DNA of 63,470 nt, the filler included, from Candidatus Omnitrophota bacterium (GTDB lineage: Bacteria > Omnitrophota > Gorgyraeia > Zapsychrales > JBDRMG01), in assembly GCA_043812495.1 (NCBI GenBank). It is 7 parts of 5 records of this genome, joined end to end, with 100 filler letters (N's around TTAATTAATTAA, not from the genome) between each part and the next. Parts side by side here need not be neighbours in the genome. Positions count along the whole stretch, not along the records: positions 6,195 to 28,992 come from JBDRMG010000004.1; 6 more parts are not named here. One strand, written 5' to 3'. The notes under the pieces are model-generated. The model was given only the letters and a program-made list of their open reading frames with translations, ran no database searches and was not told the DNA's origin. How positions within the stretch are numbered: the stretch's first letter is position 1; the number at the start of each line of letters is the position of its first letter. Both the position numbers and the translations under genes were made by a program. Below, piece by piece: positions 1-63,470 of this stretch.

Positions 1-213
1 CTTATTCTACTGGATATTAATCTTCCCGAAGTCGATGGCCGAGGCATATTCGATATTATCGATGAATATGCGCCGGAAAAAAGTATTATTGTCACAAGCG
101 TTCACCCTCTGGGGGACCAAAGACTGAAGATCCCGAAGGCCGTGGATTATCATCAAAAATCTAATAGCGATGAAACGCTTTTGAAGAAGGTCAAAAAAGT
201 TCTTGGCGTTTAG
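1..213 (+). CDS. Response-regulator receiver domain, 5'-partial (not in ORF track)
   Basis: Frame 1 reads LILLDINLPEVDG...IIVTS...AVDYHQK...VLGV*, with typical receiver-domain motifs. Confidence 0.8.
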   Translation, partial: LILLDINLPEVDGRGIFDIIDEYAPEKSIIVTSVHPLGDQRLKIPKAVDYHQKSNSDETLLKKVKKVLGV

Positions 214-441
214 GTCGATCATCCTGCCATTCTTCCGATGTTTCCAAAGACTTACTTTTTATTGCCCCGAAAAGTTCTTCTCTTTAATGAGGTCTGCGCT
301 TATATTCTGCTGACTTTCCATCGTCATCCATAAGTGCGGACCTCATCGAAGAGAAAAGACCATTTATCTAGAAAATCAGTCATCCTGCTGTTAAAATACA
401 ATACATAGAAAGGAATTTCCCGAAGTCTTAATATTCCATTT

Positions 442-2037
442 ATGAAAAATCAACGGCAGCTCATGATTTTAGGTCTGATTATCCTGGCGGCTGTTTTCTT
501 TAGATTTTACGGCCTTCCGCAACAAGGATTATTCTTTTTTGACGAGGGACATATGATTTATAAGGCTTTTCTTATCCAGCAGACATTTACAGATCATTCA
601 AAGCTTCTGAGCTATGCGAGCAATATTGATTCAAAGTCTTTATGGATTCTTTGCGTTAGCTTTCTGCAATGGGTCTTTAAGGCCAAATGGCCAGTTCATT
701 TACCCGTCCAAGTCTTCAGTGCGTTTTTCGGGATCCTGACGGTTATCCTAACCTATCTTTTTGCCAAAAAATATTTTAAATCGGAAACCATCGGCCTGAC
801 AAGCGCTTTTTTTCTAGCGCTATCATCGTATCACATTTTTTATAGTCGTTTAGTTTTGGCTGAATCAATCTGTATTTTTTTGTCTATGCTTAGCTTGGTT
901 ACCTATTTAAAGTCTTTCGAAGACAACAAGGGCAGGGAAAAATTCTTGATCTTGGCGGGACTGATAGCCGGGAGCGCTTTCTTGTTTAATCACTATCGCG
1001 TAACATTGTTGCCCGTCTTTATTTTGTTGCTGGAATGCGAGAATTCTTGGAAAGGCTCATTTCGATCTTGTTGTTTTAATAAATCTGCCTCTCGATTTCT
1101 CGTTTTTTTATTAGCCCTGTTGATTGTTTTATTAGGGGGGCAAATCTTGAATTCTTTGTTTATGCTCGGAGGTGTTTATATATCTTCTTATTTTGCGGCG
1201 TTAACAGCTAACATTTCTTCGCATTCTTTTTCTTTTCTTGATCTTCGCGAAATCCCTCTTTTCGCGATATATCTCTATGAATATGAGGGTGCTCTCAGCC
1301 TATTTCTTCTCGCGGTAGGTCTTTTTATTTTGCGTAAATTTCCAAGACTCCTGTTGCCGGTTTGTTTTTTGTTCCTTCAAATATTTGCCAGCTCTTTCGT
1401 TAATGAAAAAGGAGCACGTTCGCTAGCCATCGTTCTCCCATTTTATTCCATGATCAGCGGTGCTGTTCTCATTTATTTATTTACACAATGGAGAAAGAAG
1501 GCTTTATTTATAATGATCATTATTTGCCTCGGAATCCTTGCGCTTGTCGATCGCTCATCCAAAGCCTGTTCGATTTTGACATTTCAGTCCGATATGCCCA
1601 AAGCAGTGGCTTATCTCAATCGTTATTATCCGCAGAGCTCTCTTTTGACCACAAATCGCCCCTTGGTTGCAGCCTATGCGCCTGATCGGCAGATTTTAAA
1701 CCTAAGTCGAATAAGTTATCAAGAATTGCCTGTTCTGCTGAAGGAAAATTATCAAGTTATCGTGATTGATCCCCAGAAGCTTATTGATTCCAGAATGGGG
1801 GAGCATTGGGCCTTCTTGGATACACCTATGGTCGATCCGATCGAAGAATACTGCCAGCCTGTTAAGACTTTTGATCATTTTAATAATCTATTATTCGAAA
1901 GATTTTTGTTTGATCATGCGCTGAATTGGCGCGCAACACTTGACATCCTCAAGGGTAGGAGTCAAAACGCAGGGAAGATAGAAATTTATGAGCTGAAGTC
2001 TTGCTTGAGCGAACTTAAAAATCATTTGTCATTGTAA
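442..2037 (+). CDS. PMT/ArnT-like (GT-C) membrane glycosyltransferase
   Basis: N-terminal 'FRFYGL..QGLFFFDE', many TM helices, 'HIFYSR...E' motif. Confidence 0.75.
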   Translation: MKNQRQLMILGLIILAAVFFRFYGLPQQGLFFFDEGHMIYKAFLIQQTFTDHSKLLSYASNIDSKSLWILCVSFLQWVFKAKWPVHLPVQVFSAFFGILTVILTYLFAKKYFKSETIGLTSAFFLALSSYHIFYSRLVLAESICIFLSMLSLVTYLKSFEDNKGREKFLILAGLIAGSAFLFNHYRVTLLPVFILLLECENSWKGSFRSCCFNKSASRFLVFLLALLIVLLGGQILNSLFMLGGVYISSYFAALTANISSHSFSFLDLREIPLFAIYLYEYEGALSLFLLAVGLFILRKFPRLLLPVCFLFLQIFASSFVNEKGARSLAIVLPFYSMISGAVLIYLFTQWRKKALFIMIIICLGILALVDRSSKACSILTFQSDMPKAVAYLNRYYPQSSLLTTNRPLVAAYAPDRQILNLSRISYQELPVLLKENYQVIVIDPQKLIDSRMGEHWAFLDTPMVDPIEEYCQPVKTFDHFNNLLFERFLFDHALNWRATLDILKGRSQNAGKIEIYELKSCLSELKNHLSL

Positions 2038-2076
2038 TGGTTTTTGTCCGACGAAATTAGCGCCACAGGGACATTT

Positions 2077-3942
2077 ATGAAAAATAAATATTTTACTGTT
2101 CTTGTTTTCTTATTATTAAATCTATTGATCTACGGCTATCAATACGGCGCCAATGCCTATCAAGATCAAGATTTGCCGTTTATTCACAGAACAATCGATG
2201 CAAGCCTTTACCCTCAGGACTTGTTTATCAATACCATCAAGTCTATTCCGACTCTTTTTGTGCCTTTAATGGCTTTTGTCAGTCGCTGGGCTCCCCTTTC
2301 GACAGCTTTCTTTATTTTTTACCTGATTGCAAAATTTATTTTGTTTCTGACAGTCTTTAATTTAACTAATCACTTTTTTCATGACAAGGAGACAAACGTT
2401 CTGGCGCTTTTCTTATTGGCAAGCGCTCCTTTAGCCAACAGCTTTGGCTTGTTTGGCGATGAGCCTGTCATGAAATTTCTACTTTATCACAGCACATGGA
2501 CGATGCCTTTTCTTGTCTTGTCCATTTATCTCTTTTTAAGGCAAAAATATATTTTAAGTCTTTTTCTGCTCTCGGTTTGCGTTTATTTCAGTGGACTCTT
2601 GTCGAATTTCGTTTTGATTTTATTTTTCTTTGGGTCCATCACAGTTTTGAAACAACATCATCAGAAGTTCGAGAAATCTCGCCTTGTAACCGGATGGCTG
2701 ATCTTGTCAGGCCTTTGGATTCCTCTTATCTATGTTGTGCTCAGCCGAGCCGAGGCACAGATTCCGTCGGTCGATTTCCTAGATTATTTGAAAAATTGGT
2801 ATGCCGGTCATTATTTTCCTTTAACGTGGAGTATCGACAAATGGCAAATCGCCATCACATATGTTCTTTTATTCGGGATTTTTATTTATGCCGCTGAAGT
2901 TGACGCTCGGAACCGTAAAATTGTTTATTATTTCCTTGGAGCCATCTATGTGATGTGGGCGGCTGGTTTCCTTTTTGGCGTCCTTTCCGTTTGGTCCTGG
3001 CCGATTATTCTGCAATTCTTAAGAAGCGATGTTTTTTTTGTTCTGTTCGGATTGATCTTTGCGGCAGGGTATATCCAAAAGCTCATGTTTTCACAAAATC
3101 AATCCAGCATTCTTTTGGCGTGCCTTCTTATTCTTATGCTTGTCGATCTCCATTTTTATTCATCCAGCTTATCCCCGTTCATTTTACTAATCCTGATTTT
3201 GTTTCACCTCGACGCAGTCAAAGAAAAATGGTTTTCTTCAATGATTCTCCGGAAAGCCATAACAGGACTTTTTCGATTCGCGGTCCTTGCCTTGTTTGTT
3301 GTTTGTGCCTTTGGGCTCCATTCCTCAACTTTGCCCAAAGCCTCCTATCTCATCGTTCTTTTCTTTCTTGGCTTGCTGGGCATCGCTCAATTCAAACCCA
3401 TCAAGGGATTTTCTTTATATAAGAATAAATTGTATATTTATGTCATTCTGGCCATTGTCTCTTTTGTCTATTTTGATGTGATTGTTTATCGGATCAGCCA
3501 AAGAAAATTAAGCTATGATACACCCTTCACGGCAGATTGGCAGGATGTTCAACAGTGGGCGCAGGACCATACCTCAAAGGAAGTGCAGTTTGTTGTTCCG
3601 CCTTATATCAATGGTTTCCGTTCATTCTCCAAACGGTCTGTCTTTATCGAAAAATTAGACGGTGGATTTATGCAGCTTGCACCCGGCTTTGAAAAGATTT
3701 GGGCTAAGCGTATGATGGAGTTGGGGTATTCTAAAATCCCGTCTGTTCATTTTAGCGTTTCTCATAGGGATGAACCGGCGAGCATGAAAGCGCGCGCAGT
3801 GTATGTTGCTAACAGCGAAGAGACATTCACCGCTTTAAAGAAGCGTTATCATGTTGATTTTGTCGTTGAAGAAAGATTCCGTCCTTTATCTTTCCCTTTG
3901 GTGTATCAAAACAATCATTTTTCCGTCTATAGCATTCCTTGA
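2077..3942 (+). CDS. Polytopic membrane protein, probable glycan-modification enzyme
   Basis: Many TM segments and a soluble C-terminus ('W....WA..HT', 'GFRSFSKRS'); ATG at 2077 preferred over TTG at 2044. Confidence 0.55.
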   Translation: MKNKYFTVLVFLLLNLLIYGYQYGANAYQDQDLPFIHRTIDASLYPQDLFINTIKSIPTLFVPLMAFVSRWAPLSTAFFIFYLIAKFILFLTVFNLTNHFFHDKETNVLALFLLASAPLANSFGLFGDEPVMKFLLYHSTWTMPFLVLSIYLFLRQKYILSLFLLSVCVYFSGLLSNFVLILFFFGSITVLKQHHQKFEKSRLVTGWLILSGLWIPLIYVVLSRAEAQIPSVDFLDYLKNWYAGHYFPLTWSIDKWQIAITYVLLFGIFIYAAEVDARNRKIVYYFLGAIYVMWAAGFLFGVLSVWSWPIILQFLRSDVFFVLFGLIFAAGYIQKLMFSQNQSSILLACLLILMLVDLHFYSSSLSPFILLILILFHLDAVKEKWFSSMILRKAITGLFRFAVLALFVVCAFGLHSSTLPKASYLIVLFFLGLLGIAQFKPIKGFSLYKNKLYIYVILAIVSFVYFDVIVYRISQRKLSYDTPFTADWQDVQQWAQDHTSKEVQFVVPPYINGFRSFSKRSVFIEKLDGGFMQLAPGFEKIWAKRMMELGYSKIPSVHFSVSHRDEPASMKARAVYVANSEETFTALKKRYHVDFVVEERFRPLSFPLVYQNNHFSVYSIP

Positions 3943-4004
3943 CATCTTTGTGATAAAATGGACCAGTGTGAAGAATATCCAGGCGCCATTTCATCAAGTC
4001 CAGC

Positions 4005-4889
4005 ATGACGCTGGTCTTAAGCGGTCTTGGATTTTTGTATCTTAAGCGTTTCGGAAAGAATGAGGAGACGTTCGTGACTGCCCCTATCAATTCTGATTTC
4101 GAACCTTCCTACATAAAACTTCATCGTGCAGGAGAGCTAAGAAAAAGAGGACAGGTTCTTTGGGATCAAATGAAAAACTGCGCGCTTTGCCCCAGGGAAT
4201 GCCGGGTTGACCGATTGAACGGTCAAAAAGGATTTTGCGGCGCGTCCGGACAACTCGAAATCTCTGCCTATCATCCGCATTTTGGCGAAGAAAAACCTTT
4301 GGTCGGCCGGAGCGGTTCAGGCACGATCTTTCTAACTCATTGCAGCTTACGCTGCGTGTTTTGCATAAACTGGGAAATCAGTCAGGGCGGACAGGGCGCC
4401 CCTTCGACAATCGATGCAATGGCCGCGATGATGCTTGCTCTTCAAGATCAAGGCTGTCTCAACATCAATGCGGTGACGCCGACGCATTATTCACCTCATA
4501 TTCTGTTGGCCTTAGATCAGGCAGCTGGTCAAGGGCTTTGGCTGCCGCTTGCGTATAATACCTGCGGCTGGGAACGATTAGAAATATTAAAAATGCTGGA
4601 CGGCATCATGGATATTTATCTGCCTGACTTCAAATATTTCTCAAGTGAATTGGCGGTCAAGTATTCTTCGGATGCCCGCGATTATCCTCAAGTGACTAAA
4701 AACTCCATTCTTGAAATGCACCGGCAGGTTGGCGTGGCTCAGAGCACATCCAGCGGATTGATTAACCGGGGTCTCATGATCCGCCATCTGGTCATGCCCA
4801 GTCACGTTGACGATACGAAGAAAATCATTCAATGGATAGCCCAAAATCTTCCCAAAGAAACTTATCTGAATATCATGTCTCAATACACG
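4005..4889 (+). CDS. Radical SAM protein, PflX-like, 3'-truncated by gap
   Basis: CALCPRECRVDR and CSLRCVFCINWEIS (CxxxCxxC), DIYLPDFKY, IRHLVMP. Confidence 0.85.
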
Positions 4890-4989
4890 NNNNNNNNNNN
4901 NNNNNNNNNNNNNNNNNNNNNNNNNNNNNNNNNTTAATTAATTAANNNNNNNNNNNNNNNNNNNNNNNNNNNNNNNNNNNNNNNNNNNN
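4890..4989. other. Artificial contig linker (N-run plus TTAATTAATTAA); the same linker recurs at 6095-6194, 28993-29092, 48115-48214, 49730-49829, 61035-61134
   Basis: Identical 100-nt layout with a six-frame stop cassette. Confidence 0.98.
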
Positions 4990-4990
4990 T

Positions 4991-5893
4991 GACTTTTCTT
5001 TGAGGCGGACACACGGGGCAGATGCGGGATTAAAAGCGGCCCGCTCCTCTTATATAGCCGGTTTTCAGGGGACCTCGAACGTTTTGGCGGGCAAGCTTTA
5101 CGGGATTCCTGTAGTAGGAACCATGGCCCATTCATTTGTAATGGCCTTCAAGAATGAATTGGATAGTTTCTTTGCCTTTGCCGAGACCTTTGGGCATCAG
5201 GCCATCCTTTTGGTTGACACGTATGACACGATGCAGGGAGTCAAGAACGCAATTATAGTAGCCAAGGCCTTGGAAAAGAAAGGAAAGCGTCTTAAAGCCA
5301 TCCGGTTGGATAGCGGAAATCTAATTCAGTTAGCCTGTCAGGCTAGGCGACTTTTGGATCAGGCAAGTTTGAACTATGTCAAGATTTTTGCGAGCGGCAA
5401 TCTTGACGAATATAAGATTAAAGAGCTTATAGCTTTAAAGGCCCCCATTGATAGCTTTGGCGTGGGAACAAAAATGGGCGTGTCGGTAGATGCTCCTTAT
5501 TGCGATGTAATTTATAAGCTGAGCGAAATTACCGATGTGAACGGAGAATTCTTACCGACGATGAAGCTGAGCGAAGGAAAAAGCACGTATCCGGGCCGGA
5601 AACAGGTTTACCGTCAACTGAACAAAAAGGGACATTACAAGAAAGATATCATCGCACTTGAAAACGAGCCCATAGACGGCAAGAAACTTCTTGTCAAAGT
5701 TATCGATAACGGAATCTGCGTTTATCGGCAGCCTTCTTTAGGAGAAATCCGCAAACGCGCTAAAGAAAACCTCTCCAAATTACCCATTCAGGTTAAGAAG
5801 CTCGCGCACTCTTCGCCTTATCAGGTTGATGTGAGTCCGAACCTCCAAAAGCTCATTTGGCAGGTCAAAAAGAATATTGTCCGCGGAAAATAA
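4991..5893 (+). CDS. pncB: Nicotinate phosphoribosyltransferase, 5'-partial
   Basis: DFSLRRTHG, GTSNV, GTMAHS, LVDTYD, IRLDSG, FGVGT, VIYKL motifs. Confidence 0.92.
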   Translation, partial: DFSLRRTHGADAGLKAARSSYIAGFQGTSNVLAGKLYGIPVVGTMAHSFVMAFKNELDSFFAFAETFGHQAILLVDTYDTMQGVKNAIIVAKALEKKGKRLKAIRLDSGNLIQLACQARRLLDQASLNYVKIFASGNLDEYKIKELIALKAPIDSFGVGTKMGVSVDAPYCDVIYKLSEITDVNGEFLPTMKLSEGKSTYPGRKQVYRQLNKKGHYKKDIIALENEPIDGKKLLVKVIDNGICVYRQPSLGEIRKRAKENLSKLPIQVKKLAHSSPYQVDVSPNLQKLIWQVKKNIVRGK

Positions 5894-5921
5894 AAAGACT
5901 GAAGAAAGAAGAAGCTTTTTT

Positions 5922-6089
5922 ATTCTCCTTCGCCGAAAACTCTAGACTTCAGTCCGGAGATGAAGGCGAAGGAGAACCCTACGAAGCTCCCAAACGAGTT
6001 CTGCGAAGTCCGCCAATGAATCAATGGCGGACGAAGCAGAACGAAAGTTTTGGAGCGAAGTAGGGTTTGAGTGTTCGGCTTCGGAGAAT
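5922..6089. repeat. Three-level nested CGAAG-family palindromic elements
   Basis: Outer attctcc-ttcg...cttc-ggagaat 5922-6089; middle accctac-gaag...cgaa-gtagggt 5976-6066; inner gttctgc-gaag...cgaa-gcagaac 5998-6042. Confidence 0.85.
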
Positions 6090-6195
6090 GAACCNNNNNN
6101 NNNNNNNNNNNNNNNNNNNNNNNNNNNNNNNNNNNNNNTTAATTAATTAANNNNNNNNNNNNNNNNNNNNNNNNNNNNNNNNNNNNNNNNNNNNA

Positions 6196-6948
6196 AGAGT
6201 CACAAACTCACAATGGATTGTCGATATCGAAGTCGGTCAATCGTATGAATTTCAAAATCTCCAAACGTTTGCGCAGTCCACAGGGCAAGTCGGATTTGCC
6301 GTAGCCACACAACCTTGGCAATTAGGGGTTGGCATTTATCGATGGGCTTTTCTTGATCCAAGGTACAAAATTATGAAAGCGATGTATAATCCTTTTGATG
6401 GTCCGATTGAGGAGTCTTATATTGAGAATGATGATACCATTTTTGTGAATGGAATCCTCAATACCGAACAATACGCTTTGGAAAATGCCAATAAGGCTAC
6501 AAGGAATAAAATCCATGCGACAAAGGTTGCCTACAATCCCACTGATGGGCCTTTAGCTGACGTTGTTGAAGCATTTCTTCAAAAATTAACTTTTACCAGT
6601 GCTTTTGACCGTCAATTGGCAGATGATTTAGCCGGGCACAAAAATATTACCCTCATCGGCCATAGTCAGGGAGGGATTATTATCGGCAATACACTGCTCA
6701 ATCTTGGATTGAGAGGTGAACGGGATGTGGTTCAATCTGCGATTTTTCGAAATACACAGATAAGTTCTTCCCGAGCATATTTATCCTCAGCGATAGCGGG
6801 AGTAAACGCAAACTTTGTTACTTATGGAAGCAGTTATTTTGATCCTTCCAATGTTGGTGGACCGAACTTATTGGATCCATTAAAATTTTTGAGCGGCATC
6901 CCAGGATTATATTTACCTTTTGGAGCGCAACATCATGGCATTGAATAG
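6196..6948 (+). CDS. C-terminal alpha/beta-hydrolase (lipase-like) domain of a larger, 5'-partial protein; candidate polymorphic toxin
   Basis: Frame is open from the contig edge (RVTNSQW...) to the stop; FVNGILN, GHSQGG nucleophile elbow, C-terminal D and H. Confidence 0.65.
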   Translation, partial: RVTNSQWIVDIEVGQSYEFQNLQTFAQSTGQVGFAVATQPWQLGVGIYRWAFLDPRYKIMKAMYNPFDGPIEESYIENDDTIFVNGILNTEQYALENANKATRNKIHATKVAYNPTDGPLADVVEAFLQKLTFTSAFDRQLADDLAGHKNITLIGHSQGGIIIGNTLLNLGLRGERDVVQSAIFRNTQISSSRAYLSSAIAGVNANFVTYGSSYFDPSNVGGPNLLDPLKFLSGIPGLYLPFGAQHHGIE

Positions 6949-7318
6949 TAAAATTACCTTACTTGTTGCATGTTGTGTTTGCATCCTTTTTCTTAACGGC
7001 TGTGCATTAACAGGCGATTTAGTAAATTGGACAGATACGAGAGATCTTGAGGAGTACGGCGATAAAGTAGCAGAAACCATGACAGTTTTATATAAATATG
7101 TTGGTAAAACCAAAGAGGATGTAAGTAATGATTTTGGAGAACCGACAGAAAAGGAGTATAGGGAAGGATCAAAGTATGTGTCTGCCGATGAAAAAGCGAA
7201 ATTTGATGAAATATGGATATATGCATATATGAAAGGGATACCTATGATTAACGCAGCAAGTTCACGAAAAATATTTTACTTTAAGAATGAGATTGTCGTC
7301 GCTGTGGATGCAAATTAG
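6935..7318 (+). CDS. Small lipoprotein, candidate immunity protein
   Basis: Signal peptide with lipobox LNGC; overlaps the upstream stop; 'GKTKEDV...FGEP...W.Y...F.N..V' resembles a BamE/SmpA-type pattern. Confidence 0.6.
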   Translation: MALNSKITLLVACCVCILFLNGCALTGDLVNWTDTRDLEEYGDKVAETMTVLYKYVGKTKEDVSNDFGEPTEKEYREGSKYVSADEKAKFDEIWIYAYMKGIPMINAASSRKIFYFKNEIVVAVDAN

Positions 7319-7350
7319 AAAAAAGGGGACAACGCCCTTTAACGTAAGAG

Positions 7351-8431
7351 ATAGGGGACGTTGATTAAAGTATTAAAGTTATTGACAACGACAATAAATG
7401 TTGATAAGTTATTCCCATGCCAAGACAAGCTCGCTTAGATTATGCGGGAGCCCTCCATCATGTAATAGGTCGTGGCATTGATGGCCTATACATTTTTAAA
7501 TCTAAACGGTCTAAACAAGAATTCCACCAACGCTTACGATCATTGCTTAAAGAAAGCAGTCTACAGATATATGCCTGGTCGATTATGGGCAATCATTTTC
7601 ATTTGTTGCTGCAAACCGGCAAAACCAGTTTATCGGAATTTATGCGCAAACTTTTAACAGGATATGCCATTTATTACAATAAAACACAGAAAAGAAAAGG
7701 GTATGTGTTCCAAAATAGATATAAGTCAATTTTGTGTGAAAAAGATGAGTATTTATTGCCATTGATCCGCTATATTCATCTCAATCCAGTGAAAGCCAAG
7801 ATTGTCGAAATAGATCAATTAGAAAAATACCCCTGGACGAGCCATGGAGAAATTACGAAAGAAAAACCAGAAGCGTTGATTAATCGGGTGGAAGTCTTGA
7901 GCTATTTTGGCAACACAAAGAACAAGGCCAAAATATGCTATGAGAAATATGTCAAGGAGGGATTGGATCTTAAAGAGGATTATATGGGAGGAGGGTTAAT
8001 CCGCAGCCTAGGTGGCTTAAAAGAATCGTTTCGCATATCCAAAGAAGACAGGCAGACTTATGATGAGCGCATCTTAGGATCAGGGCAATTCGTTGAGCAT
8101 GTTCTCAAAGATGCCGATCAGGAGGAGCAGAGCCAACAGGTTTTTAAAGACATGAATGATCTTCTTAATCGCACGGTACGATATTATAAGGTCAAAAAAG
8201 ATGATATACTTTATTCACGTACAAAACCGGTAAGGGAAGCTCGTTGTGTGGTAATATTTTTGGCCAATCAATATCTAAAATGCAGTGCAACAAAAATCGG
8301 AAGTATTTTGAGAATGAAACAAGCGGCATCTAGTATTGCTAGAACAAAAGGACAGAAAGCAGTAGAGAAAAAAGGATTACTCAAAAGATTAACAAACTAT
8401 AAACATTAATGAATTAATCAACGTCCCCTAT
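7351..8431 (+). mobile_element. Element bounded by perfect 18-bp terminal inverted repeats, carrying a RAYT-like gene
   Basis: ataggggacgttgattaa (7351-7368) is the reverse complement of ttaatcaacgtcccctat (8414-8431). Confidence 0.85.
7417..8409 (+). CDS. RAYT-like Y1 HUH transposase with C-terminal DnaA_C-like helical domain
   Basis: MPRQAR...HHVIGRG, MGNHFHLL (HUH), G.VFQNRY, RYIHLNPVKA, YPWTSH. Confidence 0.88.
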   Translation: MPRQARLDYAGALHHVIGRGIDGLYIFKSKRSKQEFHQRLRSLLKESSLQIYAWSIMGNHFHLLLQTGKTSLSEFMRKLLTGYAIYYNKTQKRKGYVFQNRYKSILCEKDEYLLPLIRYIHLNPVKAKIVEIDQLEKYPWTSHGEITKEKPEALINRVEVLSYFGNTKNKAKICYEKYVKEGLDLKEDYMGGGLIRSLGGLKESFRISKEDRQTYDERILGSGQFVEHVLKDADQEEQSQQVFKDMNDLLNRTVRYYKVKKDDILYSRTKPVREARCVVIFLANQYLKCSATKIGSILRMKQAASSIARTKGQKAVEKKGLLKRLTNYKH

Positions 8432-8618
8432 TGCGCTTTGCCGAGCGCTACGCGCCAATAAAAACCCCTGACTACGACTGGATCTTCGAAAAATAAGCTC
8501 GTTATTACACCCTTCCTTTAGGATTTTAATCATTCCGATTGACAACAAATTCTTTAGACGCTACGATAAATAGAGCCACTAAATAATTGTAGAAATAGTA
8601 TCATTGTATATTCTTGAT

Positions 8619-8723
8619 CCCAGCCCACCAAAATTATGAAACTATTCTGGTGGGCTGGGTTAATTCGTCCAGCAACTTACGTCATCCGAATAGCAATTGA
8701 CATCCGTAAGTTGCGGCCTCATT
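8619..8723 (+). repeat. Bipartite CCC..GGGT / AATTCG..CTCAT double-hairpin element
   Basis: cccagcccacca...tggtgggctgggt followed by taattcg...gcaacttacg...cgtaagttgc..ctcatt. Confidence 0.75.
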
Positions 8724-8756
8724 AAAAATATATAGCCACGGAAAGGAAGAAAAATT

Positions 8757-9146
8757 ATGTTAAACCGACGTATTTTGACCATTGAGGATGATGAGGCCCA
8801 AAGAAACCTCATCCGTAAAACACTTGAAAAGCGGAATTATTCGGTGCTCATGGCGGCCGGCGGAGAAAAGGGTCTGGAAATGGCCAGAGAAGAGAGGCCG
8901 GATTTAATTCTCCTGGATGTCGTTATGCCCGGCCTCAAAGGAAATGAAGTTTGTAAGCGCCTAAAAGCGGATCTGCGCACAAAAGATATCCCTATTTTGT
9001 TTTTAACGAGCGCGGATTCCCCCAAAGAAGTGATTGACCAGTATGATGTCGGCGCAGAGGTGCATTTGGCCAAACCCATCAGCCCTAAAGAGTTGATTGC
9101 GCAAATCGAAATCACATTCCAAGATCTTAAGAAACCTGAAGAGTAA
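8757..9146 (+). CDS. Stand-alone response regulator receiver protein
   Basis: ILTIEDD, PDLILLDVVMP, IPILFLT, KP motifs. Confidence 0.92.
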   Translation: MLNRRILTIEDDEAQRNLIRKTLEKRNYSVLMAAGGEKGLEMAREERPDLILLDVVMPGLKGNEVCKRLKADLRTKDIPILFLTSADSPKEVIDQYDVGAEVHLAKPISPKELIAQIEITFQDLKKPEE

Positions 9147-9149
9147 GAG

Positions 9150-9491
9150 ATGGTGGATTACCCTCTCTCTGAAAGCCAGTGGCGATATGTTCGTCACTGG
9201 CTTATTTGCGTGATCGTCGCCGAAACGATCATGCTTTTTTTCAATCGGTTTCTTGTACAGGCTTACATCTTGATCGCGGTTTTATTTCTGATCGGATTTC
9301 TGTTGAGGCTTTTTAAGTTTTATCCGGGAGAACCGAAGCCGCTTATCTTGGATTTTTCTACTGTTCTCCTTGCGCTTGCCTTCGCGCTTGCGGCCCAATG
9401 CCTTGACTTATCGCTGGGGCGGTTTATTCTGATTTTCTGCTCGTCAGCGATCATCGCCCCGCATTTCATTTACATTTATAAAAATAAATAG
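9150..9491 (+). CDS. Hypothetical small membrane protein
   Basis: About four hydrophobic segments; directly follows the upstream gene. Confidence 0.55.
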   Translation: MVDYPLSESQWRYVRHWLICVIVAETIMLFFNRFLVQAYILIAVLFLIGFLLRLFKFYPGEPKPLILDFSTVLLALAFALAAQCLDLSLGRFILIFCSSAIIAPHFIYIYKNK

Positions 9492-9530
9492 TCAAGATGT
9501 GCAAAAGAGCGGTATTTCATCTCGAATGCA

Positions 9531-9558
9531 TTGACAACGCTAGAGATAACCTTATAAT
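9531..9558 (+). promoter_or_regulatory. Sigma70-type promoter for archease-rtcB-serS
   Basis: TTGACA-16 nt-TATAAT, ending 9 nt before the ATG. Confidence 0.65.
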
Positions 9559-9567
9559 AAAGATAAA

Positions 9568-9987
9568 ATGAGAAATTACGAGCTGCTCGACCATACTGCT
9601 GATTTAGGATTGCGCGTGTTTGGTGCGGATCTCAAAGAATTATTTAGAAATGCGGCCGAGGTGCTTTTTGATATCATCGCCAAGAAAACGAACTCCAAAC
9701 ATCCGCTTGTCACAACATCGGTTAAAATCGATTTAACGGCGGAAAATATCGACGAGCTTTTTGTGCGGTGGCTTTCGGAGCTAGTTTCTTTGGCGGACTG
9801 CGCACATGTCATCTTTGTTGAATTTGATATTCATGCTATGGGCGAAACACATCTTGAGGCAACCGTTCAAGGAGCTCCCGCTCGACAGTTTACGGGCAAG
9901 CGCGAAATCAAGGCTGTGACCTATTGCAATCTAAAAATTCAAAAGCAAGAGGGCCGCTACATAGCCGAAGTTATTTTTGATGTCTGA
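9568..9987 (+). CDS. Archease (RtcB cofactor)
   Basis: YELLDHTADLG, EIKAVTY, C-terminal IFDV. Confidence 0.93.
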   Translation: MRNYELLDHTADLGLRVFGADLKELFRNAAEVLFDIIAKKTNSKHPLVTTSVKIDLTAENIDELFVRWLSELVSLADCAHVIFVEFDIHAMGETHLEATVQGAPARQFTGKREIKAVTYCNLKIQKQEGRYIAEVIFDV

Positions 9988-11449
9988 TATGGTAACCGAA
10001 CAAATAAAAATTCCTCTAGAGAAAATCGATGATTGCCGCTACCGCATCCCGAAGTCTTTTAAAAAGGGCATGCGCGTAGACGGAATGGTCTATGCGAACG
10101 AAGAACTTTTGAAGGACATCTTCAAGGACAAGGCCATCGAACAAGTGATCAATGCGGCTTTCCTGCCGGGAATCGTTGGCCACTCCATGGCCATGCCGGA
10201 TGTGCATTGGGGTTATGGTTTTCCCATCGGCGGTGTTGCGGCCACAGATTTAAATAACGAAGGCGTAATTTCACCCGGCGGAGTCGGTTTTGATATTAAT
10301 TGCGGCGTGCGCTGCATGCGTTCTGAATTCGTGCTCGATGATATCAAGGATCATGTCCCGACATTGATGAAAGTATTGTTTCGCAATGTTCCTTCCGGCG
10401 TGGGATCAACAGGCAATCTTCGCCTTAAGAAAGAAGACGAAAAAAGACTTTTGCGCGAGGGATCCAAGTGGATCGTGCAAAAAGGATTCGGCACGCAGGA
10501 CGATTTGGAGGCGACGGAAGACGAGGGCGCGATTGCAGGCGCTAACCCCGAGGCTGTATCCGAGCGGGCCTATGCGCGAGGGAAGGATCAGGTCGGAACT
10601 TTAGGGAGCGGAAATCATTTTTTGGAAATCCAGGTGATCGATGAGATTTATGACGAGGACGTTGCCCGGGCTTTGAATCTTTTCAAGAATCAAATCACTG
10701 TGATGATCCATTGCGGCTCGCGGGGTTTAGGGCATCAGATTTGCGATGATTACTGTCGCATCATGGACCAGGCGATGAGAAAGTATTTGATTTCTATGCC
10801 GGATCGGCAGCTCGCGTGCGCGCCCGTCAAGTCCCGGGAAGGAACGGATTATTTGGGGGCCATGCGCTGTGCGGCCAATTATGCTTGGGCCAACCGTCAG
10901 TTGATTATGCACAAGGTGCGCGAATCTTTCGAAGCAGTTTTTAAGAAAAGCTGGACAAACATGGGATTACAATTGGTCTATGATGTGGCCCACAATATTG
11001 CTAAAATTGAAAAGCACGATGTCGACGGTCAGGGCCTGTCTCTGTGCGTTCATCGCAAAGGCGCGACGCGGGCTTTTCCTCCCGGTCATCCGGCGTTAGC
11101 GAAACGTTATCAGGCAATCGGACAGCCGGTGATTATCCCCGGCGATATGGGACGAAATTCCTATTTGCTTGTTGGGCAAGAAAGCGGGGCCGAAACATTT
11201 TATTCCTGCTGTCACGGGGCCGGACGGGTAATGTCGCGTATGCAGGCCAAAAAAAGATTTCATTACGGAGATATCATCAAAGATCTAAAAGCCAAAGGTA
11301 TTACACTTGAAGCCCAATCGGCCAAGACGGTGACCGAAGAGGCGCCTCTTGTCTACAAGGATGTTACGGAGGTTGTCGGCGTTGTGCAAAAAGCCGGTTT
11401 AGCCAAGAAGGTCTGCCGGATGCGCCCATTGGGTGTTATGAAAGGATAA
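9980..11449 (+). CDS. rtcB: RNA ligase RtcB
   Basis: [44 protein letters not shown]. Confidence 0.96.
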
Positions 11450-11453
11450 CGCG

Positions 11454-12737
11454 ATGCTTGATTTTAAATTTATTCGGGAAAATGCGGATGCCATGAGGCG
11501 CGCTCTCATTGCGCGCAAGCTTGAAAATGGATGCGTGGACGAATTTCTGGAACTCGACGAACAAAGGCGCAAGATTTTATCTCAGCAGGATGATCTGCGC
11601 AGTAAAAAGAACGCGGCCAACGATGAGATCAGTCAGATCATCAAAGAGAAGAAAGATCCCAAGGGCAAGATTTCAGCCATGAAGGCGGTCTCTGACAAGA
11701 TTAGCTCATTGGACCCTCAGGCCAAAGACATCGCGAAGAAGATCGAATCGATTTTGATTAATATCCCCAATATGCCCCATGTGTCCGTGCCGGTAGGGCC
11801 GCCGCAGAATAATAAGGAAATAAGAAGCTGGGGCGAACCCAATAAAGTTGATTTTAAGCCCAAAACGCATATTGAGCTTGGAGAAGACCTGGATATCATT
11901 GATTTTAAGGGCGCGGCCAAAATTTCAGGGTCGAATTTTATTGTTTACAAAGGCGCCGGGGCCCGGCTTGAGCGTTCGCTTTGGAGTTTTATGCTGGATG
12001 TGCACACCAAAGAACATGGATTTACAGAAATATTTCCGCCTGTCCTCGTGAATCGCGCGTCGATGACCGGGACCGGCCAGCTTCCCAAAATGGAAGAGGA
12101 TATGTACCGTCTGAAGGACGACGATTTATTTTTGATTCCGACGGCGGAGGTGCCGGTCACGAATCTTCTTCGCGATGAAATCCTGGAAGAGGATCAGCTG
12201 CCGATTTATTATGCGGCCTATAGCCCTTGTTTTCGCCGCGAAGCAGGATCTTACGGCAAGGACACCAAAGGATTGATCCGCGTTCATCAGTTTGACAAAG
12301 TTGAAATGGTGAAATTCGTCAGACCCGAAGGGTCATATCAGGAATTGGAATCGCTCGTCTGTTGCGCCGAAAAAGTTTTACAGCTTTTGGGACTCGCTTA
12401 TCGCGTGGTTGTTTTGGCGACGGAAGATCTGAGCTTTGCTTCGGCCAAGACCTACGATTTGGAGGCGTATGCGGCCGGATTCGGCAAATGGCTTGAGGTC
12501 TCAAGCTGTTCGAATTTTGAAGATTTTCAGGCCCGGCGCGCAAGCATCCGTTTTCGCGAAAAAAAGACCAGGAAAATCAAATACGTTCATACCCTTAACG
12601 GCTCAGGTGTTGCGCTGGCAAGGACCATGGTCGCGATCTTAGAGAATTATCAGACCGAAGAAGGCGAAGTTATTATCCCCGAAGTCCTGCGACCGTATAT
12701 GGACGGGAAAGAAAAATTGATCAAACCAACATCCTAG
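11454..12737 (+). CDS. serS: Serine--tRNA ligase
   Basis: [40 protein letters not shown]. Confidence 0.97.
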
Positions 12738-12746
12738 AGGTTACCC

Positions 12747-13349
12747 ATGAAGGAAAAATTCCTTATCGTCTTAAAATTTATTATTTTTGTTTGCCTGATC
12801 CCGGTTGTGATAGCCGCCACAAGAGGTTTTGTGGAGCAAATGAGCAGTATCCCCGATGTCTTGCGCGCGTTCTTCTTGTGGGGGATATTTGTCTATATCT
12901 TTGTTCATGTTTTTATTTGTGAACCGAAAGAACTCTATGCGTATGGGCAAAAAATTGTTTCGCAAATCTTCAGGTTTTTTGCGCCGCTTGTGGAAGTCGC
13001 GCCGTATTTCCTGCCGATTTACGCGATCCTTCTTTTGATCATATTTTATTTTGTAGTGTTGATTTTTAAAGCCGGCGAATACGGCCGGTATTTTATGTTT
13101 ATGCTGAGTTTCTTTTTGACCATGCATTTTACCTTTACGGCCAAGCAATTGCGCGCGAAAGAAGAGAATGCCCTGAAACCGAATTATTTCTTCTCGATAT
13201 CGATTATTTACATTGCTAATATTGTACTGCTTTCTCTTTTTCTGGATTTGATTATCGACAGCTTTTCGTTCGTTGAGCTTTTCACGGCCATCACCCGGCA
13301 GACCGAAGGGATTTATTCGACAATATTTCATCAGTTGTTCTTGTCATGA
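12747..13349 (+). CDS. Hypothetical membrane protein
   Basis: Several TM helices, APYFLP motif, in the serS operon. Confidence 0.6.
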   Translation: MKEKFLIVLKFIIFVCLIPVVIAATRGFVEQMSSIPDVLRAFFLWGIFVYIFVHVFICEPKELYAYGQKIVSQIFRFFAPLVEVAPYFLPIYAILLLIIFYFVVLIFKAGEYGRYFMFMLSFFLTMHFTFTAKQLRAKEENALKPNYFFSISIIYIANIVLLSLFLDLIIDSFSFVELFTAITRQTEGIYSTIFHQLFLS

Positions 13350-13562
13350 AATTGACAATCGCTTGGTTTAATGGTAGGATTTGGCGGATTATTGATATTT
13401 AAGCATTAGGATTAAAGATGCTGGGCTCAGCCTCGCCCAAGGCAGGGCTGAGCCTCGACAAATAGGCATATAAAAGAATATAAGGGACCGGCGCCCTGCC
13501 TTACGGCAGGGCGGTGAGTCTCGGCAATTTTTTAGCAGTATTGAAGATTAGGAAAAATTGCC

Positions 13563-13734
13563 GGAGAAGTGGCAGCCCGTCATTCCGTTTTCGCGGAATG
13601 ACGAGGTCTCGGCGAATTTGCATTACAAATTCGCCGGAAGTGGTAGTTCGCCCATTCAAAATTTGTAATTTTAAATGGGCGAGATCTCGCCATTTCGTCT
13701 TTTGACGAAATGGCGGAAATGCGACGGTCTCGAA
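13563..13734 (+). pseudogene. tRNA-Ser 5' half (anticodon CGA) split by two double-hairpin insertions
   Basis: 13563-13575 + 13639-13646 + 13718-13734 join to GGAGAAGTGGCAGAGTGGTAGAATGCGACGGTCTCGAA, 35/38 identical to 13781-13818. Confidence 0.85.
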
Positions 13735-13780
13735 CCCCGCACCAATTCTTGTTATTTGATTTTTATGCAATAAGAAGTTT

Positions 13781-13869
13781 GGAGAAGTGGCAGAGTGGTT
13801 GAATGCGGCGGTCTTGAAAACCGTTAGGGGCCGTGAGGTTCCTCGAGGGTTCGAATCCTTCCTTCTCCG
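13781..13869 (+). tRNA. tRNA-Ser(UGA), no encoded CCA
   Basis: GGAGAAG/CTTCTCC acceptor stem, CT-TGA-AA loop, long variable arm, GTTCGAATC T-loop, G discriminator. Confidence 0.95.
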
Positions 13870-13994
13870 TTCTTCTTCGCTCAAACACTTTCATGTTTGA
13901 GCTTCGAAGCAACGTCATCCTTTTAAAAGAGCGGAGAAGAACGTTTCTGCGAAGCGCATACCATATTTTAGTATTAAAGCGCGAAGCAGAACGC
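13868..13994. mobile_element. Cargo-less tRNA 3'-end CGAAG element
   Basis: IR 13868-13882 / 13929-13943 (14/15), then a hairpin at 13945-13994 nearly identical to 24082-24132. Confidence 0.75.
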
Positions 13995-14174
13995 TATTTT
14001 TAACATTTGATCGGAAATGACCTTCTCAAAAGAAGACATTTCTATTTTGCCTTGAACTCAAAAATTTTTCTTGCCAGAAAGGCTGATCAGTAATAAAATA
14101 GTGCACACTTGACACTTAACATCCCAAAGGCGGTGATGTGTATGTGCATTGTATATAAAAAAATTGAGAAATTT

Positions 14175-14212
14175 AAAAGCCCATGAATGCAATCTATTCA
14201 TGGGCTTTTTTT
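14175..14212 (+). terminator. Intrinsic terminator upstream of the cheD-like gene
   Basis: aaaagcccatgaat...attcatgggc followed by a T-run. Confidence 0.7.
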
Positions 14213-14257
14213 ATACTCAAGCTGATACAACGCGCAGGATCCGGAAAGGGGGCATAA

Positions 14258-14710
14258 ATGAAAAGATACATTGATGTGCACACCGGAGAGATCATGGCCG
14301 GCCGAGGAGAGGTGATCTTAAAATCCGATTGCAGAAGCGCCTGTTTGGTGATTGCGGCCTACGATGCCGAAAATAAAATCGGTGGATTAGCCCATGCATT
14401 TTTCTCAAAAGGAAAATATGCCGGAAAGCAGAGTTATACCAGGATTCTAGATACCAGCGGCGCCATTGAAAAAATGATCGAAGACATGTCTTTTTTGGGC
14501 GCGCATAAAGAATGTATCGAGATTTGTCTTGTGTCCGCCGAGAATGTCCCCCATGAACCTCATGATCTGGAGTATGATCACAACATTGCTAAAGTCATTG
14601 ATCTTTTGAGGCAAAAACATATCCGATTTAGGGATGATTCCAGCACCGATATCGGAAATCATCATGTGGCGCTTGATGTGGGATCAGGCAGTGTTTTGTC
14701 GGTCAATTAA
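14258..14710 (+). CDS. cheD: CheD-like glutamine deamidase (orphan)
   Basis: IDVHTGEI, C-LVIAAYD...IGGLAH with the catalytic Cys/His positions present, DIG near the C-terminus. Confidence 0.7.
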   Translation: MKRYIDVHTGEIMAGRGEVILKSDCRSACLVIAAYDAENKIGGLAHAFFSKGKYAGKQSYTRILDTSGAIEKMIEDMSFLGAHKECIEICLVSAENVPHEPHDLEYDHNIAKVIDLLRQKHIRFRDDSSTDIGNHHVALDVGSGSVLSVN

Positions 14711-14792
14711 TCAATTTTGAGAAGGCTTCATTGACATTTATTTTCTGGACAAGAAATTTATAGAGTAGAAATGTGAAAAGAGGAAAGGCGAA

Positions 14793-16742
14793 ATGGAGGC
14801 AAAATTGAAACGAAATGTAATTTTGGTGGGGCATGCCCATTGCGGAAAGACATCCTTAGCGGAAAGCCTTTTATTTGCAAGCGGAACAACATCACGCAAA
14901 GGGGATGTGATGAAAGGCAACACCGTGAGCGATTACAATGACGATGAAATCGAACGGCAGATTTCCATCAATGCCAGTTTTATGAACTGTGAATATCAAG
15001 CTCATCGGATTCAGCTGATTGACACGCCCGGGTATGCTGATTTTGTAGGAGAGACGGTTGCCGCCTTAAGCATCGCGGATGCTGCTATTGTCGTCGTGGA
15101 TGCGGTTCATGGTGTAGAGGTCGGAACGGAAGACGTCTGGGAGCGCTTGGAAGCGCGCAAAATACCCAGGATTATTTTTATCAATAAAACGGATAAGTCC
15201 GATGCGAATGTGCCGGAAGCCGTCAAGTCGATCCAGGAACAGCTATCCAAGAAAGCGGTCGTTCTTGATTTGGCGTCGAGCGCATTTGTCGAATCTGTTG
15301 CCGAAACGGACGATCATCTCATCGAGGAATATCTTGAATCCGGCAGCCTCCCCGAACAAGAGGTGAAGGATGCTCTACGCAAAGCCGTTATCCAGGGCAA
15401 GATTTTTCCGATTCTTAAAGGAAGCGCAGCCAGCGATGAAGGCATTAAGGAAATACTGGAGTTGATCATCGCTTATCTGCCGTCACCCCTCGAGCGCCAA
15501 CCGTTTGCTATCAAGGATTCCTCAAGCGATGAAATCAAGACCTTGATTCCGTCTGAAGATGGGCCCTTCGCGGCTTACGTTTTTAAGTCTATGTTTGATC
15601 CTCATTTAGGACAGTTATCCTTAGCTAGGGTCCTTCGCGGACATTTGGCGTCCAACGCCTCTTTCACTAATGTCAATAAATCAAGCAAAGAAAGCATTAG
15701 TTCGCTTGCGATGCTGCAGGGAAAAGAACAGCGCAATATCAGCGAGGCCGGTGTGGGCGATATTATCGCGTTGACAAAATTAAAGAACACAACCGTTTGC
15801 GACACCTTAGCGGACGATAAAGAAAAGATTAAGCTGAATCCGACCATCTTTCCCGAACCGTCCATATCGGCGTCGATTAGGCCCAAAACCAGGGCCGACG
15901 AAGATAAGATTTCATCAAGTTTAAGCCGGTTGTGCGAAGAGGACCAAACCTTCAAGGTCAGTCGCGATACCGAAACGAAAGAACTGATCATTTCGGGAAT
16001 CGGCGATCTTCATTTGAAAGTTAAGCTCGATCGCATGAAAAATCGATACCATGTCGATGTGGATTTGGGAACACCCAAAGTTTCCTATCGCGAAGCCATC
16101 AGCAAGAAGGGTCATGCCCGACATAAATACAAGAAGCAATCGGGCGGACGCGGGCAATACGGCGATGTTGAGCTTGAAGTGGAACCTCTGCCGCGCGACG
16201 GTGAGCCATATGAATTTGTCAACAAAATATTTGGAGGCGCCATTCCGCGCAATTACATTCCGAGCGTGGAAAAGGGTGTCCATAAGGCTGTTTCCGAAGG
16301 TACTTTGGCCGGATATCAGCTGACCAATATTCGCGTGACTGTCGTCGATGGTTCTTATCACGAGGTAGATTCATCCGATATGGCTTTTCAGATTGCAGGC
16401 GCGCTCGCCTTCAAGGAAGCCGTGAAAACCGCCAATCCGGTCCTTCTTGAGCCTATTATGAATGTGAGCATTGTGATTCCGGATGAATTTATCGGGCAGA
16501 TCACAGGCGACATTAGTTCTCGGCGAGGGAAATTGATGGGTTCGGAAGCCAAGGGAAAAAATCAGGTGATTAAGGCTCAGGTTCCCTTATCAGAAATGTT
16601 TAAATACGCGACGGATCTTCGCTCCTTGACCGGCGGACGCGGCAGTTATTCCATGAAATATTCTCATTACGAACCGACACCGGCAAAAATCACACAGCAA
16701 GTGGTCGCGCAAAAACAGGCTGAAAAAGAAGAAGCGAAGTAA
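14793..16742 (+). CDS. fusA: Elongation factor G paralogue (EF-G2-like)
   Basis: GHAHCGKT, ERQISI, DTPG, NKTD, KQSGGRGQYG, DGSYHEVDSS; the P-loop differs from canonical AHIDAGKT. Confidence 0.9.
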   Translation: MEAKLKRNVILVGHAHCGKTSLAESLLFASGTTSRKGDVMKGNTVSDYNDDEIERQISINASFMNCEYQAHRIQLIDTPGYADFVGETVAALSIADAAIVVVDAVHGVEVGTEDVWERLEARKIPRIIFINKTDKSDANVPEAVKSIQEQLSKKAVVLDLASSAFVESVAETDDHLIEEYLESGSLPEQEVKDALRKAVIQGKIFPILKGSAASDEGIKEILELIIAYLPSPLERQPFAIKDSSSDEIKTLIPSEDGPFAAYVFKSMFDPHLGQLSLARVLRGHLASNASFTNVNKSSKESISSLAMLQGKEQRNISEAGVGDIIALTKLKNTTVCDTLADDKEKIKLNPTIFPEPSISASIRPKTRADEDKISSSLSRLCEEDQTFKVSRDTETKELIISGIGDLHLKVKLDRMKNRYHVDVDLGTPKVSYREAISKKGHARHKYKKQSGGRGQYGDVELEVEPLPRDGEPYEFVNKIFGGAIPRNYIPSVEKGVHKAVSEGTLAGYQLTNIRVTVVDGSYHEVDSSDMAFQIAGALAFKEAVKTANPVLLEPIMNVSIVIPDEFIGQITGDISSRRGKLMGSEAKGKNQVIKAQVPLSEMFKYATDLRSLTGGRGSYSMKYSHYEPTPAKITQQVVAQKQAEKEEAK

Positions 16743-16769
16743 CATTCTCTTGTTATAAAACGCCACGGG

Positions 16770-16808
16770 TAAAACGGCCCGCCAGTGAATCATTGGCGGG
16801 CCGTTTTA
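16770..16808. terminator. Bidirectional terminator-like hairpin built on the ccgcca-tgaatca-tggcgg repeat
   Basis: taaaacggcccgcca...tggcgggccgtttta between convergent genes. Confidence 0.7.
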
Positions 16809-16819
16809 TATCAATAAAA

Positions 16820-17980
16820 TTATGACCTTGAGATTTTCGTTTTGAGAAAAGACACGATCTGCGACCATCCTTGCGCTGAAAGAATGGCTATAAAAGGCAT
16901 CATGGGAACGCGGAAACGGCTTCCCACGAGCCACAAAGCCCCGATGCAAGAAGATAGGATAAAATACAAAACAACGATGATCAGAAACTGATCATTCGGA
17001 TTACGCCAACCTTTTTTAATCCCGATTACTAATCCTGCCAGCCAGAAGGTGATCCATGGATAGCTAAATATTTTACCGGCCGTTTTTAACCAGGGTGCTT
17101 TGAAATATTTGAATGAAGCAGGCCGCGTCATCAAAGACATAAATGAACGAGAAGAAACATTCAGATAATACAGCGGAGGCGACATGCCTTGCGTATAAGG
17201 ATCCTCATTTTTTGCGTAGCTATGCATCAAGCCGCTGGCTAAAAGCGTCGAATCAATAGCCGCGCAGAAAGTTTTCTGATGGGTCGCGCGGTTATTTCTG
17301 TATTGCCATAGCCCAAGAAAACTATAAAGAACAATGAGAAAAATGAGCATACCCGTAAAAGATTTCAAAACTTTGTTTCTTTTAAAATCAAGAGCAAAGA
17401 ATATCAGCAAGAAATACCCCAGATAAAAGCTGATCGGCCGGATATACGTTGCCAAGACAAGGCATAGCGACGAGATAAGCAGGATAAGAATTTTCCTGTT
17501 CCGAATATAATGGATAAATGAAACTAAAAAGAGAACAAGGCAAAACATAAATAAGGTTTCGGACAATAGCAGTAGGGCAAACAAATTGATCGCCGGATCA
17601 AAGAGCATGATCAGGGCGCTTAAAGGCGCAATCCGAGGATTCATCAAAAGGACAACCACATAAACCATCCAAGCCACACATAGCGTTAGAAAAATCTGTA
17701 AAAGAATGATTCCCCAAAAAGGCAATCCGAGTCCTTCACGCAGAAAGCCAAGGAAGGCAGGATATCCGGGCGTGCGATATGTCTCTGGCTGAAAATTACC
17801 ATCCTGATCTTTGATGGCAAAAACACCGTCGCGCATGAGGGATGTGCCTGTTTGAAGATAACGCCAGGAATCGTTCTGAAATTTGGCTTGCGGCTCATGA
17901 ATTTCGGCAAAGACAAAAAGAAACATTTTGAGGCATATGGCCAGAGAGATGAGCAAGAAGAATGTTGAGCGCTTAATCAT
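16820..17980 (-). CDS. GT-C-like membrane glycosyltransferase
   Basis: DS..Y, RTPGYP.FL, SETLF, IRP, RFRVP motifs and many TM helices. Confidence 0.75.
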   Translation of the reverse strand: MIKRSTFFLLISLAICLKMFLFVFAEIHEPQAKFQNDSWRYLQTGTSLMRDGVFAIKDQDGNFQPETYRTPGYPAFLGFLREGLGLPFWGIILLQIFLTLCVAWMVYVVVLLMNPRIAPLSALIMLFDPAINLFALLLLSETLFMFCLVLFLVSFIHYIRNRKILILLISSLCLVLATYIRPISFYLGYFLLIFFALDFKRNKVLKSFTGMLIFLIVLYSFLGLWQYRNNRATHQKTFCAAIDSTLLASGLMHSYAKNEDPYTQGMSPPLYYLNVSSRSFMSLMTRPASFKYFKAPWLKTAGKIFSYPWITFWLAGLVIGIKKGWRNPNDQFLIIVVLYFILSSCIGALWLVGSRFRVPMMPFIAILSAQGWSQIVSFLKTKISRS

Positions 17981-18078
17981 TGCTGTATTGTAAATCAGGG
18001 TTTCTCAAGACGCAAGATAAACAAAAAGTTGATCTTTCTCTCACGCTTTACGGTATTGACTTTGTGAGCGTTTTGCAT

Positions 18079-18263
18079 TATTCTACTTCGCATAAGCAAC
18101 AAAAAAGATGGTATATGTCCTTCTTCGTCCGCCATTGTTTCATTGGCGGACTTCGAAGGATTCCTCCGTAGTGTTAGCGAAGGAGAACTTCGTAGAATAT
18201 TCTTGTCTGAATAATTCTCCGAAGCCTATACCATTGCTTAATATTAATAAGGCGAAGGAGAAT
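18079..18263. repeat. Cluster of nested CGAAG-family elements
   Basis: tattctac-ttcg...cttc-gtagaata 18079-18199 with nested copies; attctcc-gaag...cgaa-ggagaat 18214-18263. Confidence 0.8.
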
Positions 18264-18285
18264 AACATCCAAAAGAGGTTTTCAA

Positions 18286-18555
18286 ATGATACGCGCAACA
18301 AAAGATTTTATCCTTCTTCATGTTTGTCTGCTCGCATGGGCGGTCATGGCTGCCGGTCATCTTTTCGGAGATTTTGGATCACGGTCATTCCGCTCAAGAG
18401 ACCAGCGCCTTAATTTCTTTCTTAAAGAACGATTCGATGACAAGAGGTGTTATGTCCGATGGTTGAAACGGTTTTATATGATCTGTTCGGTAATCATTCT
18501 TCTTATTTATACAAAATTATTGGCGGTCATCATTAAGGCGGTTCCTGGGCCATGA
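18286..18555 (+). CDS. Hypothetical small membrane protein
   Basis: GAGG RBS, two hydrophobic segments, ATGA overlap with the next gene. Confidence 0.5.
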   Translation: MIRATKDFILLHVCLLAWAVMAAGHLFGDFGSRSFRSRDQRLNFFLKERFDDKRCYVRWLKRFYMICSVIILLIYTKLLAVIIKAVPGP

Positions 18556-19487
18556 GGGTGCTCATGATAAAATCAAAGTATGGCGCTTTGGCTCTTTTTT
18601 TATTTTGCGCAATGAGCTGCTCTGCGCAGACACGCGAAGGTATTCATAGGGAATTTGATCAAAACGGCCGATTGATATCCGAGAGCACTTATGTAAACGG
18701 AAAGCTTAACGGCCCCAAGAAAGAGTATTATCTCGACGGAACTCTCAAGAGCTTTGGGGTCTATCGCAACGAACAAATCGACGGTTGGTTTGAAAAATAT
18801 TATGAAAACGGAAATCTCAAAGGGCGATATGCCTACAAAAAGGGCAAGCAGCACGGAGCTTCTTATGAGTATTATGCAAGCGGACAGCTCGAGCGCGAAG
18901 CTCATTTTTATAAAGGAAAATCCAATGGACCCATTCGCTCTTATTATGAGAACGGTAACCCCAAAGGTGAAGCTTTCACAAGTGATGACAAATTAGAAGG
19001 CATCATTAAAGAATATTATGAAAATGGAGAAATCAAAAGCGAAACAAAAGTGCTCAACGGTATGCTCGACGGTCCGACCAAAGAATATTATGAAAACGGA
19101 AATCTCCGGCGTGAAGCGGATTTTGAGAATGACAAGGCCGAAGGGTTGATCAAGACTTACTATGAGAGCGGTCACTTAAGCGGCGAAGCTCAGAGTCACG
19201 ACAATCAACTAGATGGACTTGTCAAAGAGTATTTTGAAACAGGGCAGGTCAAAGCTATCTCTACTTTTAAAGCAGGTAAAAGAGAGGGCCCTTTCAAGGA
19301 ATTTTTTGATGACGGCCAGGTTAAAAAAGAGGCTTTCTTCAAAGAGGATAAAGTTTTGGGTCTTAGCCGCGTTTATTATGAGAATGGCTCCATCAAACTG
19401 GAGGATCATTACAAAGACGGAGAGATTGATCACCGCAAGGTTTACGATACGCAAGAGCACTTGATGACTCAGAGAAAATTTGAATGA
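18552..19487 (+). CDS. Secreted MORN-variant repeat protein (YwqK-like)
   Basis: Signal peptide and about 11 tandem 24-aa G..KEYYENG.L..E repeats. Confidence 0.88.
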   Translation: MRVLMIKSKYGALALFLFCAMSCSAQTREGIHREFDQNGRLISESTYVNGKLNGPKKEYYLDGTLKSFGVYRNEQIDGWFEKYYENGNLKGRYAYKKGKQHGASYEYYASGQLEREAHFYKGKSNGPIRSYYENGNPKGEAFTSDDKLEGIIKEYYENGEIKSETKVLNGMLDGPTKEYYENGNLRREADFENDKAEGLIKTYYESGHLSGEAQSHDNQLDGLVKEYFETGQVKAISTFKAGKREGPFKEFFDDGQVKKEAFFKEDKVLGLSRVYYENGSIKLEDHYKDGEIDHRKVYDTQEHLMTQRKFE

Positions 19488-19590
19488 ATGATGAACCCGG
19501 ACAAAAGATGATTCTTCAAGTGTTTGACAGATAATAGGTTATGCAGTACGATAAACGCCTGGACAGAGAATAATATTTGAAAATATTATA

Positions 19591-19820
19591 AATCATAGCT
19601 GTCCAAATTAGCTTGGACACAGGTAAATACGTTCAGCCGTCGTAATTTGAGCCTAGGATTACCGTCGGATGTGAATCCATATGGCAATCTTATTGTTCAA
19701 AATATGCTCATGCTGTCCAAATTGCGATTTCATATCTCAAAAAGCTGAAAATTGTCGTAACCCCTTAATTATCAATAGAATTGAGAAGCTTAGACTGCGC
19801 TAATTTGGACACGTATGATT
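19591..19820. repeat. MITE-like segment with 22-bp imperfect terminal inverted repeats
   Basis: aatcatagctgtccaaattagc (19591-19612) vs gctaatttggacacgtatgatt (19799-19820), 20/22; extra internal gctgtccaaatt copy. Confidence 0.55.
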
Positions 19821-19889
19821 ATAAATAAATTCTAAAATCGAGATCACTCGCCTTGACAATATATTTTAAGAAGAGCTTGGGAATTTTTC

Positions 19890-19967
19890 AATAGGGAATA
19901 GGCTAAGATGAATGGAGAATGCTTGGCCGGCCCCGCCTTTGGGCGGGGCCGAGCCTTGGCAAATTTT
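19890..19967 (+). repeat. tRNA-upstream module, near-identical to 23533-23610
   Basis: aatagggaataggct.agatgaatggagaatg.ttggccggccccgcc-loop-ggcggggccgagcct.ggcaa. Confidence 0.85.
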
Positions 19968-19997
19968 CCCTAAATTAAGTAATTGGAAAATTTGACG

Positions 19998-20083
19998 GGA
20001 GAGGTGCGAGAGCGGTTGAATCGGGCGGTCTCGAAAACCGTTGTCCCTTCTGGGGATCCTGGGTTCGAATCCCAGCCTCTCCG
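19998..20083 (+). tRNA. tRNA-Ser(CGA), no encoded CCA
   Basis: GGAGAGG/CCTCTCC acceptor stem, CT-CGA-AA loop, variable arm, GTTCGAATC. Confidence 0.95.
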
Positions 20084-20231
20084 TTCTTCTTCGCTCCAAA
20101 ACTCCGCTTCGCTTCGTTTGGGAGCTTCGAAGAACAAGTTCTTTAATTATTTTGATTCGCGGGAGCGAAGAAGAACGGTATTCTCCGAAGCGTCCAAATG
20201 GAGTGAAGCGGAATTTTGACGCGTAGGAGAA
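20081..20231. mobile_element. tRNA 3'-end CGAAG element
   Basis: Perfect 17-bp IR 20081-20097 / 20162-20178, then a second hairpin unit at 20181-20231. Confidence 0.75.
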
Positions 20232-20243
20232 GCCGTTGGTGAT

Positions 20244-20290
20244 ATGTATGTCGTTTATATTCTACAAAGTTTGAAGGAGCCTGGCCATTG
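20244..20290 (+). pseudogene. N-terminal remnant of a GIY-YIG nuclease gene
   Basis: MYVVYILQSLKEPGH matches MYIVYILKSTKFPERH of 23820; the second (YVG) motif is absent. Confidence 0.65.
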
Positions 20291-20421
20291 CCTTATTTTT
20301 TTACTAAAGGAAGAATCTAAAAAAGGCAAGATTTTCCAGCCCTTCCAATTAATTTCTAAAATGTAGGAAATTTTCATAAAGTAAGCTATAATATTTTTGA
20401 ATATTTAATATTAATATAATT

Positions 20422-21852
20422 ATGAAAGTCCTTTCCTTTAAAGAAGCGTCTATCCTTAGAAAATTCACGATTTTTTTTATCCTGATGTCTATCCTTCCTT
20501 TGAGTGTCCTCTATTATGTCTATAGTCAAATGACTGAGAAAGGTATTGTAGAAATTACAAGCGATAATCTTAATTTTGTGCTTATCTTCATTGTCATTGG
20601 AGTGGCTCTGGGTTTTTGGGGAATGCGAGCGGTCATTCTCGATCTGATCAATATGACGAAATCGAGCTCAAGGAAAATCAAAGATATTTTAGGTAACGAC
20701 CAGATCAAAGAAGTTAACGAAAATGAAGACGAAATCGCCACGTTAACAGAATCCTTTAATGTGGTCATCGACCGCCTGAAAGAAAATATTAGGAATTTAG
20801 AGTTGGCCAAAAGAACCCTTCACTCTGTTTTAGCAAAAGTGGGAAACGGCATCGCTTCCATGGAAAACATTGATACGTTTTTGGATTTGATTCTGGAAAC
20901 ATTTGCCGAATCTCTCGGTTCTTCCAAGGCCATTTTGTTTTTAACCGATGACGAAGGAGCCCATCTGATTGTCCGGGCCATGCACGGCTCCTCGCAACCT
21001 TTAGACAGGAATATAAAAATAAGATTTGACCAAGGGAGTTTCAAGACTTTGGTCAAGGCAGAAAAACCGATGATCATAGAGAAAATAGAATGCGATGATT
21101 TGCCTGATCGCTTGAAAGAAAATTTGTTTGAAGAGCCTCTGTTATGCGCTCCCCTTGTTTTGCACGAGAAATTATTGGGCGCTATTGTGATCAGTAAAAA
21201 AGAAGACGGAAAACCATTCGTTAAGGACGAGTTAAATTTGCTGAATAATGTCGCTCTTCAAACAGCGGTGGCGATTGAGAATTCAAAGCTCAATCAGGAC
21301 GCCGAGAAAACATATTTTGAGACCATATCCGCTTTGGCTCTGGCTGTCGAGGCAAAAGATTTATATTCTCGCGGACACTTGGACCGCGTCAGTGATTATG
21401 CGGCCAAGATAGCGAAAAGACTCAATTTAAGCAATCATGATGTCGCGATTTTGCGTGATGCGGCGCGCCTGCATGATGTCGGTAAAATCGGCGTCTACGA
21501 TGATGTACTGAGAAAGCCCGGACGTTTAACTCCGGAAGAAAGGCAAATGATTTCCAAACATCCGGAAGTCGGCGAAAGCATCATCAAACCCATTCATTCC
21601 CTCAGGCCGTTATGTGATATCGTGCGTCATCACCACGAGCGGCTGGATGGAAGCGGTTATCCGGACGGTCTCAAAGGAGAAGAAATCAGTTTGTTGGCAC
21701 GCATTCTTATGGTCGCTGATATTTACGATGCCTTAACAACGGATCGTCCTTATCGTAGGGCCTTAGCGAATGAAGAAGCCAAGCAGATTCTTATGGATAT
21801 GAACGATAAAATTGATATGAATGTTGTCAAGACACTTTTTGAGGCCTTGTAA
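20422..21852 (+). CDS. Membrane-anchored HAMP-GAF-HD-GYP cyclic-dinucleotide phosphodiesterase
   Basis: 2 TM helices, DEI..L..SFN (HAMP), GAF, LHDVGKIG, HHERLDGSGYP. Confidence 0.92.
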   Translation: MKVLSFKEASILRKFTIFFILMSILPLSVLYYVYSQMTEKGIVEITSDNLNFVLIFIVIGVALGFWGMRAVILDLINMTKSSSRKIKDILGNDQIKEVNENEDEIATLTESFNVVIDRLKENIRNLELAKRTLHSVLAKVGNGIASMENIDTFLDLILETFAESLGSSKAILFLTDDEGAHLIVRAMHGSSQPLDRNIKIRFDQGSFKTLVKAEKPMIIEKIECDDLPDRLKENLFEEPLLCAPLVLHEKLLGAIVISKKEDGKPFVKDELNLLNNVALQTAVAIENSKLNQDAEKTYFETISALALAVEAKDLYSRGHLDRVSDYAAKIAKRLNLSNHDVAILRDAARLHDVGKIGVYDDVLRKPGRLTPEERQMISKHPEVGESIIKPIHSLRPLCDIVRHHHERLDGSGYPDGLKGEEISLLARILMVADIYDALTTDRPYRRALANEEAKQILMDMNDKIDMNVVKTLFEAL

Positions 21853-21901
21853 ATTTCTTACAAAAAATATTTCTACAGAAAAGCATGAAGGATGATTACT
21901 T

Positions 21902-22081
21902 ATGACCGCCATCGAAGCCCTTAAGCTGGCCCTATCGAAAGAAGAGGATGCCATTGGGATCTATAAGGAATTGGCTCAAAAGCATAAAGTCATTGAAGAT
22001 CTCTTAATGACCTTAGTGACCGAAGAGCAGAAGCATAAGATGATCATTGAGAAGAAGATCGTTGAGCTAACACGTTATTGA
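21902..22081 (+). CDS. 59-aa two-helix rubrerythrin/ferritin-like protein (not in ORF track)
   Basis: MTAIEALKLALSKEEDAIGIY...LVTEEQKH: E..A...Y and EE.KH motifs; AAGGA upstream. Confidence 0.7.
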   Translation: MTAIEALKLALSKEEDAIGIYKELAQKHKVIEDLLMTLVTEEQKHKMIIEKKIVELTRY

Positions 22082-22132
22082 AGAATTCGTTTTATTAAAG
22101 AAAGATAAGTTTGCTTGCGAAAGGAAAGATGT

Positions 22133-22636
22133 ATGAAAGAAATTAGTAATGAGAGACGAAAATATAGCCGCTATGATACGGAAGTCAAAGTCTATTTTCG
22201 GGTGACGTACGATATCAAGACGATTGTCAAATTTCAGATTATAGAAGAGGAAAAAGAGCAGGGTGATCAACGGAAATATTCCGCCATTAGCAAGAATGTC
22301 AGTGCCGAAGGAATTTGCTTCTGCTCAAATAAAAGATTGGAGAAGGGAGATATTTTGTATTTGGAGGTCTATCTTCCTGGCGCCAAGAATCCTATTCGCA
22401 TGAAAGGAGATGTTCGTTGGTCGAGAGTCTGCGGATCATCAACACCAAAAGAGAAGAAGTACGATACGGGAGTCCAATTAGTCATTGTGAACAAGCGTCC
22501 TGTTTCCAGATCTATCCACTTTGATGAAAAGAATAACATTGTCTGGAGCAATGTTTTAGAGTCTGTGTTTGGTAGTTTTCGGCGTTTTGTAAGGCAAAGC
22601 AAGAGTAAGGTGAAACAAAAATCGAAAGGTCGCTAG
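22133..22636 (+). CDS. PilZ-domain protein
   Basis: ERRKYSR (RxxxR) and NVSAEG. Confidence 0.85.
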   Translation: MKEISNERRKYSRYDTEVKVYFRVTYDIKTIVKFQIIEEEKEQGDQRKYSAISKNVSAEGICFCSNKRLEKGDILYLEVYLPGAKNPIRMKGDVRWSRVCGSSTPKEKKYDTGVQLVIVNKRPVSRSIHFDEKNNIVWSNVLESVFGSFRRFVRQSKSKVKQKSKGR

Positions 22637-23161
22637 ATGGCCTTGGTTGATATATTTCTGGCTTTTTTTCGAATTGGGCTTTTTGCGATCGGGGGCGCGT
22701 ATTCATTCTTGCCTTTGATTGAGAAAGAAGTGGTCGAGCGGTATCAGTGGCTTTCAAAGCAAGAATTTCTGGATGTGTTGGGTATCGTAAAGATCTTTCC
22801 CGGAGCCATCTCTATTAAATTCGCAACATACACCGGCTATAAAATTGCCGGTTTTCCGGGTGCCGTTGTCGCTAATATTGCCAATCTCTTGTCGCCGGCG
22901 CTATTGATATTTATCGCGACCTATTTCTACCAACAGCATAAAGATCTTCCTGCTGTCAAAAATGCATTTGCGACGATTCAACTGGTGGTTTTTGCCATGA
23001 TCATCGCCGTGGCTTTTCAAATGATCGATGTTGGGAGATTAGTCAACTTCAAAAGTCTTCTGGTTATCTTGGCGGCATTTGTTCTTTTTCTTTACACAAA
23101 GCTCCATCCGGCGCTGATCATTATTGGCGCAGGATTTCTCGGTATGCTTGTCTTCAAATAG
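22637..23161 (+). CDS. chrA: Short-chain chromate transporter
   Basis: FFRIGLFAIGG, W....EF, PGAIS..ATY.GYK.AG. Confidence 0.88.
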   Translation: MALVDIFLAFFRIGLFAIGGAYSFLPLIEKEVVERYQWLSKQEFLDVLGIVKIFPGAISIKFATYTGYKIAGFPGAVVANIANLLSPALLIFIATYFYQQHKDLPAVKNAFATIQLVVFAMIIAVAFQMIDVGRLVNFKSLLVILAAFVLFLYTKLHPALIIIGAGFLGMLVFK

Positions 23162-23186
23162 AGTAATCAATAAAAGGAGGTGGGAT

Positions 23187-23465
23187 ATGGTAGATGTAAT
23201 CGGCATCACGATTTCCATGAAGACATTCTTTCATATCATGACATCTTTCGCGTTCTTTGTTGGCATTACCCTCATGATATCGCCCGAGGCCTTTGAATCG
23301 CTTAACCGTGCTTTGCAAAAGGAATATGGATTAAAGAGAAAAATTGTTCCGCAATTGGAAGATAAAAAGATCGAAGTGGTTGATCAGTTTATTATGAAAA
23401 ATCGCACTGTAGCCGGTTTAGTGATTACAGCTGCTTCATTTATATTGCTTTTGTTAAATCCATAA
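23187..23465 (+). CDS. Hypothetical 2-TM protein
   Basis: Strong AAGGAGGT RBS and two hydrophobic segments. Confidence 0.6.
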   Translation: MVDVIGITISMKTFFHIMTSFAFFVGITLMISPEAFESLNRALQKEYGLKRKIVPQLEDKKIEVVDQFIMKNRTVAGLVITAASFILLLLNP

Positions 23466-23645
23466 AATAACATAAGCGGGAATAACCTTGGATGTCCCTG
23501 CCTTGGGCGGGGCCGAGTCTCGGCAAATTTTTAATAGGGAATAGGCTTAGATGAATGGAGAATGTTTGGCCGGCCCCGCCCAAAGGCGGGGCCGAGCCTC
23601 GGCAATTTTTCAAGAAATATTTTAAGGCATGAGAGAAAAATTGCC

Positions 23646-23734
23646 GGAGAGGTGGCTGAGCGGTTGAAAGCGCACGCTTGGAGAGCGTGTGGCGGCCGAA
23701 AGGTTGCTCGAGAGTTCGAATCTCTCCCTCTCCG
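23646..23734 (+). tRNA. tRNA-Ser(GGA), no encoded CCA
   Basis: GGAGAGG/CCTCTCC acceptor stem, CACGC-TT-GGA-GA-GCGTG arm, variable arm, GTTCGAATC. Confidence 0.95.
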
Positions 23735-24132
23735 TTCTACTTCGCCTTTCAACAATGAAAAATATGGTAAAGGCTTCGTAGAACGAGTTATGAGAATTTA
23801 AAGACAATAGGCGTTTTATATGTATATTGTTTATATTCTCAAAAGCACAAAGTTTCCTGAACGACATTATGTTGGTATAACGCAAGATTTAGCAAGAAGG
23901 CTCAAGGAGCATAATAGCGGCGATATCGAGTATAGCAGTCGATATGCCCCGTGGGACGTTGAAACATTTGTTACCTTTCGCAATAAACGACTTGCTTGCG
24001 ACTTTGAAAAATATCTTAAGGCCGGCTCGGGACATGCTTTCCTGAAGAGGCGATTATTTAGCGAAAAGGCGAAGTAGAACGTTCTGCGAAGCGCGTACCA
24101 TCATTTAAATATTAAAGCGCGAAGCAGAACGC
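23733..24132 (+). mobile_element. tRNA 3'-end CGAAG element carrying a GIY-YIG gene
   Basis: Perfect 17-bp IR 23733-23749 / 24065-24081 brackets the gene; hairpin unit at 24082-24132. Confidence 0.8.
23820..24077 (+). CDS. Small GIY-YIG nuclease (YhbQ/UPF0213-like)
   Basis: VYIL...HYVGIT.DL.RRL.EHN.G, A..FEKYLK.GSG. Confidence 0.9.
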   Translation: MYIVYILKSTKFPERHYVGITQDLARRLKEHNSGDIEYSSRYAPWDVETFVTFRNKRLACDFEKYLKAGSGHAFLKRRLFSEKAK

Positions 24133-24184
24133 CGTTATTAACAATCGAGAAAACCTCTTGACGTAACAATAAGGTAAGAAAGCT

Positions 24185-24721
24185 TTGGACATACAAAAAT
24201 CCTGGGAAAAGGCCCTGAAGAATACGGAAATCGTACGCGCCAGAGTCAAGTCACTATCGACTTTCTCTGACACGCAAGTTCCTTATGTGCTTCTCTCGGA
24301 ATCGGAGATTAATACAGGGGACACGGTCGTCAGAAAAGGATCGATTACCGTCACGAAACCTTCGATCATGCTGCCTCCGCATATTCCGCAATTTGAAGGA
24401 TTCGAACTTGAAAATATCGGACGCTTCAACGAAGAAACCATCATGAATTTCCTTTTAGTCAGAGGCATCACGTTACCCTCGCTCAAGTACCAAAATCAGA
24501 CCTACTCGCTGGATCTTTATGAGGGCACGCTGAAAAAAGCCATTGAATTTCACAATGACCTATTGCAAAAGAAAGAAGACGTGCACACGGGCTTGGTAGT
24601 CGGTCCCGATGATTGCTGGCCGTTTTCGATGTTGATATTCATTTGCGCGCAGGCGGCGCGTAGCGCATCTTCAGATATCCAGAAATTGCTTGATGAGTAT
24701 AAGAAAAAAGAAGGCGAATGA
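24185..24721 (+). CDS. Hypothetical soluble protein
   Basis: 178-aa ORF with ATGA overlap into the M16 peptidase gene. Confidence 0.65.
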   Translation: MDIQKSWEKALKNTEIVRARVKSLSTFSDTQVPYVLLSESEINTGDTVVRKGSITVTKPSIMLPPHIPQFEGFELENIGRFNEETIMNFLLVRGITLPSLKYQNQTYSLDLYEGTLKKAIEFHNDLLQKKEDVHTGLVVGPDDCWPFSMLIFICAQAARSASSDIQKLLDEYKKKEGE

Positions 24722-27318
24722 CTAATCCCATGACAAAAAGAATTCGAACAGGTCTTATTTTTGCTTTGCTGATCTTCGGCCCTTGTATTGTTTTTGCTCA
24801 AGGTGAATCGAGAAAGGTTGTCCTAGATAATGGAATGGTCGTCCTCATCGGAGAATTGCCGGAAAGCCCGGTTGCGGCGATCGATATGCTCATCAAAACA
24901 GGGGCCGCGACGGAAGGCCGGTATTTGGGCTGCGGGATATCGCATTTTCTTGAACACATGTTTTTTAAAGGAACCGAGCACAAGGCCGTTGGCGAAATCG
25001 CAGATAGCGTGCGGGCCTTAGGCGGAATTATCAATGCGGCCACAGGACTTGATTATACGACCTATACTCTGGAATTGCCGTCGGATCAACTCAAGAAAGG
25101 TCTGGCCATTTTAGCGGATATGATGATGCATCCCCGTTTTGATGCGGCGGAAGTGGAAAAAGAGAGACAAGTCATCTTAAAGGAAATGAAACTGCACAAG
25201 GATAATCCGAACAGAGAATTTAGCCAACTGATCTACGCGAGTGTTTATACAAAGCATCCTTATCGGCATCCGGTGATCGGTTATGAGCCTTTGTTTCAGG
25301 CGATTTCAAGGGAAGATCTCGTGAACTACTATCAAGATCGATACGCGCCCAACAATATGATCCTTTCCATTGCCGGAGGCATTGATGCCGAAGACACGCA
25401 TCGTGCCGCAAAGGAAGCATTTGCTGATTTTCAACCGAGACCTTATCAGACGCGTAATCTTCCGGAAGAACCTCCACAGATCGCGCCGCGTCTAACCGAT
25501 CAAGAGTATCCCACAGAATTAACTCGCTTAGCGATCGTCTATCCAAGCGTGAGTTTCTCAAATCCTGATATGGTTGCTTTGGATATTCTGGCCATGATTC
25601 TTGGTCAGGGAGCAAGCTCGCGGCTTTATGTTGATTTATTCAAAGAGAAAGGGCTCGTTTATTCGATTTTCGCATATAACTATACACCGAACGATAAAGG
25701 TCTTTTTGGCATTGAATGCGTGCTGGATGAAGATTTTCTAGACGCCTCTCAAAAGGCCATTTTGCGGCAAATCCAGGATATCAAACAAAAAGGTGTTACG
25801 GACGAAGAGCTCAAGAAAGCCAAGAATCAAGTCCTAAGCCGGTTTTATTTTGATCAAGAAGCGGCAGCGGGTGTGGCCTATAGATCGGCATTAGATGAAG
25901 CCATCATGGGAGATTATCAATTTGATGAGAAGTATGTCCAAGCCATTAAGCAAGTCACCAAAGAAGAAGTGAGGCGTGTTGCCAAAGAATACTTATCGGC
26001 TGACCGGCAGAATATCATCATTTTGCGACCTTTGAGTAAGCCTGAAGAAATTAAGGAAGAAAGTGTTCATTTACCCCAAGCGGAGATTATCAAAGAAACC
26101 TTCCCTAACGGAATGACCGTGCTATTGCGGGAAGATCATGCGCATCCTTTAGTCGCTGTTCATTTGGTTTTGCAGGGGGGTTTACGCCAGGAAAATCAAT
26201 CCACGAACGGTCTTTCTCATCTTATGAGCGGAGCCTGGACGAAAGGAACGAAGAAATATTCGAGCCAAGACATTGACCGAATGACGGAATCGATCGGTGC
26301 CGATTTAGATAGTTTTTCGGGACGAAATAGCTTCGGACTTTCGTTCAGTGGCTTATCCAAAGATTGTGATTTCGGTCTTTCTCTCATTGAAGATATCGTC
26401 AAGAATGCGACATTTTCTGATGAGGAGATTCTCAAAGAAAAGGAAAAGGTCAAAAGCGCGCTTCTTGCAAAGAAAGACAGCGTCTTTCAGCAGACATACG
26501 GTGAACTCAAGAAAACATTATTCTTAACGCATCCCTATGGCTTAGATGAGCTCGGGACCATGGAATCCGTTGGGGGTTTAAAACGCGAAGACATCCTTGT
26601 TTTTTATAAAAAACTCGCTGTTGCTAACAATATGGTGCTATCTGTTTTTGGTGATTTCAAAAAGGACAATGTTTTGCCAATGATTCAAAAGAGGTTCGCA
26701 GCGCTTCGGGAAGACACCATTGATCTCGCAGTAGAAAAGGAGACACCTCCGGATTCCGCAAGAGAAAAATCCATCACCATGAACAAAGAACAGGCCATGG
26801 TCATGATCGGATTTCAAGCCCCGGATATCCTAAACAAAGATCGTTATCCGACGGAAGTTCTATCATCGATCTTAGGATCTTCGATGAGCGGACGCATGTT
26901 CTATGAGATACGCGATGAATTCGGACAGGCCTACACGTTAGGCGGAAGCTATGCTCCCGGAATTGATATCGGTATGGTTTTCTTCTATGTGGCCACCACC
27001 AATGAATATGTGGACAAAACCAAGGAAATTTTGATTGGCCTGATCAAGGACATTCAAGCTCAAGAAGTGACGGATGAGGAGCTTAGCGCCACAAAAACAT
27101 ACCTTCGAGGAACACATAAAATGAGTCTTGAAACCAACGCCGAGTTATCTTTCGAGAGCAGTTTGGACGAACTCTACGGGCTAGGTTTTGATTACTTTGA
27201 ACACTATGATGAGAGTATCGACAACGTCACAAAGGCGGATATCCAACGCATCGCTCAAACGTATCTTGACCCAAGAAAGATGGTCGTTGTCGTGAATCGT
27301 TCGAAAGAAGCCAAATAG
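24718..27318 (+). CDS. Secreted M16 zinc peptidase (fused active and inactive halves)
   Basis: Signal peptide, SHFLEHMFFKGT (HxxEH); the second half lacks the motif. Confidence 0.93.
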   Translation: MTNPMTKRIRTGLIFALLIFGPCIVFAQGESRKVVLDNGMVVLIGELPESPVAAIDMLIKTGAATEGRYLGCGISHFLEHMFFKGTEHKAVGEIADSVRALGGIINAATGLDYTTYTLELPSDQLKKGLAILADMMMHPRFDAAEVEKERQVILKEMKLHKDNPNREFSQLIYASVYTKHPYRHPVIGYEPLFQAISREDLVNYYQDRYAPNNMILSIAGGIDAEDTHRAAKEAFADFQPRPYQTRNLPEEPPQIAPRLTDQEYPTELTRLAIVYPSVSFSNPDMVALDILAMILGQGASSRLYVDLFKEKGLVYSIFAYNYTPNDKGLFGIECVLDEDFLDASQKAILRQIQDIKQKGVTDEELKKAKNQVLSRFYFDQEAAAGVAYRSALDEAIMGDYQFDEKYVQAIKQVTKEEVRRVAKEYLSADRQNIIILRPLSKPEEIKEESVHLPQAEIIKETFPNGMTVLLREDHAHPLVAVHLVLQGGLRQENQSTNGLSHLMSGAWTKGTKKYSSQDIDRMTESIGADLDSFSGRNSFGLSFSGLSKDCDFGLSLIEDIVKNATFSDEEILKEKEKVKSALLAKKDSVFQQTYGELKKTLFLTHPYGLDELGTMESVGGLKREDILVFYKKLAVANNMVLSVFGDFKKDNVLPMIQKRFAALREDTIDLAVEKETPPDSAREKSITMNKEQAMVMIGFQAPDILNKDRYPTEVLSSILGSSMSGRMFYEIRDEFGQAYTLGGSYAPGIDIGMVFFYVATTNEYVDKTKEILIGLIKDIQAQEVTDEELSATKTYLRGTHKMSLETNAELSFESSLDELYGLGFDYFEHYDESIDNVTKADIQRIAQTYLDPRKMVVVVNRSKEAK

Positions 27319-27423
27319 CCAGAAATCGGTTAAGGATGAGTGCTATTAAATATTTACAATGCGTTAAAAGAATGTTAAATTAGAATAAAATTTTAACGAC
27401 AAGAACCAGAGAAATAATCATGG

Positions 27424-28803
27424 ATGAAGGATGTCAAAATGAAAAAGCCAGAACTGATTGATTTAGAAACGTTGGTGGTTGAGAAACTTTGGGGACGCAT
27501 TTCCTTGCTTCAATCTCAGCAGGAAAAAGAGGACGCGATTATTTCCATTATCAATGAGGCGCAAGGAACGGATCACAAAGAAATGGTTGAGAAGGATCTG
27601 AAGAATATTAAAGATGATCAGACCAAGGTCGAATTTGTCAAAGAATTCTTATCCTATGGCCTTATTGAGGAATTGCTCTGTGATTCCCAAGTCGAAGATA
27701 TTATTATCAATTCGCTCAAAGAAATATATGTTCATCATGCGACTCAAGGGCTTATTCCGACCGGAAGACGATTCGCGAGTCAGAAAGAATTAGATTTATT
27801 CGTCAAGAAGCTGCTTTTATTCTCAGGCCGCCATCATTTTGATCGCATCATTAATTTGGAATTACCTAATCTGGAAGGGCGCGTCAACATTGTAACCTCC
27901 GCCTTCGGCCCTCAGATTACGATTACCAAAGCTAAAGTCGACCCGTTGAGCATCATTGATTTAATTAAAAAGGATAGTATGACGTTCAAAGTGGCGGCTC
28001 AATTATGGCTCTATGTCGAAGGCATGTCCGTGAAGCCGGCCAGTTTGATTATTGCCGGTGGTCCGGGGACAGGAAAGACAACATTGCTTAATGCGTTATT
28101 TAGTTTTGTCCCAGAAAACGAGCGAATGGTGATTATTGAGGATACGCTTGAGCTCAATACATTCTTGGAAGAAAGCTGTTCGCGGCTTGAGAGTGACGAG
28201 GAAATATCCCTGGCCCAGCTTGTCAAGAACAGCTTGCGCATGAGGCCGGATCGCATTGTCGTCGGTGAGGTTCGCGGTATCGAAGCCAGAGACATGATTA
28301 CGGCGGTCAATGTCGGAAAAAATTGCATGGGCACCATTCACGCCGCAACGAGCCGTGAAGCGATCCTTCGCCTTCAGAATGAACCGATGAATGTTCCGGA
28401 AATTCTCGTAAATCTTGTTGATGTCTTTGTCATCATGAAAAGATTCCATGTTCATGACAAAGTTTATCGCGTGGTGGATGAAGTCAGCGAAACAGGAGGC
28501 ATGGAGCAGAAAACAGTTCTTTTGTCTCAGTTATTCAAATATGATTATGAGAAAAAATCAATTAAGTCTGTTTCGCCGAGCACTATTTATCGAGATCGCT
28601 TAGCCAGGGCTACGGGACTTTCGGCACGAGATATTATTGACGAAGTGGATATTCGTGCAGTTGTTCTTGAAACATTGGCCAAAAAGAATGTCCACACGAT
28701 GACAGAATTAACGGTGTTTTGCCGTCAGTATGCGAAAAATCCCGGTCGAGCTTTGGAGAGTCTTGGACTTGACCGCGAACGTTTGATTCATAGTCGAAGA
28801 TAA
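27424..28803 (+). CDS. CpaF/TadA/VirB11-family secretion ATPase
   Basis: GGPGTGKTT, IEDTLEL, LRMRPDRIVVGEVRG, MGTIHA. Confidence 0.92.
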   Translation: MKDVKMKKPELIDLETLVVEKLWGRISLLQSQQEKEDAIISIINEAQGTDHKEMVEKDLKNIKDDQTKVEFVKEFLSYGLIEELLCDSQVEDIIINSLKEIYVHHATQGLIPTGRRFASQKELDLFVKKLLLFSGRHHFDRIINLELPNLEGRVNIVTSAFGPQITITKAKVDPLSIIDLIKKDSMTFKVAAQLWLYVEGMSVKPASLIIAGGPGTGKTTLLNALFSFVPENERMVIIEDTLELNTFLEESCSRLESDEEISLAQLVKNSLRMRPDRIVVGEVRGIEARDMITAVNVGKNCMGTIHAATSREAILRLQNEPMNVPEILVNLVDVFVIMKRFHVHDKVYRVVDEVSETGGMEQKTVLLSQLFKYDYEKKSIKSVSPSTIYRDRLARATGLSARDIIDEVDIRAVVLETLAKKNVHTMTELTVFCRQYAKNPGRALESLGLDRERLIHSRR

Positions 28804-28865
28804 AGGAAGTCAAAGTCTTTTAAGTACTGCGCCTGCCCCGACGTTTTCTAAAATACAGGACTTTG

Positions 28866-28991
28866 TTAATTTTTGAGCCGTTCTTTAAACCTTTGTGATT
28901 TAATCTTGAGGATTTCAGCCGCTTTAGGGTTCTTTGATAACAAGCAAGTAGAGTCGATGATGATAAGAGACGCGACAGCTTCTTTACATTG
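28866..28991 (-). CDS. Probable 3' end of a gene cut by the gap
   Basis: Open frame QCKEAVASLIIID...KERLKN* from the contig edge. Confidence 0.35.
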   Translation of the reverse strand, partial: QCKEAVASLIIIDSTCLLSKNPKAAEILKIKSQRFKERLKN

Positions 28992-29092
28992 TNNNNNNNN
29001 NNNNNNNNNNNNNNNNNNNNNNNNNNNNNNNNNNNNTTAATTAATTAANNNNNNNNNNNNNNNNNNNNNNNNNNNNNNNNNNNNNNNNNNNN

Positions 29093-29234
29093 GCCTTGTC
29101 CCGAGGCTCTCTCTTTTGGAACGCTGAGCCGAGGGGCAGGCGCAAACTACCATAACATCACTATTAGAAAGGTTTGCGACGCCCGTCCCGAGCCCTTTCA
29201 TTCTTGTAATCTGGGGCGAGGGGCAGGAGCAAAA
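29093..29234. repeat. Two tandem gtcccgag...cgaggggcagg.gcaaa hairpin units
   Basis: Shared boundary motifs with unrelated loops. Confidence 0.6.
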
Positions 29235-29324
29235 TTTCTTAGCACTTAGACTTGTTAATCCTATTAGCTGAACAAAAAATGCCAATCTTGATGGACTGGC
29301 CGAAAATTGCGAATCGTAGTCAAA

Positions 29325-30605
29325 TTACTTTTCTCCATAAACCAGCTTGCCGTTACAAATCGTAGTTTCAACTTTTCCCTTCAATGTTCTTCCGGTAAAC
29401 GGAGAATTCCTTGACTTGGAGGCAAAATCGTCCTCTCGGACAACCCATTCCCTATCTTTGTCAACAATGATAAGATCAGCATCTTTCCCTTCTTTGATTT
29501 CGCCCTTATTGGAAAGGCCGATGATTCTAGCCGGCGCCAAGGACATTTTTTCCACAAGCTGAGACAGGGTAAGGATTTTCGCTTCCACAAGCTCTGTAAC
29601 GGCAAGGCCAAAGGCTGTCTCAAGACCAATAATACCAAATGCCGCATGGTCAAATTCGACTTCTTTATCCTCAACTGCATGAGGGGCATGGTCTGTGGCT
29701 ATGCAATCGATCATACCCCCCAAAAGAGCCTTCTTAAGGGCCTCTACGTCCTCTGTGGCCCGTAAAGGGGGATTGACTTTTGCGTTTGTATCAAAGGTTT
29801 TGACCGCTTCATCGGTTAAGGAAAAATGATGGGGTGTCACTTCGGCCGTGACAGCAATGCCTTCGCTTTTGGCAAATTTGATCAAATCCACAGATCTCTT
29901 CAAGCTGACATGCGCAAAATGGATGCGCGTCTTCAGATATCTGGCTAGTTCAATGTCCCGGGCAATGATAATACTTTCGGCCATGCCGGCATGGCCCTTC
30001 AAGCCCAGGAGAGTTGAGGTAAAACTCTCGTTCATGACACCGCCTGCGCTGATATAGGGGTCTTCACAATGCTCAATGATCAGGATATCCACCATCTTGG
30101 CGTATTCAAGCGCGTGGCGTAAAAGCTGACTGTTCAAGACAGATTTCCCATCGTCGGAAAGGGCCACGCACCCGGCTTGTTTGAGTTCAAACATATCGCA
30201 GAGCTCTTCGCCTTTTTGCCCTTTGGTGATGGCGCCGACCGGAAGTATATTGATCAGGCCAACCCGCTTGGCCTCTTTAATGATTCCTTCAACAACCATG
30301 GCGCTGTCAATCACGGGATTCGTGTTGGGCATACAAAGAACAGTTGTAAAGCCACCCTTAGCGGCTGCTTTGGAGCCTGTTTCAATGGTTTCCTTCTCTT
30401 CATATCCGGGCTCTCGCAAATGAGCATGAAGATCGATCAGGCCCGGCAAGACCAGCTTGCCTTTGGCATCAATGATTTTAACGCCGCTTTCCGAAAGAGA
30501 AGACCCAATTTTCTGAATAGTCTTATGTTCAAGCAGGATATCCTGAGGTTGATTACTCACACTATCTGCGTTGACGATCATGGCATTCTTAATCAATAAA
30601 GCCAC
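29325..30605 (-). CDS. pyrC: Dihydroorotase
   Basis: PGLIDLHAHLREPG, MPNT.P, EVTPHH, KVNPPLR, IATDHAPH. Confidence 0.96.
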   Translation of the reverse strand: MALLIKNAMIVNADSVSNQPQDILLEHKTIQKIGSSLSESGVKIIDAKGKLVLPGLIDLHAHLREPGYEEKETIETGSKAAAKGGFTTVLCMPNTNPVIDSAMVVEGIIKEAKRVGLINILPVGAITKGQKGEELCDMFELKQAGCVALSDDGKSVLNSQLLRHALEYAKMVDILIIEHCEDPYISAGGVMNESFTSTLLGLKGHAGMAESIIIARDIELARYLKTRIHFAHVSLKRSVDLIKFAKSEGIAVTAEVTPHHFSLTDEAVKTFDTNAKVNPPLRATEDVEALKKALLGGMIDCIATDHAPHAVEDKEVEFDHAAFGIIGLETAFGLAVTELVEAKILTLSQLVEKMSLAPARIIGLSNKGEIKEGKDADLIIVDKDREWVVREDDFASKSRNSPFTGRTLKGKVETTICNGKLVYGEK

Positions 30606-30620
30606 AACAATTCTCCTTGA

Positions 30621-31592
30621 TTATTCAATCGCCGGCTCAGTTCTTTCGGTCAAAAGCAAGAACAAAACAGCCATACGTACAGCGACGCCGTTAGTGACCT
30701 GCTCTAAGATAACGGAATATTTTCCATCGGCCACATCGGCGGAAATTTCGACACCGCGATTGGTCGGCCCGGGATGCATGATCAAAACGTCTTTTTTGGC
30801 TAGCTTTAATTTCTCTTGGTCCAGACCAAAAACCCTTGCGTACTCTCTGATCGAAGGTAAAAACTTTTCCTGTTGGCGTTCTTTTTGAAGCCGGAGCATC
30901 ATGATCACGTCGGAATCTTTAAGGACATCGTGAATATCATAGGTCACCCTGACCCCCATCTTTTCAATATCCACGGGCATCATCGTCGAAGGACCGCAGA
31001 GCGTCACGTGGGCTCCGAGTTTTGTCAAGCCCCAAATGTTTGAGCGGGCCACACGGGAATGAAGGATATCGCCGACAATGCTGACATTTAATCCTTCCAA
31101 ACGACCGAGTCTTTCTTGAATCGTAAACATGTCCAAAAGGGCCTGGGTGGGATGGGAACGACAACCGTCTCCGCCGTTGACGACCGAAGGTTCAAGAGCC
31201 TTGGCCAATGTGTGGGGAACACCCCCACAGGCATGGCGAACGATAATCAAATCCACATTCATGGCTTCGATATTTTTGGCCATGTCCAGGATAGATTCGC
31301 CCTTGGTCAGTGAACTGCTGCTGGTGGCAATATTGACCGTATCCGCGGACAGGCGTTTGGCCGCAAGCTCAAAAGACATGCGCGTGCGCGTAGACGGCTC
31401 GCAAAAGAGCATGACAACGGTTTTTCCGCGAAGGGCAGGAACTTTCTTGATATCGCGCGTGGAAACTTCTTTAAAGGATTTGGCACGCTCTAAAATCAGC
31501 TCGATCTCTTCTTTGGTAAGATCCTGGAGATCCAGAAGATCGTGATGTCTCCATTTAAGCGTGTTATTCTTTGTTTTCGACAACGACTTCAT
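30621..31592 (-). CDS. pyrB: Aspartate carbamoyltransferase catalytic subunit (start approximate)
   Basis: [33 protein letters not shown]. Confidence 0.96.
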
Positions 31593-32103
31593 CCTCAAGG
31601 TTATCCGTCTCTTTGAGTTTGACCTGTACGTTCTGATCGGCTGAGGTCGGGATATTCTTGCCCACATAATCCGCGCGGATGGGCAATTCTCTGTGACCGC
31701 GGTCAACGAGAACAACGAGTTGGATATTGGCCGGTCGGCCAAAATCAATCAGCTCATCGAGGGCGGCACGAATCGTACGGCCTGTATACAAAACATCATC
31801 CACCAAAATGACTTTTTTATCGTTTATATCAAAATCGATTTGCGTCTCCCGCACGACCGGTTGGCTGTCAATCAGGGTCAGGTCATCACGATAAAGGGTG
31901 ATGTCCAGAATGCCTAAGGGAACAGACTCCCCTTCAATCTCTTGTAGGCATGCATTTAAGCGCTCGGCCAAAATGGCCCCGCGCGTGCGGATACCGATAA
32001 TGCAAAGATCTTTGAGGCCTTTGTTTTTCTCTAAGATTTCATGCGCAAGCCGCTTGAGGGCGCGCTGGATGGTCTCTTGATCCATGATTTTTGTATCACT
32101 CAT
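31564..32103 (-). CDS. pyrR: PyrR attenuation regulator / uracil phosphoribosyltransferase
   Basis: [32 protein letters not shown] at 32103 with GAGG. Confidence 0.96.
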
Positions 32104-32131
32104 TATTGAACGCCTCTTGTTGCATCTCCTT

Positions 32132-32271
32132 ACCCTTGACATCTTCGATGTCAAGGGTTAATTCGCCTCGCCACTTATGTTTCCGTCACGCCTATGACGT
32201 GACGAGATCTCGTCATCCTGAATTATTTTCAGGATGACGGACATTAACATTCCATAAGTGGCAGGCTCATT
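32132..32271 (+). repeat. Bipartite double-hairpin element containing a nested GAGATCTC element (32182-32241)
   Basis: acccttgacatc..gatgtcaagggt-taattcg...gccacttatg[tccg..gagatctc..cgga]..cataagtggc..ctcatt. Confidence 0.8.
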
Positions 32272-32372
32272 AAAAAAAATACCCACTCCTTGTGAGAGTG
32301 AGTCTCTTTTCCCAATGCTATATTTACGTTCATATTTACTCCTTGCCAGCCTCTCGGGACCGGCTTAAAGGC
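32272..32372 (-). promoter_or_regulatory. PyrR-binding loop and attenuator terminator
   Basis: Minus strand CCTTTAAGCC-GGTCCCGAGAGGCT-GGCAAGG fits the PyrR binding consensus; actcactc..gagtgggt plus a T-run at 32272-32303. Confidence 0.85.
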
Positions 32373-32489
32373 TTATTGTTGGTCAAAATATAACACTCGA
32401 TCACAAAATTGTCAAGGAATAAAAAGGCGCCCCGCCCGCCAAAGATGCAATGGCGGGCGGGGCGCTGATTATCATTTCCGTTTCTTTTC

Positions 32490-32581
32490 AGTGAGCGCAT
32501 GATTTATACGACCGATAGGGAGTATAAATCATATGCGCGAATTGACCCCGAGTCCACCAATGCTTGTGGCGGACTCGGGGT
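32490..32581 (-). repeat. Bipartite double-hairpin element (reverse orientation)
   Basis: Reverse complement reads accccgagtccgcca..ggactcggggt-caattcgcgcatatgattta..aaatcatgcgctca, matching 56446-56510. Confidence 0.85.
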
Positions 32582-32608
32582 ACAACAAATTAAAATTTTA
32601 CTATTTCC

Positions 32609-35600
32609 TTATCTTAACTTTACTAAACTATCAACCGGTTGCTCCGGAGTCTGAGAAATGACCGGCGTGTAAAAATATGACTTTATCGCAGGGTATTGAT
32701 CCAAAAGCTGTTCTAAAACAACTTCCTGTTCCTGCGGATCTTTGGGTACGCTTTTCTTTTCATCATCCCCGCAAACCGGTGCCGGCCCGCCGGTAAAGAT
32801 ATAGGCTATGAGATAAACCACATCGTCTATGTCTATACTGCTTGCTCCATCAGCATCGCCCGCATCATGCGGAACAGGTTCTGGTCCGCCGGTAAAGATA
32901 TAGGCTATGAGATAAACCACATCATCGATATCCACTTGATGCGAATAATCTGCGTCACCGCAAACCCACAGACCGGATAAGGCCGATTCATTTGTGTTGC
33001 CATAGGCTCCCATATTAATCCGGTCCCCGCTTGGTAAATTCTCCTGATCATACGGATCTCCCGGATCACCCGCGTCTATACACGGAGACCCTGAGCTTGG
33101 AGGATTTGAGGAGGCCGGCTGAAGATGAAAATCGCCACCAGCCGCATCCACAAAAAGAGGATCGAGGGAGACGCTCCCTTGCCCCGGAATGAGAGAACTG
33201 TAGTAATTTGTCTTAAAATTCCACACATCATTATAGATGAGCGTGTGATGGTTGGGTATCGTGCTAAAAATACCTATGGAGCCATTAACTGTTTCTCCAG
33301 GGCCGACAACAATATTGTTTTTCACGAGAACATTGTCGGACATATATAACGAAATCCCATGGCCGCCGCCTGAAGGGAGATAAACAGTATTGTTGGCAAC
33401 CGTTGATGTATCGGCGTAATCCAGCATAATCCCCGCGCCGGAAGGAGTAAATTGAATCACATTATTCTTGATCGAAAGATTGCCGCATGTGGCCATGATA
33501 CCAACACCCCCATACATCATGGTATTATGTTCAACCACATGAGGGACCATTCCTTCACAAACAAGATTAATCTGCATATTTCCTCCGGCAAGGTCATTCA
33601 CAATAGAATTATGCGCGATAGTCTGAGCTTGATTGCTCGTTACGGAGATTGCGTAAGTATTATTGGCCAAGTTGTTGTATTGAATGGTATGCGTTCCATC
33701 TCCGGACACGTCAATTCCCGCGTAGGTCAAAGAAATTGTATTATTGAGAATATTGTGGTTTCCGGTGCCTGATATCTTGATACCGTACACAGGAGCGTAT
33801 TCCGGACTTTCAACCGTATTGTAAGCGATCGTGTCGGCGCCGTTTCCGGAAACAGAAATCGCGGACGAAAACTCCACAAAGTCATCATAAGAAAAAGAAT
33901 TGTACGTAATGATGTGTTCTCCGTCACCATTAACCTCTATCCCTGTCTGCATGTTATTGATGATATTATGACTAACGATGACCTCGGAAGAATTATTGAC
34001 GCGCACGGCGTAATCTCCGGCCGCTTCAATCGTGAAGCCTTCCAAATGCCCTTTTGTGACATCATCATATTGAATGCATTCATTGCCCGGACAAACCAGG
34101 ACCGTATTCAAAGGCCCACCGGAACTTTTGAGCATTACGTTTTCTTTCATAACAAGACCGTTGGGGTTGTTGATTGTGTATGTCCCCGGCGCAACAATAA
34201 TTTTATCTTCAGCAGCCGCCGCATCCATGGCTTCTTGAATTGTCGCATAGTCTTCAGGAACATGAATGTCACGGGCAGCCATTCCAAAAATTGTAATATA
34301 AGTTTTGTAATGCTCTATATTGGCATCCGTCACCTTGAGCCGAAGAAGGTAGATTTTATTGTTTTCGCATCCCTGGGCGCTTTTATTGAAGGATGCAAGA
34401 ACCCCGTTGACAACAGGCGTGGATGAAGAAACGATTTCCCTGCAGTTTTCTAATCCTTCGATATTATAATAATCCATGATAGGTTCGCATAGATCAAGTG
34501 AATACCCTAAGAAATCCGGGCTTGTTGCCGTTCCTTCTATCTCAACAATACCTTCATTCGCCGCTACCTTCTGATACCACCGCGGATTGGTTATTTTCGA
34601 TTCCCAGTTCCATTCAGGAATTTCTCCTCCGGCTGTCAGAAGCTCAAAAGCCTTTCGGACATTGATGCGGCCGTATCCGTAGTACTGATCCCAACCCGGA
34701 TCGCCTTTGTCATCCACTGAACTTAAAATAAGATACCTAAGCTGCCCGGGAGTAAGATCGGTATTGTAAGAAAGCAGTAAGGCGCCTAATCCGGCTGTAA
34801 TCGGTCCTGAAAAAGACGTTCCTGTAACAAGGGAATAATCTTCATCCTCGGGGAAAACATAGCCTGTGCCGCCGGGACCGATACCTGTGGTTAATACCTT
34901 GCGTCCAGGAGCCATAACATCCAGACCATCCCCATGGCCTGAAGACCAATAGCGGGTATCGTCCCACAATGTCATTCCAGCATTAACAGCCGTCGGAAGT
35001 GTTCCCAAGGTATCACTATAAAGATTGCCGTTTTGCGCAGATACAAAAGTCAATACGCCCTTTTGAGTATATGCGTATTCGAAAAAATCCTCCATGGAAT
35101 TCGAACGGTGCGAACAACTATGGGAAAGGATCCTGACACCGTTATTGACGGCATATTCGAAACCACCCGAGTTACACATGCCAAGAGCCATCAGCTTACT
35201 TCCATAGGACATGCTGGCTATACCTTCTCCGTTATTGATTTTGGCACCTAAAACGCCTGCAATAGCAGTTCCGTGCCCAATCGGATCATCGCACCAAGTA
35301 TCCCCGCATGGACCATAGATATCATCCACATAGCCGTTGCCATCGTCATCAACAGAAGAATTCCCATAGAATTCTTCTTCATTGATCCATAATTGATCTA
35401 AAGGCCCGGGAGGAGTCGCTGGGTCAGCATTAAACTCCGGGTGATTCCCGTCAATCAAATCTGAATAAGCGATCGTAATGCCCGCTCCATCCGCATAAGC
35501 CCATCCCGTATCTTCATTGAGCTCAATTTGATGAATCCAGTATTGGGGATCATATTCATGGGGATTATCTGGATCGACCCAATCATCTGCTGTCATTTGA

Positions 35601-36151
35601 TAATAGGGATCATCGGGCCAATCTCCGAGCGTTAATGGTTGGCGGATGACTTCGGCATACTCAACGTTGGGGTCCAGTTGATAATCTTCGATGATCTGGG
35701 TGACATCGATAGCTTGATCCACGTAAAATTTATATATGCGGTTTAAGCCGACCGTGTCCGGTGGCGCGACGAGAGAAAACTCATTCTGGATAGAGGAAAC
35801 GTTATTCTGCAAATTCAACTGGTCAATGGAGCCGATACCCGTGGCGCCGCAGGAAATTAAATCCGGGTCCGGAACGGACGAGGATTTGAATTTGACAATG
35901 AATTCTCCTTGAATCACGCAAACATTGTCTTCATCGATTTGTTCATCGCAGTCATTATCCTCTCCATCACAGATTTCCTGTTCGGGAATGCACTCAGAAG
36001 ACTGGTTAAGATCCATAGGAATCAATGTCATAGGCGGATCAATCTTTTCTCGTCTGTCTAGGGCAAAAGAAGGAATCGAGGCAAATGCAAGAAAGACAAA
36101 AGCTAACGATAGGCTAACGGCTGTTAAGCGGACAAAATCAGTTCGTTTCAT
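32609..36151 (-). CDS. Secreted S8 subtilase with Cys-rich motif, parallel beta-helix and C-terminal dockerin-like domain
   Basis: Signal peptide; EICDGEDNDCD; HGTAIAG; GTSFSGP; VPEDYATIQEA plus beta-helix; two GDAD....DIDDVVYLIAYIF.GG repeats. Confidence 0.88.
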   Translation of the reverse strand: MKRTDFVRLTAVSLSLAFVFLAFASIPSFALDRREKIDPPMTLIPMDLNQSSECIPEQEICDGEDNDCDEQIDEDNVCVIQGEFIVKFKSSSVPDPDLISCGATGIGSIDQLNLQNNVSSIQNEFSLVAPPDTVGLNRIYKFYVDQAIDVTQIIEDYQLDPNVEYAEVIRQPLTLGDWPDDPYYQMTADDWVDPDNPHEYDPQYWIHQIELNEDTGWAYADGAGITIAYSDLIDGNHPEFNADPATPPGPLDQLWINEEEFYGNSSVDDDGNGYVDDIYGPCGDTWCDDPIGHGTAIAGVLGAKINNGEGIASMSYGSKLMALGMCNSGGFEYAVNNGVRILSHSCSHRSNSMEDFFEYAYTQKGVLTFVSAQNGNLYSDTLGTLPTAVNAGMTLWDDTRYWSSGHGDGLDVMAPGRKVLTTGIGPGGTGYVFPEDEDYSLVTGTSFSGPITAGLGALLLSYNTDLTPGQLRYLILSSVDDKGDPGWDQYYGYGRINVRKAFELLTAGGEIPEWNWESKITNPRWYQKVAANEGIVEIEGTATSPDFLGYSLDLCEPIMDYYNIEGLENCREIVSSSTPVVNGVLASFNKSAQGCENNKIYLLRLKVTDANIEHYKTYITIFGMAARDIHVPEDYATIQEAMDAAAAEDKIIVAPGTYTINNPNGLVMKENVMLKSSGGPLNTVLVCPGNECIQYDDVTKGHLEGFTIEAAGDYAVRVNNSSEVIVSHNIINNMQTGIEVNGDGEHIITYNSFSYDDFVEFSSAISVSGNGADTIAYNTVESPEYAPVYGIKISGTGNHNILNNTISLTYAGIDVSGDGTHTIQYNNLANNTYAISVTSNQAQTIAHNSIVNDLAGGNMQINLVCEGMVPHVVEHNTMMYGGVGIMATCGNLSIKNNVIQFTPSGAGIMLDYADTSTVANNTVYLPSGGGHGISLYMSDNVLVKNNIVVGPGETVNGSIGIFSTIPNHHTLIYNDVWNFKTNYYSSLIPGQGSVSLDPLFVDAAGGDFHLQPASSNPPSSGSPCIDAGDPGDPYDQENLPSGDRINMGAYGNTNESALSGLWVCGDADYSHQVDIDDVVYLIAYIFTGGPEPVPHDAGDADGASSIDIDDVVYLIAYIFTGGPAPVCGDDEKKSVPKDPQEQEVVLEQLLDQYPAIKSYFYTPVISQTPEQPVDSLVKLR

Positions 36152-36745
36152 TTTGTTACTCCTTGGTTAATGGTTGGAGATATCTGCATATATTCATTCA
36201 AAATTGGAAATGCTATATTAGCGGCGTTGGTAAGAGAAAAAGGGGGGGTAAATAAAATTTCCGCGAAAAGAATTAAGAATGTTTCTTTTTTCATGAAAAT
36301 ACCTTTTTAATGAAAAAAGATTCTTCATTCCCCGCGGCTTGCCTAGTTACTATATTTTATAGGCCGGTTTGAAGGACTTTTTGGAAGGTTAAGTGTAAAT
36401 CATCAAAAAACAATCAAGAAAACGTTTTCTTTTGAGTATTTTAAGTATGCAATATGATCTGGGATTTGTCAAATTTATTCTTTTGGGTAAGTTTACGTAA
36501 TTATATTATTTTCAGTATGTTACAATTCTGATAAATTAATATTCGAAATAATTATTTTTTTAGGAAAAATCAATGAACTGACTGACCTTCTTTCGCGGGG
36601 GTTGTCTTCCAGAAAAACACTAATCAACCCAGTTAGTTTTCTTTTTAAAGGAGACCAAACGACTCTTGAAAGGAAGGCGTGCTGATCTTAGCTAAGATTC
36701 ATTGAGAGAAAAAAATCGTCAGGCATACAGCTTTATTTATTTTCT

Positions 36746-39700
36746 TTAGTCCTTCAGCGCCTCTACGTCACCTCCGCTGCACATAGGAGGTAATCCTGAC
36801 TGGAAGATATAGGAGAGCAAATAGTGGACATCATCTATATCCGCATAGCTATCCGCATCGGCATCGGCAACGACCAAAGGCTCAGGTGTAGGACCGTCCG
36901 CCGATAAGTGGTCAATGAGAAAGACGACATCGTCGATATCTACGGACCCGCTGTGGTCCGTATCGCCGCAACTAAAGGAATCATAGGGATACATTTTGGC
37001 CATATAAATATCCAAACTTTCGCCGCTGTGGGTCCCTACGATTTTGTCTTCATAAATACGGGCACTGTATATGGGCGCAATGAATCTTTCTTCACCAGTC
37101 GCCAGATCATAAAGATAGGTATCTTTGCCTCCGTTGTGATTATCCGTCCATACGATTTTGTTTCCGTAAATCGCGGGGTCGCTTTGTTCGCTCGGGTCCG
37201 ATGTAATTTGCATTTCCTCTTTGGCCGTTAAATCGTAAAGATAGATGTCTTGATTTCCATTTCGGGAATCCGTCCAGACGATTTTGTCCCCGTGCAGGAA
37301 GGGTTCGGTTTGGCTGCTAGGATCTGCCGTAATTTGCGCCTCTTGTTGAGTCGCCAGGTCGTAAAGGTATATATCGTAATTACCGTTTCTGTTGTCCTGC
37401 CATACGATTTTGTCGTTATCGATACGGGCCTTGGTCTGCAAGCTCGGATCGGATGTTATTTGGATTTCCGCCTGCGCCGACAAATCATAGAGGTAAATGT
37501 CCAGATTACCGCTTTTTGAGCTTGAGTAGACGATTTTATCTTCGTAAAGACCAACAGGGCACCCATAGTATTCGCCGTCTGTTGTGATTTGCGTTTTTAT
37601 CCCTGTCTGTGTATCATAAAGCCATACATTTCCCGTCGTAGCGCCTTCGTTTCTCAGCCAAGCCACTTTGTTTTTATAAATCGTTGGGCACTGATAAATA
37701 CCGGGTGAGGTCTCAATAGCCAACTCTTCTTGCGCGAGAATGCCGTAAAGATAAATACCGGTTTTCTCGCTTCCGTTGGATTTCCAGACAACCTTGTTAT
37801 CATAAATCGCGGCGTCCCTTTGATGACTCAGATCCCAGGAGAGCTGAAAGGTATCAACATAGATTTGCGTATCGCTGCAGACACTCGGCTCGCCTGCGCA
37901 GACTGATCCGTACTCAATTTTGCACGATTGGTTGCAGCCGTCGTTTGCGTTTGCGTTCGCGTCATCGCAGGCCTCCCCGTATTCTAAAGTGCTGTTCCCA
38001 CAAAAATTGAAATCACTATGCGCAAATCCCGTGCGTTTCATGTTGTTCTGAAAAGTCGCCCAGTCGACCATATCCGGGTCTCCTCCAATATCGACAACAA
38101 ACACGTATGTTCCAATACTTCGCATATCATTAACATTATTCACCTGCTGACCCGTATAGAGAACAATAACTAATTCATTCTCACCGTCATTGTCGACATC
38201 AGCGATAGCCCCGCCGTGCTTGGAGAAAACCTGATGAAAATCCGATAAGAGATCATAGGGAAGCATGCTCTTGGGCCACCCGTCGACAACACTGCCGTCA
38301 AATTCCCAGGCATAGACAGAGGAATTGATATAACCGATAACCTCCAAATCTCCATCGCCGTCGATATCCGTAACGGAAGGCACTTTTGCATCTCTGATCA
38401 CCTGCCCCCGGCTGACAACAGACGCCCCTCCGCCACAGTAGTAAGGCGAAAACGGCAGTATGTTGATAAACTTATGGTTGTCATAAACATACGTCTTACA
38501 ATTGGTAAAACCCACAATGATCTCATATTGCCCGTCCCGGTCGATATCCGCGACAACCGGACTAATCACTGTTCCCGTTTGCGATGGCAATGTTACGGGA
38601 AAATGATCAAGCACTTCCCCGGTACCGATATCCCAGGCGGTCAACACATAGTCCGTGCTTGTTGAATCGATAAAGACCATGTCTTTGTCGCCGTCACCAT
38701 CCAGATCACCGACCGCAGGATTGATAGAAGGGTTATTAATCGAATTCCAAGGCCCCAAGATTTCACTTCCGTCTTCATTCCATATTTTGATGGACGCCGT
38801 TTCGCCCAGGCTATATGTCGATATGATAATCTCATCCTTGCCGTCATTGTCGATATCCTCGAGAACGGGGTGAGTCAGCGAAATGAATTCCCAGGGAATA
38901 TCTTTCGGCCAGTTCTCATTGAGCGGCGTTCCGTCTTCATTCCAGACATACACCGTGCTTTTCTGCTCGATCAAAAAACTGCTTGATTTGTAGACGATTT
39001 CTAAATCACCGTCGCCGTCCACATCGCCCAGGGCCGGGTCGGATCCGCCCATCATGTTGACCTCCTGAGGCCAGCCGTCCAGGAGGTTTCCGTTATGATC
39101 CCATACGTAGACCTTAGAGTCAAACATACCTGCTGAACCCACGACAATTTCGCTATACCCGTCATTATCCAAATCACCAACGGCAGGGGCAAAATACTCA
39201 AAAGTGATGTCTGTGCCGATTCTCCGGGGCCAGCCTTCTCTCCAGGAATCCTGGCGCTTCAGCAAAAGTAATTCATCGACGCTCTTCTGACCGCTTGTGT
39301 TGAAAACGGTCAATCTTATCGCAAAGCTCTCAACGGTGATTTGAGAAGTATCCAATGTCCCCAGAAGACCGTCGACAACGGCCTCATTGCCCGTCGTGAT
39401 CGCGCTCCAGGAGGACGGTTCCACGCCCTCTCCATACTCCAGCGTGAAATAATCAAAATCCTCGTCATAAGCACTGCCGTAAATATCAATAAGGCCATCC
39501 ACAAAAAGGTCTTCCCGGTTGTCGAGAACGGCCGTCGGATACGGATGATCCTGAAGGACGGCTTCTAAGGCATCGACCCTTCCTGCCCCTTGCACCAAAA
39601 GATTGAATCCCAGGTCCGTCGACGTGCCTTTGATGGTGTTTTTTATTTCCTGCGGCGTCCAATCAGGATGTGCCTGTTTCATCAAAACCGCAACACCGGC

Positions 39701-41065
39701 TACGACCGGACCGGACATCGACGTGCCGGAAAGCAATATATGCTCGTCATCCACGCAAGGCTGGTATAGGCCGCCCGGCGACCAATCCTGAAATCTTGCC
39801 GCGCAGATAAGATGCCCCGGGGCAACGACATCCGGTTTAGCTGTCCCCAGGACCGTAGGGCCCCGGGAGCTAAAGTATGCGATTTCACTGGGGCAGATAT
39901 AACTGCCGCCAATCTGGCTTGGTTTACAGGTCGCGCCAACGGTTATGGCGTTACGCGCGCAACCCGGGCATCCACCGCTAAAATAACCTGGGCCGGAGTT
40001 TCCCGCGGATACAGTCACGACAGCTCCGTTTTCAAAAGCGTTATCAACGACCTGAGACCATAAATCATCAGGACTGCCGGGAACGCCCAAACTCATGTGG
40101 ATGATGTCAGCATGGTCACTGAAATCACCGTCTTGATTCGGATCCATGGCCCGTTCCACTCCGACAATAACCGTAGAAAGAGTCCCTAAGTGCTCGGGAT
40201 TTCCGTCAATAATGATGTTTCCTAAGACGCGGTAGGCGTATATTCTGGCATCCGGGGCAACCCCTCGAAGAACGCCGTCACCGGCCGCGATTGACGCGAC
40301 GTGGGTGCCATGCCCAAAATAATCCATCGGGTCCGGATCATCATCCCAGATGTTATAGCCGCCGGCAAATTTCGCGCATTCACCATTTAAGAATTCTTCC
40401 GTTGTGCAAGCGCCAAAATCCGCATGGGTATAATCGATACCTGAGTCGAGGATGGCAATTGTTATTCCTTCTCCCGTAAGATTAGAAGAGGGATTATTCG
40501 GATCCGGAAGCTCCCAGACATCGTCGGCATTGATCAGAGGAATGGTATCCATTAAAAGCGGATAAGCGAGATAATCGGGAAGGACCCTTTTGATATTCAC
40601 TGTTGATTGGCCGCCTATTCCTGTCATAGCTTCGGCAGAAGCCTCCACGGCAAAACCATTAAGCACATCTTTAAACTCACGCGTTACTTTGATATTATCA
40701 GGAAGTTTATTCTTAAAATCGGCGTGTTTCTCAAATAGGACTCCCCTGTAATCATTTATACTCGAAGTTAGAGGGGCCCCTTTCATGCCCTGTTTCACAA
40801 GCTCGACCTTTTTTGAGAGAACAGGTGGTTCTTCGAATTCAATGATCCAGCGTGTATTTTCCATTAATTGAGTCCGGACAGCATCCGAACGATCTGCGGC
40901 TCCGCTGGAGGGAATAGAAGTATCGGCTGCCGATGATACCGGCACGCTCGTCTTGCTCTTGTCATTCTTATAAATCGCGAAGGCAGGAACAAAGGTAAGT
41001 GTTAAAATTGCAAATACGAAAATATACAGACAAGCTCTCTTCATGAATAAGATTGATCTTTCCAT
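36746..41065 (-). CDS. Secreted S8 subtilase with I9 prodomain, FG-GAP repeats, Cys-rich repeat, beta-propeller and dockerin-like domain
   Basis: ILDSG, HGTHVA, SAGN, GTSMSGP; GDLDNDG..EI repeats; CGN....GEACDD.N....DGC; KIVW.D.RNGN.DIYLYDL repeats; GDTDHSGSVDIDDVVFL. Confidence 0.92.
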   Translation of the reverse strand: MERSILFMKRACLYIFVFAILTLTFVPAFAIYKNDKSKTSVPVSSAADTSIPSSGAADRSDAVRTQLMENTRWIIEFEEPPVLSKKVELVKQGMKGAPLTSSINDYRGVLFEKHADFKNKLPDNIKVTREFKDVLNGFAVEASAEAMTGIGGQSTVNIKRVLPDYLAYPLLMDTIPLINADDVWELPDPNNPSSNLTGEGITIAILDSGIDYTHADFGACTTEEFLNGECAKFAGGYNIWDDDPDPMDYFGHGTHVASIAAGDGVLRGVAPDARIYAYRVLGNIIIDGNPEHLGTLSTVIVGVERAMDPNQDGDFSDHADIIHMSLGVPGSPDDLWSQVVDNAFENGAVVTVSAGNSGPGYFSGGCPGCARNAITVGATCKPSQIGGSYICPSEIAYFSSRGPTVLGTAKPDVVAPGHLICAARFQDWSPGGLYQPCVDDEHILLSGTSMSGPVVAGVAVLMKQAHPDWTPQEIKNTIKGTSTDLGFNLLVQGAGRVDALEAVLQDHPYPTAVLDNREDLFVDGLIDIYGSAYDEDFDYFTLEYGEGVEPSSWSAITTGNEAVVDGLLGTLDTSQITVESFAIRLTVFNTSGQKSVDELLLLKRQDSWREGWPRRIGTDITFEYFAPAVGDLDNDGYSEIVVGSAGMFDSKVYVWDHNGNLLDGWPQEVNMMGGSDPALGDVDGDGDLEIVYKSSSFLIEQKSTVYVWNEDGTPLNENWPKDIPWEFISLTHPVLEDIDNDGKDEIIISTYSLGETASIKIWNEDGSEILGPWNSINNPSINPAVGDLDGDGDKDMVFIDSTSTDYVLTAWDIGTGEVLDHFPVTLPSQTGTVISPVVADIDRDGQYEIIVGFTNCKTYVYDNHKFINILPFSPYYCGGGASVVSRGQVIRDAKVPSVTDIDGDGDLEVIGYINSSVYAWEFDGSVVDGWPKSMLPYDLLSDFHQVFSKHGGAIADVDNDGENELVIVLYTGQQVNNVNDMRSIGTYVFVVDIGGDPDMVDWATFQNNMKRTGFAHSDFNFCGNSTLEYGEACDDANANANDGCNQSCKIEYGSVCAGEPSVCSDTQIYVDTFQLSWDLSHQRDAAIYDNKVVWKSNGSEKTGIYLYGILAQEELAIETSPGIYQCPTIYKNKVAWLRNEGATTGNVWLYDTQTGIKTQITTDGEYYGCPVGLYEDKIVYSSSKSGNLDIYLYDLSAQAEIQITSDPSLQTKARIDNDKIVWQDNRNGNYDIYLYDLATQQEAQITADPSSQTEPFLHGDKIVWTDSRNGNQDIYLYDLTAKEEMQITSDPSEQSDPAIYGNKIVWTDNHNGGKDTYLYDLATGEERFIAPIYSARIYEDKIVGTHSGESLDIYMAKMYPYDSFSCGDTDHSGSVDIDDVVFLIDHLSADGPTPEPLVVADADADSYADIDDVHYLLSYIFQSGLPPMCSGGDVEALKD

Positions 41066-41266
41066 CGCGTTTTCCTTACTTATATTAATCCTTGGACTAT
41101 TAAAAGAGTGACTAAAATAGATTTGTATTCTTCAAAAATTACCAAATCGTTTTTCTTATACATCAATAACTTCATCTAGTCAACGGGACAAACCATCCCA
41201 CACCTAGACTATGACAAACTAGGTCAAACATGAATAAAGAAAACTGATTTTTAAAGAATTATTTTA

Positions 41267-41935
41267 TTACTTTTTAGTAAGGTTAACCAGCAATACAAAT
41301 TCTCCTCGGGGTTTTGTTCTTGAAAAGTGCGAAATAAGATAGTCAGTTCTTCCTTTTCTGATCTCTTCGAATTTCTTGGTCAGCTCCCGCGCGACAACGA
41401 CATTGGGATTATTGAGGACTTCCTCTATATCTTTGAGTGTCTTTAAAAGGCGATGGGGAGATTCATAAAAAATGAGCGTTCTTTGCTCGTTCTTTAATTC
41501 TTCCAATTTCTTTCTTCGTGCATGGGACTTGACAGGCAGAAATCCTTCAAAAGCAAAGCTATGTGCCGGCAAGACTGATAGGGTCAGGGCCGCAATGAGT
41601 GCTGTGGCCCCCGGGATAACGGTCATGGGAATTTGATTTTCCTGAGTCAAGTGAATCAGATGATAGCCGGGATCGCTGATTCCCGGCGTACCGGCATCCG
41701 TCACGAGTGCAATGTTTTTTCCTTCTTTGAGGAGTTGAATAAGCGTATCGGCCTTTTTGACCTTGTTATGCTCAAAATAACTGGTCTGGGGGGTCTGGAT
41801 TCCGTAATGCTTGAGAAGAATTCCGGTGTGTCGGGTATCTTCCGCAGCTATAAGATCAACGGTTTTGAGGATTTCAACGGCACGATAGGTGATATCCTTG
41901 AGGTTGCCGATGGGGGTGGAAACAATGTAAAGCAT
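41267..41935 (-). CDS. rsmI: 16S rRNA C1402 2'-O-methyltransferase
   Basis: LYIVSTPIGNL.DIT.RA, AEDTR, DAGTPGISDPG, FYESPHR, RELTK. Confidence 0.96.
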   Translation of the reverse strand: MLYIVSTPIGNLKDITYRAVEILKTVDLIAAEDTRHTGILLKHYGIQTPQTSYFEHNKVKKADTLIQLLKEGKNIALVTDAGTPGISDPGYHLIHLTQENQIPMTVIPGATALIAALTLSVLPAHSFAFEGFLPVKSHARRKKLEELKNEQRTLIFYESPHRLLKTLKDIEEVLNNPNVVVARELTKKFEEIRKGRTDYLISHFSRTKPRGEFVLLVNLTKK

Positions 41936-41949
41936 TTTACCAGCTGTTT

Positions 41950-42042
41950 AGTTTTCGAGTTGTCCAGTTTGCGAGTTAAATCAAGCAACTTACGACTGAT
42001 TAATTTTATAACTCGCCAACTCGTTAAACTCGTAAACTGGTT
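41950..42042. repeat. About 8-nt periodic repeats in inverted arrangement
   Basis: cgagtt/ccagtt/cgagtt facing aactcg/aactcg/aactcg/aactgg. Confidence 0.6.
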
Positions 42043-42051
42043 ATAATTCTT

Positions 42052-43884
42052 TTATTCTACCGTAACTGACTTGGCCAAATTTCTGGGCTGATCCACATCA
42101 CAGCCGCGTTTGACGGCAATATAATATGCAATCAACTGCAAGGGGAGCGCCACGACAAGCGGCGTTAACAATTTATAGGTATGCGGAACGAAAATGACAT
42201 TATGGGCATGCTGCTTGATTGTTGCATCACCGAAGGTGGCGATCGCGATGATCTTTCCTTTGCGCGAGCGGATTTCCTGCATATTGGAAATCATCTTTTC
42301 ATAAATATCGGATTCCGGGGCGACGCACACAACCGCGCGATATTCATCGATAAGAGCAATGGGCCCATGTTTCATTTCGCCGGCGGCATACCCTTCGGCC
42401 GGGATATAGGAAATTTCTTTGAGTTTAAGCGCCCCTTCAAGGGCAGAAGGGAAATTGATATTACGCCCCAAAAATAGAAAACAACCAAAATGTGAATTGG
42501 CTCTTGCGATTTTAGCAATGGCGCTTTTTGTCTTAAGAACAGAATCGAGAAGCGCGGGAATGCTTTTTAGGTTTTTGATAATCTTTTGATAAACTTTCGC
42601 CGTAACAGTTTTCTTTAAGACAGCTAACTTGAGCGCCACAAGATAGAGTATGCCTAGTTGAGCTGTGTAGGCCTTTGTGGAGGCTACGCCGATTTCCGGA
42701 CCCGCATGGGTATAAAGCACGCCATCGGCTTCCCGGGCTAAAGAAGAACCCACGACATTACAAATCGCTATAATTTTGGCGCCTTTGGCTTTGGCTTCGC
42801 GCACAGCAGCTAGGGTATCGGCTGTTTCGCCGGACTGGCTGATCGCAATGACAAGGGATTTTTTATCAACAATCGGAAAACGATAGCGAAACTCGCTGGA
42901 AAGATCAATCCACACCGGGAGTTTCGCAAGCTGTTCGATCATATATTTCCCGACCATGCCCGCATGATACGCTGTCCCGCAAGCCACAATAATAATATTT
43001 TTAATCTCTTTGAGCTGTTTGTCATTAAGAGAAATGCCATCTAAGTCGATATGGTTCTTTTTGATCCGCGCATGAAACATCTGTGCTAAAACCTTTGGCT
43101 GCTGGTGAATTTCTTTGAGCATAAAATGGGCATAGCCCTCTTTTTGCGCAGACCCCATCTTGAATGAAACAGTATCGACTTTGACGGGTCTTCTTTTTCC
43201 TTGAAAATCAAAGAGCTGAATATTATCTTTCCGGATAGCCGCCATTTCGCCGTCTTTAAGATAAATAACTTTTTTTGTCTTATCTAAGATGGCCGGGACG
43301 TCTGAGGCAATAAAGTTTTCATTCTTGCCAAGGCCGATAATGAGAGGCGAGCCGATGCGAGCCGCTATAAGCAAATCAGGATGTTCACTTGAGATAACCC
43401 CCAAGGCAAAGGCCCCTTGAAGACGCTTAATGGCCGCTTGCGTGGCCTTCACGAGATCACCTTTGTAATAATCGCGAATCAGATGAACAATCACTTCCGT
43501 ATCTGTCTGCGAAACAAATTTATATCCCTTTTTCTTGAGAGACTCTCTGAGCTCTTGATAGTTTTCAATGATTCCGTTATGAACAACGAGGATTTGACGA
43601 GAAGGGTCGGCATGAGGATGGGCATTGGCACGGCTCGGTTTTCCGTGGGTCGCCCAGCGGGTATGGGAAATACCGAGTGTGCTTTCGGGTAGGCCTTTCG
43701 TTTTGATAAGATCGACGAGGGCTTGAATTTTACCTTGGGTTTTTAATAGGGTGACGCGCTGATGGTCTTTGGCGATGACACCAATTCCTGCTGAATCATA
43801 GCCTCGGTATTCTAACTTCTTCAGCCCGTCGATGAGGATCGGCGCGGCTTGCTGTTCGCCGATATAACCGATAATGCCGCACAT
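42052..43884 (-). CDS. glmS: Glutamine--fructose-6-phosphate aminotransferase
   Basis: MCGIIG, LEYRGYDSAG, HTRWATHG, SQSGET, PRNLAKSVTVE. Confidence 0.98.
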   Translation of the reverse strand: MCGIIGYIGEQQAAPILIDGLKKLEYRGYDSAGIGVIAKDHQRVTLLKTQGKIQALVDLIKTKGLPESTLGISHTRWATHGKPSRANAHPHADPSRQILVVHNGIIENYQELRESLKKKGYKFVSQTDTEVIVHLIRDYYKGDLVKATQAAIKRLQGAFALGVISSEHPDLLIAARIGSPLIIGLGKNENFIASDVPAILDKTKKVIYLKDGEMAAIRKDNIQLFDFQGKRRPVKVDTVSFKMGSAQKEGYAHFMLKEIHQQPKVLAQMFHARIKKNHIDLDGISLNDKQLKEIKNIIIVACGTAYHAGMVGKYMIEQLAKLPVWIDLSSEFRYRFPIVDKKSLVIAISQSGETADTLAAVREAKAKGAKIIAICNVVGSSLAREADGVLYTHAGPEIGVASTKAYTAQLGILYLVALKLAVLKKTVTAKVYQKIIKNLKSIPALLDSVLKTKSAIAKIARANSHFGCFLFLGRNINFPSALEGALKLKEISYIPAEGYAAGEMKHGPIALIDEYRAVVCVAPESDIYEKMISNMQEIRSRKGKIIAIATFGDATIKQHAHNVIFVPHTYKLLTPLVVALPLQLIAYYIAVKRGCDVDQPRNLAKSVTVE

Positions 43885-43886
43885 GA

Positions 43887-44153
43887 TTACTTTTTAGCCT
43901 TGGACTTTTTTGCGGTCGGCCGAACATTAATAAACGTAACGGCTCTTTTGTAGTGGCCTCTTTTATGCGTAAAGTAAACCTCGCCGTCACAGGTCGCCGT
44001 TAAATGCATGCGTCCGGAAACATTGACACCCGACTTCCATTTATTGCCCTGACGCGTCAAGACCGTACCGCAGCTGACTTTTTCACCGCCTGTCACTTTA
44101 ACGCCGCGTGTTTCTTTATAATATCTTTTTGTTAAACCACCGACTCTTGACAT
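43887..44153 (-). CDS. rpmA: Divergent ribosomal protein bL27
   Basis: RGVK..GGE.V..G.VL.RQ.G....G.NV, L.A..DG.V.F; AAGGAGGAG RBS. Confidence 0.75.
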   Translation of the reverse strand: MSRVGGLTKRYYKETRGVKVTGGEKVSCGTVLTRQGNKWKSGVNVSGRMHLTATCDGEVYFTHKRGHYKRAVTFINVRPTAKKSKAKK

Positions 44154-44167
44154 TGACTCCTCCTTCA

Positions 44168-44272
44168 ATGAATGCACGATTTATGGAGTCCACCATTTTA
44201 CTTGTAGCGGACGACATAAATCGTTGCATGAATTGAATCCCGCCCGCCACTGAATCAATGGCGGGCGGGGCT
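44168..44272 (-). repeat. Bipartite double-hairpin element (reverse orientation)
   Basis: cccgcccgcca..tggcgggcggg followed on the minus strand by caattca-tgcaacgatttatg..cataaatcgtgca-ttcatt. Confidence 0.7.
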
Positions 44273-44323
44273 CATAACTCTATTGCGCTCCTCCGCAAGA
44301 TCCTCCTCGAGCGGTCGACACAG

Positions 44324-45181
44324 CTAATTTTTCACTTTTTTTTTACTTACGTCCTCTCCTTTGAGAATCTGATCAATCTCGGCCTTAAAGCTATTGAAAT
44401 CTCTAGCCCGGGTATTACGGCCGTTGAGAAAGAATGTCGGTGTTCCGCGGACATTCATTTTCTGGGCCTGAGTCATATTGTCCTGAATGATTTTTTCCCA
44501 TTCGGCATCTCGTTCTTCATAATCTTTCGTAAATTTCTTAACGTTCAGGCCGATATTCTTCGCCACGGTCTTAAAAAGCTCTTCAGCTCTTTTTCCGTAC
44601 TCCTCTTTGGGACCTTTGGCCAGTTCGCCGAGCTGTTCATTGCTCAAGGCAAAAAGGGCATCAATCATTTCAAAGGTTTTGTTTTGGACACCGGCGGCTA
44701 AGATAGCTTTGGCACCCGGCTTGGCCAGGGGATGAAACCCTAGAGGAAAATGAAGAAAAACATGATTGACATCATTCGGGTAAGCTTTAAGTACCTCTTC
44801 GAGAACAGGATGAAATCGTCTTGAATAGGGACATTGAACTTCGGAGGCCTCCACGATAGTCACTTTGGCATCTTTTTTCCCCTGGATAGGAAACTGGCTA
44901 ATATTAATTTCGTAAACCTGATTCGGATCAATCTCCGGCGGACGAGACGGAGCCTGAGCGCCTTGGGTGCTCAAAGCACGCAAACCATTGGCAAGTCCTG
45001 CCTGCATTCTCTCTAAGTTAGATAGCCTTTGTTCAATTTTTCCCTGATTATCAATGATCTTTTGAAGCTGTTGTTCGACCGTCGGGTTTTGTGCCTGTTG
45101 TGCAAAACTTAATGTAGCCAGAAAACCAAAAGCCATCAAAAGACAAAAAACAAAAATGATCTTTCGATTTGTCGTGTTCAT
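44324..45181 (-). CDS. DsbA-like thioredoxin-fold protein with a single-Cys (CPYS) site
   Basis: Signal peptide, G..DAKVTIVE.SE.QCPYS, FPL.FH, VRGTPTFFLNG. Confidence 0.85.
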   Translation of the reverse strand: MNTTNRKIIFVFCLLMAFGFLATLSFAQQAQNPTVEQQLQKIIDNQGKIEQRLSNLERMQAGLANGLRALSTQGAQAPSRPPEIDPNQVYEINISQFPIQGKKDAKVTIVEASEVQCPYSRRFHPVLEEVLKAYPNDVNHVFLHFPLGFHPLAKPGAKAILAAGVQNKTFEMIDALFALSNEQLGELAKGPKEEYGKRAEELFKTVAKNIGLNVKKFTKDYEERDAEWEKIIQDNMTQAQKMNVRGTPTFFLNGRNTRARDFNSFKAEIDQILKGEDVSKKKVKN

Positions 45182-45201
45182 GCCCTCTCCTTTTGTTGTT
45201 T

Positions 45202-45388
45202 GAACAGCCCTTCACAAAATTCGTCCTTCGACATAGCTCAGGACGACCCTGAGTTTATCGAAGGGTCGCTCAGGGCTGTTGATTACACAGATTCGAAAAA
45301 GATTACACAGATACTTTCGACGAGTTGCAATCTGTGTAATCAGATTTTTAATCGGTGTAATCAAGGGCTGAACGGTTTTTGTGAAGCC
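45202..45388. repeat. Nested CTTCGAC..GCTCAGG elements followed by an ATTACACAGAT element
   Basis: gtccttcgacatagctcaggac / gaccctgagtttatcgaagggtc inside cagccct..agggctg; reverse complement of 45279-45388 is homologous to 58156-58265. Confidence 0.8.
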
Positions 45389-45769
45389 TTATTGTTTGAG
45401 CTGTTCGATTGCCCTCTTTCTCCAATCTTGATAAAGTCCGTCCAAAATGTCCATCTTGTTTTCCGGCTCCATGCGTGTTATGTATCCACCGCACTGGCAA
45501 GTCCCGGTTTCAGAATTTGATTGAACCCAAATAATGTTTGCCCGACAAGAAACAGGATCTTTGGCGCCGGGAATATGAATACCCAGCTGGCAGGAATCTT
45601 TATGGCAAAAATGACCAAACGTCTTAAAGGCCAGCCCTTTTCGGCTGAGGTTGATTAATTTTCCCGAGTTTTCGGACGCATCAACATCAACAAGATATTC
45701 TCCGGCATGTGCGCAAGAAAATCTGAGATCTTGTCTTTTTTCTTGAGCTTCTGAGGCTTGATTATTCAT
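45389..45769 (-). CDS. PilZ-domain protein
   Basis: EKRQDLRF and NLSRKG. Confidence 0.8.
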   Translation of the reverse strand: MNNQASEAQEKRQDLRFSCAHAGEYLVDVDASENSGKLINLSRKGLAFKTFGHFCHKDSCQLGIHIPGAKDPVSCRANIIWVQSNSETGTCQCGGYITRMEPENKMDILDGLYQDWRKRAIEQLKQ

Positions 45770-45907
45770 GGCAATCAATTATTCCTTACTCTTGTTGGAG
45801 TGTTGGAGAAATAAGCTGAATCATTCTATCCTAAAAAGAACCCTTTTTCAAATAGTTTATCCCCCGCCCATAAATTTCATTACTTCATAAGACATCGCCT
45901 TCTGATC

Positions 45908-46765
45908 TTAAAGGGCGATGTGGCCGTAGCGATGAACGATGTATTTGATATCCTGCCAGCGCCGGCCGCTGGCGCAATTGAATATGGCAATCACAAGAGT
46001 GCTTCGGCCTTTTTGTATATAACCGACAAAACAAGAGCCGGCTTTGCGCGTATAACCTGTTTTTCCGTAAAGTTTTCTTCTCCACTTCATGAATAAGATT
46101 TTATTATGGCTTTTCAAAGTAATCCGTCGCCCCTCTCGAGAACGAATCGTTGTTGTTTTGTGTTTCAGGGCCTTTTTAAAGAAATTGTGCTTTAAGGCCT
46201 GCAGAAAAATCACATACATATCATAGGCGGTTGTATATTGGGACTCCTTGGTCGGTAGACCGCTTGCGTTGGCAAATTTTGTATTTTTGCACCCTAACTC
46301 CTTGGCCCGCTGATTCATCATCTGGACAAATTTCCACTCGGAACCGGCCACGGCTTCGGCTAAAGCAATACTGGCATCGTTGGCCGAGCTCATCACCGCG
46401 GCCAGAAGTAAATCAGCCACCCGATAGCGCTCCCCCGGCTTAAGAAGAATCTTGCTGGGCTGGGCCTTTGGCGGTTTTTCGCCGATCGTAACAATTTTGT
46501 CGAGAGAAAGATGCTCGAGAACCAAAAGAGCGGTCATGACCTTTGTTGTGCTTGCGGGCAAAACTTTTTCGTCGACGTTTTTTCCGTATAACCTTTTGAC
46601 TTTTGTGCTGTCGGAAAAAATAACGGATTGCGCGCTTGGAGAATATCCCGCCGATTTACCTTTGGCTGCTTCAATATTATTTGAGAAAACAGTGAAAGCG
46701 AAGAAGCAAAGAAAAATAAGAATACCGAGCGCGTGTCTATTTTTCTTGAACAGTACGGTTAGCAA
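45908..46765 (-). CDS. D-alanyl-D-alanine carboxypeptidase/endopeptidase (S11)
   Basis: ASTTK (SxxK), SAN (SxN), KTG. Confidence 0.92.
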   Translation of the reverse strand: MLTVLFKKNRHALGILIFLCFFAFTVFSNNIEAAKGKSAGYSPSAQSVIFSDSTKVKRLYGKNVDEKVLPASTTKVMTALLVLEHLSLDKIVTIGEKPPKAQPSKILLKPGERYRVADLLLAAVMSSANDASIALAEAVAGSEWKFVQMMNQRAKELGCKNTKFANASGLPTKESQYTTAYDMYVIFLQALKHNFFKKALKHKTTTIRSREGRRITLKSHNKILFMKWRRKLYGKTGYTRKAGSCFVGYIQKGRSTLVIAIFNCASGRRWQDIKYIVHRYGHIAL

Positions 46766-46772
46766 GGTGGAT

Positions 46773-47666
46773 TTACTGTGTGGTTTTCGGGCTTTCTTTT
46801 TGATTTAATTCGTTTTCGTATCGGTTGAATGAATGCACCCAATCACTTTTCATTCTAACAAAATATGGATAATCGAGAAACAATTTTTCTAGAAAAGTGC
46901 TTTTTTTGGGGCCGCAGATACCCCTTTGCGAAGACGCGATGAAAGAAATCAATTCTTGGATTTTCTCGGAGTTCTCTTGATTGAGCGCATCCAAGGCTTT
47001 TTTAACCGAAAGTCCGCTGCGATAAAGATGCTGATGCGCTCTTTTGATCTCTTGGATATCTTGTTGGCTGAAACCGGCCCGGCGTAAACCTACCCCATTG
47101 ATTCCCCATACGCGCGAATCACCGACGACCATCATAAAAGGCGGAACATCTTGATTAACGCGGGATAAACCCGCGATCATAGCTAAGCGGCCGATGCGCA
47201 CAAACTGATGCACGGTCACATGGCCGGAGATAAAGGTTTGATCGTCGATATGCACATGTCCGGCGATCAAAGTCCCGTTACATATAATGACACGGTTGCC
47301 GATTTTGCAATCATGCGCCACATGGGACAGGCCCATCAAATAATTATTGTCCCCAATCTCTGTACATTTTTCCGGCGAAGAAGAGGTATGGATGGTCACG
47401 TATTCTCTAATGACATTGTTCTTTCCGATACGGATTTTACCATCTTGGTTTTTATGTCCGATGATTTGCGGAGATTCACCGATAACGGCCCCTGTCGCGA
47501 TCGAAGTGCCCTCCCCTATTTCCGTGTTCCCTTTGATATGCGCATAGGGTTGTATCTTGATGCCGGCTCCCAGCGATACACCTTTTTCAATGCACGCATA
47601 GGCTCCGATATCAACATCGTCGCTGAGCTTGACGTCTTGATCAATAATAGCGGTTGGATGGATCAT
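46773..47666 (-). CDS. lpxA: UDP-N-acetylglucosamine acyltransferase
   Basis: IHPTAII, hexapeptide repeats, IREYVTIH, HVAHDC, VHQFVRIG, GIN.VGLRR. Confidence 0.93.
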   Translation of the reverse strand: MIHPTAIIDQDVKLSDDVDIGAYACIEKGVSLGAGIKIQPYAHIKGNTEIGEGTSIATGAVIGESPQIIGHKNQDGKIRIGKNNVIREYVTIHTSSSPEKCTEIGDNNYLMGLSHVAHDCKIGNRVIICNGTLIAGHVHIDDQTFISGHVTVHQFVRIGRLAMIAGLSRVNQDVPPFMMVVGDSRVWGINGVGLRRAGFSQQDIQEIKRAHQHLYRSGLSVKKALDALNQENSEKIQELISFIASSQRGICGPKKSTFLEKLFLDYPYFVRMKSDWVHSFNRYENELNQKESPKTTQ

Positions 47667-47725
47667 AGAATTAAGTAAAACTCCGAATCTCGCTTTAGGC
47701 CAAAAGAGGAATAATAAATCTTATG

Positions 47726-48021
47726 TCTTCTCGCCCCGCCTATGGCGGGGCTCGAAGTAAAAAATCATTACACTTATGTCGCTATCGTTCCATAAGAGCA
47801 ATAATTTCTAATAGCCCTTACGGCTCGCGTAAGGGGAACTATCTCTGTTTATAATAGGGTTATTATATTGGTAATTTCTACTTATGGCAAGAATTTTTGA
47901 CTTTTAGAGAGGCGCTTTCCTTAAAAATTTTGTCCTTCGACGCGCTTTGCTTGCTCAGGGCAAAGTCGAACCATGCCTGCACTGCGAAGCTCCGAAACGG
48001 AAGTTTTGGAGCGAAGAAGTG
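47726..48021. repeat. Cluster of short palindromic elements
   Basis: cttctcgccccgcc..ggcggggctcgaag; cacttatg..cataag; tgtccttcgac..gctcagggca; cactgc-gaag..cgaa-gaagtg. Confidence 0.7.
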
Positions 48022-48434
48022 TCCTATTTGTCCATATTTTCCCAGGTCAGAAAATCATAACTACTTGATATATAATCAATTAATAATGTCCGTCTCTCGA
48101 CTGGTGGACATACCNNNNNNNNNNNNNNNNNNNNNNNNNNNNNNNNNNNNNNNNNNNNTTAATTAATTAANNNNNNNNNNNNNNNNNNNNNNNNNNNNNN
48201 NNNNNNNNNNNNNNAATCTTAAACTAGTGTGACGGTTTTATACCGTGCCACGAATAGCAGCAAGTCTCTCTTTTTGGAAATTGGTTTTAATTTATCAAAG
48301 AACCTTTATTTTAAAAACTTGACTTTATACATAGCAGCAAAGTCGAACCATTGACATCGCCCGCCATTGATTCAGTGGCGGGCGGGGATAAACAAATACA
48401 ATTATAATATTTCCTTAATCCAGGGCAAACCCGA

Positions 48435-48463
48435 TTGACATTCCATCACCGATTATGTACAAT
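48435..48463 (+). promoter_or_regulatory. Sigma70-type promoter for pyrE
   Basis: TTGACA-17 nt-TACAAT, ending 8 nt before the ATG. Confidence 0.65.
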
Positions 48464-48471
48464 CAACCATC

Positions 48472-49032
48472 ATGAGCGTTTCACCTATGCAAAAAGATAA
48501 AGAAAGACTGCTTGAACTCTTAAAAAGAGATGCTTTTTTTAAGGAAAAAGTTGTTCTCTCTTCGGGCAAAGAAAGTGATTTTTATATCGATGCCAGGCGC
48601 ATCACGCTTCATCCCGAGGGCGTGTATCTGTGCGCTAAAATTATCCTAAATATGATTCAAGAAGACGCAGTTGATGCGATCGGCGGACCGACCCTTGGAG
48701 CCGATGCGATTGTGGGCGCTATTGCTGTCTTGAGCCATGAAGCCGGCAAACCTCTCAACGGATTTATTATTCGCAAAAAGCCCAAGGCCCATGGCAAGCA
48801 GCAGCAAATTGAAGGTCCTTTGCTTTTTCAGGGGGCCCGTGTTATTTTGATCGACGATGTAGCCACCAGCGGTCAGTCTCTTGTGGAGTCTCTAGAGATT
48901 TGTGCCAAAATGAATGTGAGCGTCGTGAAAGCCATTTGCCTTGTCGACCGCCAGGAAGGCGCTCAAGAGGCCTTAGCCGGAAAGAACTGCAGTCTCATTT
49001 CGATATTTAATTTATCCGATTTTTCATCCTAG
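48472..49032 (+). CDS. pyrE: Orotate phosphoribosyltransferase
   Basis: LSSGKES.FYID.R, IRK..KAHG, LIDDVATSG. Confidence 0.94.
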   Translation: MSVSPMQKDKERLLELLKRDAFFKEKVVLSSGKESDFYIDARRITLHPEGVYLCAKIILNMIQEDAVDAIGGPTLGADAIVGAIAVLSHEAGKPLNGFIIRKKPKAHGKQQQIEGPLLFQGARVILIDDVATSGQSLVESLEICAKMNVSVVKAICLVDRQEGAQEALAGKNCSLISIFNLSDFSS

Positions 49033-49035
49033 CTT

Positions 49036-49729
49036 ATGCCGAGGCAAAGGAAAAGACGCAAGAAAATTATACTGGCCTCAGCGTCCCCCCAGCGACACAA
49101 ATTGCTGAAACTCATCGGTATTCCATTTACCACCAGACCAAGCAAAGTCAAAGAATTATCCACGAAAACCTCCCATTGCGCTTCTTTAGTGAAGAAAAAT
49201 GCCCTTCTCAAAGCCCGCGATGTGGCCGATCGAGTTGATAGCGGTATCGTGATTGGAGCTGATTCGCTTGTGTATCTTGGAAAAAGAAGGATTATTGGAA
49301 AACCTAAGAATTTAAAGGAAGCGAAAAAAACTCTTTGGATGCTTTCGCGTCATCCTCAATGGATTTATACGGGTCTGGCGATTATTGATGTCGAGTCCAA
49401 GAAGACTATTGTGGATTATGAGAAAACAAAAGTTTTTATGCGAAAACTTTCAAGAGAAGAAATCGATCGCTATTATCGCTTGATCTCGCCTCTAGATAAA
49501 GCCGGAGGCTTTGATATCGAAGGTAAGGGCAGCCTTTTTATCAAAAAAGTTCATGGGTGCTATTTTAACGTTGTTGGTTTGCCCGTCGCCAAGCTTTGTG
49601 AAATGCTCAAGAAAGTCGGCGTTTCGATCCTGTCGCTTGCGTTCATTGTCCAAATTTGGGGATGCACAACGGAATACAATTTGGCCACGCAGCAACAGGA
49701 AACGTATTTGTACAACACAGACAAAGAGA
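49036..49729 (+). CDS. maf: Maf nucleotide pyrophosphatase with C-terminal extension, 3'-truncated
   Basis: ILASASPQR, IGADS, PLDKAG.F.I.G, NVVGLP; reads on into a hydrophobic ..IWGC segment. Confidence 0.9.
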
Positions 49730-49830
49730 NNNNNNNNNNNNNNNNNNNNNNNNNNNNNNNNNNNNNNNNNNNNTTAATTAATTAANNNNNNNNNNNNNNN
49801 NNNNNNNNNNNNNNNNNNNNNNNNNNNNNT

Positions 49831-50286
49831 CCTCTGATGCAGGCCAAAAGCGAAATCCAGGCGATCTTGCCTAGGGCGCTGACCACTGTTATCGAATTTA
49901 TCCTGAACCGCGATTTGTGCGATCTATTGAATGATGACAATATTGACATTAAGCGTTTAAGGAATTTGGTCAAAGAAATGAAAAAATGGCCGCTTGATAA
50001 GGACAAGGCCAACCTCTGTTATGTGGCCAGCCGGCGCGTGAATGATCTGATGATCAGGTTTCTGCAAAATCCGGATGATATTGTCCTGATGGAGACAGTG
50101 GATTTGGTTCTGAAGAATTTGAATCAGTTGTCTTTAGAAATGGATTTGTGGCTTGCGCAGAATATCTATTTTGCCGTTGGCAAAAAGTTCTACCATGACC
50201 GGCTCACTCAAGATAACGAATTTACAAGAAAATGGTTGGCCTCCTTCAACCGTTTGGGCGATATCCTTCATGTCAGAATCATTTAA
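49831..50286 (+). CDS. C-terminal fragment, probably a GH57/DUF3536 glycoside hydrolase
   Basis: DLW.AQN.YF and L..F..LG..L motif directly upstream of malQ. Confidence 0.6.
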   Translation, partial: PLMQAKSEIQAILPRALTTVIEFILNRDLCDLLNDDNIDIKRLRNLVKEMKKWPLDKDKANLCYVASRRVNDLMIRFLQNPDDIVLMETVDLVLKNLNQLSLEMDLWLAQNIYFAVGKKFYHDRLTQDNEFTRKWLASFNRLGDILHVRII

Positions 50287-50289
50287 TCC

Positions 50290-51796
50290 ATGATCAGGCG
50301 AAGCAGCGGCATTCTTCTTCATATCACATCCTTGCCCTCACGTTTTGGCATCGGAGATTTGGGGCCATCGGCGTACGCCTTTGTCGACCTTTTGGAAAAA
50401 GCCAAACAAACCTACTGGCAGGTTCTCCCCTTGAATCCGATCGCCGTTATCTACGGAAATTCTCCGTACAGCAGCTGTTCTGCCTTTGCGGGCAACCCTT
50501 TGCTGATTAGCCCCGAAGAATTGTCGCGGGACGGATTGTTGGTAGAGCAGCGCTTTCGTAAAGTTCCACAATTTGGCGATGATCGCGTGGACTACGCGGC
50601 CGTTTTGCAATGGAAAAAAGAAATTTTTGAGGCCGCCTTCGCCTGTTTTAAGGAGTCCAAAGATAAAACTGATTTTGATGAATTTTGCGCAAGCAACCAC
50701 TACTGGCTAAACGATTTTGCGCTTTTTGTCACTCTCAAGGAGCACTTTGAAGGTCGGCCGTGGACGCAGTGGCCTGACCCGGCCAAAAAGCGAGACTTGG
50801 ATTTCTTAAAAGAATTCCAGAATACCCAGAAGGAAAAAATTGAGAAAGAGAAATTTCTGCAATACGTATTTTTTAAGCAATGGAAAGCCCTGCGGGCGTA
50901 CGCCCAAAAGAAAAAAGTTGATTTTATCGGCGACATCCCGATTTATGTCAATGATGACAGCGCTGATGTCTGGGCCCACCAGGAACTTTTTAAGCTCAAT
51001 CAGGACCAAAAGCCTCTCTTTGTGGCCGGCGTTCCGCCGGATTATTTCAGCAAAACAGGACAGCGCTGGGGCAATCCCCGTTTATAACTGGGATGTGCTC
51101 AAAGAAACAAACTTTGCCTGGTGGATTGAACGGTTTAAGCATAATATGCAGCTTTTTGGCCTGATTCGCGTTGATCATTTCCGCGGGCTTGTAGCCTACT
51201 GGGAAATCCCCGCACAAGAAAAGACAGCCATAAACGGTCAATGGATTCAGGTCCCAAGCGAAGATTTCTTCAACCATATTCTTCAAGCGCTACCCGCACT
51301 CTCGATTATCGCCGAAGATCTCGGCATCATTACGCCGGATGTGACGGTCCTGATGAAAAAATTCGGTTTTCCGGGAATGAAGATTTTGCATTTCGCGTTC
51401 GGCGAAGACATCGAAACGCATCCGTACATTCCAGAAAATTATTCAGAAGATTGCGTTGTCTACACGGGGACGCACGACAACAACACAACCCAAGGATGGC
51501 TTGCAAACGATGCCACGGAAAAAGAAAAAGAAAATTTGGAGTTATATTTTAAGCATAAAGTAAAACTGAAAGATATTCACTGGGACTTGATGGAATGCGC
51601 GATGTTGTCGAAAGCCAATCTGGCCATCATTCCTGTGCAAGATATTCTAGGCCTCAGCAAGGACGAACGTATGAATACGCCGGCCACAACGCAAAACAAT
51701 TGGCAATGGAGACTCAAGAATCCTTATTTTAAAAGCCCGGCCTTTGACCGATTTCAAGAGCTAACGAAGAAATCAAAAAGAGTCCCCAAAAAATAG
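50290..51796 (+). pseudogene. malQ: 4-alpha-glucanotransferase (GH77), split by a +1 frameshift at 51076-51079
   Basis: RSSGILLHITSLP...GVPPDYFS.TGQRWGNP in one frame, then VYNW...RVDHFRG, IAEDLG, YTGTHDN in the next. Confidence 0.9.
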
Positions 51797-51849
51797 AGTT
51801 CACTCTCAAGATTCGATTAAAATAAAAGAAAGTATTCTTATTCACTTTA

Positions 51850-52027
51850 TCCCCGCGTCCGCTGTTGATTTTAGCGGCGGGGCCTCTCGCTCATTATTAT
51901 TCGCTCGAGGTAAATTCCGGCATTTGAGTTACGTCGTTTCACTCCGTAACTCAAGCCGTCATTTATCGGCCTCGCACTTATGTTCTCCGCCATAATTCGT
52001 GGCGGATCCATAAGTGCGGGCCTCATG
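51850..52027. repeat. Tandem array of four different hairpin elements
   Basis: ccccgc..gcgggg; cctctcg..gctcgagg; ttgagttacg..cgtaactcaa; gcacttatg..cataagtgc..ctcat. Confidence 0.65.
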
Positions 52028-52111
52028 GAAAAGATTAATTGGCAAGAACATGTGCATTTGTTAGAATAAGACTTTCCAAGAAAAAATTTGTCCAATAGAA
52101 AGGGTTTCTTC

Positions 52112-54181
52112 ATGTCTCAAGGAAATACTCCAAAGAATTTAGACGGTCTTTTTAAACCCAAAAGCCTGGCCGTGATCGGCGCATCGGCCAACCCGTCGAA
52201 GATTGGCCATAAAATCATCAAAAATATCATCGAGGCGGGTTATGACGGGAACATTTATCCCATTCATCCTAAAGAAGAGAATGTTCTGGGCCACACAGTG
52301 TACAAAATTGTTGAGGATATCCCGGGAGACGTTGATTTGGCGATCATTGCTATTCCGCAGCCTTTGGTGCAAGACGCCCTGGAAGGATGCGCTCGAAAAG
52401 GCGTCAAAGGCGTTGCCGTGATTACATCGGGTTTTGCCGAGGTCGGCAAGGTTGACGAGGAGCGTAAGCTTAAAGAGATTGCCGATCAAAACAACATGGC
52501 CCTTCTTGGACCCAACATGCTTGGCCTTGTCTATACGCCATCAAAATTAAACGCAAGCTTCGGACCAGGTGCTCTCTTACCTGGCAAAATTGCGTTTATC
52601 TCCCAGAGCGGCGCTTTGGCCATCGCTTTGATGGGCTGGACCGTGATGGAAAAAATCGGTTTGGCTTCCCTGGTCAGTTTCGGCAATAAGGCCGATATCG
52701 AAGAAAAAGAACTGATTGAATATTTTAATGAAGACGCAAATGTCGACGCCATCCTCATCTACATGGAAGGGATCCGTAACGGACAAGAATTTTTAAAAAC
52801 AAAAATCAAAAAACCCGTTATCATTTTAAAAGTCGGCTGTTCCGAAAGAGGCGCTAAGGCGGCGGCTTCCCATACGGGTTCTTTGTCTGGTTCGGATAAA
52901 ATCTATGAAGCGGCTTTTAAACAGCTCGGCGTATTAAGAGCGAGGACATTTACGCAGGCCTTTGACTGGTCCAGGGCTTTTTCTCTGCCTTTGCCTCAAG
53001 GGGAAGACACCGTGATCATCACCAACGGCGGCGGGATCGGCGTCACCACAACCGACCAATGCGAATTTGTCGGGATTAAACTTTTGGATGATCCCCAGTG
53101 GCTCGAGGAGAAATTTAAAGGAACGATGCCGGATTTCGGAAGCAGCAAAAATCCTATCGATATCACGGGCCAAGGCCGTATCGAGGAATATCAAAAAGCC
53201 ATTCGCGTGGCCTTGACGGAAGATAAAATTAAGGCCGCCATTATTCTTTATTGCGAAACAGCTGTGGCGGATGCGACGGAAATCGCGAAAGTCATTTGCG
53301 AAGAATATCAACAGGCCAAAAGAAATAAACCTATTGTGGTCGCGATGGTCGGGGGCGTCAAGGCGCGCGATGCTATTTATAATCTTAATCAGAATCAAAT
53401 TCCCGCCTTTAGTTCCGTTAATGATGCCACATCGGCTCTCAAATCCCTGTATGTCTGGAAAGATATTTCCGCCCGCCCTAAAGACCAGCCAAAAATAGAA
53501 ACTCCTCCTCCAAAAGCCGTTGAGATTATCGAGAACGTCAGGAAAGAGAAGCGTAATGTTCTTTTAGAGCATGAAGCCCGCCAGGTCCTTGAGCTCTGCG
53601 GCGTCCCTATGCCCAAATGGGCCTTTGCCAAAGATCTCAGCGAAGCCATGAAAAAAGCCGAAGGACTTTATCCACTCGCCATGAAAATCACATCACCCGA
53701 CATTATTCATAAAACAGATGTCGGCGGTGTTGTTATCAACATCAAGGACAAAGAAGATCTCAAAGCCAAATATCAGGCGATGATGGAGAAGCTCTCCAAA
53801 ACCGCACCAAAGGCCAACCTTCTCGGCGTCAATCTTGTCCAGATGGTCAAAGGCATTGAGTGTATCGTGGGCCTCAGTCAAGATCCGCAATTCGGGCCCG
53901 TTGTCATGTTTGGTCTCGGCGGTGTTTTTGTCGAAGTGCTCAAAGATGTTTCTTTTCGCATTGTGCCATTCGGAGAAATAGAAGCCGTGCGCTTGATTGA
54001 AGATATCAAGTCCAAGAAGATCTTGGAAGGATTCCGGGGCCTTGCGGCGGATAAGACGTCTTTGGTGCGAACCGTTTGCGCCGTCCAGAAGCTTGCTCAT
54101 CTCGTTAAAGAAATCGATATCAATCCTCTTTTGACCAATCAAGAAGGAAGCTTTGCCGTTGACGCGAGAATTATCCTCTAG
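52112..54181 (+). CDS. ADP-forming acetate--CoA ligase, fused alpha/beta
   Basis: AVIGAS, GPN.LG, SQSGAL, ASHTGSL, TNGGG.G, HKTDVGGV, DPQFGP.VMFGLGG, EIDINP. Confidence 0.92.
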   Translation: MSQGNTPKNLDGLFKPKSLAVIGASANPSKIGHKIIKNIIEAGYDGNIYPIHPKEENVLGHTVYKIVEDIPGDVDLAIIAIPQPLVQDALEGCARKGVKGVAVITSGFAEVGKVDEERKLKEIADQNNMALLGPNMLGLVYTPSKLNASFGPGALLPGKIAFISQSGALAIALMGWTVMEKIGLASLVSFGNKADIEEKELIEYFNEDANVDAILIYMEGIRNGQEFLKTKIKKPVIILKVGCSERGAKAAASHTGSLSGSDKIYEAAFKQLGVLRARTFTQAFDWSRAFSLPLPQGEDTVIITNGGGIGVTTTDQCEFVGIKLLDDPQWLEEKFKGTMPDFGSSKNPIDITGQGRIEEYQKAIRVALTEDKIKAAIILYCETAVADATEIAKVICEEYQQAKRNKPIVVAMVGGVKARDAIYNLNQNQIPAFSSVNDATSALKSLYVWKDISARPKDQPKIETPPPKAVEIIENVRKEKRNVLLEHEARQVLELCGVPMPKWAFAKDLSEAMKKAEGLYPLAMKITSPDIIHKTDVGGVVINIKDKEDLKAKYQAMMEKLSKTAPKANLLGVNLVQMVKGIECIVGLSQDPQFGPVVMFGLGGVFVEVLKDVSFRIVPFGEIEAVRLIEDIKSKKILEGFRGLAADKTSLVRTVCAVQKLAHLVKEIDINPLLTNQEGSFAVDARIIL

Positions 54182-54405
54182 TGCAGTAATCCGATCATCG
54201 CCTACGTTTTTCAAAAGACATTCAGCTTCAGGAAAAAACCATGAAATATGTTCTCATAAGATGACTATGCCGCTAGAAGACATCCTTTATAACTAACCGT
54301 TGTTGTCCTGGAATGTGTTGATTTATCTTTTCGCCAAGAACGAATTTCGAAGGACCAAACAAATACAATCATAATATTTCGACTGATATTAAGGTAAGAA
54401 AATGC

Positions 54406-54444
54406 TTGACAATAGGAATCATTTCCATATAATAGCGATTCCTA
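54406..54444 (+). promoter_or_regulatory. Promoter overlapped by an inverted repeat (candidate Fur/PerR operator)
   Basis: TTGACA-16 nt-TATAAT; taggaatc/gattccta IR; a Fur-family gene lies in the cluster. Confidence 0.55.
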
Positions 54445-54495
54445 ACTAGAAAAGTTGGCCTGCAAATCACTACAAGCAAAGAAAGGACGGGAAGA

Positions 54496-54657
54496 ATGAA
54501 AAAATACAAATGCAAAGTCTGCGGATATATTTATGATCCCGCCGCCGGTGATCCCGACAATGGTGTTCAGCCCGGCACGGCTTTTGAAAATATTTCGGAT
54601 GATTGGGTGTGTCCGGAATGCGGTGTCGGAAAAGATCAATTTGAACCAGTAGAATAA
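54496..54657 (+). CDS. Rubredoxin (not in ORF track)
   Basis: [18 protein letters not shown]...W.CPECGV.K..F. Confidence 0.96.
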
Positions 54658-54687
54658 GGAAATCCTATAGCGATAAGGAGGTGTCCG

Positions 54688-55188
54688 ATGGGTACAAGAG
54701 AACGGGAGATTTTAAAAGCAGCTGGGGTTAAACCAAAGGAATTGATCCAGTTGTTAAACAAGGCCTTTGCGGATGAATGGTTAGCATATTACCAATACTG
54801 GATCGGCGCTCAAGTCGCCAAAGGCATACCGCGCGAAGCCGTTGTGGCCGAACTGAATCAACATGCGGCTGATGAATTACGCCATGCCGGGATGTTAGCC
54901 CTCAGAATCATTCAACTGGGAGGCGAACCTCTTCTTGAGCCAAAAGACTGGTATCAAGAGACCAACTGCGGTTATGACCGACCGGATAATCCTGACGTTC
55001 GCGCGCTTCTTGATCAGAATATCAAAGGAGAACAATGCGCTATCAGCACGTATAAGAAACTTATGGATTACACAAAAGACAAAGATCCCGTGACTTATGA
55101 TATCGCGCTACAAATCTTTCAAGACGAAATCGAGCACGAAGAGGATTTAGAAAATATCAAAGAAGACATCAAAATTATGTTCAAATAA
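54688..55188 (+). CDS. Dps-like ferritin-superfamily protein (DPSL-type)
   Basis: ADEWLAYYQYW, DE.RH, GEQCAI, DEIEHEEDL. Confidence 0.88.
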   Translation: MGTREREILKAAGVKPKELIQLLNKAFADEWLAYYQYWIGAQVAKGIPREAVVAELNQHAADELRHAGMLALRIIQLGGEPLLEPKDWYQETNCGYDRPDNPDVRALLDQNIKGEQCAISTYKKLMDYTKDKDPVTYDIALQIFQDEIEHEEDLENIKEDIKIMFK

Positions 55189-55201
55189 AGGATCAGCCTT
55201 T

Positions 55202-56380
55202 ATGAAGATTAAAGACGGCGTTTACTGGACCGGTTATATTGACTGGAACCTAAGGGTCTTTCACGGCTATGGGACACCCTTCGGCTCGACGTATAACGCA
55301 TATCTACTCATGGATGAAAAACCCACGCTGATCGATACGGTCAAGCACTATGGGTTCGATGAAATGCTCAGCCGCATCAAAGACATCATCGATCCGGCAA
55401 AAATCAAATACATTATTTCCAATCATACAGAAATGGATCATTCCGGGACCATTGATCAGCTTTTGGCTTATTGTCCGGAGGCGCAAGTGGTTTGCTCACC
55501 CAAAGGGGCCGAGGAACTCAAACGTCATTTCAAGAAGGATTGGAAATTTAAAGTCGTTAACACCGGCGATACGCTGGACATCGGACAACGGAAATTACAG
55601 TTTTTCCTTATGCCTATGGTCCACTGGCCGGACTCGATGGCGACGTATTCTGCGCATGATCAAATCCTTTTCTCCAATGATGCCTTTGGCCAGCATTATG
55701 CTTCGGATGTCCGTTATGCCGACGAAGTCGGCTGCGATATCGTTTTTCAAGAAGCGGCCAAATATTACGCCAATATTGTTTTACCCTACGGAGCGCAAAC
55801 GCTTAAGGCCCTGGAGGCCCTTTCTCTTTTAAAAATAGACATGATCTGCTCTTCACACGGTTTGATATGGCGCCGCAAAAAAGATATGGAGAAAATTATT
55901 AGTCTGTACAAAAAATGGGCCAGCCACCAAACCGACCGGCGCGTGACGATCATATACGACACCATGTGGCATTCAACGGAAATAATCGCCAATCACATTT
56001 ATCGATTGATTGATCAAGCCGGTATCTCTGTGAAGCTGATTAACCTTCAGATGACGGAAGCGGCCGATATCCTCACGGATATTTTATTCTCCAAGGTCGT
56101 GATTTTTGGGACGCCGATTCTCAATAATCGCATGCTGCCGACGATGGGCGGATTGTTGATGTATCTCAAAGGCTTAAAGCCCAAAAACCGCTATGCCCTC
56201 ACATTCGGTTCTTATGGTTGGTCCACTGTGGGTTTTAAAGAATTTGAGGAATCTCTTCGCGAGGCCGGATTTGAATTATTGGGTGAGGGAAAATACCTTC
56301 AATTTATTCCGGATCAAAAGGAATTGGATGAACTTTCGAGTGTTGTGCCGCTGATTCAGAATCAGTTGAAGATGAAATAG
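55202..56380 (+). CDS. fprA: Flavodiiron protein (O2/NO reductase)
   Basis: GSTYNAYL, NHTEMDHSG, HWPD, SNDAFGQH, flavodoxin domain. Confidence 0.93.
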   Translation: MKIKDGVYWTGYIDWNLRVFHGYGTPFGSTYNAYLLMDEKPTLIDTVKHYGFDEMLSRIKDIIDPAKIKYIISNHTEMDHSGTIDQLLAYCPEAQVVCSPKGAEELKRHFKKDWKFKVVNTGDTLDIGQRKLQFFLMPMVHWPDSMATYSAHDQILFSNDAFGQHYASDVRYADEVGCDIVFQEAAKYYANIVLPYGAQTLKALEALSLLKIDMICSSHGLIWRRKKDMEKIISLYKKWASHQTDRRVTIIYDTMWHSTEIIANHIYRLIDQAGISVKLINLQMTEAADILTDILFSKVVIFGTPILNNRMLPTMGGLLMYLKGLKPKNRYALTFGSYGWSTVGFKEFEESLREAGFELLGEGKYLQFIPDQKELDELSSVVPLIQNQLKMK

Positions 56381-56398
56381 TAATTTCTTATTTGCTGT

Positions 56399-56512
56399 AC
56401 CCAGCACTTATTTGCCATACGAGACAATCGCAAATAAGTGCTGGGTCAATTCGCGCATATGATTTACATTCTCCCGACGTAAAGTCGGAATCATGCAAAT
56501 CATGCGCTCATT
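56399..56512 (+). repeat. Bipartite double-hairpin element
   Basis: acccagcacttatttgc..gcaaataagtgctgggt-caattcgcgcat..atgcgctcatt. Confidence 0.85.
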
Positions 56513-56532
56513 GAAATAAAGAAGGGTGCACA

Positions 56533-57006
56533 ATGGAATTATCCGACCAAGTGATCAGCTTCCTGGAAAAACAAGGATATTTAATCGTATCCACGATGGA
56601 TCTCAAAGGGCGGATCCATTGTTCCGCCAAAGGCATTGTGGGCATCGAAAAAAGCGGAAAGGTCTTCGTCATTGATTTGTATTTGCGAAAAACCTTTGAA
56701 AATTTGAAGAATGACGATCGCGTCAGCGTCACAGCCGTCAATGAACATGATTTTGTCGGCTATACCCTTCAAGGCAGGGCGAAGATTGTTCCTCGGGATC
56801 AGATCAAAGACCACATTATGGAAGAATGGGAAAATCGCATTATTCAAAGAATGACCAAAAGGGTCTCGCGCAGTGTCCAGACGCAGGCCAAATCGAAGGG
56901 TCATTTTGAGGCGGCCTTACCCCCGCACCCCCAGTATCTGATTGAAATCGATGTCGAAAATATCATCGACTTAGTTCCTCCTGCCATGCGTCATCAAAAG
57001 AGTTGA
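56533..57006 (+). CDS. Pyridoxamine 5'-phosphate oxidase-family protein
   Basis: VST.D..G..H.S.K, KT..NL.....VS, GY.L.G.A. Confidence 0.8.
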   Translation: MELSDQVISFLEKQGYLIVSTMDLKGRIHCSAKGIVGIEKSGKVFVIDLYLRKTFENLKNDDRVSVTAVNEHDFVGYTLQGRAKIVPRDQIKDHIMEEWENRIIQRMTKRVSRSVQTQAKSKGHFEAALPPHPQYLIEIDVENIIDLVPPAMRHQKS

Positions 57007-57013
57007 TAAGATT

Positions 57014-57442
57014 ATGGAAAAATTAGTTCAAGTTTTTAAAAACCAGAAGATCAAGGTCACGCCTCAGCGTTTGAGCGTCTACAAAACGCTGATGGACGCC
57101 AAAGGCCATTTAAGCGCCGAAGAGATTTATCAAAACGTGCGGGGCAAAGTGCCGGGTATTTCCCTCGGGACGGTTTATTCCATCCTGGAGTATCTCTGCG
57201 CCAAAGGATTAATCCAGGAAATAAAAATTGATTTTGAACGGTCACTGTATGAAATCAAAGACGGCGAGCATCATCACTTTCTGTGCCGGTTATGCAAAAG
57301 CATTTTGGATATCCGCATCGATCATCCGTGTACGGCTCTTAAGAATAAAGAAATAGAAGGCCACAGGATCGAAGATTTTCAAGGCTATTTTTATGGAATC
57401 TGCAAGAATTGTAACGGCCAGAAGAGAAAGAGTACGGCATGA
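57014..57442 (+). CDS. Fur/PerR-family regulator
   Basis: KVTPQR, HLSAEEIY, SLGTVY, HHHFLC..C, C..C. Confidence 0.92.
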   Translation: MEKLVQVFKNQKIKVTPQRLSVYKTLMDAKGHLSAEEIYQNVRGKVPGISLGTVYSILEYLCAKGLIQEIKIDFERSLYEIKDGEHHHFLCRLCKSILDIRIDHPCTALKNKEIEGHRIEDFQGYFYGICKNCNGQKRKSTA

Positions 57443-58149
57443 GTGACCTGAGAGCCACCTTCATCGAACAGATTCCTCGCACGCAGACTGTGAGGAGTTT
57501 TCGTTTTTCCGTGAATGAGAAAATCAATTTTCGTCCCGGCCAATTTTTGCAGGTGATTTTTGATGAGGCGAACCCCCAGAACAAAGATTTGAATAAATAT
57601 TTATCTTTTTCTTGCGCGCCGGGCAAAGACTACGTGGAAGTAACCAAACGCATTTCAGAGAGCTCTTTTTCCAAGCGGCTTACCGATCTTAAGAAAGGGG
57701 ACTCGGTTTTATTCAAGGCCCCTTTAGGGAATTGTGTTTTTGAAAACCAATTTGAGAAAATCGGTTTTTTAATCGGCGGGATTGGAATTACCCCGGTGAT
57801 ATCCATCTTAGAATATATCTCGGACAAGCACCTCGCGACCGATGCCTGTCTTATTTATGCCAACAAAAATGAGAAGGATATTGCCTTTGAAAAAGAATTA
57901 GATGCCTGGAGCCGCGCCAACAATCATATCCATCTGATTTATACGATTGACCAATGCGATCCGGCAAGTCAGAAGTATTGTTCCGGCGCCATCAGCAAGG
58001 AATTCTTGATGGAGCACGGATGCGATTTCAGTGATCGCGTTGTTTTTATCTCGGGTCCGCCGGGCATGGTGAGAGCCATGAAAGATATTTGTCTGGATAT
58101 CGGATGCATCAAGGAAAGAATCAGGGCCGAAAGTTTTATCGGCTATTAA
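57439..58149 (+). CDS. FAD/NAD(P)-binding oxidoreductase (FNR family)
   Basis: F.PGQF, P.GN, IGGIGITP, SGPPGM, E.F.GY. Confidence 0.88.
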   Translation: MSDLRATFIEQIPRTQTVRSFRFSVNEKINFRPGQFLQVIFDEANPQNKDLNKYLSFSCAPGKDYVEVTKRISESSFSKRLTDLKKGDSVLFKAPLGNCVFENQFEKIGFLIGGIGITPVISILEYISDKHLATDACLIYANKNEKDIAFEKELDAWSRANNHIHLIYTIDQCDPASQKYCSGAISKEFLMEHGCDFSDRVVFISGPPGMVRAMKDICLDIGCIKERIRAESFIGY

Positions 58150-58155
58150 ATTTAG

Positions 58156-58265
58156 GGCTTCACAGAAGTCGTTCAGCCCATGATTACACAGATGGAAAAT
58201 TTGATTGCACAGATTAAATATCATCAAGAATATCTATGTAATCTTTCCAAAATCTGTGTAATCAA
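58156..58265 (+). repeat. ATTACACAGAT double-inverted-repeat element
   Basis: gattacacagat x2 facing atctgtgtaatc x2; homologous to 45279-45388. Confidence 0.85.
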
Positions 58266-58320
58266 GAATCTTGAAAGAATTTTATAAAGGACTATTAAAA
58301 TAAAAAAGAGGACTTGCTTT

Positions 58321-58824
58321 ATGCATGAAATGACCAAGCAGAATATGCAAAATGCTTTTAGTGGCGAATCCCAGGCGCATATGAAATATGCGGTCTTTGC
58401 CGATCAGGCCGAAAAAGAAAAGAAGCCGAATATCGCGCGCCTATTTCGGGCCATTTCCTATGCGGAGCGTGTCCACGCGACAGGGCATCTTAAAGTCTTA
58501 GGCGGCATTAAAGATACGCCTTCGAATCTTGAAACGGCGATCAAGGGTGAAACGTTCGAAGTCACGGAAATGTATCCTGTGTACAACGAGGATGCCAAGT
58601 TTCAGGGAGAAAAAGAGGCGGAAAAATCAACCCATTATGCGCTTGAAGCCGAGAAAATTCACGCCCAGATGTATCAAGAGGCCAAGACAACAGCCGAATC
58701 CGGCAAGGATATTGAATTAGAAGAAGTGTTTATTTGTCCTATTTGCGGTTACACGGTCGAAGGCGATGTCCCGGACTTTTGTCCCGTGTGTAGCGCAAAA
58801 AAAGAGGTTTTTAAGAAATTTTAA
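58321..58824 (+). CDS. Rubrerythrin
   Basis: AFSGESQA..KY, AE..HA, GE..E...MY, CPICGY....P..CPVC. Confidence 0.94.
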   Translation: MHEMTKQNMQNAFSGESQAHMKYAVFADQAEKEKKPNIARLFRAISYAERVHATGHLKVLGGIKDTPSNLETAIKGETFEVTEMYPVYNEDAKFQGEKEAEKSTHYALEAEKIHAQMYQEAKTTAESGKDIELEEVFICPICGYTVEGDVPDFCPVCSAKKEVFKKF

Positions 58825-58857
58825 AAATACAATAAAACATAACAAACGGAGGATCCG

Positions 58858-59079
58858 ATGGAAGAGCAGGTGAAAAAAGTACTTGAGGACATCAGGCCTT
58901 TTCTGCAGGCTGACGGCGGGGACGTAGAGTTGGTGAGCGCCAAGGATGGTATCGTGAAAGTCAGATTGAAAGGGGCCTGCGGATGTTGCCCGATGAGCAC
59001 CCAGACCTTAAAGCTGGGCATAGAACAAAAACTCAAAGAATCCATTCCCGAAGTGAAAGAAGTTCAGCAGGTATTTTAA
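58858..59079 (+). CDS. NifU C-terminal-domain protein
   Basis: [19 protein letters not shown]. Confidence 0.93.
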
Positions 59080-59111
59080 CCCAACCTCATTTTCAAGAAA
59101 GGATGCACGCT

Positions 59112-59603
59112 ATGGATAAAAAACTTGAACAAGCGATAAACGAACAGATCCAAAAAGAGCTTTACTCGGCCTATCTTTATTTATCTATGGCGGCTTACCT
59201 GGATGCCGAGAGCCTAGACGGTTCGGCCAAATGGATGAAGGTTCAGGCCAAAGAGGAAGTTGCGCACGGGATGAAGTTGTATGAATTCTTGAATGATCGC
59301 GGTCACCGCGTGGTTTTGGGAGCGATCGATAAACCCCCGGCGGATTTTTCATCCGTTCAGGAAATCTTTGAAGAAACGCTTAAGCACGAGAAGAAAGTAA
59401 CGGTCAGCATTCACAACCTTTATGCATTAGCAGAAAAAGTCGATGATACGGCCGCCAAGGTTTTTCTTCACTGGTTTATCGAGGAGCAAGTGGAAGAAGA
59501 AAAGAACGCGAGCGATATATTAGGGAAACTCAAATACATCGGCAAACAATCCTCAGGTATTTTGATGTTGGATAAGGCCCTGGGCAAACGCGGTGAGAAA
59601 TAA
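59112..59603 (+). CDS. ftnA: Non-haem ferritin
   Basis: INEQI.KE.YSAYLYLSM, Q..EE..H, FL.WF..EQVEEE; start taken at 59112. Confidence 0.92.
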   Translation: MDKKLEQAINEQIQKELYSAYLYLSMAAYLDAESLDGSAKWMKVQAKEEVAHGMKLYEFLNDRGHRVVLGAIDKPPADFSSVQEIFEETLKHEKKVTVSIHNLYALAEKVDDTAAKVFLHWFIEEQVEEEKNASDILGKLKYIGKQSSGILMLDKALGKRGEK

Positions 59604-59647
59604 GATAGAAAAATTGTAAGATCACTGATAGATGTTTGCTTAAAAAA

Positions 59648-59676
59648 CGAGGGCAATCCCTGAGGGATTGCCCTCG
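59648..59676. repeat. Perfect 13-bp hairpin (REP-like or terminator)
   Basis: cgagggcaatccc-tga-gggattgccctcg. Confidence 0.6.
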
Positions 59677-59795
59677 CGATATTCTTTCTTTCATTCATTT
59701 TTACCTCTTGTGAGAAGGGTTGACAATCTTTCCCGATGAGTGTATCCTGTTTTCAATCAAAGCCAAAAAGCATATTTCTGAGAAAGGAAGACAAT

Positions 59796-60299
59796 ATGAG
59801 AAATTCGTTGCTCAAGTGCCTTGGCACGGTCGTCGTCTTAGCTCTTTTATCATCCTGCATGAAGCCGCCGGCCCCCGTCGTAATTGAGAAGGGAAAAAAG
59901 GTGAAAATGAATTATGTCCTAAAAGTCGATGACCAAGTGCTTGAAACGACTCTCGGAAAGGAACCGTTTGTTTTCATTCAGGGAGAAGGCACCATTGTTT
60001 CCGGTCTGGAATCGGGGGTTGAGGGGATGAAAGTCGGAGAAGAAAAGACGATCATCGTGCCGCCCGAAAAAGGATTTGGTCCGATCAATCCCGATTCCCT
60101 GGTGAAAGTCCCCAAGACTTATTTGCCTCCTGATGTCGAAATTAAAGAAGGTGTTTTTGTGATGATTCAGAATCAACAAGGACAGCAGGCTCCGGCCATG
60201 ATCTTAAAAGACCTCGGAAGCGAAGTGGTTTTGAATCTTAATCATCCGTTTGCCGGACTCACGTTGCAATATGAAGTAGAAATTCTGGGTATTGAATAA
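59796..60299 (+). CDS. SlyD-type FKBP peptidyl-prolyl isomerase with lipoprotein signal
   Basis: LSSC lipobox; P..F..G.G.I..GLE..., PE..FG, LNHP.AG..L.Y.VEI. Confidence 0.88.
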   Translation: MRNSLLKCLGTVVVLALLSSCMKPPAPVVIEKGKKVKMNYVLKVDDQVLETTLGKEPFVFIQGEGTIVSGLESGVEGMKVGEEKTIIVPPEKGFGPINPDSLVKVPKTYLPPDVEIKEGVFVMIQNQQGQQAPAMILKDLGSEVVLNLNHPFAGLTLQYEVEILGIE

Positions 60300-60344
60300 A
60301 AAACTTCTGTTTCTGAAGAATTCTGTTAAGAAAGAGGTGCCGTT

Positions 60345-60860
60345 ATGCTCGATTCATTTCTAAACTTAAAACCATGGGTAAGAACTCTATTGATCATCGT
60401 TGGGATTCTCGTCCTCATTATCATTTTCAACAATGTTCAATCCCCTGACATTTCTTTGGTTGAAGACACAGGGCTTAATCAAATGGATGATGAGAAACAA
60501 GTCGTCGAGCCCATCGAAGACTTGTCTGTTTCGCTTTTGGAGAAGGCTAAGCCGGATCAAATCCCTGTTGAGCAGAAAATGGCCATTGAGGCCAAAAGAA
60601 TACCCTTGGAAAAGACCTCCCTTAAGGAATTTTATTCCGTTCAGGTGGCTTCTTTCAGAAATAGCCAAAAAGCCAATGAGCTTGCCCAACAGCTTAAGAA
60701 AGACGGTTTGAACGCCGAAGCTGTTATAGAAAACACAAAAGAAAACGGAACATGGCATAGAGTGTTCGTCGGTCAATTTATAGATAAGACTCAGGCGATG
60801 GCACTGCAATCAAAATTAAAAAGTAAATTCAGTGATTGTTTTGTTAAATTAAGGAAATAG
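60345..60860 (+). CDS. Membrane-anchored SPOR-domain protein
   Basis: N-terminal TM helix; YSVQVASF, WHRV.VG.F. Confidence 0.88.
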   Translation: MLDSFLNLKPWVRTLLIIVGILVLIIIFNNVQSPDISLVEDTGLNQMDDEKQVVEPIEDLSVSLLEKAKPDQIPVEQKMAIEAKRIPLEKTSLKEFYSVQVASFRNSQKANELAQQLKKDGLNAEAVIENTKENGTWHRVFVGQFIDKTQAMALQSKLKSKFSDCFVKLRK

Positions 60861-60929
60861 TAAAATTTTAATTTGGTGTTCCCCGAGTCCGCCACAAACT
60901 TTGGCGGACTCGGGGTTAAACCCAGCGGG

Positions 60930-61034
60930 GAATCCCCGCCTTTATTTAAGGCGGGGAGGAGAGCCGTACCAGTATCGTGCCATGCTATTTGATATAATGG
61001 TTGCATGAGAGTTAGAAAAAGCGCACATGCCATC
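60930..61034 (+). mobile_element. Probable left end of an IS200/IS605-family element, cut by the gap
   Basis: Hairpin tccccgcctt..aaggcgggga (60933-60957), TATAAT, then MRVRKSAHAI (61005-61034) resembling TnpA N-termini. Confidence 0.45.
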
Positions 61035-61135
61035 NNNNNNNNNNNNNNNNNNNNNNNNNNNNNNNNNNNNNNNNNNNNTTAATTAATTAANNNNNNNNNN
61101 NNNNNNNNNNNNNNNNNNNNNNNNNNNNNNNNNNT

Positions 61136-63469
61136 AGCGACAAAACTCTTAAAGAAAGAATAGCCAGACACGGCCTTGAAGACCTGGTTATGAATTTGAA
61201 AGCAAATAAAATCAAATCAGAAGTCCCTTCTTCATTGGTTGTTGCGCCTCAAACAGACAGGCAGCGTATTTTTGCGTCTCTTCGCAAGCATGACGGAGCA
61301 GTCAATAGAGTGTTAGATGAATTGACCATGGATTACCTCACTCTATCCAGACTTGTGACCCCAGAGGAGATCATCTACATCAAAAATCTCGTTAATGGAC
61401 AAACCGCCATAACCGACGAAACAATCAGGCAAGCTGTCCGAGACACAAGAGGAAACAAAACAAAAGCGGCTGAAGAATTAGAAATCAGCGTCAGCAAATT
61501 CAAACACTTAATCGAGCTGCATGGTCTTGAGGCGGATATCGAGAGGATTATTGAGAAAAGAAAAGCAAACGAAGAGAAAATCATATCCGCTCTGAGAGAA
61601 GCAGACGGCTATGTTGCTCGCGCAGCCAGAACACTTCACAGGTCTGCCGGATTTCTTGAGCGTGAAATCGATAATGATCCCGGACTTAAAGCGGAGTTTG
61701 AACGAATAACAAATCAAAGAAACGCGCATATCTCAAAGAAAAACGCCGGTCCCGCTAAATTGCGACAAAAGGTTGCGCTTGCCGACGTGGCCAAGCTTGG
61801 GGTGATGCCGGAACGCGGCGATGCTGCCTCTTTGGTTGATATATCCGACGGGACCCGTCCTTCTTCTGTCCCGGGAAGAAGTCCGATCACCACAACGACC
61901 CTTAATGATATTTTTGGGGAACAAAGAGTAACGCCTGCAATCCTGGAAATGCCGGCATCGGTTGCGGATTTCCAAAAAAAATATCCGGATATCCAACTGA
62001 CAATAGCAAGTGAAGACGTAACCTCAGAGCATCTGCGCAATCTTGATCATCTGATACCTGAAATCGAGGCCAGCTTAAAGGCACAAGGCGCTCTGGAAAA
62101 AAATCTAACCATTAATATTATTCATAGAACAAACATAAAGAAAGCCAAAGCCTCCTATAATCCGAACACAGGCCATATTGATATCACCACTGGTACACGG
62201 AATAAGTCTTTTAATAGGAAATTTAAGAAAGCTGCGACTCAATTGAATAAATATCAAGAACAGGCCCCAAGCCATCAGCTTGCGGGACTGTCTAGACAAC
62301 AAGACCGACTTTTACATAAAGAAATTGTACCATCATTAGCCTCTGCCCTTGGCTCATCGGGTGCTGTTAGCTTTGATCAATTCGAAGTTACGCCGCTAAC
62401 AGGCATGAAGCTGAATAGGAATTCTCCGTATGTCCGCGCTATCCAATCAAGCATTGAATTGATTGGCTTAGAAGGAGATTATTTGCGATTTGATATTATC
62501 AAAAAAGCCGGTGTGACTCAGGCCCAAGCGAAGTATGATCCAAAAACCGGTCACATCACTATTATGGATGGCAGAGAGAACCCGTTATTCAGCGATCAAT
62601 TAAGCAAGGCGATTCTCCAGAGAGAAAAGCATTTTATAGAAATGGATGAACGTATTTCAACGCTTAAGAAAAGATTACATCAAATAGATCCACTTCGTTC
62701 CTTCCGCGGAGAGCATAGAAATATCAGACTCAAAGCCGGTCAAAATATCACAAAAAGCAAAATGGAAGAGCTCATCCCAGCGATTCAAGACAGCTTAAGC
62801 ACACAAAATGTGTTCGATGATCACATTGTGATGGATGTTCTTGAAGAGTCCGGAACCACACAAGCGGAAGCATTCTTCAATACGCAAACAGGAAATATCT
62901 CGATCATTAACGGTGACGACATTCATGGCGATTCTTTCCGAAACCAGCTCAAAACAGCCATTGCGGATTATCAAAATGCTCACCCGCTTCATGTGGCAAG
63001 CAATATGTATACGGATACAGGAACATCAAAAGGCGAATCGCGCGTTGCAAGATTCTTCAGCCATCCTGCTGTCAAGCTGGGCTCTCTTGGCCTTTTAGCC
63101 GGTGGTCTTGCCCTCGGCGCGGCCGGTGGCCTGATGGCGCAGGATTTGCCGTCTGTAAGCCATGTTCCTGACGCTTCCTTTGGGGATTCTTTATCGTCAG
63201 CCCAACCGTTGCAGAGCGATGCAACCTTCCTTAATGCGCAATCGGCGACTGTGTCTCATTCCGGCAATTTTACAGAAACTCTCTTCGCCCCCGATTCCGC
63301 CGAGGTCACCGACTACAACCAAGTCATTAATAATGCCGGCCGCGCGGTTGAACTGGCCACAGACCATAGCGGGCAAAGCTGGCCCAAATCCAGTATACTC
63401 TGGGGCGCTCTCCATCCGTCCAGTCACTTCCCCTCAGGCGATGACATTGCCAAGGCTCTTGAGAACAAT
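61136..63469 (+). CDS. Internal fragment (about 778 aa, open at both ends) of a very large protein; not in ORF track
   Basis: No stop found in this frame by manual translation; tandem Fis-like HTHs, three roughly 60-aa repeats, one hydrophobic segment. Confidence 0.88.
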
Positions 63470-63470
63470 G

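Follow-up and report, generated by a model that had tools for sequence, protein, structure and literature searches.

Within the window analyzed here (63,470 nt, filler included, from a Candidatus Omnitrophota genome), the front part of a tRNA-Ser gene at positions 13563–13734, interrupted by two short inserts, precedes an intact tRNA-Ser(UGA) gene. The evidence supports the interpretation of this stretch as a DNA-level relic, i.e., a copy put out of action by truncation and the insertion of micro-elements, next to a tandem copy that still works. This was one of two readings offered in a preliminary description, and it is strengthened by empty paralogous sites of the inserted elements and by the recurrence of comparable structures. 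Overall, we assign a probability of roughly 0.6 to a scenario in which the relic and a replacement UGA copy arose via a GIY-YIG-type cassette that targets tRNA genes, with mobile double-hairpin elements as the inserts. For annotation, 13563–13734 should be labeled a pseudogene fragment and neither a split nor an intron-bearing tRNA.

The tRNA-Ser relic, its inserts and its leader

Excision of the two inserts, E1 (63 nt, after GGCAG) and E2 (71 nt, after GGTAG), joins three pieces (Table 1) into 38 nt, of which 35 match nucleotides 1–38 of the intact tRNA-Ser(UGA); recomputation thus returned both the identity and the CGA anticodon given in the preliminary description. The first piece is identical to 13781–13793 (13/13), and the third matches the intact gene at 15 of 17 positions. 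The three mismatches are a D-loop base, the first base of the anticodon stem, and anticodon base 34, where a T to C change in the relic produces the CGA anticodon. The copy ends in the anticodon loop, as had been described, just past standard position 37, and only nt 1–37 are present after excision. Neither ARAGORN nor Rfam reports a tRNA within 13563–13734, which does not form the complete cloverleaf of a functional tRNA gene. The relic is nevertheless undecayed: once fused in silico to the 3' portion of the intact tRNA-Ser(UGA), it is recognized by ARAGORN as tRNA-Ser(cga). ARAGORN also detects another, intact tRNA-Ser(CGA) gene at 19998–20083.

Table 1. Features of the relic locus and related features elsewhere in the window, in window coordinates.
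Feature	Position	Strand	Description
RAYT-like Y1 transposase with DnaA C-terminal HTH fusion	7417..8409	+	Pfam Y1_Tnp 42.1 bits; candidate mobiliser
Promoter-like site	13352..13380	+	TTGACA, 17 nt, TAGGAT; consensus scan, 10/12 matches
E0, leader double hairpin	13488..13565	+	family-like skeleton CCG-hairpin-GTGAGTCTC-hairpin-GGA; last three bases are relic nt 1–3
Relic piece 1	13563..13575	+	tRNA-Ser nt 1–13; acceptor strand, positions 8–9, D-stem 5' strand
E1, double-hairpin element	13576..13638	+	CCC-hairpin-GAGGTCTC-hairpin-GGA; family skeleton; D-loop 5' edge, between G and A
Relic piece 2	13639..13646	+	D-loop nt 14–21; 7/8 identical to intact gene
E2, double-hairpin element	13647..13717	+	TTC-hairpin-GAGATCTC-hairpin-GGA; family skeleton; D-loop 3' edge, between G and A
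Relic piece 3	13718..13734	+	D-stem 3' strand, anticodon-stem 5' strand, loop to position 37; anticodon CGA
Spacer, relic to intact gene, 46 nt	13735..13780	+	fold z −0.78
Intact tRNA-Ser(UGA)	13781..13869	+	ARAGORN; Rfam 58.6 bits
Gene-less GIY-YIG cassette remnant	13868..13943	+	starts at tRNA-Ser(UGA) 3' end
Cassette right-end module	13925..14005	+	terminal repeat and second hairpin; 87% identical to 24064–24143
GIY-YIG gene, 85 aa, intact	23820..24077	+	directly 3' of tRNA-Ser(GGA); Pfam GIY-YIG 47.9 bits

The boundaries of E1 and E2 cannot be shifted by one base, so neither target duplication nor loss accompanied either insertion, in agreement with the clean insertion after GG(C/T)AG noted previously. 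As single-stranded DNA, both inserts are predicted to fold into two hairpins (E1, −25.4 kcal/mol, z −8.5; E2, −27.5 kcal/mol, z −9.35), with none of 200 shuffles as stable in either case, and they appear as independent hairpins in the predicted MFE RNA fold. Chance is an inadequate explanation for either insert, as their ends coincide with those of an independently found genome-wide repeat family, and the second half of E1 recurs with 90–92% identity over 39 nt at two sites in the related genome G007. Searches of Rfam with E1 and E2 returned no intron or ribozyme, either at the gathering threshold or at E values up to 5; a group I intron was rejected on the grounds that Rfam matched no ribozyme core and that the inserts comprise just 63 and 71 nt.

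The third hairpin that had been proposed to run from the end of the relic into the intact gene was not upheld, with the 46-nt spacer folding at only −2.1 kcal/mol as DNA, a stability equaled by 45 of 200 shuffles. No likeness of the spacer to the cassette or the hairpin family was detected, and its identification as a truncated double-hairpin member was rejected when its likeness to left halves of the family was equaled by 51 of 200 shuffles. Based on the arrangement in the related locus L024 (see below), the spacer may be a leftover of a cassette body.

The leader similarity initially described for tRNA-Ser(GGA) is real and extends further, with ~130 nt common to the relic and the CGA, GGA, and GCT tRNA-Ser genes and missing from the intact UGA gene. 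Within it lies the double hairpin E0 (DNA fold −23.9 kcal/mol, z −5.8), to which the leaders of these three genes are homologous; compensating changes affect its first hairpin in the alignment. On the plus strand, the interval from the upstream ORF to the intact tRNA gene contains a single promoter-like match (Table 1), which, judging by sequence, could drive the tRNA as well as the relic. Transcription probably includes the relic in the 5' leader of the precursor to tRNA-Ser(UGA), from which it would be discarded. The predicted RNA fold of 13563–13870 has the acceptor strand of the relic base-paired with the 3' terminus of the intact gene. A public RNA run matched the conserved part of the tRNA only, with foreign flanks.

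A family of mobile double-hairpin elements

E1 and E2 belong to a repeat family with the fixed skeleton YCC-hairpin-GAGRTCTC-hairpin-GGA, in which the hairpin sequences are interchangeable. The genome contains 30 strictly delimited copies, compared to four in a shuffled genome, and 39 copies under a looser definition, compared to two after shuffling, while a pattern scan recovered 34 forward and 31 reverse matches (reversed-pattern controls, 0–1). The pattern is present in 16 of 41 genomes from the same order, with the source genome counted. The elements are mobile, as evidenced by empty paralogous sites for three of the 30 strict copies (with one substitution over 28 nt; a fourth candidate is a weak match). 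At all ten junctions that could be defined by an independent reference, consisting of E1, E2, five T-loop insertions, and three copies at a paralogous site, insertion occurred between G and A (G^A) on one strand. The T-loop insertions fall between T55 and C56 in the 3' parts of relics on contigs C51, C21 (two), C57, and C14. The left flanks end in GCAG, GTAG, TTCG, TTTG, and AGTG, with the final G alone constant, and a target-site duplication of the kind expected for a DDE-type MITE was absent from all ten reference-defined junction pairs.

Most members of the family are located far from tRNA genes, with six of 39 within 150 nt of one, and proximity to GIY-YIG genes is similarly rare (one of 39 within 100 nt and two within 1 kb). 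Across genomes, the number of family members has a modest correlation among kin with the number of GIY-YIG genes (Spearman 0.45), compared to 0.27 for Y1 genes. A search for the same inserts in other RNA genes found them in tRNA relics. The tmRNA gene is free of family members (nearest, ~1.9 kb away), and the gene for RNase P RNA has its full length (374 nt for a 367-position model; 74.7 bits, under the gathering score of 100). Genes for rRNA were absent from the assembly. In silico excision of 44 family elements genome-wide uncovered no additional tRNA gene; one tRNA-Gly call was lost in this procedure where a loose element boundary overlapped the gene.

GIY-YIG cassettes and tRNA relics in the genome and its relatives

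Small GIY-YIG genes tend to accompany tRNA genes in this genome, with 10 of 15 having a tRNA or tmRNA gene no more than 600 nt away, and encode a bare domain of ~85–130 aa without a DNA-binding extension. The product of the intact gene following tRNA-Ser(GGA) has weak likeness to the structures of Slx1 (E 0.014) and UPF0213 (E 0.082), with GIY-YIG as its only Pfam match. A cassette frame is present 3' of all three tRNA-Ser genes on the contig: it is intact after tRNA-Ser(GGA), gene-less after tRNA-Ser(UGA), and less clear after tRNA-Ser(CGA), where just a short stretch resembles the start of the nuclease gene. The same frame contains an intact GIY-YIG gene after tRNA-Ser(GGA) here and after tRNA-Ser(UGA) in G007. 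The gene-less remnant retains 15-nt terminal inverted repeats (13868–13882 and 13929–13943) and an inner hairpin (13872–13909), and the counterpart of its right-end module, 24064–24143, sits after the intact GIY-YIG gene. No nuclease gene is present between the relic and the intact tRNA-Ser(UGA), and the locus offers only the gene-less frame that follows the latter.

Contigs C10, C14, C29, C50, C54, C57, and C66 contain partial copies of tRNAs next to the parent genes. On C66, an old tRNA-Asp copy split by a hairpin is followed by a GIY-YIG gene and then an intact tRNA-Asp, and on C51 a GIY-YIG gene is bracketed by two 5' copies of tRNA-Thr.

Comparable loci recur in other Omnitrophota. In L024, serS is followed by a relic of nt 1–44, a GIY-YIG ORF, and an intact tRNA-Ser(UGA), with hairpins in the relic at 12/13 and 35/36, the first of which is inserted at A^G and not G^A. 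A double hairpin at 21/22 in L007 occupies the E2 site, a hairpin after G13 in L129 occupies the E1 site, and L025 contains tandem 5' halves broken at position 36; no GIY-YIG ORF was seen at these three relic loci, with the sequences of L007 and L025 partly masked. Short 5' copies upstream of tRNA-Ser(UGA) occur in several genera, ranging from 9 to 44 nt, and both the relic length and the hairpin sequences differ in every genome compared. The search covered 40 relatives from the same order or family only. The best relatives by serS are 56–75% identical, and a metagenome scan using the adjacent ORF returned a single locus at 43% identity. At such distances, no orthologous empty or singly filled site can be aligned, and no such allele was found among the relatives or the contigs from public reads. 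The organism occurs at a depth of ~2 in three groundwater DNA runs, the contigs of which cover 13148–13571 and 13866–14034, with nothing within 13572–13777 and none spanning the inserts.

In the favored course of events, 13563–13734 is the non-functional front half (nt 1–37) of an earlier tRNA-Ser gene and has kept the native leader of that gene. The tRNA-Ser(UGA) located 46 nt downstream would be the replacement, most likely brought or copied in by a GIY-YIG-type cassette whose nuclease gene has since been lost from the relic locus. The inserts are mobile, non-autonomous double-hairpin DNA, placed between G and A without duplication, presumably by a hairpin-moving enzyme, with the exposed loop edges of hairpin-forming DNA (D loop and T loop) as targets. 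As insertions would be lethal in working tRNA genes, the elements would survive only in redundant relics.

A wider reading, which we put forward tentatively as a possibility, is that the Omnitrophota harbor an undescribed, active selfish element of tRNA genes that cuts at loop edges, replaces part of the gene, and plugs the displaced part with hairpins. A bare Slx1-like GIY-YIG cassette would cut tRNA genes at the loop edges and substitute its own copy, which here would have switched a CGA gene to UGA, and the displaced part would be plugged at G^A by interchangeable double-hairpin elements. The plugs would destroy the target of the nuclease and thereby render the locus immune. Few sequences in biology are as conserved as tRNA genes, which makes them ideal landing sites for selfish DNA, and integrases are known to exploit them. 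The literature searched contained no bacterial account of a nuclease-plus-hairpin system that overwrites tRNA genes and leaves hairpin-plugged relics. If true, this reading would account for the scattered tRNA fragments that confuse the annotation of uncultured genomes, would represent a route to anticodon replacement, and would make G^A-specific hairpin elements and small single-domain nucleases, each with defined DNA targets, accessible to bench tests.

Alternative explanations and known systems

Rather unlikely, in our assessment, is an origin without a cassette, in which slippage or unequal recombination duplicated the 5' half and unrelated REP-like hairpins moved by a Y1 transposase landed there by chance, an event explained by the 5' half already being dead DNA. 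The genome has seven Y1_Tnp matches, one of them the RAYT-like gene located 6 kb upstream; the absence of target duplication is a hallmark of single-strand Y1 transposition, as performed by IS200/IS605 elements; and both the lack of a nuclease gene at the relic locus and the position of most family copies away from tRNA and GIY-YIG genes fit such an origin. However, the family member nearest to any of the seven Y1 matches is 5.7 kb away, and the RAYT-like gene (NCBIfam REP-associated tyrosine transposase, 64.7 bits, under the cut-off of 80) is flanked by different terminal repeats of its own, 16-nt inverted repeats that are not family members. Further, two genomes with family matches (G008 and G011) have no Y1 match, relics in other genera are hit at the same D-loop positions, contrary to what random landing would produce, the target appears to conserve a single G compared to 4–5 nt in IS200/IS605, and family counts follow Y1 less closely than GIY-YIG counts. 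Also improbable is that the relic and its hairpins were co-opted as a functional leader of the tRNA-Ser(UGA) precursor, serving as a signal for processing or stability, or as a decoy with an acceptor strand that competes for the 3' half. Such a role could be read from the sole promoter-like site lying upstream of the relic, the intact UGA gene without the conserved leader, the undecayed relic and its tRNA-Ser(cga) call, the predicted pairing of its acceptor strand, and the short 5' copies upstream of tRNA-Ser(UGA) in several genera. Against it, relic length and hairpins vary from genome to genome with no sign of conserved function, the relics of many other tRNAs in the genome resemble debris, and the acceptor-strand pairing is a prediction only.

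Removal of the hairpins at the RNA level, the second reading in the preliminary description, is highly improbable and did not survive the searches made here. In such a process the hairpins would be excised from the transcript and the halves joined by RtcB and archease into tRNA-Ser(CGA). The break does fall at 37/38, the canonical site of introns, a functional tRNA could accommodate each of the three differences from the intact gene, and RtcB and archease are encoded 2–4 kb upstream, as had been stated, while nothing ties either to the relic locus. Nonetheless, no free 3' half was detected (blastn search of the entire bin, 90% complete, with the three tRNA-Ser genes at word size 7), leaving that of the intact gene as the sole 3' half for the relic. 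A tRNA-splicing endonuclease was not found in the same bin (PF01974 unmatched at E 0.1, with four archaeal genomes matched as a control), and no Rfam intron or ribozyme family matched. An intact tRNA-Ser(CGA) already exists, excision of 44 elements revealed no hidden tRNA, and the occurrence of the same elements in non-RNA DNA with empty paralogous sites indicates movement as DNA. It is also hardly credible that a repeat-rich stretch was mis-joined in the metagenome bin. The public contigs (depth ~2) leave 13572–13777 uncovered and the inserts without independent coverage; set against this, the inserts are shorter than one read, the tRNA pieces are in perfect register once the inserts are removed, and similar structures are present in other genomes that were assembled independently.

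The proposed origin of the relic through a tRNA-targeting cassette and mobile hairpins has partial parallels in several known systems. Split and multi-intron tRNA genes occur in the Archaea (Nanoarchaeum, Caldivirga, and the Thermoproteales), and share with the relic a 5' half that breaks off at 37/38 and additional D-arm insertions; they differ in that the host here is a bacterium (with a tmRNA), the inserts are mobile as DNA, and neither a splicing endonuclease nor a separate 3' half was found in the bin. Double-hairpin elements (DHEs) are repetitive hairpin elements of fungal and sponge mitochondria, reportedly first described in Allomyces. Like the present family, they consist of two adjacent hairpins and are small and dispersed, with evidence of mobility that includes insertion into RNA genes, whereas they are organellar and, as far as can be told, unrelated in sequence; we know of no DHE with a GAGRTCTC core or in a tRNA-relic context.

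Among GIY-YIG proteins, Ssn is a single-domain, single-stranded DNA nuclease of ~90 aa that pairs with the NTS/SRM hairpin repeat, copies of which are scattered through the genome and border the nuclease gene (Chenal et al. 2025, PMC11893778). The combination of a small single-domain GIY-YIG and a dispersed hairpin repeat is similar to that found here, whereas neither targeting of tRNA genes nor formation of gene relics by Ssn is reported there. The published SRM motif (PMC11893778) had seven hits in the genome, compared to 4–14 in ten shuffles, and overlapped none of the 39 elements.

The family also resembles the REP/REPIN/BIME repeats and their RAYT partners in being short, abundant, gene-less paired hairpins that multiply within one genome, here together with a RAYT-like gene. 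As in REP/REPIN repeats, many dispersed short palindromic copies were found (30–39, compared to 2–4 after shuffling); the RAYT gene flanked by repeats that defines a REPtron was not found at any of the seven Y1 matches (nearest member, 5.7 kb). The prevailing view of REP/REPIN/BIME repeats is that they transpose as single-stranded DNA and leave no target duplication. Unlike these, the family here retains YCC, GAGRTCTC, and GGA around interchangeable hairpins and is linked to the loops of tRNA genes. IS200/IS605-derived PATEs likewise have subterminal hairpins and clean insertion without target duplication, as observed here. IS200/IS605-type elements insert 3' of a conserved 4–5 nt target, whereas the junctions compared here appear to share G^A alone and neither a TnpA nor a TnpB partner was identified.

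Free-standing GIY-YIG homing endonucleases occur in tRNA gene clusters, such as SegB of phage T4. The small GIY-YIG genes beside tRNA genes in this genome are reminiscent of them, and partial tRNA duplications bracket a nuclease gene, as expected from repair-mediated copying. A nuclease gene adjoins its (duplicated) target on C66, at tRNA-Ser(GGA), in L024, and in G007, with the relic locus having only the gene-less frame. The genes here differ from homing endonucleases in being chromosomal and bacterial, not phage-borne, and in encoding a predicted nuclease with a bare Slx1/UPF0213-like domain that has no DNA-binding extension; further, hairpin elements here split the displaced tRNA copy.

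A hairpin-split tRNA-Ser relic

The source of the window is one metagenome bin of 66 contigs (1.94 Mb, 44.5% G+C), in which window positions 6195–28992 are contig C4. The closest relatives of serS are labelled Omnitrophota, and no close relative of the bin was found among the genomes and metagenome loci searched. ARAGORN and Rfam identified three tRNA-Ser genes in the window, and neither called a tRNA at the relic, the interval upstream of tRNA-Ser(UGA) that the preliminary description had parsed as a 5' half split by two inserts. That parse was reproduced, with the three pieces joining to 38 nt with anticodon CGA, identical at 35 of 38 positions to the 5' end of the intact UGA gene. The match to the tRNA-Ser(CGA) gene of the window is weaker (30/38), and among the tRNA-Ser genes of relatives the best match is a CGA isoacceptor (34/38). 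The relic is undecayed: supplied with the 3' part of its neighbour, it is recognised as tRNA-Ser(cga). One of its three differences from the intact gene turns a G-U pair into A-U.

The two inserts (E1, 63 nt; E2, 71 nt) each fold into two hairpins (z = -8.5 and -9.35, respectively), and their boundaries cannot be shifted, so that no bases were duplicated or lost, in keeping with the clean insertion first described. A third hairpin proposed after the break, at 13735–13780, proved not to be significant (z = -0.78, with an equal fold in 45 of 200 shuffles), and no resemblance of this stretch to the hairpin family was found. The relic with its inserts, both read and computed, is real.

All of the tRNA-Ser genes except the intact UGA gene have a homologous leader of ~130 nt. 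The relic has it as well, which extends the short leader match to tRNA-Ser(GGA) noted before, and the lack of it at the intact UGA gene argues that the relic marks the original gene. The leader closes with a double hairpin resembling the family, the last GGA of which forms nt 1–3 of the tRNA; across all four tRNA-Ser isoacceptor loci it retains two hairpins with compensating changes and a conserved block (AATAGG...GATGAATGGAGAATG), and could serve as a promoter or processing signal or represent an old element.

Features of the tRNA-Ser region and related loci (window coordinates unless a contig or locus is named; 'upstream' and 'downstream' in the L and G rows refer to the intact tRNA-Ser(UGA))
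Feature	Position	Details
tRNA-Ser(UGA)	13781–13869	ARAGORN + Rfam
tRNA-Ser(CGA)	19998–20083	ARAGORN + Rfam
tRNA-Ser(GGA)	23646–23734	ARAGORN + Rfam
tRNA-Ser relic	13563–13734	pieces 13563–13575, 13639–13646, 13718–13734
tRNA-Ser leaders	13400–13565; 19835–20000; 23483–23648; C51:3180–3380	
Archease + RtcB	9568–11449	two overlapping genes immediately 5' of serS
Y1_Tnp plus DnaA-C-HTH gene	7417–8409	330 aa; perfect 16-nt inverted repeats at 7351–7366 and 8416–8431, ATAGGGGACGTTGATT
Nuclease-start remnant	20240–20300	starts ATGTATGTCGTTTATATTCT
T-loop copy	C51	behind tRNA-Arg
T-loop copies (two)	C21	behind tRNA-Met
T-loop copy	C57	behind tRNA-Pro(GGG)
T-loop copy	C14	behind tRNA-Pro(CGG)
L024 upstream		serS, relic of nt 1–44 (containing a 20-nt palindrome at 12/13, a double hairpin at 35/36), then 88-aa GIY-YIG ORF
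L024 GIY-YIG ORF (Omnitrophota MAG)	5407–5673 in L024:5273–5725	88 aa; between hairpin-split tRNA-Ser relic and intact tRNA-Ser(UGA)
L007 upstream		double hairpin at 21/22 (E2 site)
L129 upstream		hairpin after G13 (E1 site)
L025 upstream		tandem 5' halves broken at position 36
G007		9-nt 5' copy upstream; intact GIY-YIG gene downstream

A mobile double-hairpin family

Searching both strands for a 9-mer core gave 100 hits. Most are built alike, with YCC at one end, GGA at the other and, between them, two hairpins, each closed by G...C, on either side of GAGRTCTC. A strict definition recovered 30 copies in the genome and 4 in a shuffled genome, and a looser one 39 and 2. A pattern scan, in which palindromic cores are counted twice, returned 34 forward and 31 reverse matches here and found matches in 16 of the 41 genomes of the order, this one included (20 in G007, 9 in G004, 8 in G017 and 7 in G034; 0–1 for reversed-pattern controls), counts that are minima because the strict pattern skips slight variants such as E1 and E2. 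Copies share a fixed skeleton, but their hairpin sequences vary and reappear in new pairings; the second hairpin of E1 recurs in G007. Family members also occur ~100–600 nt from many contig ends (both ends of C20, and C39, C63, C32, C6, C9, C56 and C66), and these repeats, or a larger element containing them, probably break the assembly.

For three of the 30 strict copies, an empty paralogous site exists that differs by a single substitution over 28 nt; a fourth such match is weak. Another five copies interrupt the 3' parts of relic tRNAs, in each case splitting the T loop between T55 and C56. Ten junctions are fixed by an independent reference (E1, E2, the five T-loop copies and the three filled copies of a paralogous site, four distinct kinds of site), and all ten read G^A on one strand; the family moves as DNA, inserting cleanly between G and A. 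A tRNA gene lies no more than 150 nt from six of the 39 copies, one of which abuts the 3' end of tRNA-Gly.

The preliminary description had weighed a tRNA gene killed by repeated insertion and replaced by a tandem copy against hairpin 'introns' removed at the RNA level. The RtcB and archease genes invoked for the latter are indeed upstream, but no link between the pair and the relic was found. A sequence search of the whole bin gave no free 3' half for the relic, no tRNA-splicing endonuclease domain was found in the bin (90% complete), no intron or ribozyme was matched by Rfam, and rescanning the genome with 44 elements excised gained no new tRNA, all of which make RNA splicing very unlikely. 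The presence of a separate intact tRNA-Ser(CGA) gene in the genome also speaks against it. The DNA-level reading is the right one, the empty paralogous sites showing that the inserts are mobile, and 13563–13734 is a relic and not an interrupted working gene.

GIY-YIG cassettes and the candidate mobiliser

RAYT-like Y1 transposase genes show no association with the family: at least 5.7 kb separate each of them from the closest family member, the local Y1 gene is flanked by its own terminal repeats, and two genomes with family matches have no Y1 match. The perfect repeats around the local gene suggest a separate small mobile unit. Three more Y1 matches are in open frames of 221–334 aa on C2, C45 and C47.

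GIY-YIG genes are present in all 41 genomes, and their number tracks that of family members to a modest degree (Spearman 0.45, versus 0.27 for Y1), which is weak evidence as the genomes are kin. Many family copies are in a sequence also found upstream of a GIY-YIG gene, and just one copy has such a gene no farther than 100 nt away. On balance we lean towards a mobiliser tied to the GIY-YIG cassettes. By sequence, the nearest solved structures to the nucleases are, weakly, Slx1 and UPF0213. Ssn (PMC11893778) is the nearest functional analogue; the published Ssn/SRM motif is absent from these elements and not enriched in the genome.

A common cassette frame, starting at the discriminator base, follows all three tRNA-Ser genes of C4. 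After the GGA gene it carries an intact GIY-YIG gene of 85 aa; after the UGA gene it is gene-less, and 13925–14005 there shares 87% identity with the cassette end at 24064–24143; and after the CGA gene it is less clear, with only a short stretch left that resembles the start of the nuclease gene. This remnant resembles the opening codons of the GIY-YIG gene at 23820 before stopping short, and gives the contig a second degenerate cassette. Of the 16 GIY-YIG matches in the genome, 15 are small, and 10 of these have a tRNA or tmRNA gene no more than 600 nt away. A full-length RNase P RNA match (C29:14709–15082; 74.7 bits, below the Rfam gathering score of 100) lies 1.5 kb from a tRNA-Val/GIY-YIG cluster.

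Recurrence at other tRNA loci

Although no close relative was found, other Omnitrophota show the hairpin-relic architecture again at tRNA-Ser(UGA). In L024, the GIY-YIG frame enters the intact tRNA, its stop codon being the anticodon TGA, and two tandem tRNA-Ser(GCT) relics have the same palindrome at 12/13. Hairpin positions are shared across different genera with unrelated hairpin sequences, and each relic is near-identical to its own neighbouring gene; together, the shared positions and near-identity suggest recurrent, site-selective and fairly recent events and not to one ancient accident. No bacterial account of hairpin-split tRNA relics with GIY-YIG cassettes was found in the literature searched, where matches for the double-hairpin element and for GIY-YIG/tRNA/hairpin were almost all from organelles or viruses and nothing relevant was found on Patescibacteria or MITE/T-loop. 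The relic with its inserts is one case of a wider phenomenon that is apparently undescribed.

Within this genome, partial tRNA copies occur beside their parent genes on C10, C14, C29, C50, C54, C57 and C66. On C51, a GIY-YIG gene is bracketed by two tRNA-Thr 5' copies, and on C66 an old tRNA-Asp split by a T-loop hairpin is followed by a GIY-YIG gene and then the intact tRNA-Asp. At C54:380–640 (minus strand), a copy of nt 7–32 lies upstream of the intact tRNA-Cys and one of nt 33–65 downstream, as if a segment with a whole new tRNA-Cys had been inserted in the anticodon loop of an older gene. At C10:32660–32900, 46 nt separate the intact tRNA-Phe gene from an upstream copy that is identical to it over nt 8–54 and whose first seven bases read as a diverged acceptor strand; inverted repeats of 16 nt (GATTCGGCATGATGGC and its complement) enclose the intact gene.

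Follow-up and report, generated by a model that had tools for sequence, protein, structure and literature searches.

A family of gene-less double-hairpin insertion elements in an Omnitrophota genome, with a small GIY-YIG nuclease as candidate mover

Three short double hairpins in the genome of a Candidatus Omnitrophota bacterium are members of a real family of gene-less DNA insertion elements, each about 60 bases long. They lie in the window analysed here, a stretch of 63,470 nucleotides made of contigs joined via N spacers, with copies 1 and 2 on contig C4 and copy 3 on C7; the source genome is 1.94 Mb and 90% complete. Family members read YCCG-hairpin-AGRYCT-hairpin-CGGR, and the genome holds about 45 of them. 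Taken jointly, and with high confidence, the doublets insert exactly and without target duplication, preferring a position between G/T and A/C, they are tolerated at harmless sites, their pairing is conserved through changes on both sides of the stems with no sign of selection as RNA, and they are gained and lost among relatives. What moves them is a more delicate matter. A standalone GIY-YIG nuclease of about 80 amino acids is the candidate, and on the gene neighbourhoods described below we give it roughly an even chance; the explanation as a whole, in which this nuclease is added to the insertion behaviour, we likewise consider evenly balanced between right and wrong.

The earlier note on this DNA had described three copies, defined by structure rather than sequence and built around a palindromic core. 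These copies are present and all fold as double hairpins (Table 1). As single-stranded DNA, copies 1, 2 and 3 fold at -25.4, -27.5 and -20.7 kcal/mol, with z-scores of -8.5, -9.35 and -8.32, all below -8, and 0/200 shuffles fold equally well. To the count of three have to be added the variant double hairpins of the window, which the table also lists. Across the whole genome a relaxed two-hairpin scan gives 44 matches against 0–4 in ten dinucleotide shuffles, so that the hit count is well above that of shuffled DNA, and a search for the sequence pattern yields 45 matches, overlapping ones included, against 0 for a reversed control. Alternative 6-mer cores give 0–2 double hairpins each, and there are 54 genomic occurrences of the 10-base core. 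In a curated set of 42 copies the length is 42–98 (median 60.5), and across the family it is 42–103 nt. The left end of the curated copies is TCCG in 28 cases and CCCG in 11, the right end CGGA in 31 and CGGG in 10. Stem length is variable and 67 of the 84 hairpins are distinct, with some recurring. All hairpin feet begin with CG and 134/168 are CGYC (CGTC in 54/168, CGCC in 80/168); they are paired, with no unpaired tag. The definition by structure holds in that shape is conserved more than stem sequence; it fails in so far as the element is not sequence-free, given the CGYC feet and the recurring hairpins. A similar qualification applies to the core, where AG-R-Y-CT is present as described, and an 8-bp palindrome is not the sole junction, with 5-nt and GRYC variants as well as a GGATCC type. 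The GGATCC-type doublet has the same ends and sites as the AGRYCT-type element, and each of the genome's four tRNA-Ser genes has a 5-nt-core variant before it. Many copies share one outer stem repeat as their host. Elements within tracts of heptamer repeats were also seen (C53:22251, C53:23647, L035, L058, L093, L101).

Table 1. Double-hairpin elements of the window and the features around them (positions count along the whole window)
Feature	Position	Strand	Remarks
Variant double hairpin, 5-nt core	13488..13564		Right end overlaps first GG of tRNA fragment
Duplicated tRNA-Ser 5' fragment, three pieces	13563-13575, 13639-13646, 13718-13734 (span 13563..13734)	+	Anticodon CGA
Double-hairpin element copy 1	13576..13638		Ends CCCG..CGGA, core AGGTCT; site is D-arm of tRNA-Ser 5' fragment
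Double-hairpin element copy 2	13647..13717		Ends TTCG..CGGA, core AGATCT; site is D-loop of same tRNA-Ser fragment as copy 1
Hairpin of different repeat family	13735..13781		Left end resembles arm enclosing GIY-YIG gene at C5:24351
Intact tRNA-Ser(TGA)	13780..13870	+	
Variant double hairpin	19927..19999		Immediately 5' of tRNA-Ser(CGA) 19998-20083
Variant double hairpin, core AGCCT	23570..23647		Immediately 5' of tRNA-Ser(GGA) 23645-23735
Standalone 85-aa GIY-YIG gene after tRNA-Ser(GGA)	23820..24077	+	Clade other than element-linked one
Outer stem repeat hosting copy 3	32160..32271		Between terminator and pyrR start (pyrR 31564-32082, minus strand)
Double-hairpin element copy 3	32182..32241		Ends TCCG..CGGA, core AGATCT; site is loop of larger stem repeat

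Once copies 1 and 2 are removed, the tRNA-Ser 5' fragment that they interrupt equals the intact downstream gene at 35/38 bases. The flanks of copy 1, once joined, match intact tRNA-Ser, and at another locus (L133) an element occupies the same tRNA-Ser position as copy 2. The single hairpin that follows the fragment is possibly a gene-less remnant. For the outer stem repeat that houses copy 3, empty copies exist in the same genome and at the orthologous site of relatives. This repeat is a many-copy family of its own, and an inverted pair of it flanks a different GIY-YIG gene at C5:24160-24700. Next to it, positions 32270-32380 (minus strand) hold what we take to be a PyrR-binding-loop-like leader with its terminator, conserved across the order and without a match in Rfam at the gathering threshold. 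Two further genes of the window may be mentioned: an RtcB-family ligase gene (9977-11449) lies two genes upstream of the tRNA-Ser locus, before serS, and a RAYT-like Y1 protein (7417-8409) has a C-terminal DnaA-type helix-turn-helix and no element in its flanks.

The mode of insertion can be read from empty sites. For each copy exactly YCCG..CGGR was excised, the flanks were joined, and a match with at most 2 mismatches in 20 was sought in the genome. An empty site is restored in this way for 19/42 copies, against 0–3 for nine off-register models, which agrees with the proposal of a non-autonomous insertion element with 4-bp termini; many of the 19 matches come from a single outer repeat family and are not independent of each other. 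The other 23/42 copies have no close empty match within the genome. Models with a target duplication of 1–3 nt account for 0–1/42 copies and were rejected. No fixed 4–5-nt target is found across the 42 copies, the flanks of which vary apart from a K|M preference, the preceding base being G/T in 39/42 and the following base A/C in 38/41. In all the DNA fetched, 12/127 doublets excise exactly to tRNA sequence, against 0–1 off register. Insertion points seen in tRNAs lie in D-, anticodon- and T-loops. A single asymmetric hairpin (YCCG..CGAGR) was considered as the general mobile unit and rejected, since 0/130 of these excise to tRNA sequence; the comparison of the two counts makes the doublet the mobile unit. 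Asymmetric single hairpins at L321 and L324 seem to be nested in loops. At the 3' ends of tRNA-Ser genes the element's own TCCGCCA end restores the tRNA end. The tolerated sites shown are spare tRNA fragments, tRNA 3' ends, loops of other repeats and in-frame sites in proteins. At C47:42166-42230 and 43974-44038 there are near-identical elements that each lie between direct repeats (about 20 nt) of a gene's 3' end, a possible case of a rare long duplication.

Protein genes also provide filled and empty sites at unique positions. In gltX, of which there is a single full-length copy, an exact insert of 81 nt lies in frame and adds 27 residues (C23:4357-4437, L416), and 4/4 orthologs are empty. 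In leuS an element adds 34 residues in frame (C10:1644-1746, L443). Among 168 genomes of the order the leuS site is filled in 7 and empty in 120, with 41 scored neither way. The filled genomes belong to five families and their hairpins differ, while the insert always lies directly after a Trp-Met codon pair. A single clade of filled genomes is rejected with p-AU 0.02 in a quick tree of 16 rows. One old insertion followed by many losses fits the pattern, and it stays compatible because the inserts share their phase and because the leuS sequences of two genomes (G017, G331) resemble microhomology deletion scars. Under the rule of 4-bp ends, 8/8 leuS inserts (the seven genomes and L130) are 1 nt longer than a multiple of the codon, so that exact insertion can be reconciled with this site only by an adjustment of 1 nt. 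Folding is weak at several empty leuS sites, and targets are therefore not always hairpin loops. The inserts in proteins are 15–34 residues long and share only ends and core. Among loci with an open frame 24/45 have a length that is a multiple of three, compared with 60/166 overall, in a set that contains chance frames and duplicates and is not taken as evidence of an in-frame bias. The gene of a 4Fe-4S dicluster protein, for which orthologs were found, contains an in-frame GGATCC-type doublet of 30 nt (C47:12079-12108, L417).

Outside proteins, 27 pyrR leaders were compared and the AGRYCT type is present in 1/27, that of this genome only. By eye, the pyrR outer repeat is empty in three relatives and missing in most, and in one genome (G034) the position of copy 3 is taken by a GGATCC-type doublet. 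At the orthologous tRNA-Ser locus the core is found in 1/29 other loci. Presence/absence polymorphism among relatives, on which the mobile reading had been staked, is thus found at the pyrR leader, gltX and leuS. All these comparisons of filled and empty sites are between genera; four DNA read runs cover the locus in fragments, with no joint across the elements.

Named Omnitrophota records share the hairpins and the insert at the leuS site with this genome, in agreement with its phylum. The element occurs in several phyla beyond Omnitrophota. A scan of GTDB with the pattern gives at least 111 loci; among those listed, 91/111 fold as double hairpins in a foot-pairing test, and a stricter, ungapped hairpin test is passed by 63/115 of the matches listed. 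Among the listed loci 80 have titles, and 27 of these are Omnitrophota; other hosts among the listed loci include Nitrospira, Thermodesulfobacteriota, Ignavibacteria, Bacteroidota, planctomycetes and Firestonebacteria. Within Omnitrophota the distribution is patchy, with the pattern in 14/201 genomes and true hairpins, by eye, in 11 (G071, G086 and G211 were removed from the positive set, because their pattern matches lack hairpins). Among closer relatives a looser pattern is present in 17/41. As for carriage by viruses, 0/36 pattern matches in IMG/VR form double hairpins at the threshold used.

The earlier note had suggested looking for copies beside a nuclease or HUH gene, and the neighbourhood that emerges is that of a small GIY-YIG nuclease, HUH/Y1 genes being without the element (0/7 loci). 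The genome has 16 GIY-YIG and 7 Y1_Tnp matches. Among the pattern loci listed, 17/111 have a GIY-YIG gene within their flanks of 300–400 bp, and most of the GIY-YIG genes next to elements form one clade, A1, with the order tRNA-Ser, element, short spacer, start codon. In A1 loci fetched from metagenomes by protein alone, a doublet lies within 300 bp in 47/66 under a relaxed test (one mismatch) and in 32/71 under a stricter one, with tRNA-Ser nearby in 53/71. Other GIY-YIG genes have the element beside them in 4/86. The present genome ranks first of the 201 both in GIY-YIG matches (16) and in number of elements. The median number of GIY-YIG matches is 6.5 in element-positive genomes against 3 (p ~0.002 without this genome, uncorrected for kinship), a difference between related genomes that may reflect a general tolerance of repeats. 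The A1 protein is a bare GIY-YIG domain, and its structure model (pLDDT 93.5) is predicted to be nearest in fold to UPF0213 proteins, HIGLE and Slx1.

If this reading is right, a standalone, Slx1/UPF0213-like GIY-YIG nuclease of about 80 aa would act in trans. Its gene would ride at tRNA-Ser genes with an element at the gene's end. The nuclease would read the foot of a hairpin in single-stranded DNA and would nick both donor and target, leaving the host to finish the junction by ligation or repair. In addition, many of this genome's copies would have spread passively within larger repeats. GIY-YIG domains hydrolyse DNA and are not known to carry out strand transfer. At the level of genomes the co-occurrence of clade A1 and the element is weak: the strict pattern is present in 2/8 genomes with a strong A1 member, and 9/11 element-positive genomes are without a strong member (Fisher p = 0.064). 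Of the strong A1 genes in whole genomes 3/11 have a doublet beside them, and the A1 member of this genome (C51:2917) is flanked by 5-nt-core variants. Furthermore 8/12 rows that define A1 came from element-adjacent genes, and for this reason the adjacency may be the hitch-hiking of one lineage. It is this weak co-occurrence, the 3/11 adjacency, the seeding of A1 and the missing precedent for strand transfer by the fold that keep the nuclease step at even chances. Element parts on both sides of a GIY-YIG gene are found at L105 and five metagenome loci; these could be read as autonomous copies that carry the gene in a hairpin loop, but tandem duplication accounts for them equally well, and the autonomous reading is not adopted. 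Small GIY-YIG genes also lie beside tRNA genes at C51:8024, C66:14680, C36:601 and C18:44539, and such genes are often placed between a hairpin-rich tRNA 5' fragment and the intact gene, a general design of tRNA-fragment cassettes. At C64:52802-53020 there is an Ssn-like GIY-YIG gene with inverted repeat flanks of its own, separate from the double-hairpin family.

Several other explanations have to be weighed against a GIY-YIG mover. An HUH/Y1 enzyme (IS200 TnpA or RAYT-like) might move the doublets by peel-and-paste, as with REPINs or gene-less derivatives of IS200/IS605, and the GIY-YIG genes would then be mere neighbours at tRNA hot spots. Two terminal hairpins without target duplication are the product expected of such an enzyme, and one of the seven Y1_Tnp matches of the genome lies in the window (7417-8409). 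In addition six copies, mostly at contig ends, adjoin a hairpin inside a composite repeat that we take to resemble that of IS200 (C20:82, C20:47873, C32:4125, C39:10059, C63:44, C5:22881). However, an element is found within 1.5 kb of 0/7 Y1 loci, a Y1 match at 1/111 of the pattern loci listed (with the six Y1 proteins of this genome as queries), and the GTAG tag at 2/42 flanks; the target shows K|M only, where a fixed 4–5-nt sequence would be expected. One genome (G011) carries the element without a Y1 match, and Y1 counts show no clear difference (p = 0.10; 0.27 within the class). We regard this explanation as unlikely. A little less likely still is that there is no dedicated enzyme, and that the host produces and spreads the doublets when structured single-stranded DNA undergoes processes such as short-homology recombination or fold-back template switching, with hitch-hiking in tRNA-linked cassettes and larger repeats. 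Such processes would suit stems that are nearly perfect yet diverse (67/84 distinct), the many copies housed in the same outer repeat, the close cassettes L255 and L263 that differ by whole hairpins, and the scar-like leuS sequences of G017 and G331. They sit badly with the constancy of the 4-bp ends and with junctions that are exact at unique sites unrelated to one another (gltX, leuS, and the D-, anticodon- and T-loops of tRNAs) in several phyla, a combination that is hard to obtain unless the ends are recognised.

A function as RNA is improbable as the main role of the element, be it as a processing signal of tRNA leaders, a terminator or a stabiliser, and so is movement through an RNA intermediate. 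The position of the copies would suit it, with the core within 260 bp of 14/41 tRNA genes, all four tRNA-Ser genes included, and with 26/28 intergenic copies between co-oriented genes; the locus also folds strongly as RNA. An RNA route was once suggested for double-hairpin elements of Allomyces, because these are without flanking duplications (PMC2800124, in the part of that paper available). Against this stand the base pairs themselves. In 17 distinct aligned left hairpins, hand-chosen and mostly from tRNA-Ser cassettes, 97.7% of cells are paired, against 32–56% in slid controls, and 7/13 pairs show changes in both partners. For the strand inferred to be transcribed, 462/482 stem pairs are Watson-Crick and G-T is not in excess over A-C (4 vs 5), and the core is not biased in orientation relative to inferred transcription (9 vs 7). 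As the stems covary without a G-U bias, the element would appear to act as DNA, and these small numbers favour maintenance at the DNA level. In Rfam only three tRNAs of the window match at the gathering threshold, with no family for the element, and orthologous pyrR and tRNA-Ser sites are without the element in nearly all relatives. An artefact of assembly or library preparation from fold-back sequences might be suspected from the fact that several contigs end at element repeats, but the same architecture is found across many independent assemblies, frame-preserving inserts are found at one leuS junction in 8 records, and the stems change on both sides, which together leave it a negligible probability.

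The GIY-YIG reading can also be put in a bolder form. A nuclease of about 80 residues would, together with host ligation, be the transposase of a shape-defined element; it would read a foot that mimics the 3' end of tRNA-Ser and would accept any hairpin pair for exact, duplication-free insertion, with essential proteins repeatedly gaining new peptides. In this full form the claim is speculative, and we think it rather doubtful. If true, a GIY-YIG transposase would represent a mobility chemistry unlike that of the DDE, HUH, serine or tyrosine recombinases, and would offer a minimal tool with which to insert DNA exactly. Whatever its mover, a shape-defined element is seen here to lengthen essential aminoacyl-tRNA synthetases by 15–34 residues, in an uncultured phylum that is widespread. 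The element also accounts for broken tRNA-like sequences, a source of confusion in annotation.

No description of the family was found in the literature searched; subscription journals and supplements (e.g. tables of REP and SRM repeats), which lay outside that search, may list it. Several known systems come close. Rickettsia palindromic elements (RPEs) are palindromic DNA in frame in conserved proteins, to which they add peptides, and they form sequence families. The gltX and leuS inserts have this RPE-like property of lying in frame in a conserved gene with empty orthologs. The inserts described here, 15–34 residues long, have nothing but their ends and core in common. RPEs are touched on in PMC3733652. 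That paper, by Di Nocera et al. (2013), deals with CGTC-tagged REPs, which according to its available text are palindromic repeats of small size that have CGTC-like feet and frequently occur as dimers; some lie in frame in genes, tRNA synthetases included, and no dedicated transposase is known. They have an unpaired CGTC tag beside a conserved stem of 8–9 bp with a 4–5-nt loop, whereas here CGYC is a paired foot, stem sequence and length are free, and AGRYCT joins two stems (PMC3733652). A conserved stem and loop with an unpaired tail is not what the elements show, with variable stems and 67/84 distinct hairpins. The running text of the CGTC-REP paper (PMC3733652) does not mention GIY.

A small GIY-YIG enzyme tied to a dispersed hairpin repeat is known from SRM/NTS repeats and Ssn nucleases. 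SsnA, a related small GIY-YIG protein, cuts single-stranded DNA beside its own hairpin repeat, and for these single-domain genes and their repeats the authors hypothesise an IS-like mobility (Chenal et al. 2025, PMC11893778, in the text available). The published degenerate SRM motif has 7 matches in the present genome, and these overlap 0/42 elements. Clade A1 differs in that its repeat is mostly one-sided and its targets are tRNA-Ser, and the genome's Ssn-like gene (C64:52802) is on a different branch from A1 in a quick tree of 85 columns without SsnA itself. REPINs, in the passages of Bertels and Rainey (2011, PMC3116915) that deal with them, are likewise mobile, non-autonomous doublets with compensatory changes; in REPINs, conserved REP sequences form a single long hairpin, and the repeat flanks the Y1 gene. 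The elements here share with them the doublet as replicative unit, and differ in having two separate hairpins, no GTAG tag (2/42 flanks) and no flanked Y1 (RAYT) gene (0/7 Y1 loci; 1/111 among the pattern loci listed). As in IS200/IS605 derivatives there are two terminal hairpins and no target duplication, and the fixed 4–5-nt target of those derivatives is missing. Classical MITEs have terminal inverted repeats of 15–30 bp and a target duplication; the ends here are 4 bp and target duplication is absent. Double-hairpin elements (DHEs), for which Paquin 2000 is reportedly the original paper, are similar in form. In fungal mitochondria these too are two adjacent short hairpins with no flanking duplication, a patchy distribution and a mover described as unknown, and, being mitochondrial and GC-rich, they are likened to the present elements by architecture alone (PMC2800124, PMC10085805, in the parts available).

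How small palindromic repeats without a dedicated transposase, such as CGTC REPs, RPEs and DHEs, are able to spread is an open question. Here the ends are defined, empty and filled sites are known exactly and there is a specific candidate enzyme, about 80 residues long, and the question therefore becomes testable in vitro with oligonucleotides. Next to these systems the present family is an apparently undescribed one, made up of shape-defined, duplication-free insertion elements of the REP/REPIN/SRM kind.

Follow-up and report, generated by a model that had tools for sequence, protein, structure and literature searches.

A clade of small GIY-YIG nucleases travels with paired hairpins at the 3′ ends of tRNA genes in a unit that looks like a very small mobile element

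How short palindromic repeats spread without a known transposase is an open question. In Neisseria, the 94-aa GIY-YIG protein SsnA cuts single-stranded DNA a few bases upstream of its own hairpin, and its gene is flanked by that hairpin, a layout (NTS-ssnA-NTS) which its authors call IS-like; SsnA has been shown to cut the hairpin, not to move it (PMC11893778). For prokaryotic Slx1-like proteins, vertical inheritance has been described and a role in repair predicted (PMC1564403). In the openly accessible literature we found no paper on the C[GNA]G hairpin family described here or on its GIY-YIG clade at tRNA ends (PMC5217627 concerns, in its accessible part, an unrelated motif), the word ‘tRNA’ is absent from the main text of PMC11893778, and a search of 12 of its 14 supplements gave no hit for cd10449, SLX1_like or Omnitroph.

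We analysed a 63,470-nt stretch of DNA from a Candidatus Omnitrophota bacterium (the window), which is joined from several contigs with runs of N between them. The genome (G000) measures 1.94 Mb and is 90% complete, and its contig C4 occupies positions 6195-28992 of the window. Gene order in this region is serS, tRNA-Ser(TGA), tRNA-Ser(CGA), tRNA-Ser(GGA), a conserved 178-aa gene and an M16 peptidase gene. An earlier note on this DNA had placed an element at the exact 3′ end of all three tRNA-Ser genes, and its coordinates hold (Table 1): none of the three encodes CCA, and ttct(t/a)cttcg stands immediately 3′ of each. The 17-bp inverted repeat reported around an 85-aa GIY-YIG gene is likewise present in full (23733-23749/24065-24081, 17/17 matched), with the stop codon of the open-reading frame falling within the right repeat. 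The 3×3 internal loop of hairpin A at 23733 reads C[TTC]G/C[TTC]G on the plus strand and C[GAA]G/C[GAA]G on the minus strand. Folded as single-stranded DNA, this hairpin and hairpin B at 24080 both form the 3×3 loop, with z-scores of -3.2 to -4.9 that none of 200 shuffles equalled. Similarity to the corresponding cassette of a syntenic relative (G007) runs out 2 bases past hairpin B.

Table 1 Features of the tRNA-Ser region (window coordinates)
Feature	Position	Strand	Evidence or remark
tRNA-Ser(TGA) gene	13781-13869 (13780-13870 in the ARAGORN call)	+	ARAGORN; Rfam RF00005
Gene-less copy at tRNA-Ser(TGA)	13868-13993	+	hairpin A 13868-13914, R 13929-13943, hairpin B 13942-13993
Fourth window copy, away from any tRNA	18081-18262		G000:C4:11887-12068; TA on both sides; second A-B unit nested inside
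tRNA-Ser(CGA) gene	19998-20083	+	ARAGORN; Rfam RF00005
A-R-B unit at tRNA-Ser(CGA)	20081-20231	+	hairpin A 20084-20134, R 20162-20178, hairpin B 20181-20231
Likely 5′ fragment of a GIY-YIG gene of the clade	20244-20366	+	weak; profile positions 1-22 only
tRNA-Ser(GGA) gene, host of the gene-carrying copy	23646-23734 (23645-23735 in the ARAGORN call)	+	ARAGORN; Rfam RF00005
Hairpin A (left end) of the gene-carrying copy	23733-23785	+	last two tRNA bases within stem; folding and inverted-repeat search
85-aa GIY-YIG nuclease gene	23820-24077	+	Pfam GIY-YIG E 9e-13; Slx1-like fold
R, the left arm repeated in inverted form (17 bp, perfect)	24065-24081	+	includes complement of last tRNA bases; likewise in G007
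Hairpin B (right end) of the gene-carrying copy	24080-24131	+	C[GAA]G/C[GAA]G loop on the plus strand

The other two tRNA-Ser copies share this layout, with inverted repeats of 17/17 matched positions (20081-20097/20162-20178) and 14/15 (13868-13882/13929-13943). The copy at 13868 carries no gene and has, as the note described, a hairpin B nearly identical to that at 24080 (46/51 positions). Its hairpin A is identical at 27/46 positions to that at 23733 and at 37/45 to that at 20081, and because these similarities differ between copies we regard the three as mosaics and not as a simple deletion series. In the 20081 unit, hairpin B is a 78% inverted copy of hairpin A over 51 nt. Here the perfect repeat stands, while the GIY-YIG remnant claimed behind it is weak: it starts 13 nt past hairpin B, outside the A-B unit, has no Pfam match, and scores E 0.24 genome-wide against the clade profile, where it ranks next after the 15 real genes. 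A remnant in the same place behind hairpin B was read by eye in a related locus (L041). Gene-carrying, gene-less and decayed states, which the note had proposed, are supported for the family. A different, GC-rich palindrome family lies just 5′ of each window tRNA-Ser (23496-23611, 19926-19962, 13594-13740), and also upstream of tRNA-Ser(GCT) on contig C51 of G000 and in G007.

The 85-aa protein is modelled by AlphaFold2 as a single domain (pLDDT 91). A profile search of structures returned PDB 1zg2 (E 1e-6) together with Slx1 chains, and the best Foldseek match was 6seh (E 4e-4), the nearest structures being Slx1 and a UPF0213 protein; no NCBIfam family scored above cut-off. Residues Y5, Y17, G19, R27, H31 and E63 are invariant across 39 related sequences. 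Members of its clade are about 80 aa long and have a C-terminal motif, YLKxGSGxAF. The gene is under purifying selection, with dN/dS of 0.04-0.16 in five of 13 close pairs, those with unsaturated dS. G000 encodes 15 small GIY-YIG genes and one UvrC-sized gene. The two closest paralogues of the 85-aa protein (54% and 47%) also adjoin C[GNA]G hairpins, at tmRNA and behind tRNA-Lys, and the remaining small genes adjoin other palindromes or none. The best four relatives of the 85-aa protein among genome contigs carry an Omnitrophota label, and a metagenome scan gave at least 565 relatives. Only two viral loci were seen, a plasmid search with one clade member gave no match, and an atlas search returned GIY-YIG clusters only.

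One clade of GIY-YIG proteins of about 80 aa travels with a pair of head-to-head C[GNA]G/C[GNA]G hairpins. In a quick tree of 98 small GIY-YIG proteins, from which three broken or partial rows were excluded, a strict detector found hairpin A upstream of the gene in 27 of the 39 rows of one branch (SH-aLRT 95) and in none of the other 59, a clustering on the tree that none of 500 shuffles matched in strength. With a relaxed detector, hairpin A and/or B lay upstream in 92 of 100 clade loci vs. 0/59 non-clade small GIY-YIG loci; these 100 are the loci with enough flank (19 of 119 were too short), and the metagenome loci had been chosen through peptide patterns, not through DNA. Two of the remaining clade loci exhibited a hairpin downstream only and six exhibited none. 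This strong enrichment of the clade beside the hairpins supports the note. Of the 100 genes, 44 follow both hairpins, 21 follow hairpin A alone, and only 16 are enclosed by A and B, the arrangement at 23733. In a set of 250 genomes from the phylum, whose kinship means that they are not independent, the clade gene occurred in 16 of 31 genomes with the strict hairpin pattern vs. 13 of 219 without it; 12 to 15 of the 31 pattern-bearing genomes yielded no clade gene. The distribution of the clade is patchy, with 19 of 168 genomes of the order positive at E 1e-24.

The hairpin family itself extends well beyond the window. An unbiased scan of G000 for hairpins with a 3×3 internal loop gave 306, vs. 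106 after shuffling, and 80 of these were closed by C..G on both arms. On the purine strand their loops have G first in 136/160 cases and A third in 143/160 (GAA 110, GTA 16, AAA 7, GGA 5), a pattern consistent with sheared G-A pairs on either side of an unpaired middle base. A detector for the C[GNA]G/C[GNA]G motif found 123 hairpins in 75 clusters, and a single hairpin after shuffling. The 3×3 loop is the conserved part of these hairpins; the GNA mini-hairpin (GCGNAGC, as given in the accessible part of PMC13037366) was rejected as the conserved unit, as no more than 66 of the 246 arms are able to close it and the outer pair is variable. Polarity is fixed, the pyrimidine-loop hairpin A preceding the purine-loop hairpin B 29 times and following it once. 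Only 15 of the 75 clusters are centred in long open-reading frames, although these make up 83% of the genome. Within G000, inspection by eye found the unit on the four Ser genes, Tyr, Arg(TCG), Lys(CTT), Asp and tmRNA, as well as on duplicated 3′ fragments of Val and Phe, so that Ser is preferred but not exclusive (4/4 Ser vs. about 4-5 of the other 37 calls). The suggestion that the family as a whole targets tRNA genes is not supported, with a called tRNA end adjoining only six of the 75 clusters. A second hairpin family in G000 has a tandem 2×2 GA/GA loop, T[GA]G/C[GA]A, with 37 hairpins on both strands, and a near-identical composite hairpin element occurs at contig ends (G000:C20:17, C20:47808, C32:4060, C39:9994), which suggests that it multiplied recently and broke the assembly.

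That hairpin A lies directly 3′ of transcribed tRNA genes would fit hairpins that act at the RNA level, as trailer or terminator structures of the tRNA, beside an unrelated repair nuclease gene. We find this scarcely credible: on the transcribed strand the loop is TTC/TTC for hairpin A and GAA/GAA for hairpin B, most clusters lie away from tRNAs, a search of Rfam brought nothing but tRNA to gathering score, and in G001, the closest relative of G000, the unit is missing from the three Ser genes that were located.

The arrangement of two inverted hairpins is that of a REPIN (PMC3337134), and the units could be REPINs or MITEs moved by a RAYT-like Y1 HUH or an IS630-like DDE transposase, with the GIY-YIG gene as cargo or as a hitch-hiking homing gene. 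The note's statement that no integrase or DDE transposase is present is right for the element, not for the genome: G000 has eight Y1_Tnp matches (three of them open-reading frames of 325-331 aa, one on C4) and two DDE_3 matches. TA flanks are typical of IS630/Tc1 targets, and TA stands on both sides of six of the 29 A-B clusters, the remainder exhibiting other flank pairs. Y1_Tnp genes are present in 27 of 29 pattern-positive vs. 20 of 29 pattern-negative genomes (the latter selected for lack of a strict hairpin match), which leaves room for a HUH enzyme acting in trans; they discriminate pattern-bearing genomes far less than the clade gene does. Against such a transposase, the hairpin motif is near none of the five Y1 loci examined of the eight matches and neither of the two DDE_3 loci, two pattern-positive genomes have no Y1 match, and the hairpins follow one GIY-YIG clade across phyla. 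The repeats at the element ends, of 2 to 16 bp, are moreover unsuited to one DDE enzyme, and we consider this explanation decidedly improbable. A RAYT-like Y1 HUH gene of 330 aa with its own short terminal inverted repeats does lie in the window at 7417-8409 (G000:C4:1223-2215); a close paralogue on C45 has the same terminal repeats and a paralogue on C2 has different ones.

Gene-bearing units have the final base of a tRNA or tmRNA gene as their start and have changed host many times. The set examined held 134 distinct, intact proteins of the clade. For 95 of them a tRNA or tmRNA was called within 500 nt upstream, and these hosts comprise 17 tRNA types plus tmRNA (Ser 16, tmRNA 15, Ala 12, and 15 further types), so the serine specificity first suggested by the window is not upheld. 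Placed on a tree of the 95 rows, the host label changes 56 times, with a minimum of 17 and a shuffled value of 70.3. The junction is fixed: in 78 of 87 tRNA-end elements the motif begins 5 nt (48) or 2 nt (30) past the last base of the gene, with or without an encoded CCA. CCA is missing from 18 of 29 element-bearing tRNA genes and from 91 of the 154 tRNA genes examined, so that its absence is uninformative. A downstream repeat of at least 9 bp of the tRNA end was present in 16 of the 87 elements (one being a neighbouring tRNA) and absent from 71; in 12 the repeat of the tRNA 3′ end stands directly after the hairpin-B motif, and five of these repeat exactly nt 61-76 (16 bp). The window copies exhibit no long direct repeat, with only CG or CCG behind hairpin B. 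The bases behind R are complementary to the last bases of the host over at least 2 nt in 37 of 47 cases vs. 27.3 expected (0/5000 permutations). This complementarity is mostly CA to TG (31/39), followed by CG to CG (5/7, four of the five from G000) and AG to CT (1/1). A search of the order with a short pattern for Ser ends gave chance level. In three loci (L202, L204, L205) the end of hairpin B leads straight into the ATG of a downstream conserved gene, and in another (L065:1100-2200) the whole cassette is tandemly duplicated through a repeated tRNA-Asp 3′ end, with two identical nuclease genes.

Occupancy of these sites differs between relatives. At the site before the 178-aa gene, a tRNA-Ser lies upstream in 23 of 29 relatives, and none of the 23 has an intact GIY-YIG gene in between; the gene is thus not vertically fixed there. 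L041 has a unit with its short remnant, L045 has a CCA-type variant, and many sites are empty; G001 is the only genome of the same family. Three genomes of another family (G409, G378, G410) carry an intact cassette of 60-62% identity at this Ser(GGA) site, as would be expected from either long residence or re-invasion. G007 is syntenic with G000 from serS to the M16 peptidase, yet its whole cassette (78% amino acid identity to that at 23733; hairpin A 43/52, hairpin B 42/51) stands not on tRNA-Ser(GGA) but on tRNA-Ser(TGA), whose orthologue in the window holds the gene-less copy. The Ser(GGA) gene of G007 bears instead a gene-less hairpin A, of which 42/44 bases (by eye) equal the Ser(GCT) copy of G000, with the same T-arm. 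In this swap between the two genomes, units have therefore moved between tRNA paralogues, for which transposition and gene conversion by way of the tRNA are equally open as routes. Between G000 and G007 the gene has a dS of 0.54 on 52 sites, the lowest of 16 open-reading-frame pairs, but with two others at 0.59 it is too close to them for a claim of horizontal transfer. Four read runs, in which the organism was not covered (best share 0.22), yielded scattered short contigs and tRNA cross-matches, and no usable joint that would speak for or against circles or inversion.

The T-arm shared at Ser(GGA) of G007 suggests co-conversion, as would occur if a classical free-standing homing endonuclease cut empty tRNA genes in double-stranded DNA and the hairpins were passive repair products or separate parasites; the GIY-YIG homing enzyme SegB of T-even phages is itself linked to tRNA genes (PMC13096335). 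We hold this to be very unlikely for a protein of 85 aa with no DNA-binding module, which is associated with 18 host types and a loop motif conserved across phyla, and whose insertion leaves the tRNA gene intact, so that the target is not destroyed. Alternatively, the pair may be a domesticated Ssn-like restriction system, in which the nuclease cuts hairpins in single-stranded DNA and is selected for curbing recombination with incoming DNA, tRNA flanks serve as safe, transcribed sites, and patchiness arises through loss and recombination of the usual kind. What has been demonstrated for SsnA is that it restricts transforming DNA, not that it is mobile (PMC11893778), and the purifying selection, the persistence at one site within a family and the 75 dispersed clusters all fit. 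This reading is unlikely in our judgement, as the exact gene-end junction, the 16-bp repeat of nt 61-76, the host switching and the G000/G007 swap are left unexplained by it.

On balance we think it probable that the unit is a selfish nuclease-hairpin element, in which the nuclease recognises the hairpin in single-stranded DNA and introduces a nick next to it, after which the unit is copied into tRNA ends by host repair. The data show the linkage of gene and hairpins, the junction, the repeats, selection on the gene and relocation; binding, cutting and a causal role of the nuclease in movement are inferred here by analogy with SsnA and its NTS. The protein would bind its own hairpin where DNA is single-stranded, at replication forks or in incoming transforming DNA, and its nick would fall at the junction with the tRNA, a few bases beyond the stem. 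As the nuclease is expected to have no joining activity of its own, host recombination and repair would then copy the unit in, with the conserved 3′ half of the tRNA as homologous anchor, and insertion would leave, past hairpin B, a repeat that is either 2-3 bp long or covers tRNA nt 61-76. The copy at 23733 would be the autonomous form, and those at 13868, 20081 and 18081, with the other copies in the genome, may be mobilised in trans or may be leftovers; gene-bearing units do leave gene-less copies. Insertion of the unit by tRNA-primed retro-insertion is unsupported, because no reverse transcriptase was found in the 90% complete G000.

A guide in IS200/IS605 elements selects the target through base pairing, and a more far-reaching proposal, which we regard as possible but tentative, is a transposable-element class with the 80-aa GIY-YIG hydrolase as its sole enzyme. 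Single-stranded DNA would be excised or copied between the hairpin feet and would enter tRNA 3′ ends with duplication of nt 61-76, the target being chosen partly by base pairing of the 2-4 bases behind the inner repeat with the last bases of the host tRNA; the further small GIY-YIG clades that G000 has next to different palindromes at tRNA genes would be parallel systems. Palindrome self-correction after insertion would be an alternative source of the complementarity at the end of R.

Several such arrangements occur in G000. Another GIY-YIG clade, with palindromes of a different kind, is flanked by duplicated tRNA 3′ ends, those of tRNA-Leu(TAA) or tRNA-Val(CAC) (G000:C50:16000-16661, C54:29-114, C29:12600-13450), and the Leu unit seems to be tandemly repeated at contig ends. 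GIY-YIG genes also lie upstream of intact tRNA genes (G000:C18:44407-44800, C36:352-820, C66:14500-15040, C51:7900-8400, C62:23400-23640), with a broken 5′ tRNA copy that carries a palindrome in its D- or T-loop 5′ of each. A gene of a further clade sits upstream of tRNA-Ser(GCT) in the same place in G007 (C10, L222, about 18657-18924, reverse strand) and G000 (C51:2917-3129); the two share 52% amino acid identity with saturated dS, and unlike the 23820 gene they have kept their position.

The clade described here constitutes a second, independent nuclease-hairpin pair, with a fixed tRNA 3′-end junction, a defined loop motif, a direct repeat and natural relocation. If the protein cuts as predicted, it would be an 85-aa single-strand nuclease of new specificity, and if it is also mobilising, the unit would be one of the smallest autonomous mobile elements and would account for the many genes annotated ‘GIY-YIG family’ beside tRNA genes.

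Compared with known systems, the unit shares features with several. Tyrosine-integrase islands at tRNA 3′ ends leave the host tRNA intact and repeat its 3′ end at the far boundary. The present family also leaves the tRNA intact, and some copies repeat its 3′ end at the far boundary, but the unit is 0.4 kb long with no integrase inside and is thus not bounded as an att-flanked integrase island; G000 has only two integrase-family genes, of about 300 aa. An IS630/Tc1 MITE is also ill-fitting, the motif being absent around both DDE_3 loci and the TA flanks not constant. With REP/REPIN sequences and their RAYTs the family shares an inverted hairpin pair of fixed polarity (29 A-B vs. 1 B-A), many mostly intergenic copies, nested composites and an enzyme gene beside the repeats (PMC3337134, PMC3733652); it differs in having a GIY-YIG hydrolase in place of a Y1 HUH enzyme, in lacking the GTAG/CGTC foot and in its tRNA-end location, and no Y1 HUH gene flanked by the same hairpins was seen at the five loci examined. 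SegB-type homing likewise involves a GIY-YIG gene beside tRNA genes that spreads by host recombination (PMC13096335), whereas the present family lacks the C-terminal DNA-binding module, is chromosomal, and has hairpin ends and gene-less derivatives. Prokaryotic Slx1-like/UPF0213 proteins share the minimal fold and provide the best sequence and structure matches (PDB 1zg2, 6seh), so that the protein belongs with them by fold, but the present clade is patchy, multi-copy and repeat-linked.

SsnA with its NTS (dRS3) repeats is the closest described system and is usable as a model. Both have single-domain GIY-YIG proteins of 80-95 aa with a Tyr-Tyr-Glu catalytic set, their own hairpin repeat flanking the gene, and many repeat copies (PMC11893778), and the window protein is indeed a small, single-domain GIY-YIG protein with intact catalytic residues and flanking hairpin repeats. 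A Neisseria orthologue (L223; 94 aa, Y6/Y17/E64), flanked by six SRM and 11 dRS3 repeats, matched the 85-aa protein at E 0.15 and the best clade member at 5e-6 by BLAST, short of the E < 1e-10 taken as the mark of Ssn membership, and the two clades occupy separate branches (100/99 and 98/97), although grouping them as sisters is not rejected (AU p 0.14); membership of Ssn thus appears to fail. The degenerate SRM motif was found in 0/40 clade loci and at none of the three window loci, in a search that detects the Neisseria locus but misses three Omnitrophota loci on the Ssn branch and L224. G000 does have a true Ssn member (G000:C64:52802-53020), which matches the Neisseria orthologue at E 2e-20 and has on its flanks two inverted palindromes that do not fit the SRM pattern. 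The window family differs from Ssn in its 3×3 G..A loop and head-to-head hairpin pairs, and in gene-bearing copies at tRNA/tmRNA 3′ ends, some with a direct tRNA-end repeat. It is best described as a system of the small GIY-YIG plus hairpin kind with a predicted enzyme function, found here with a tRNA-end location and natural relocation.
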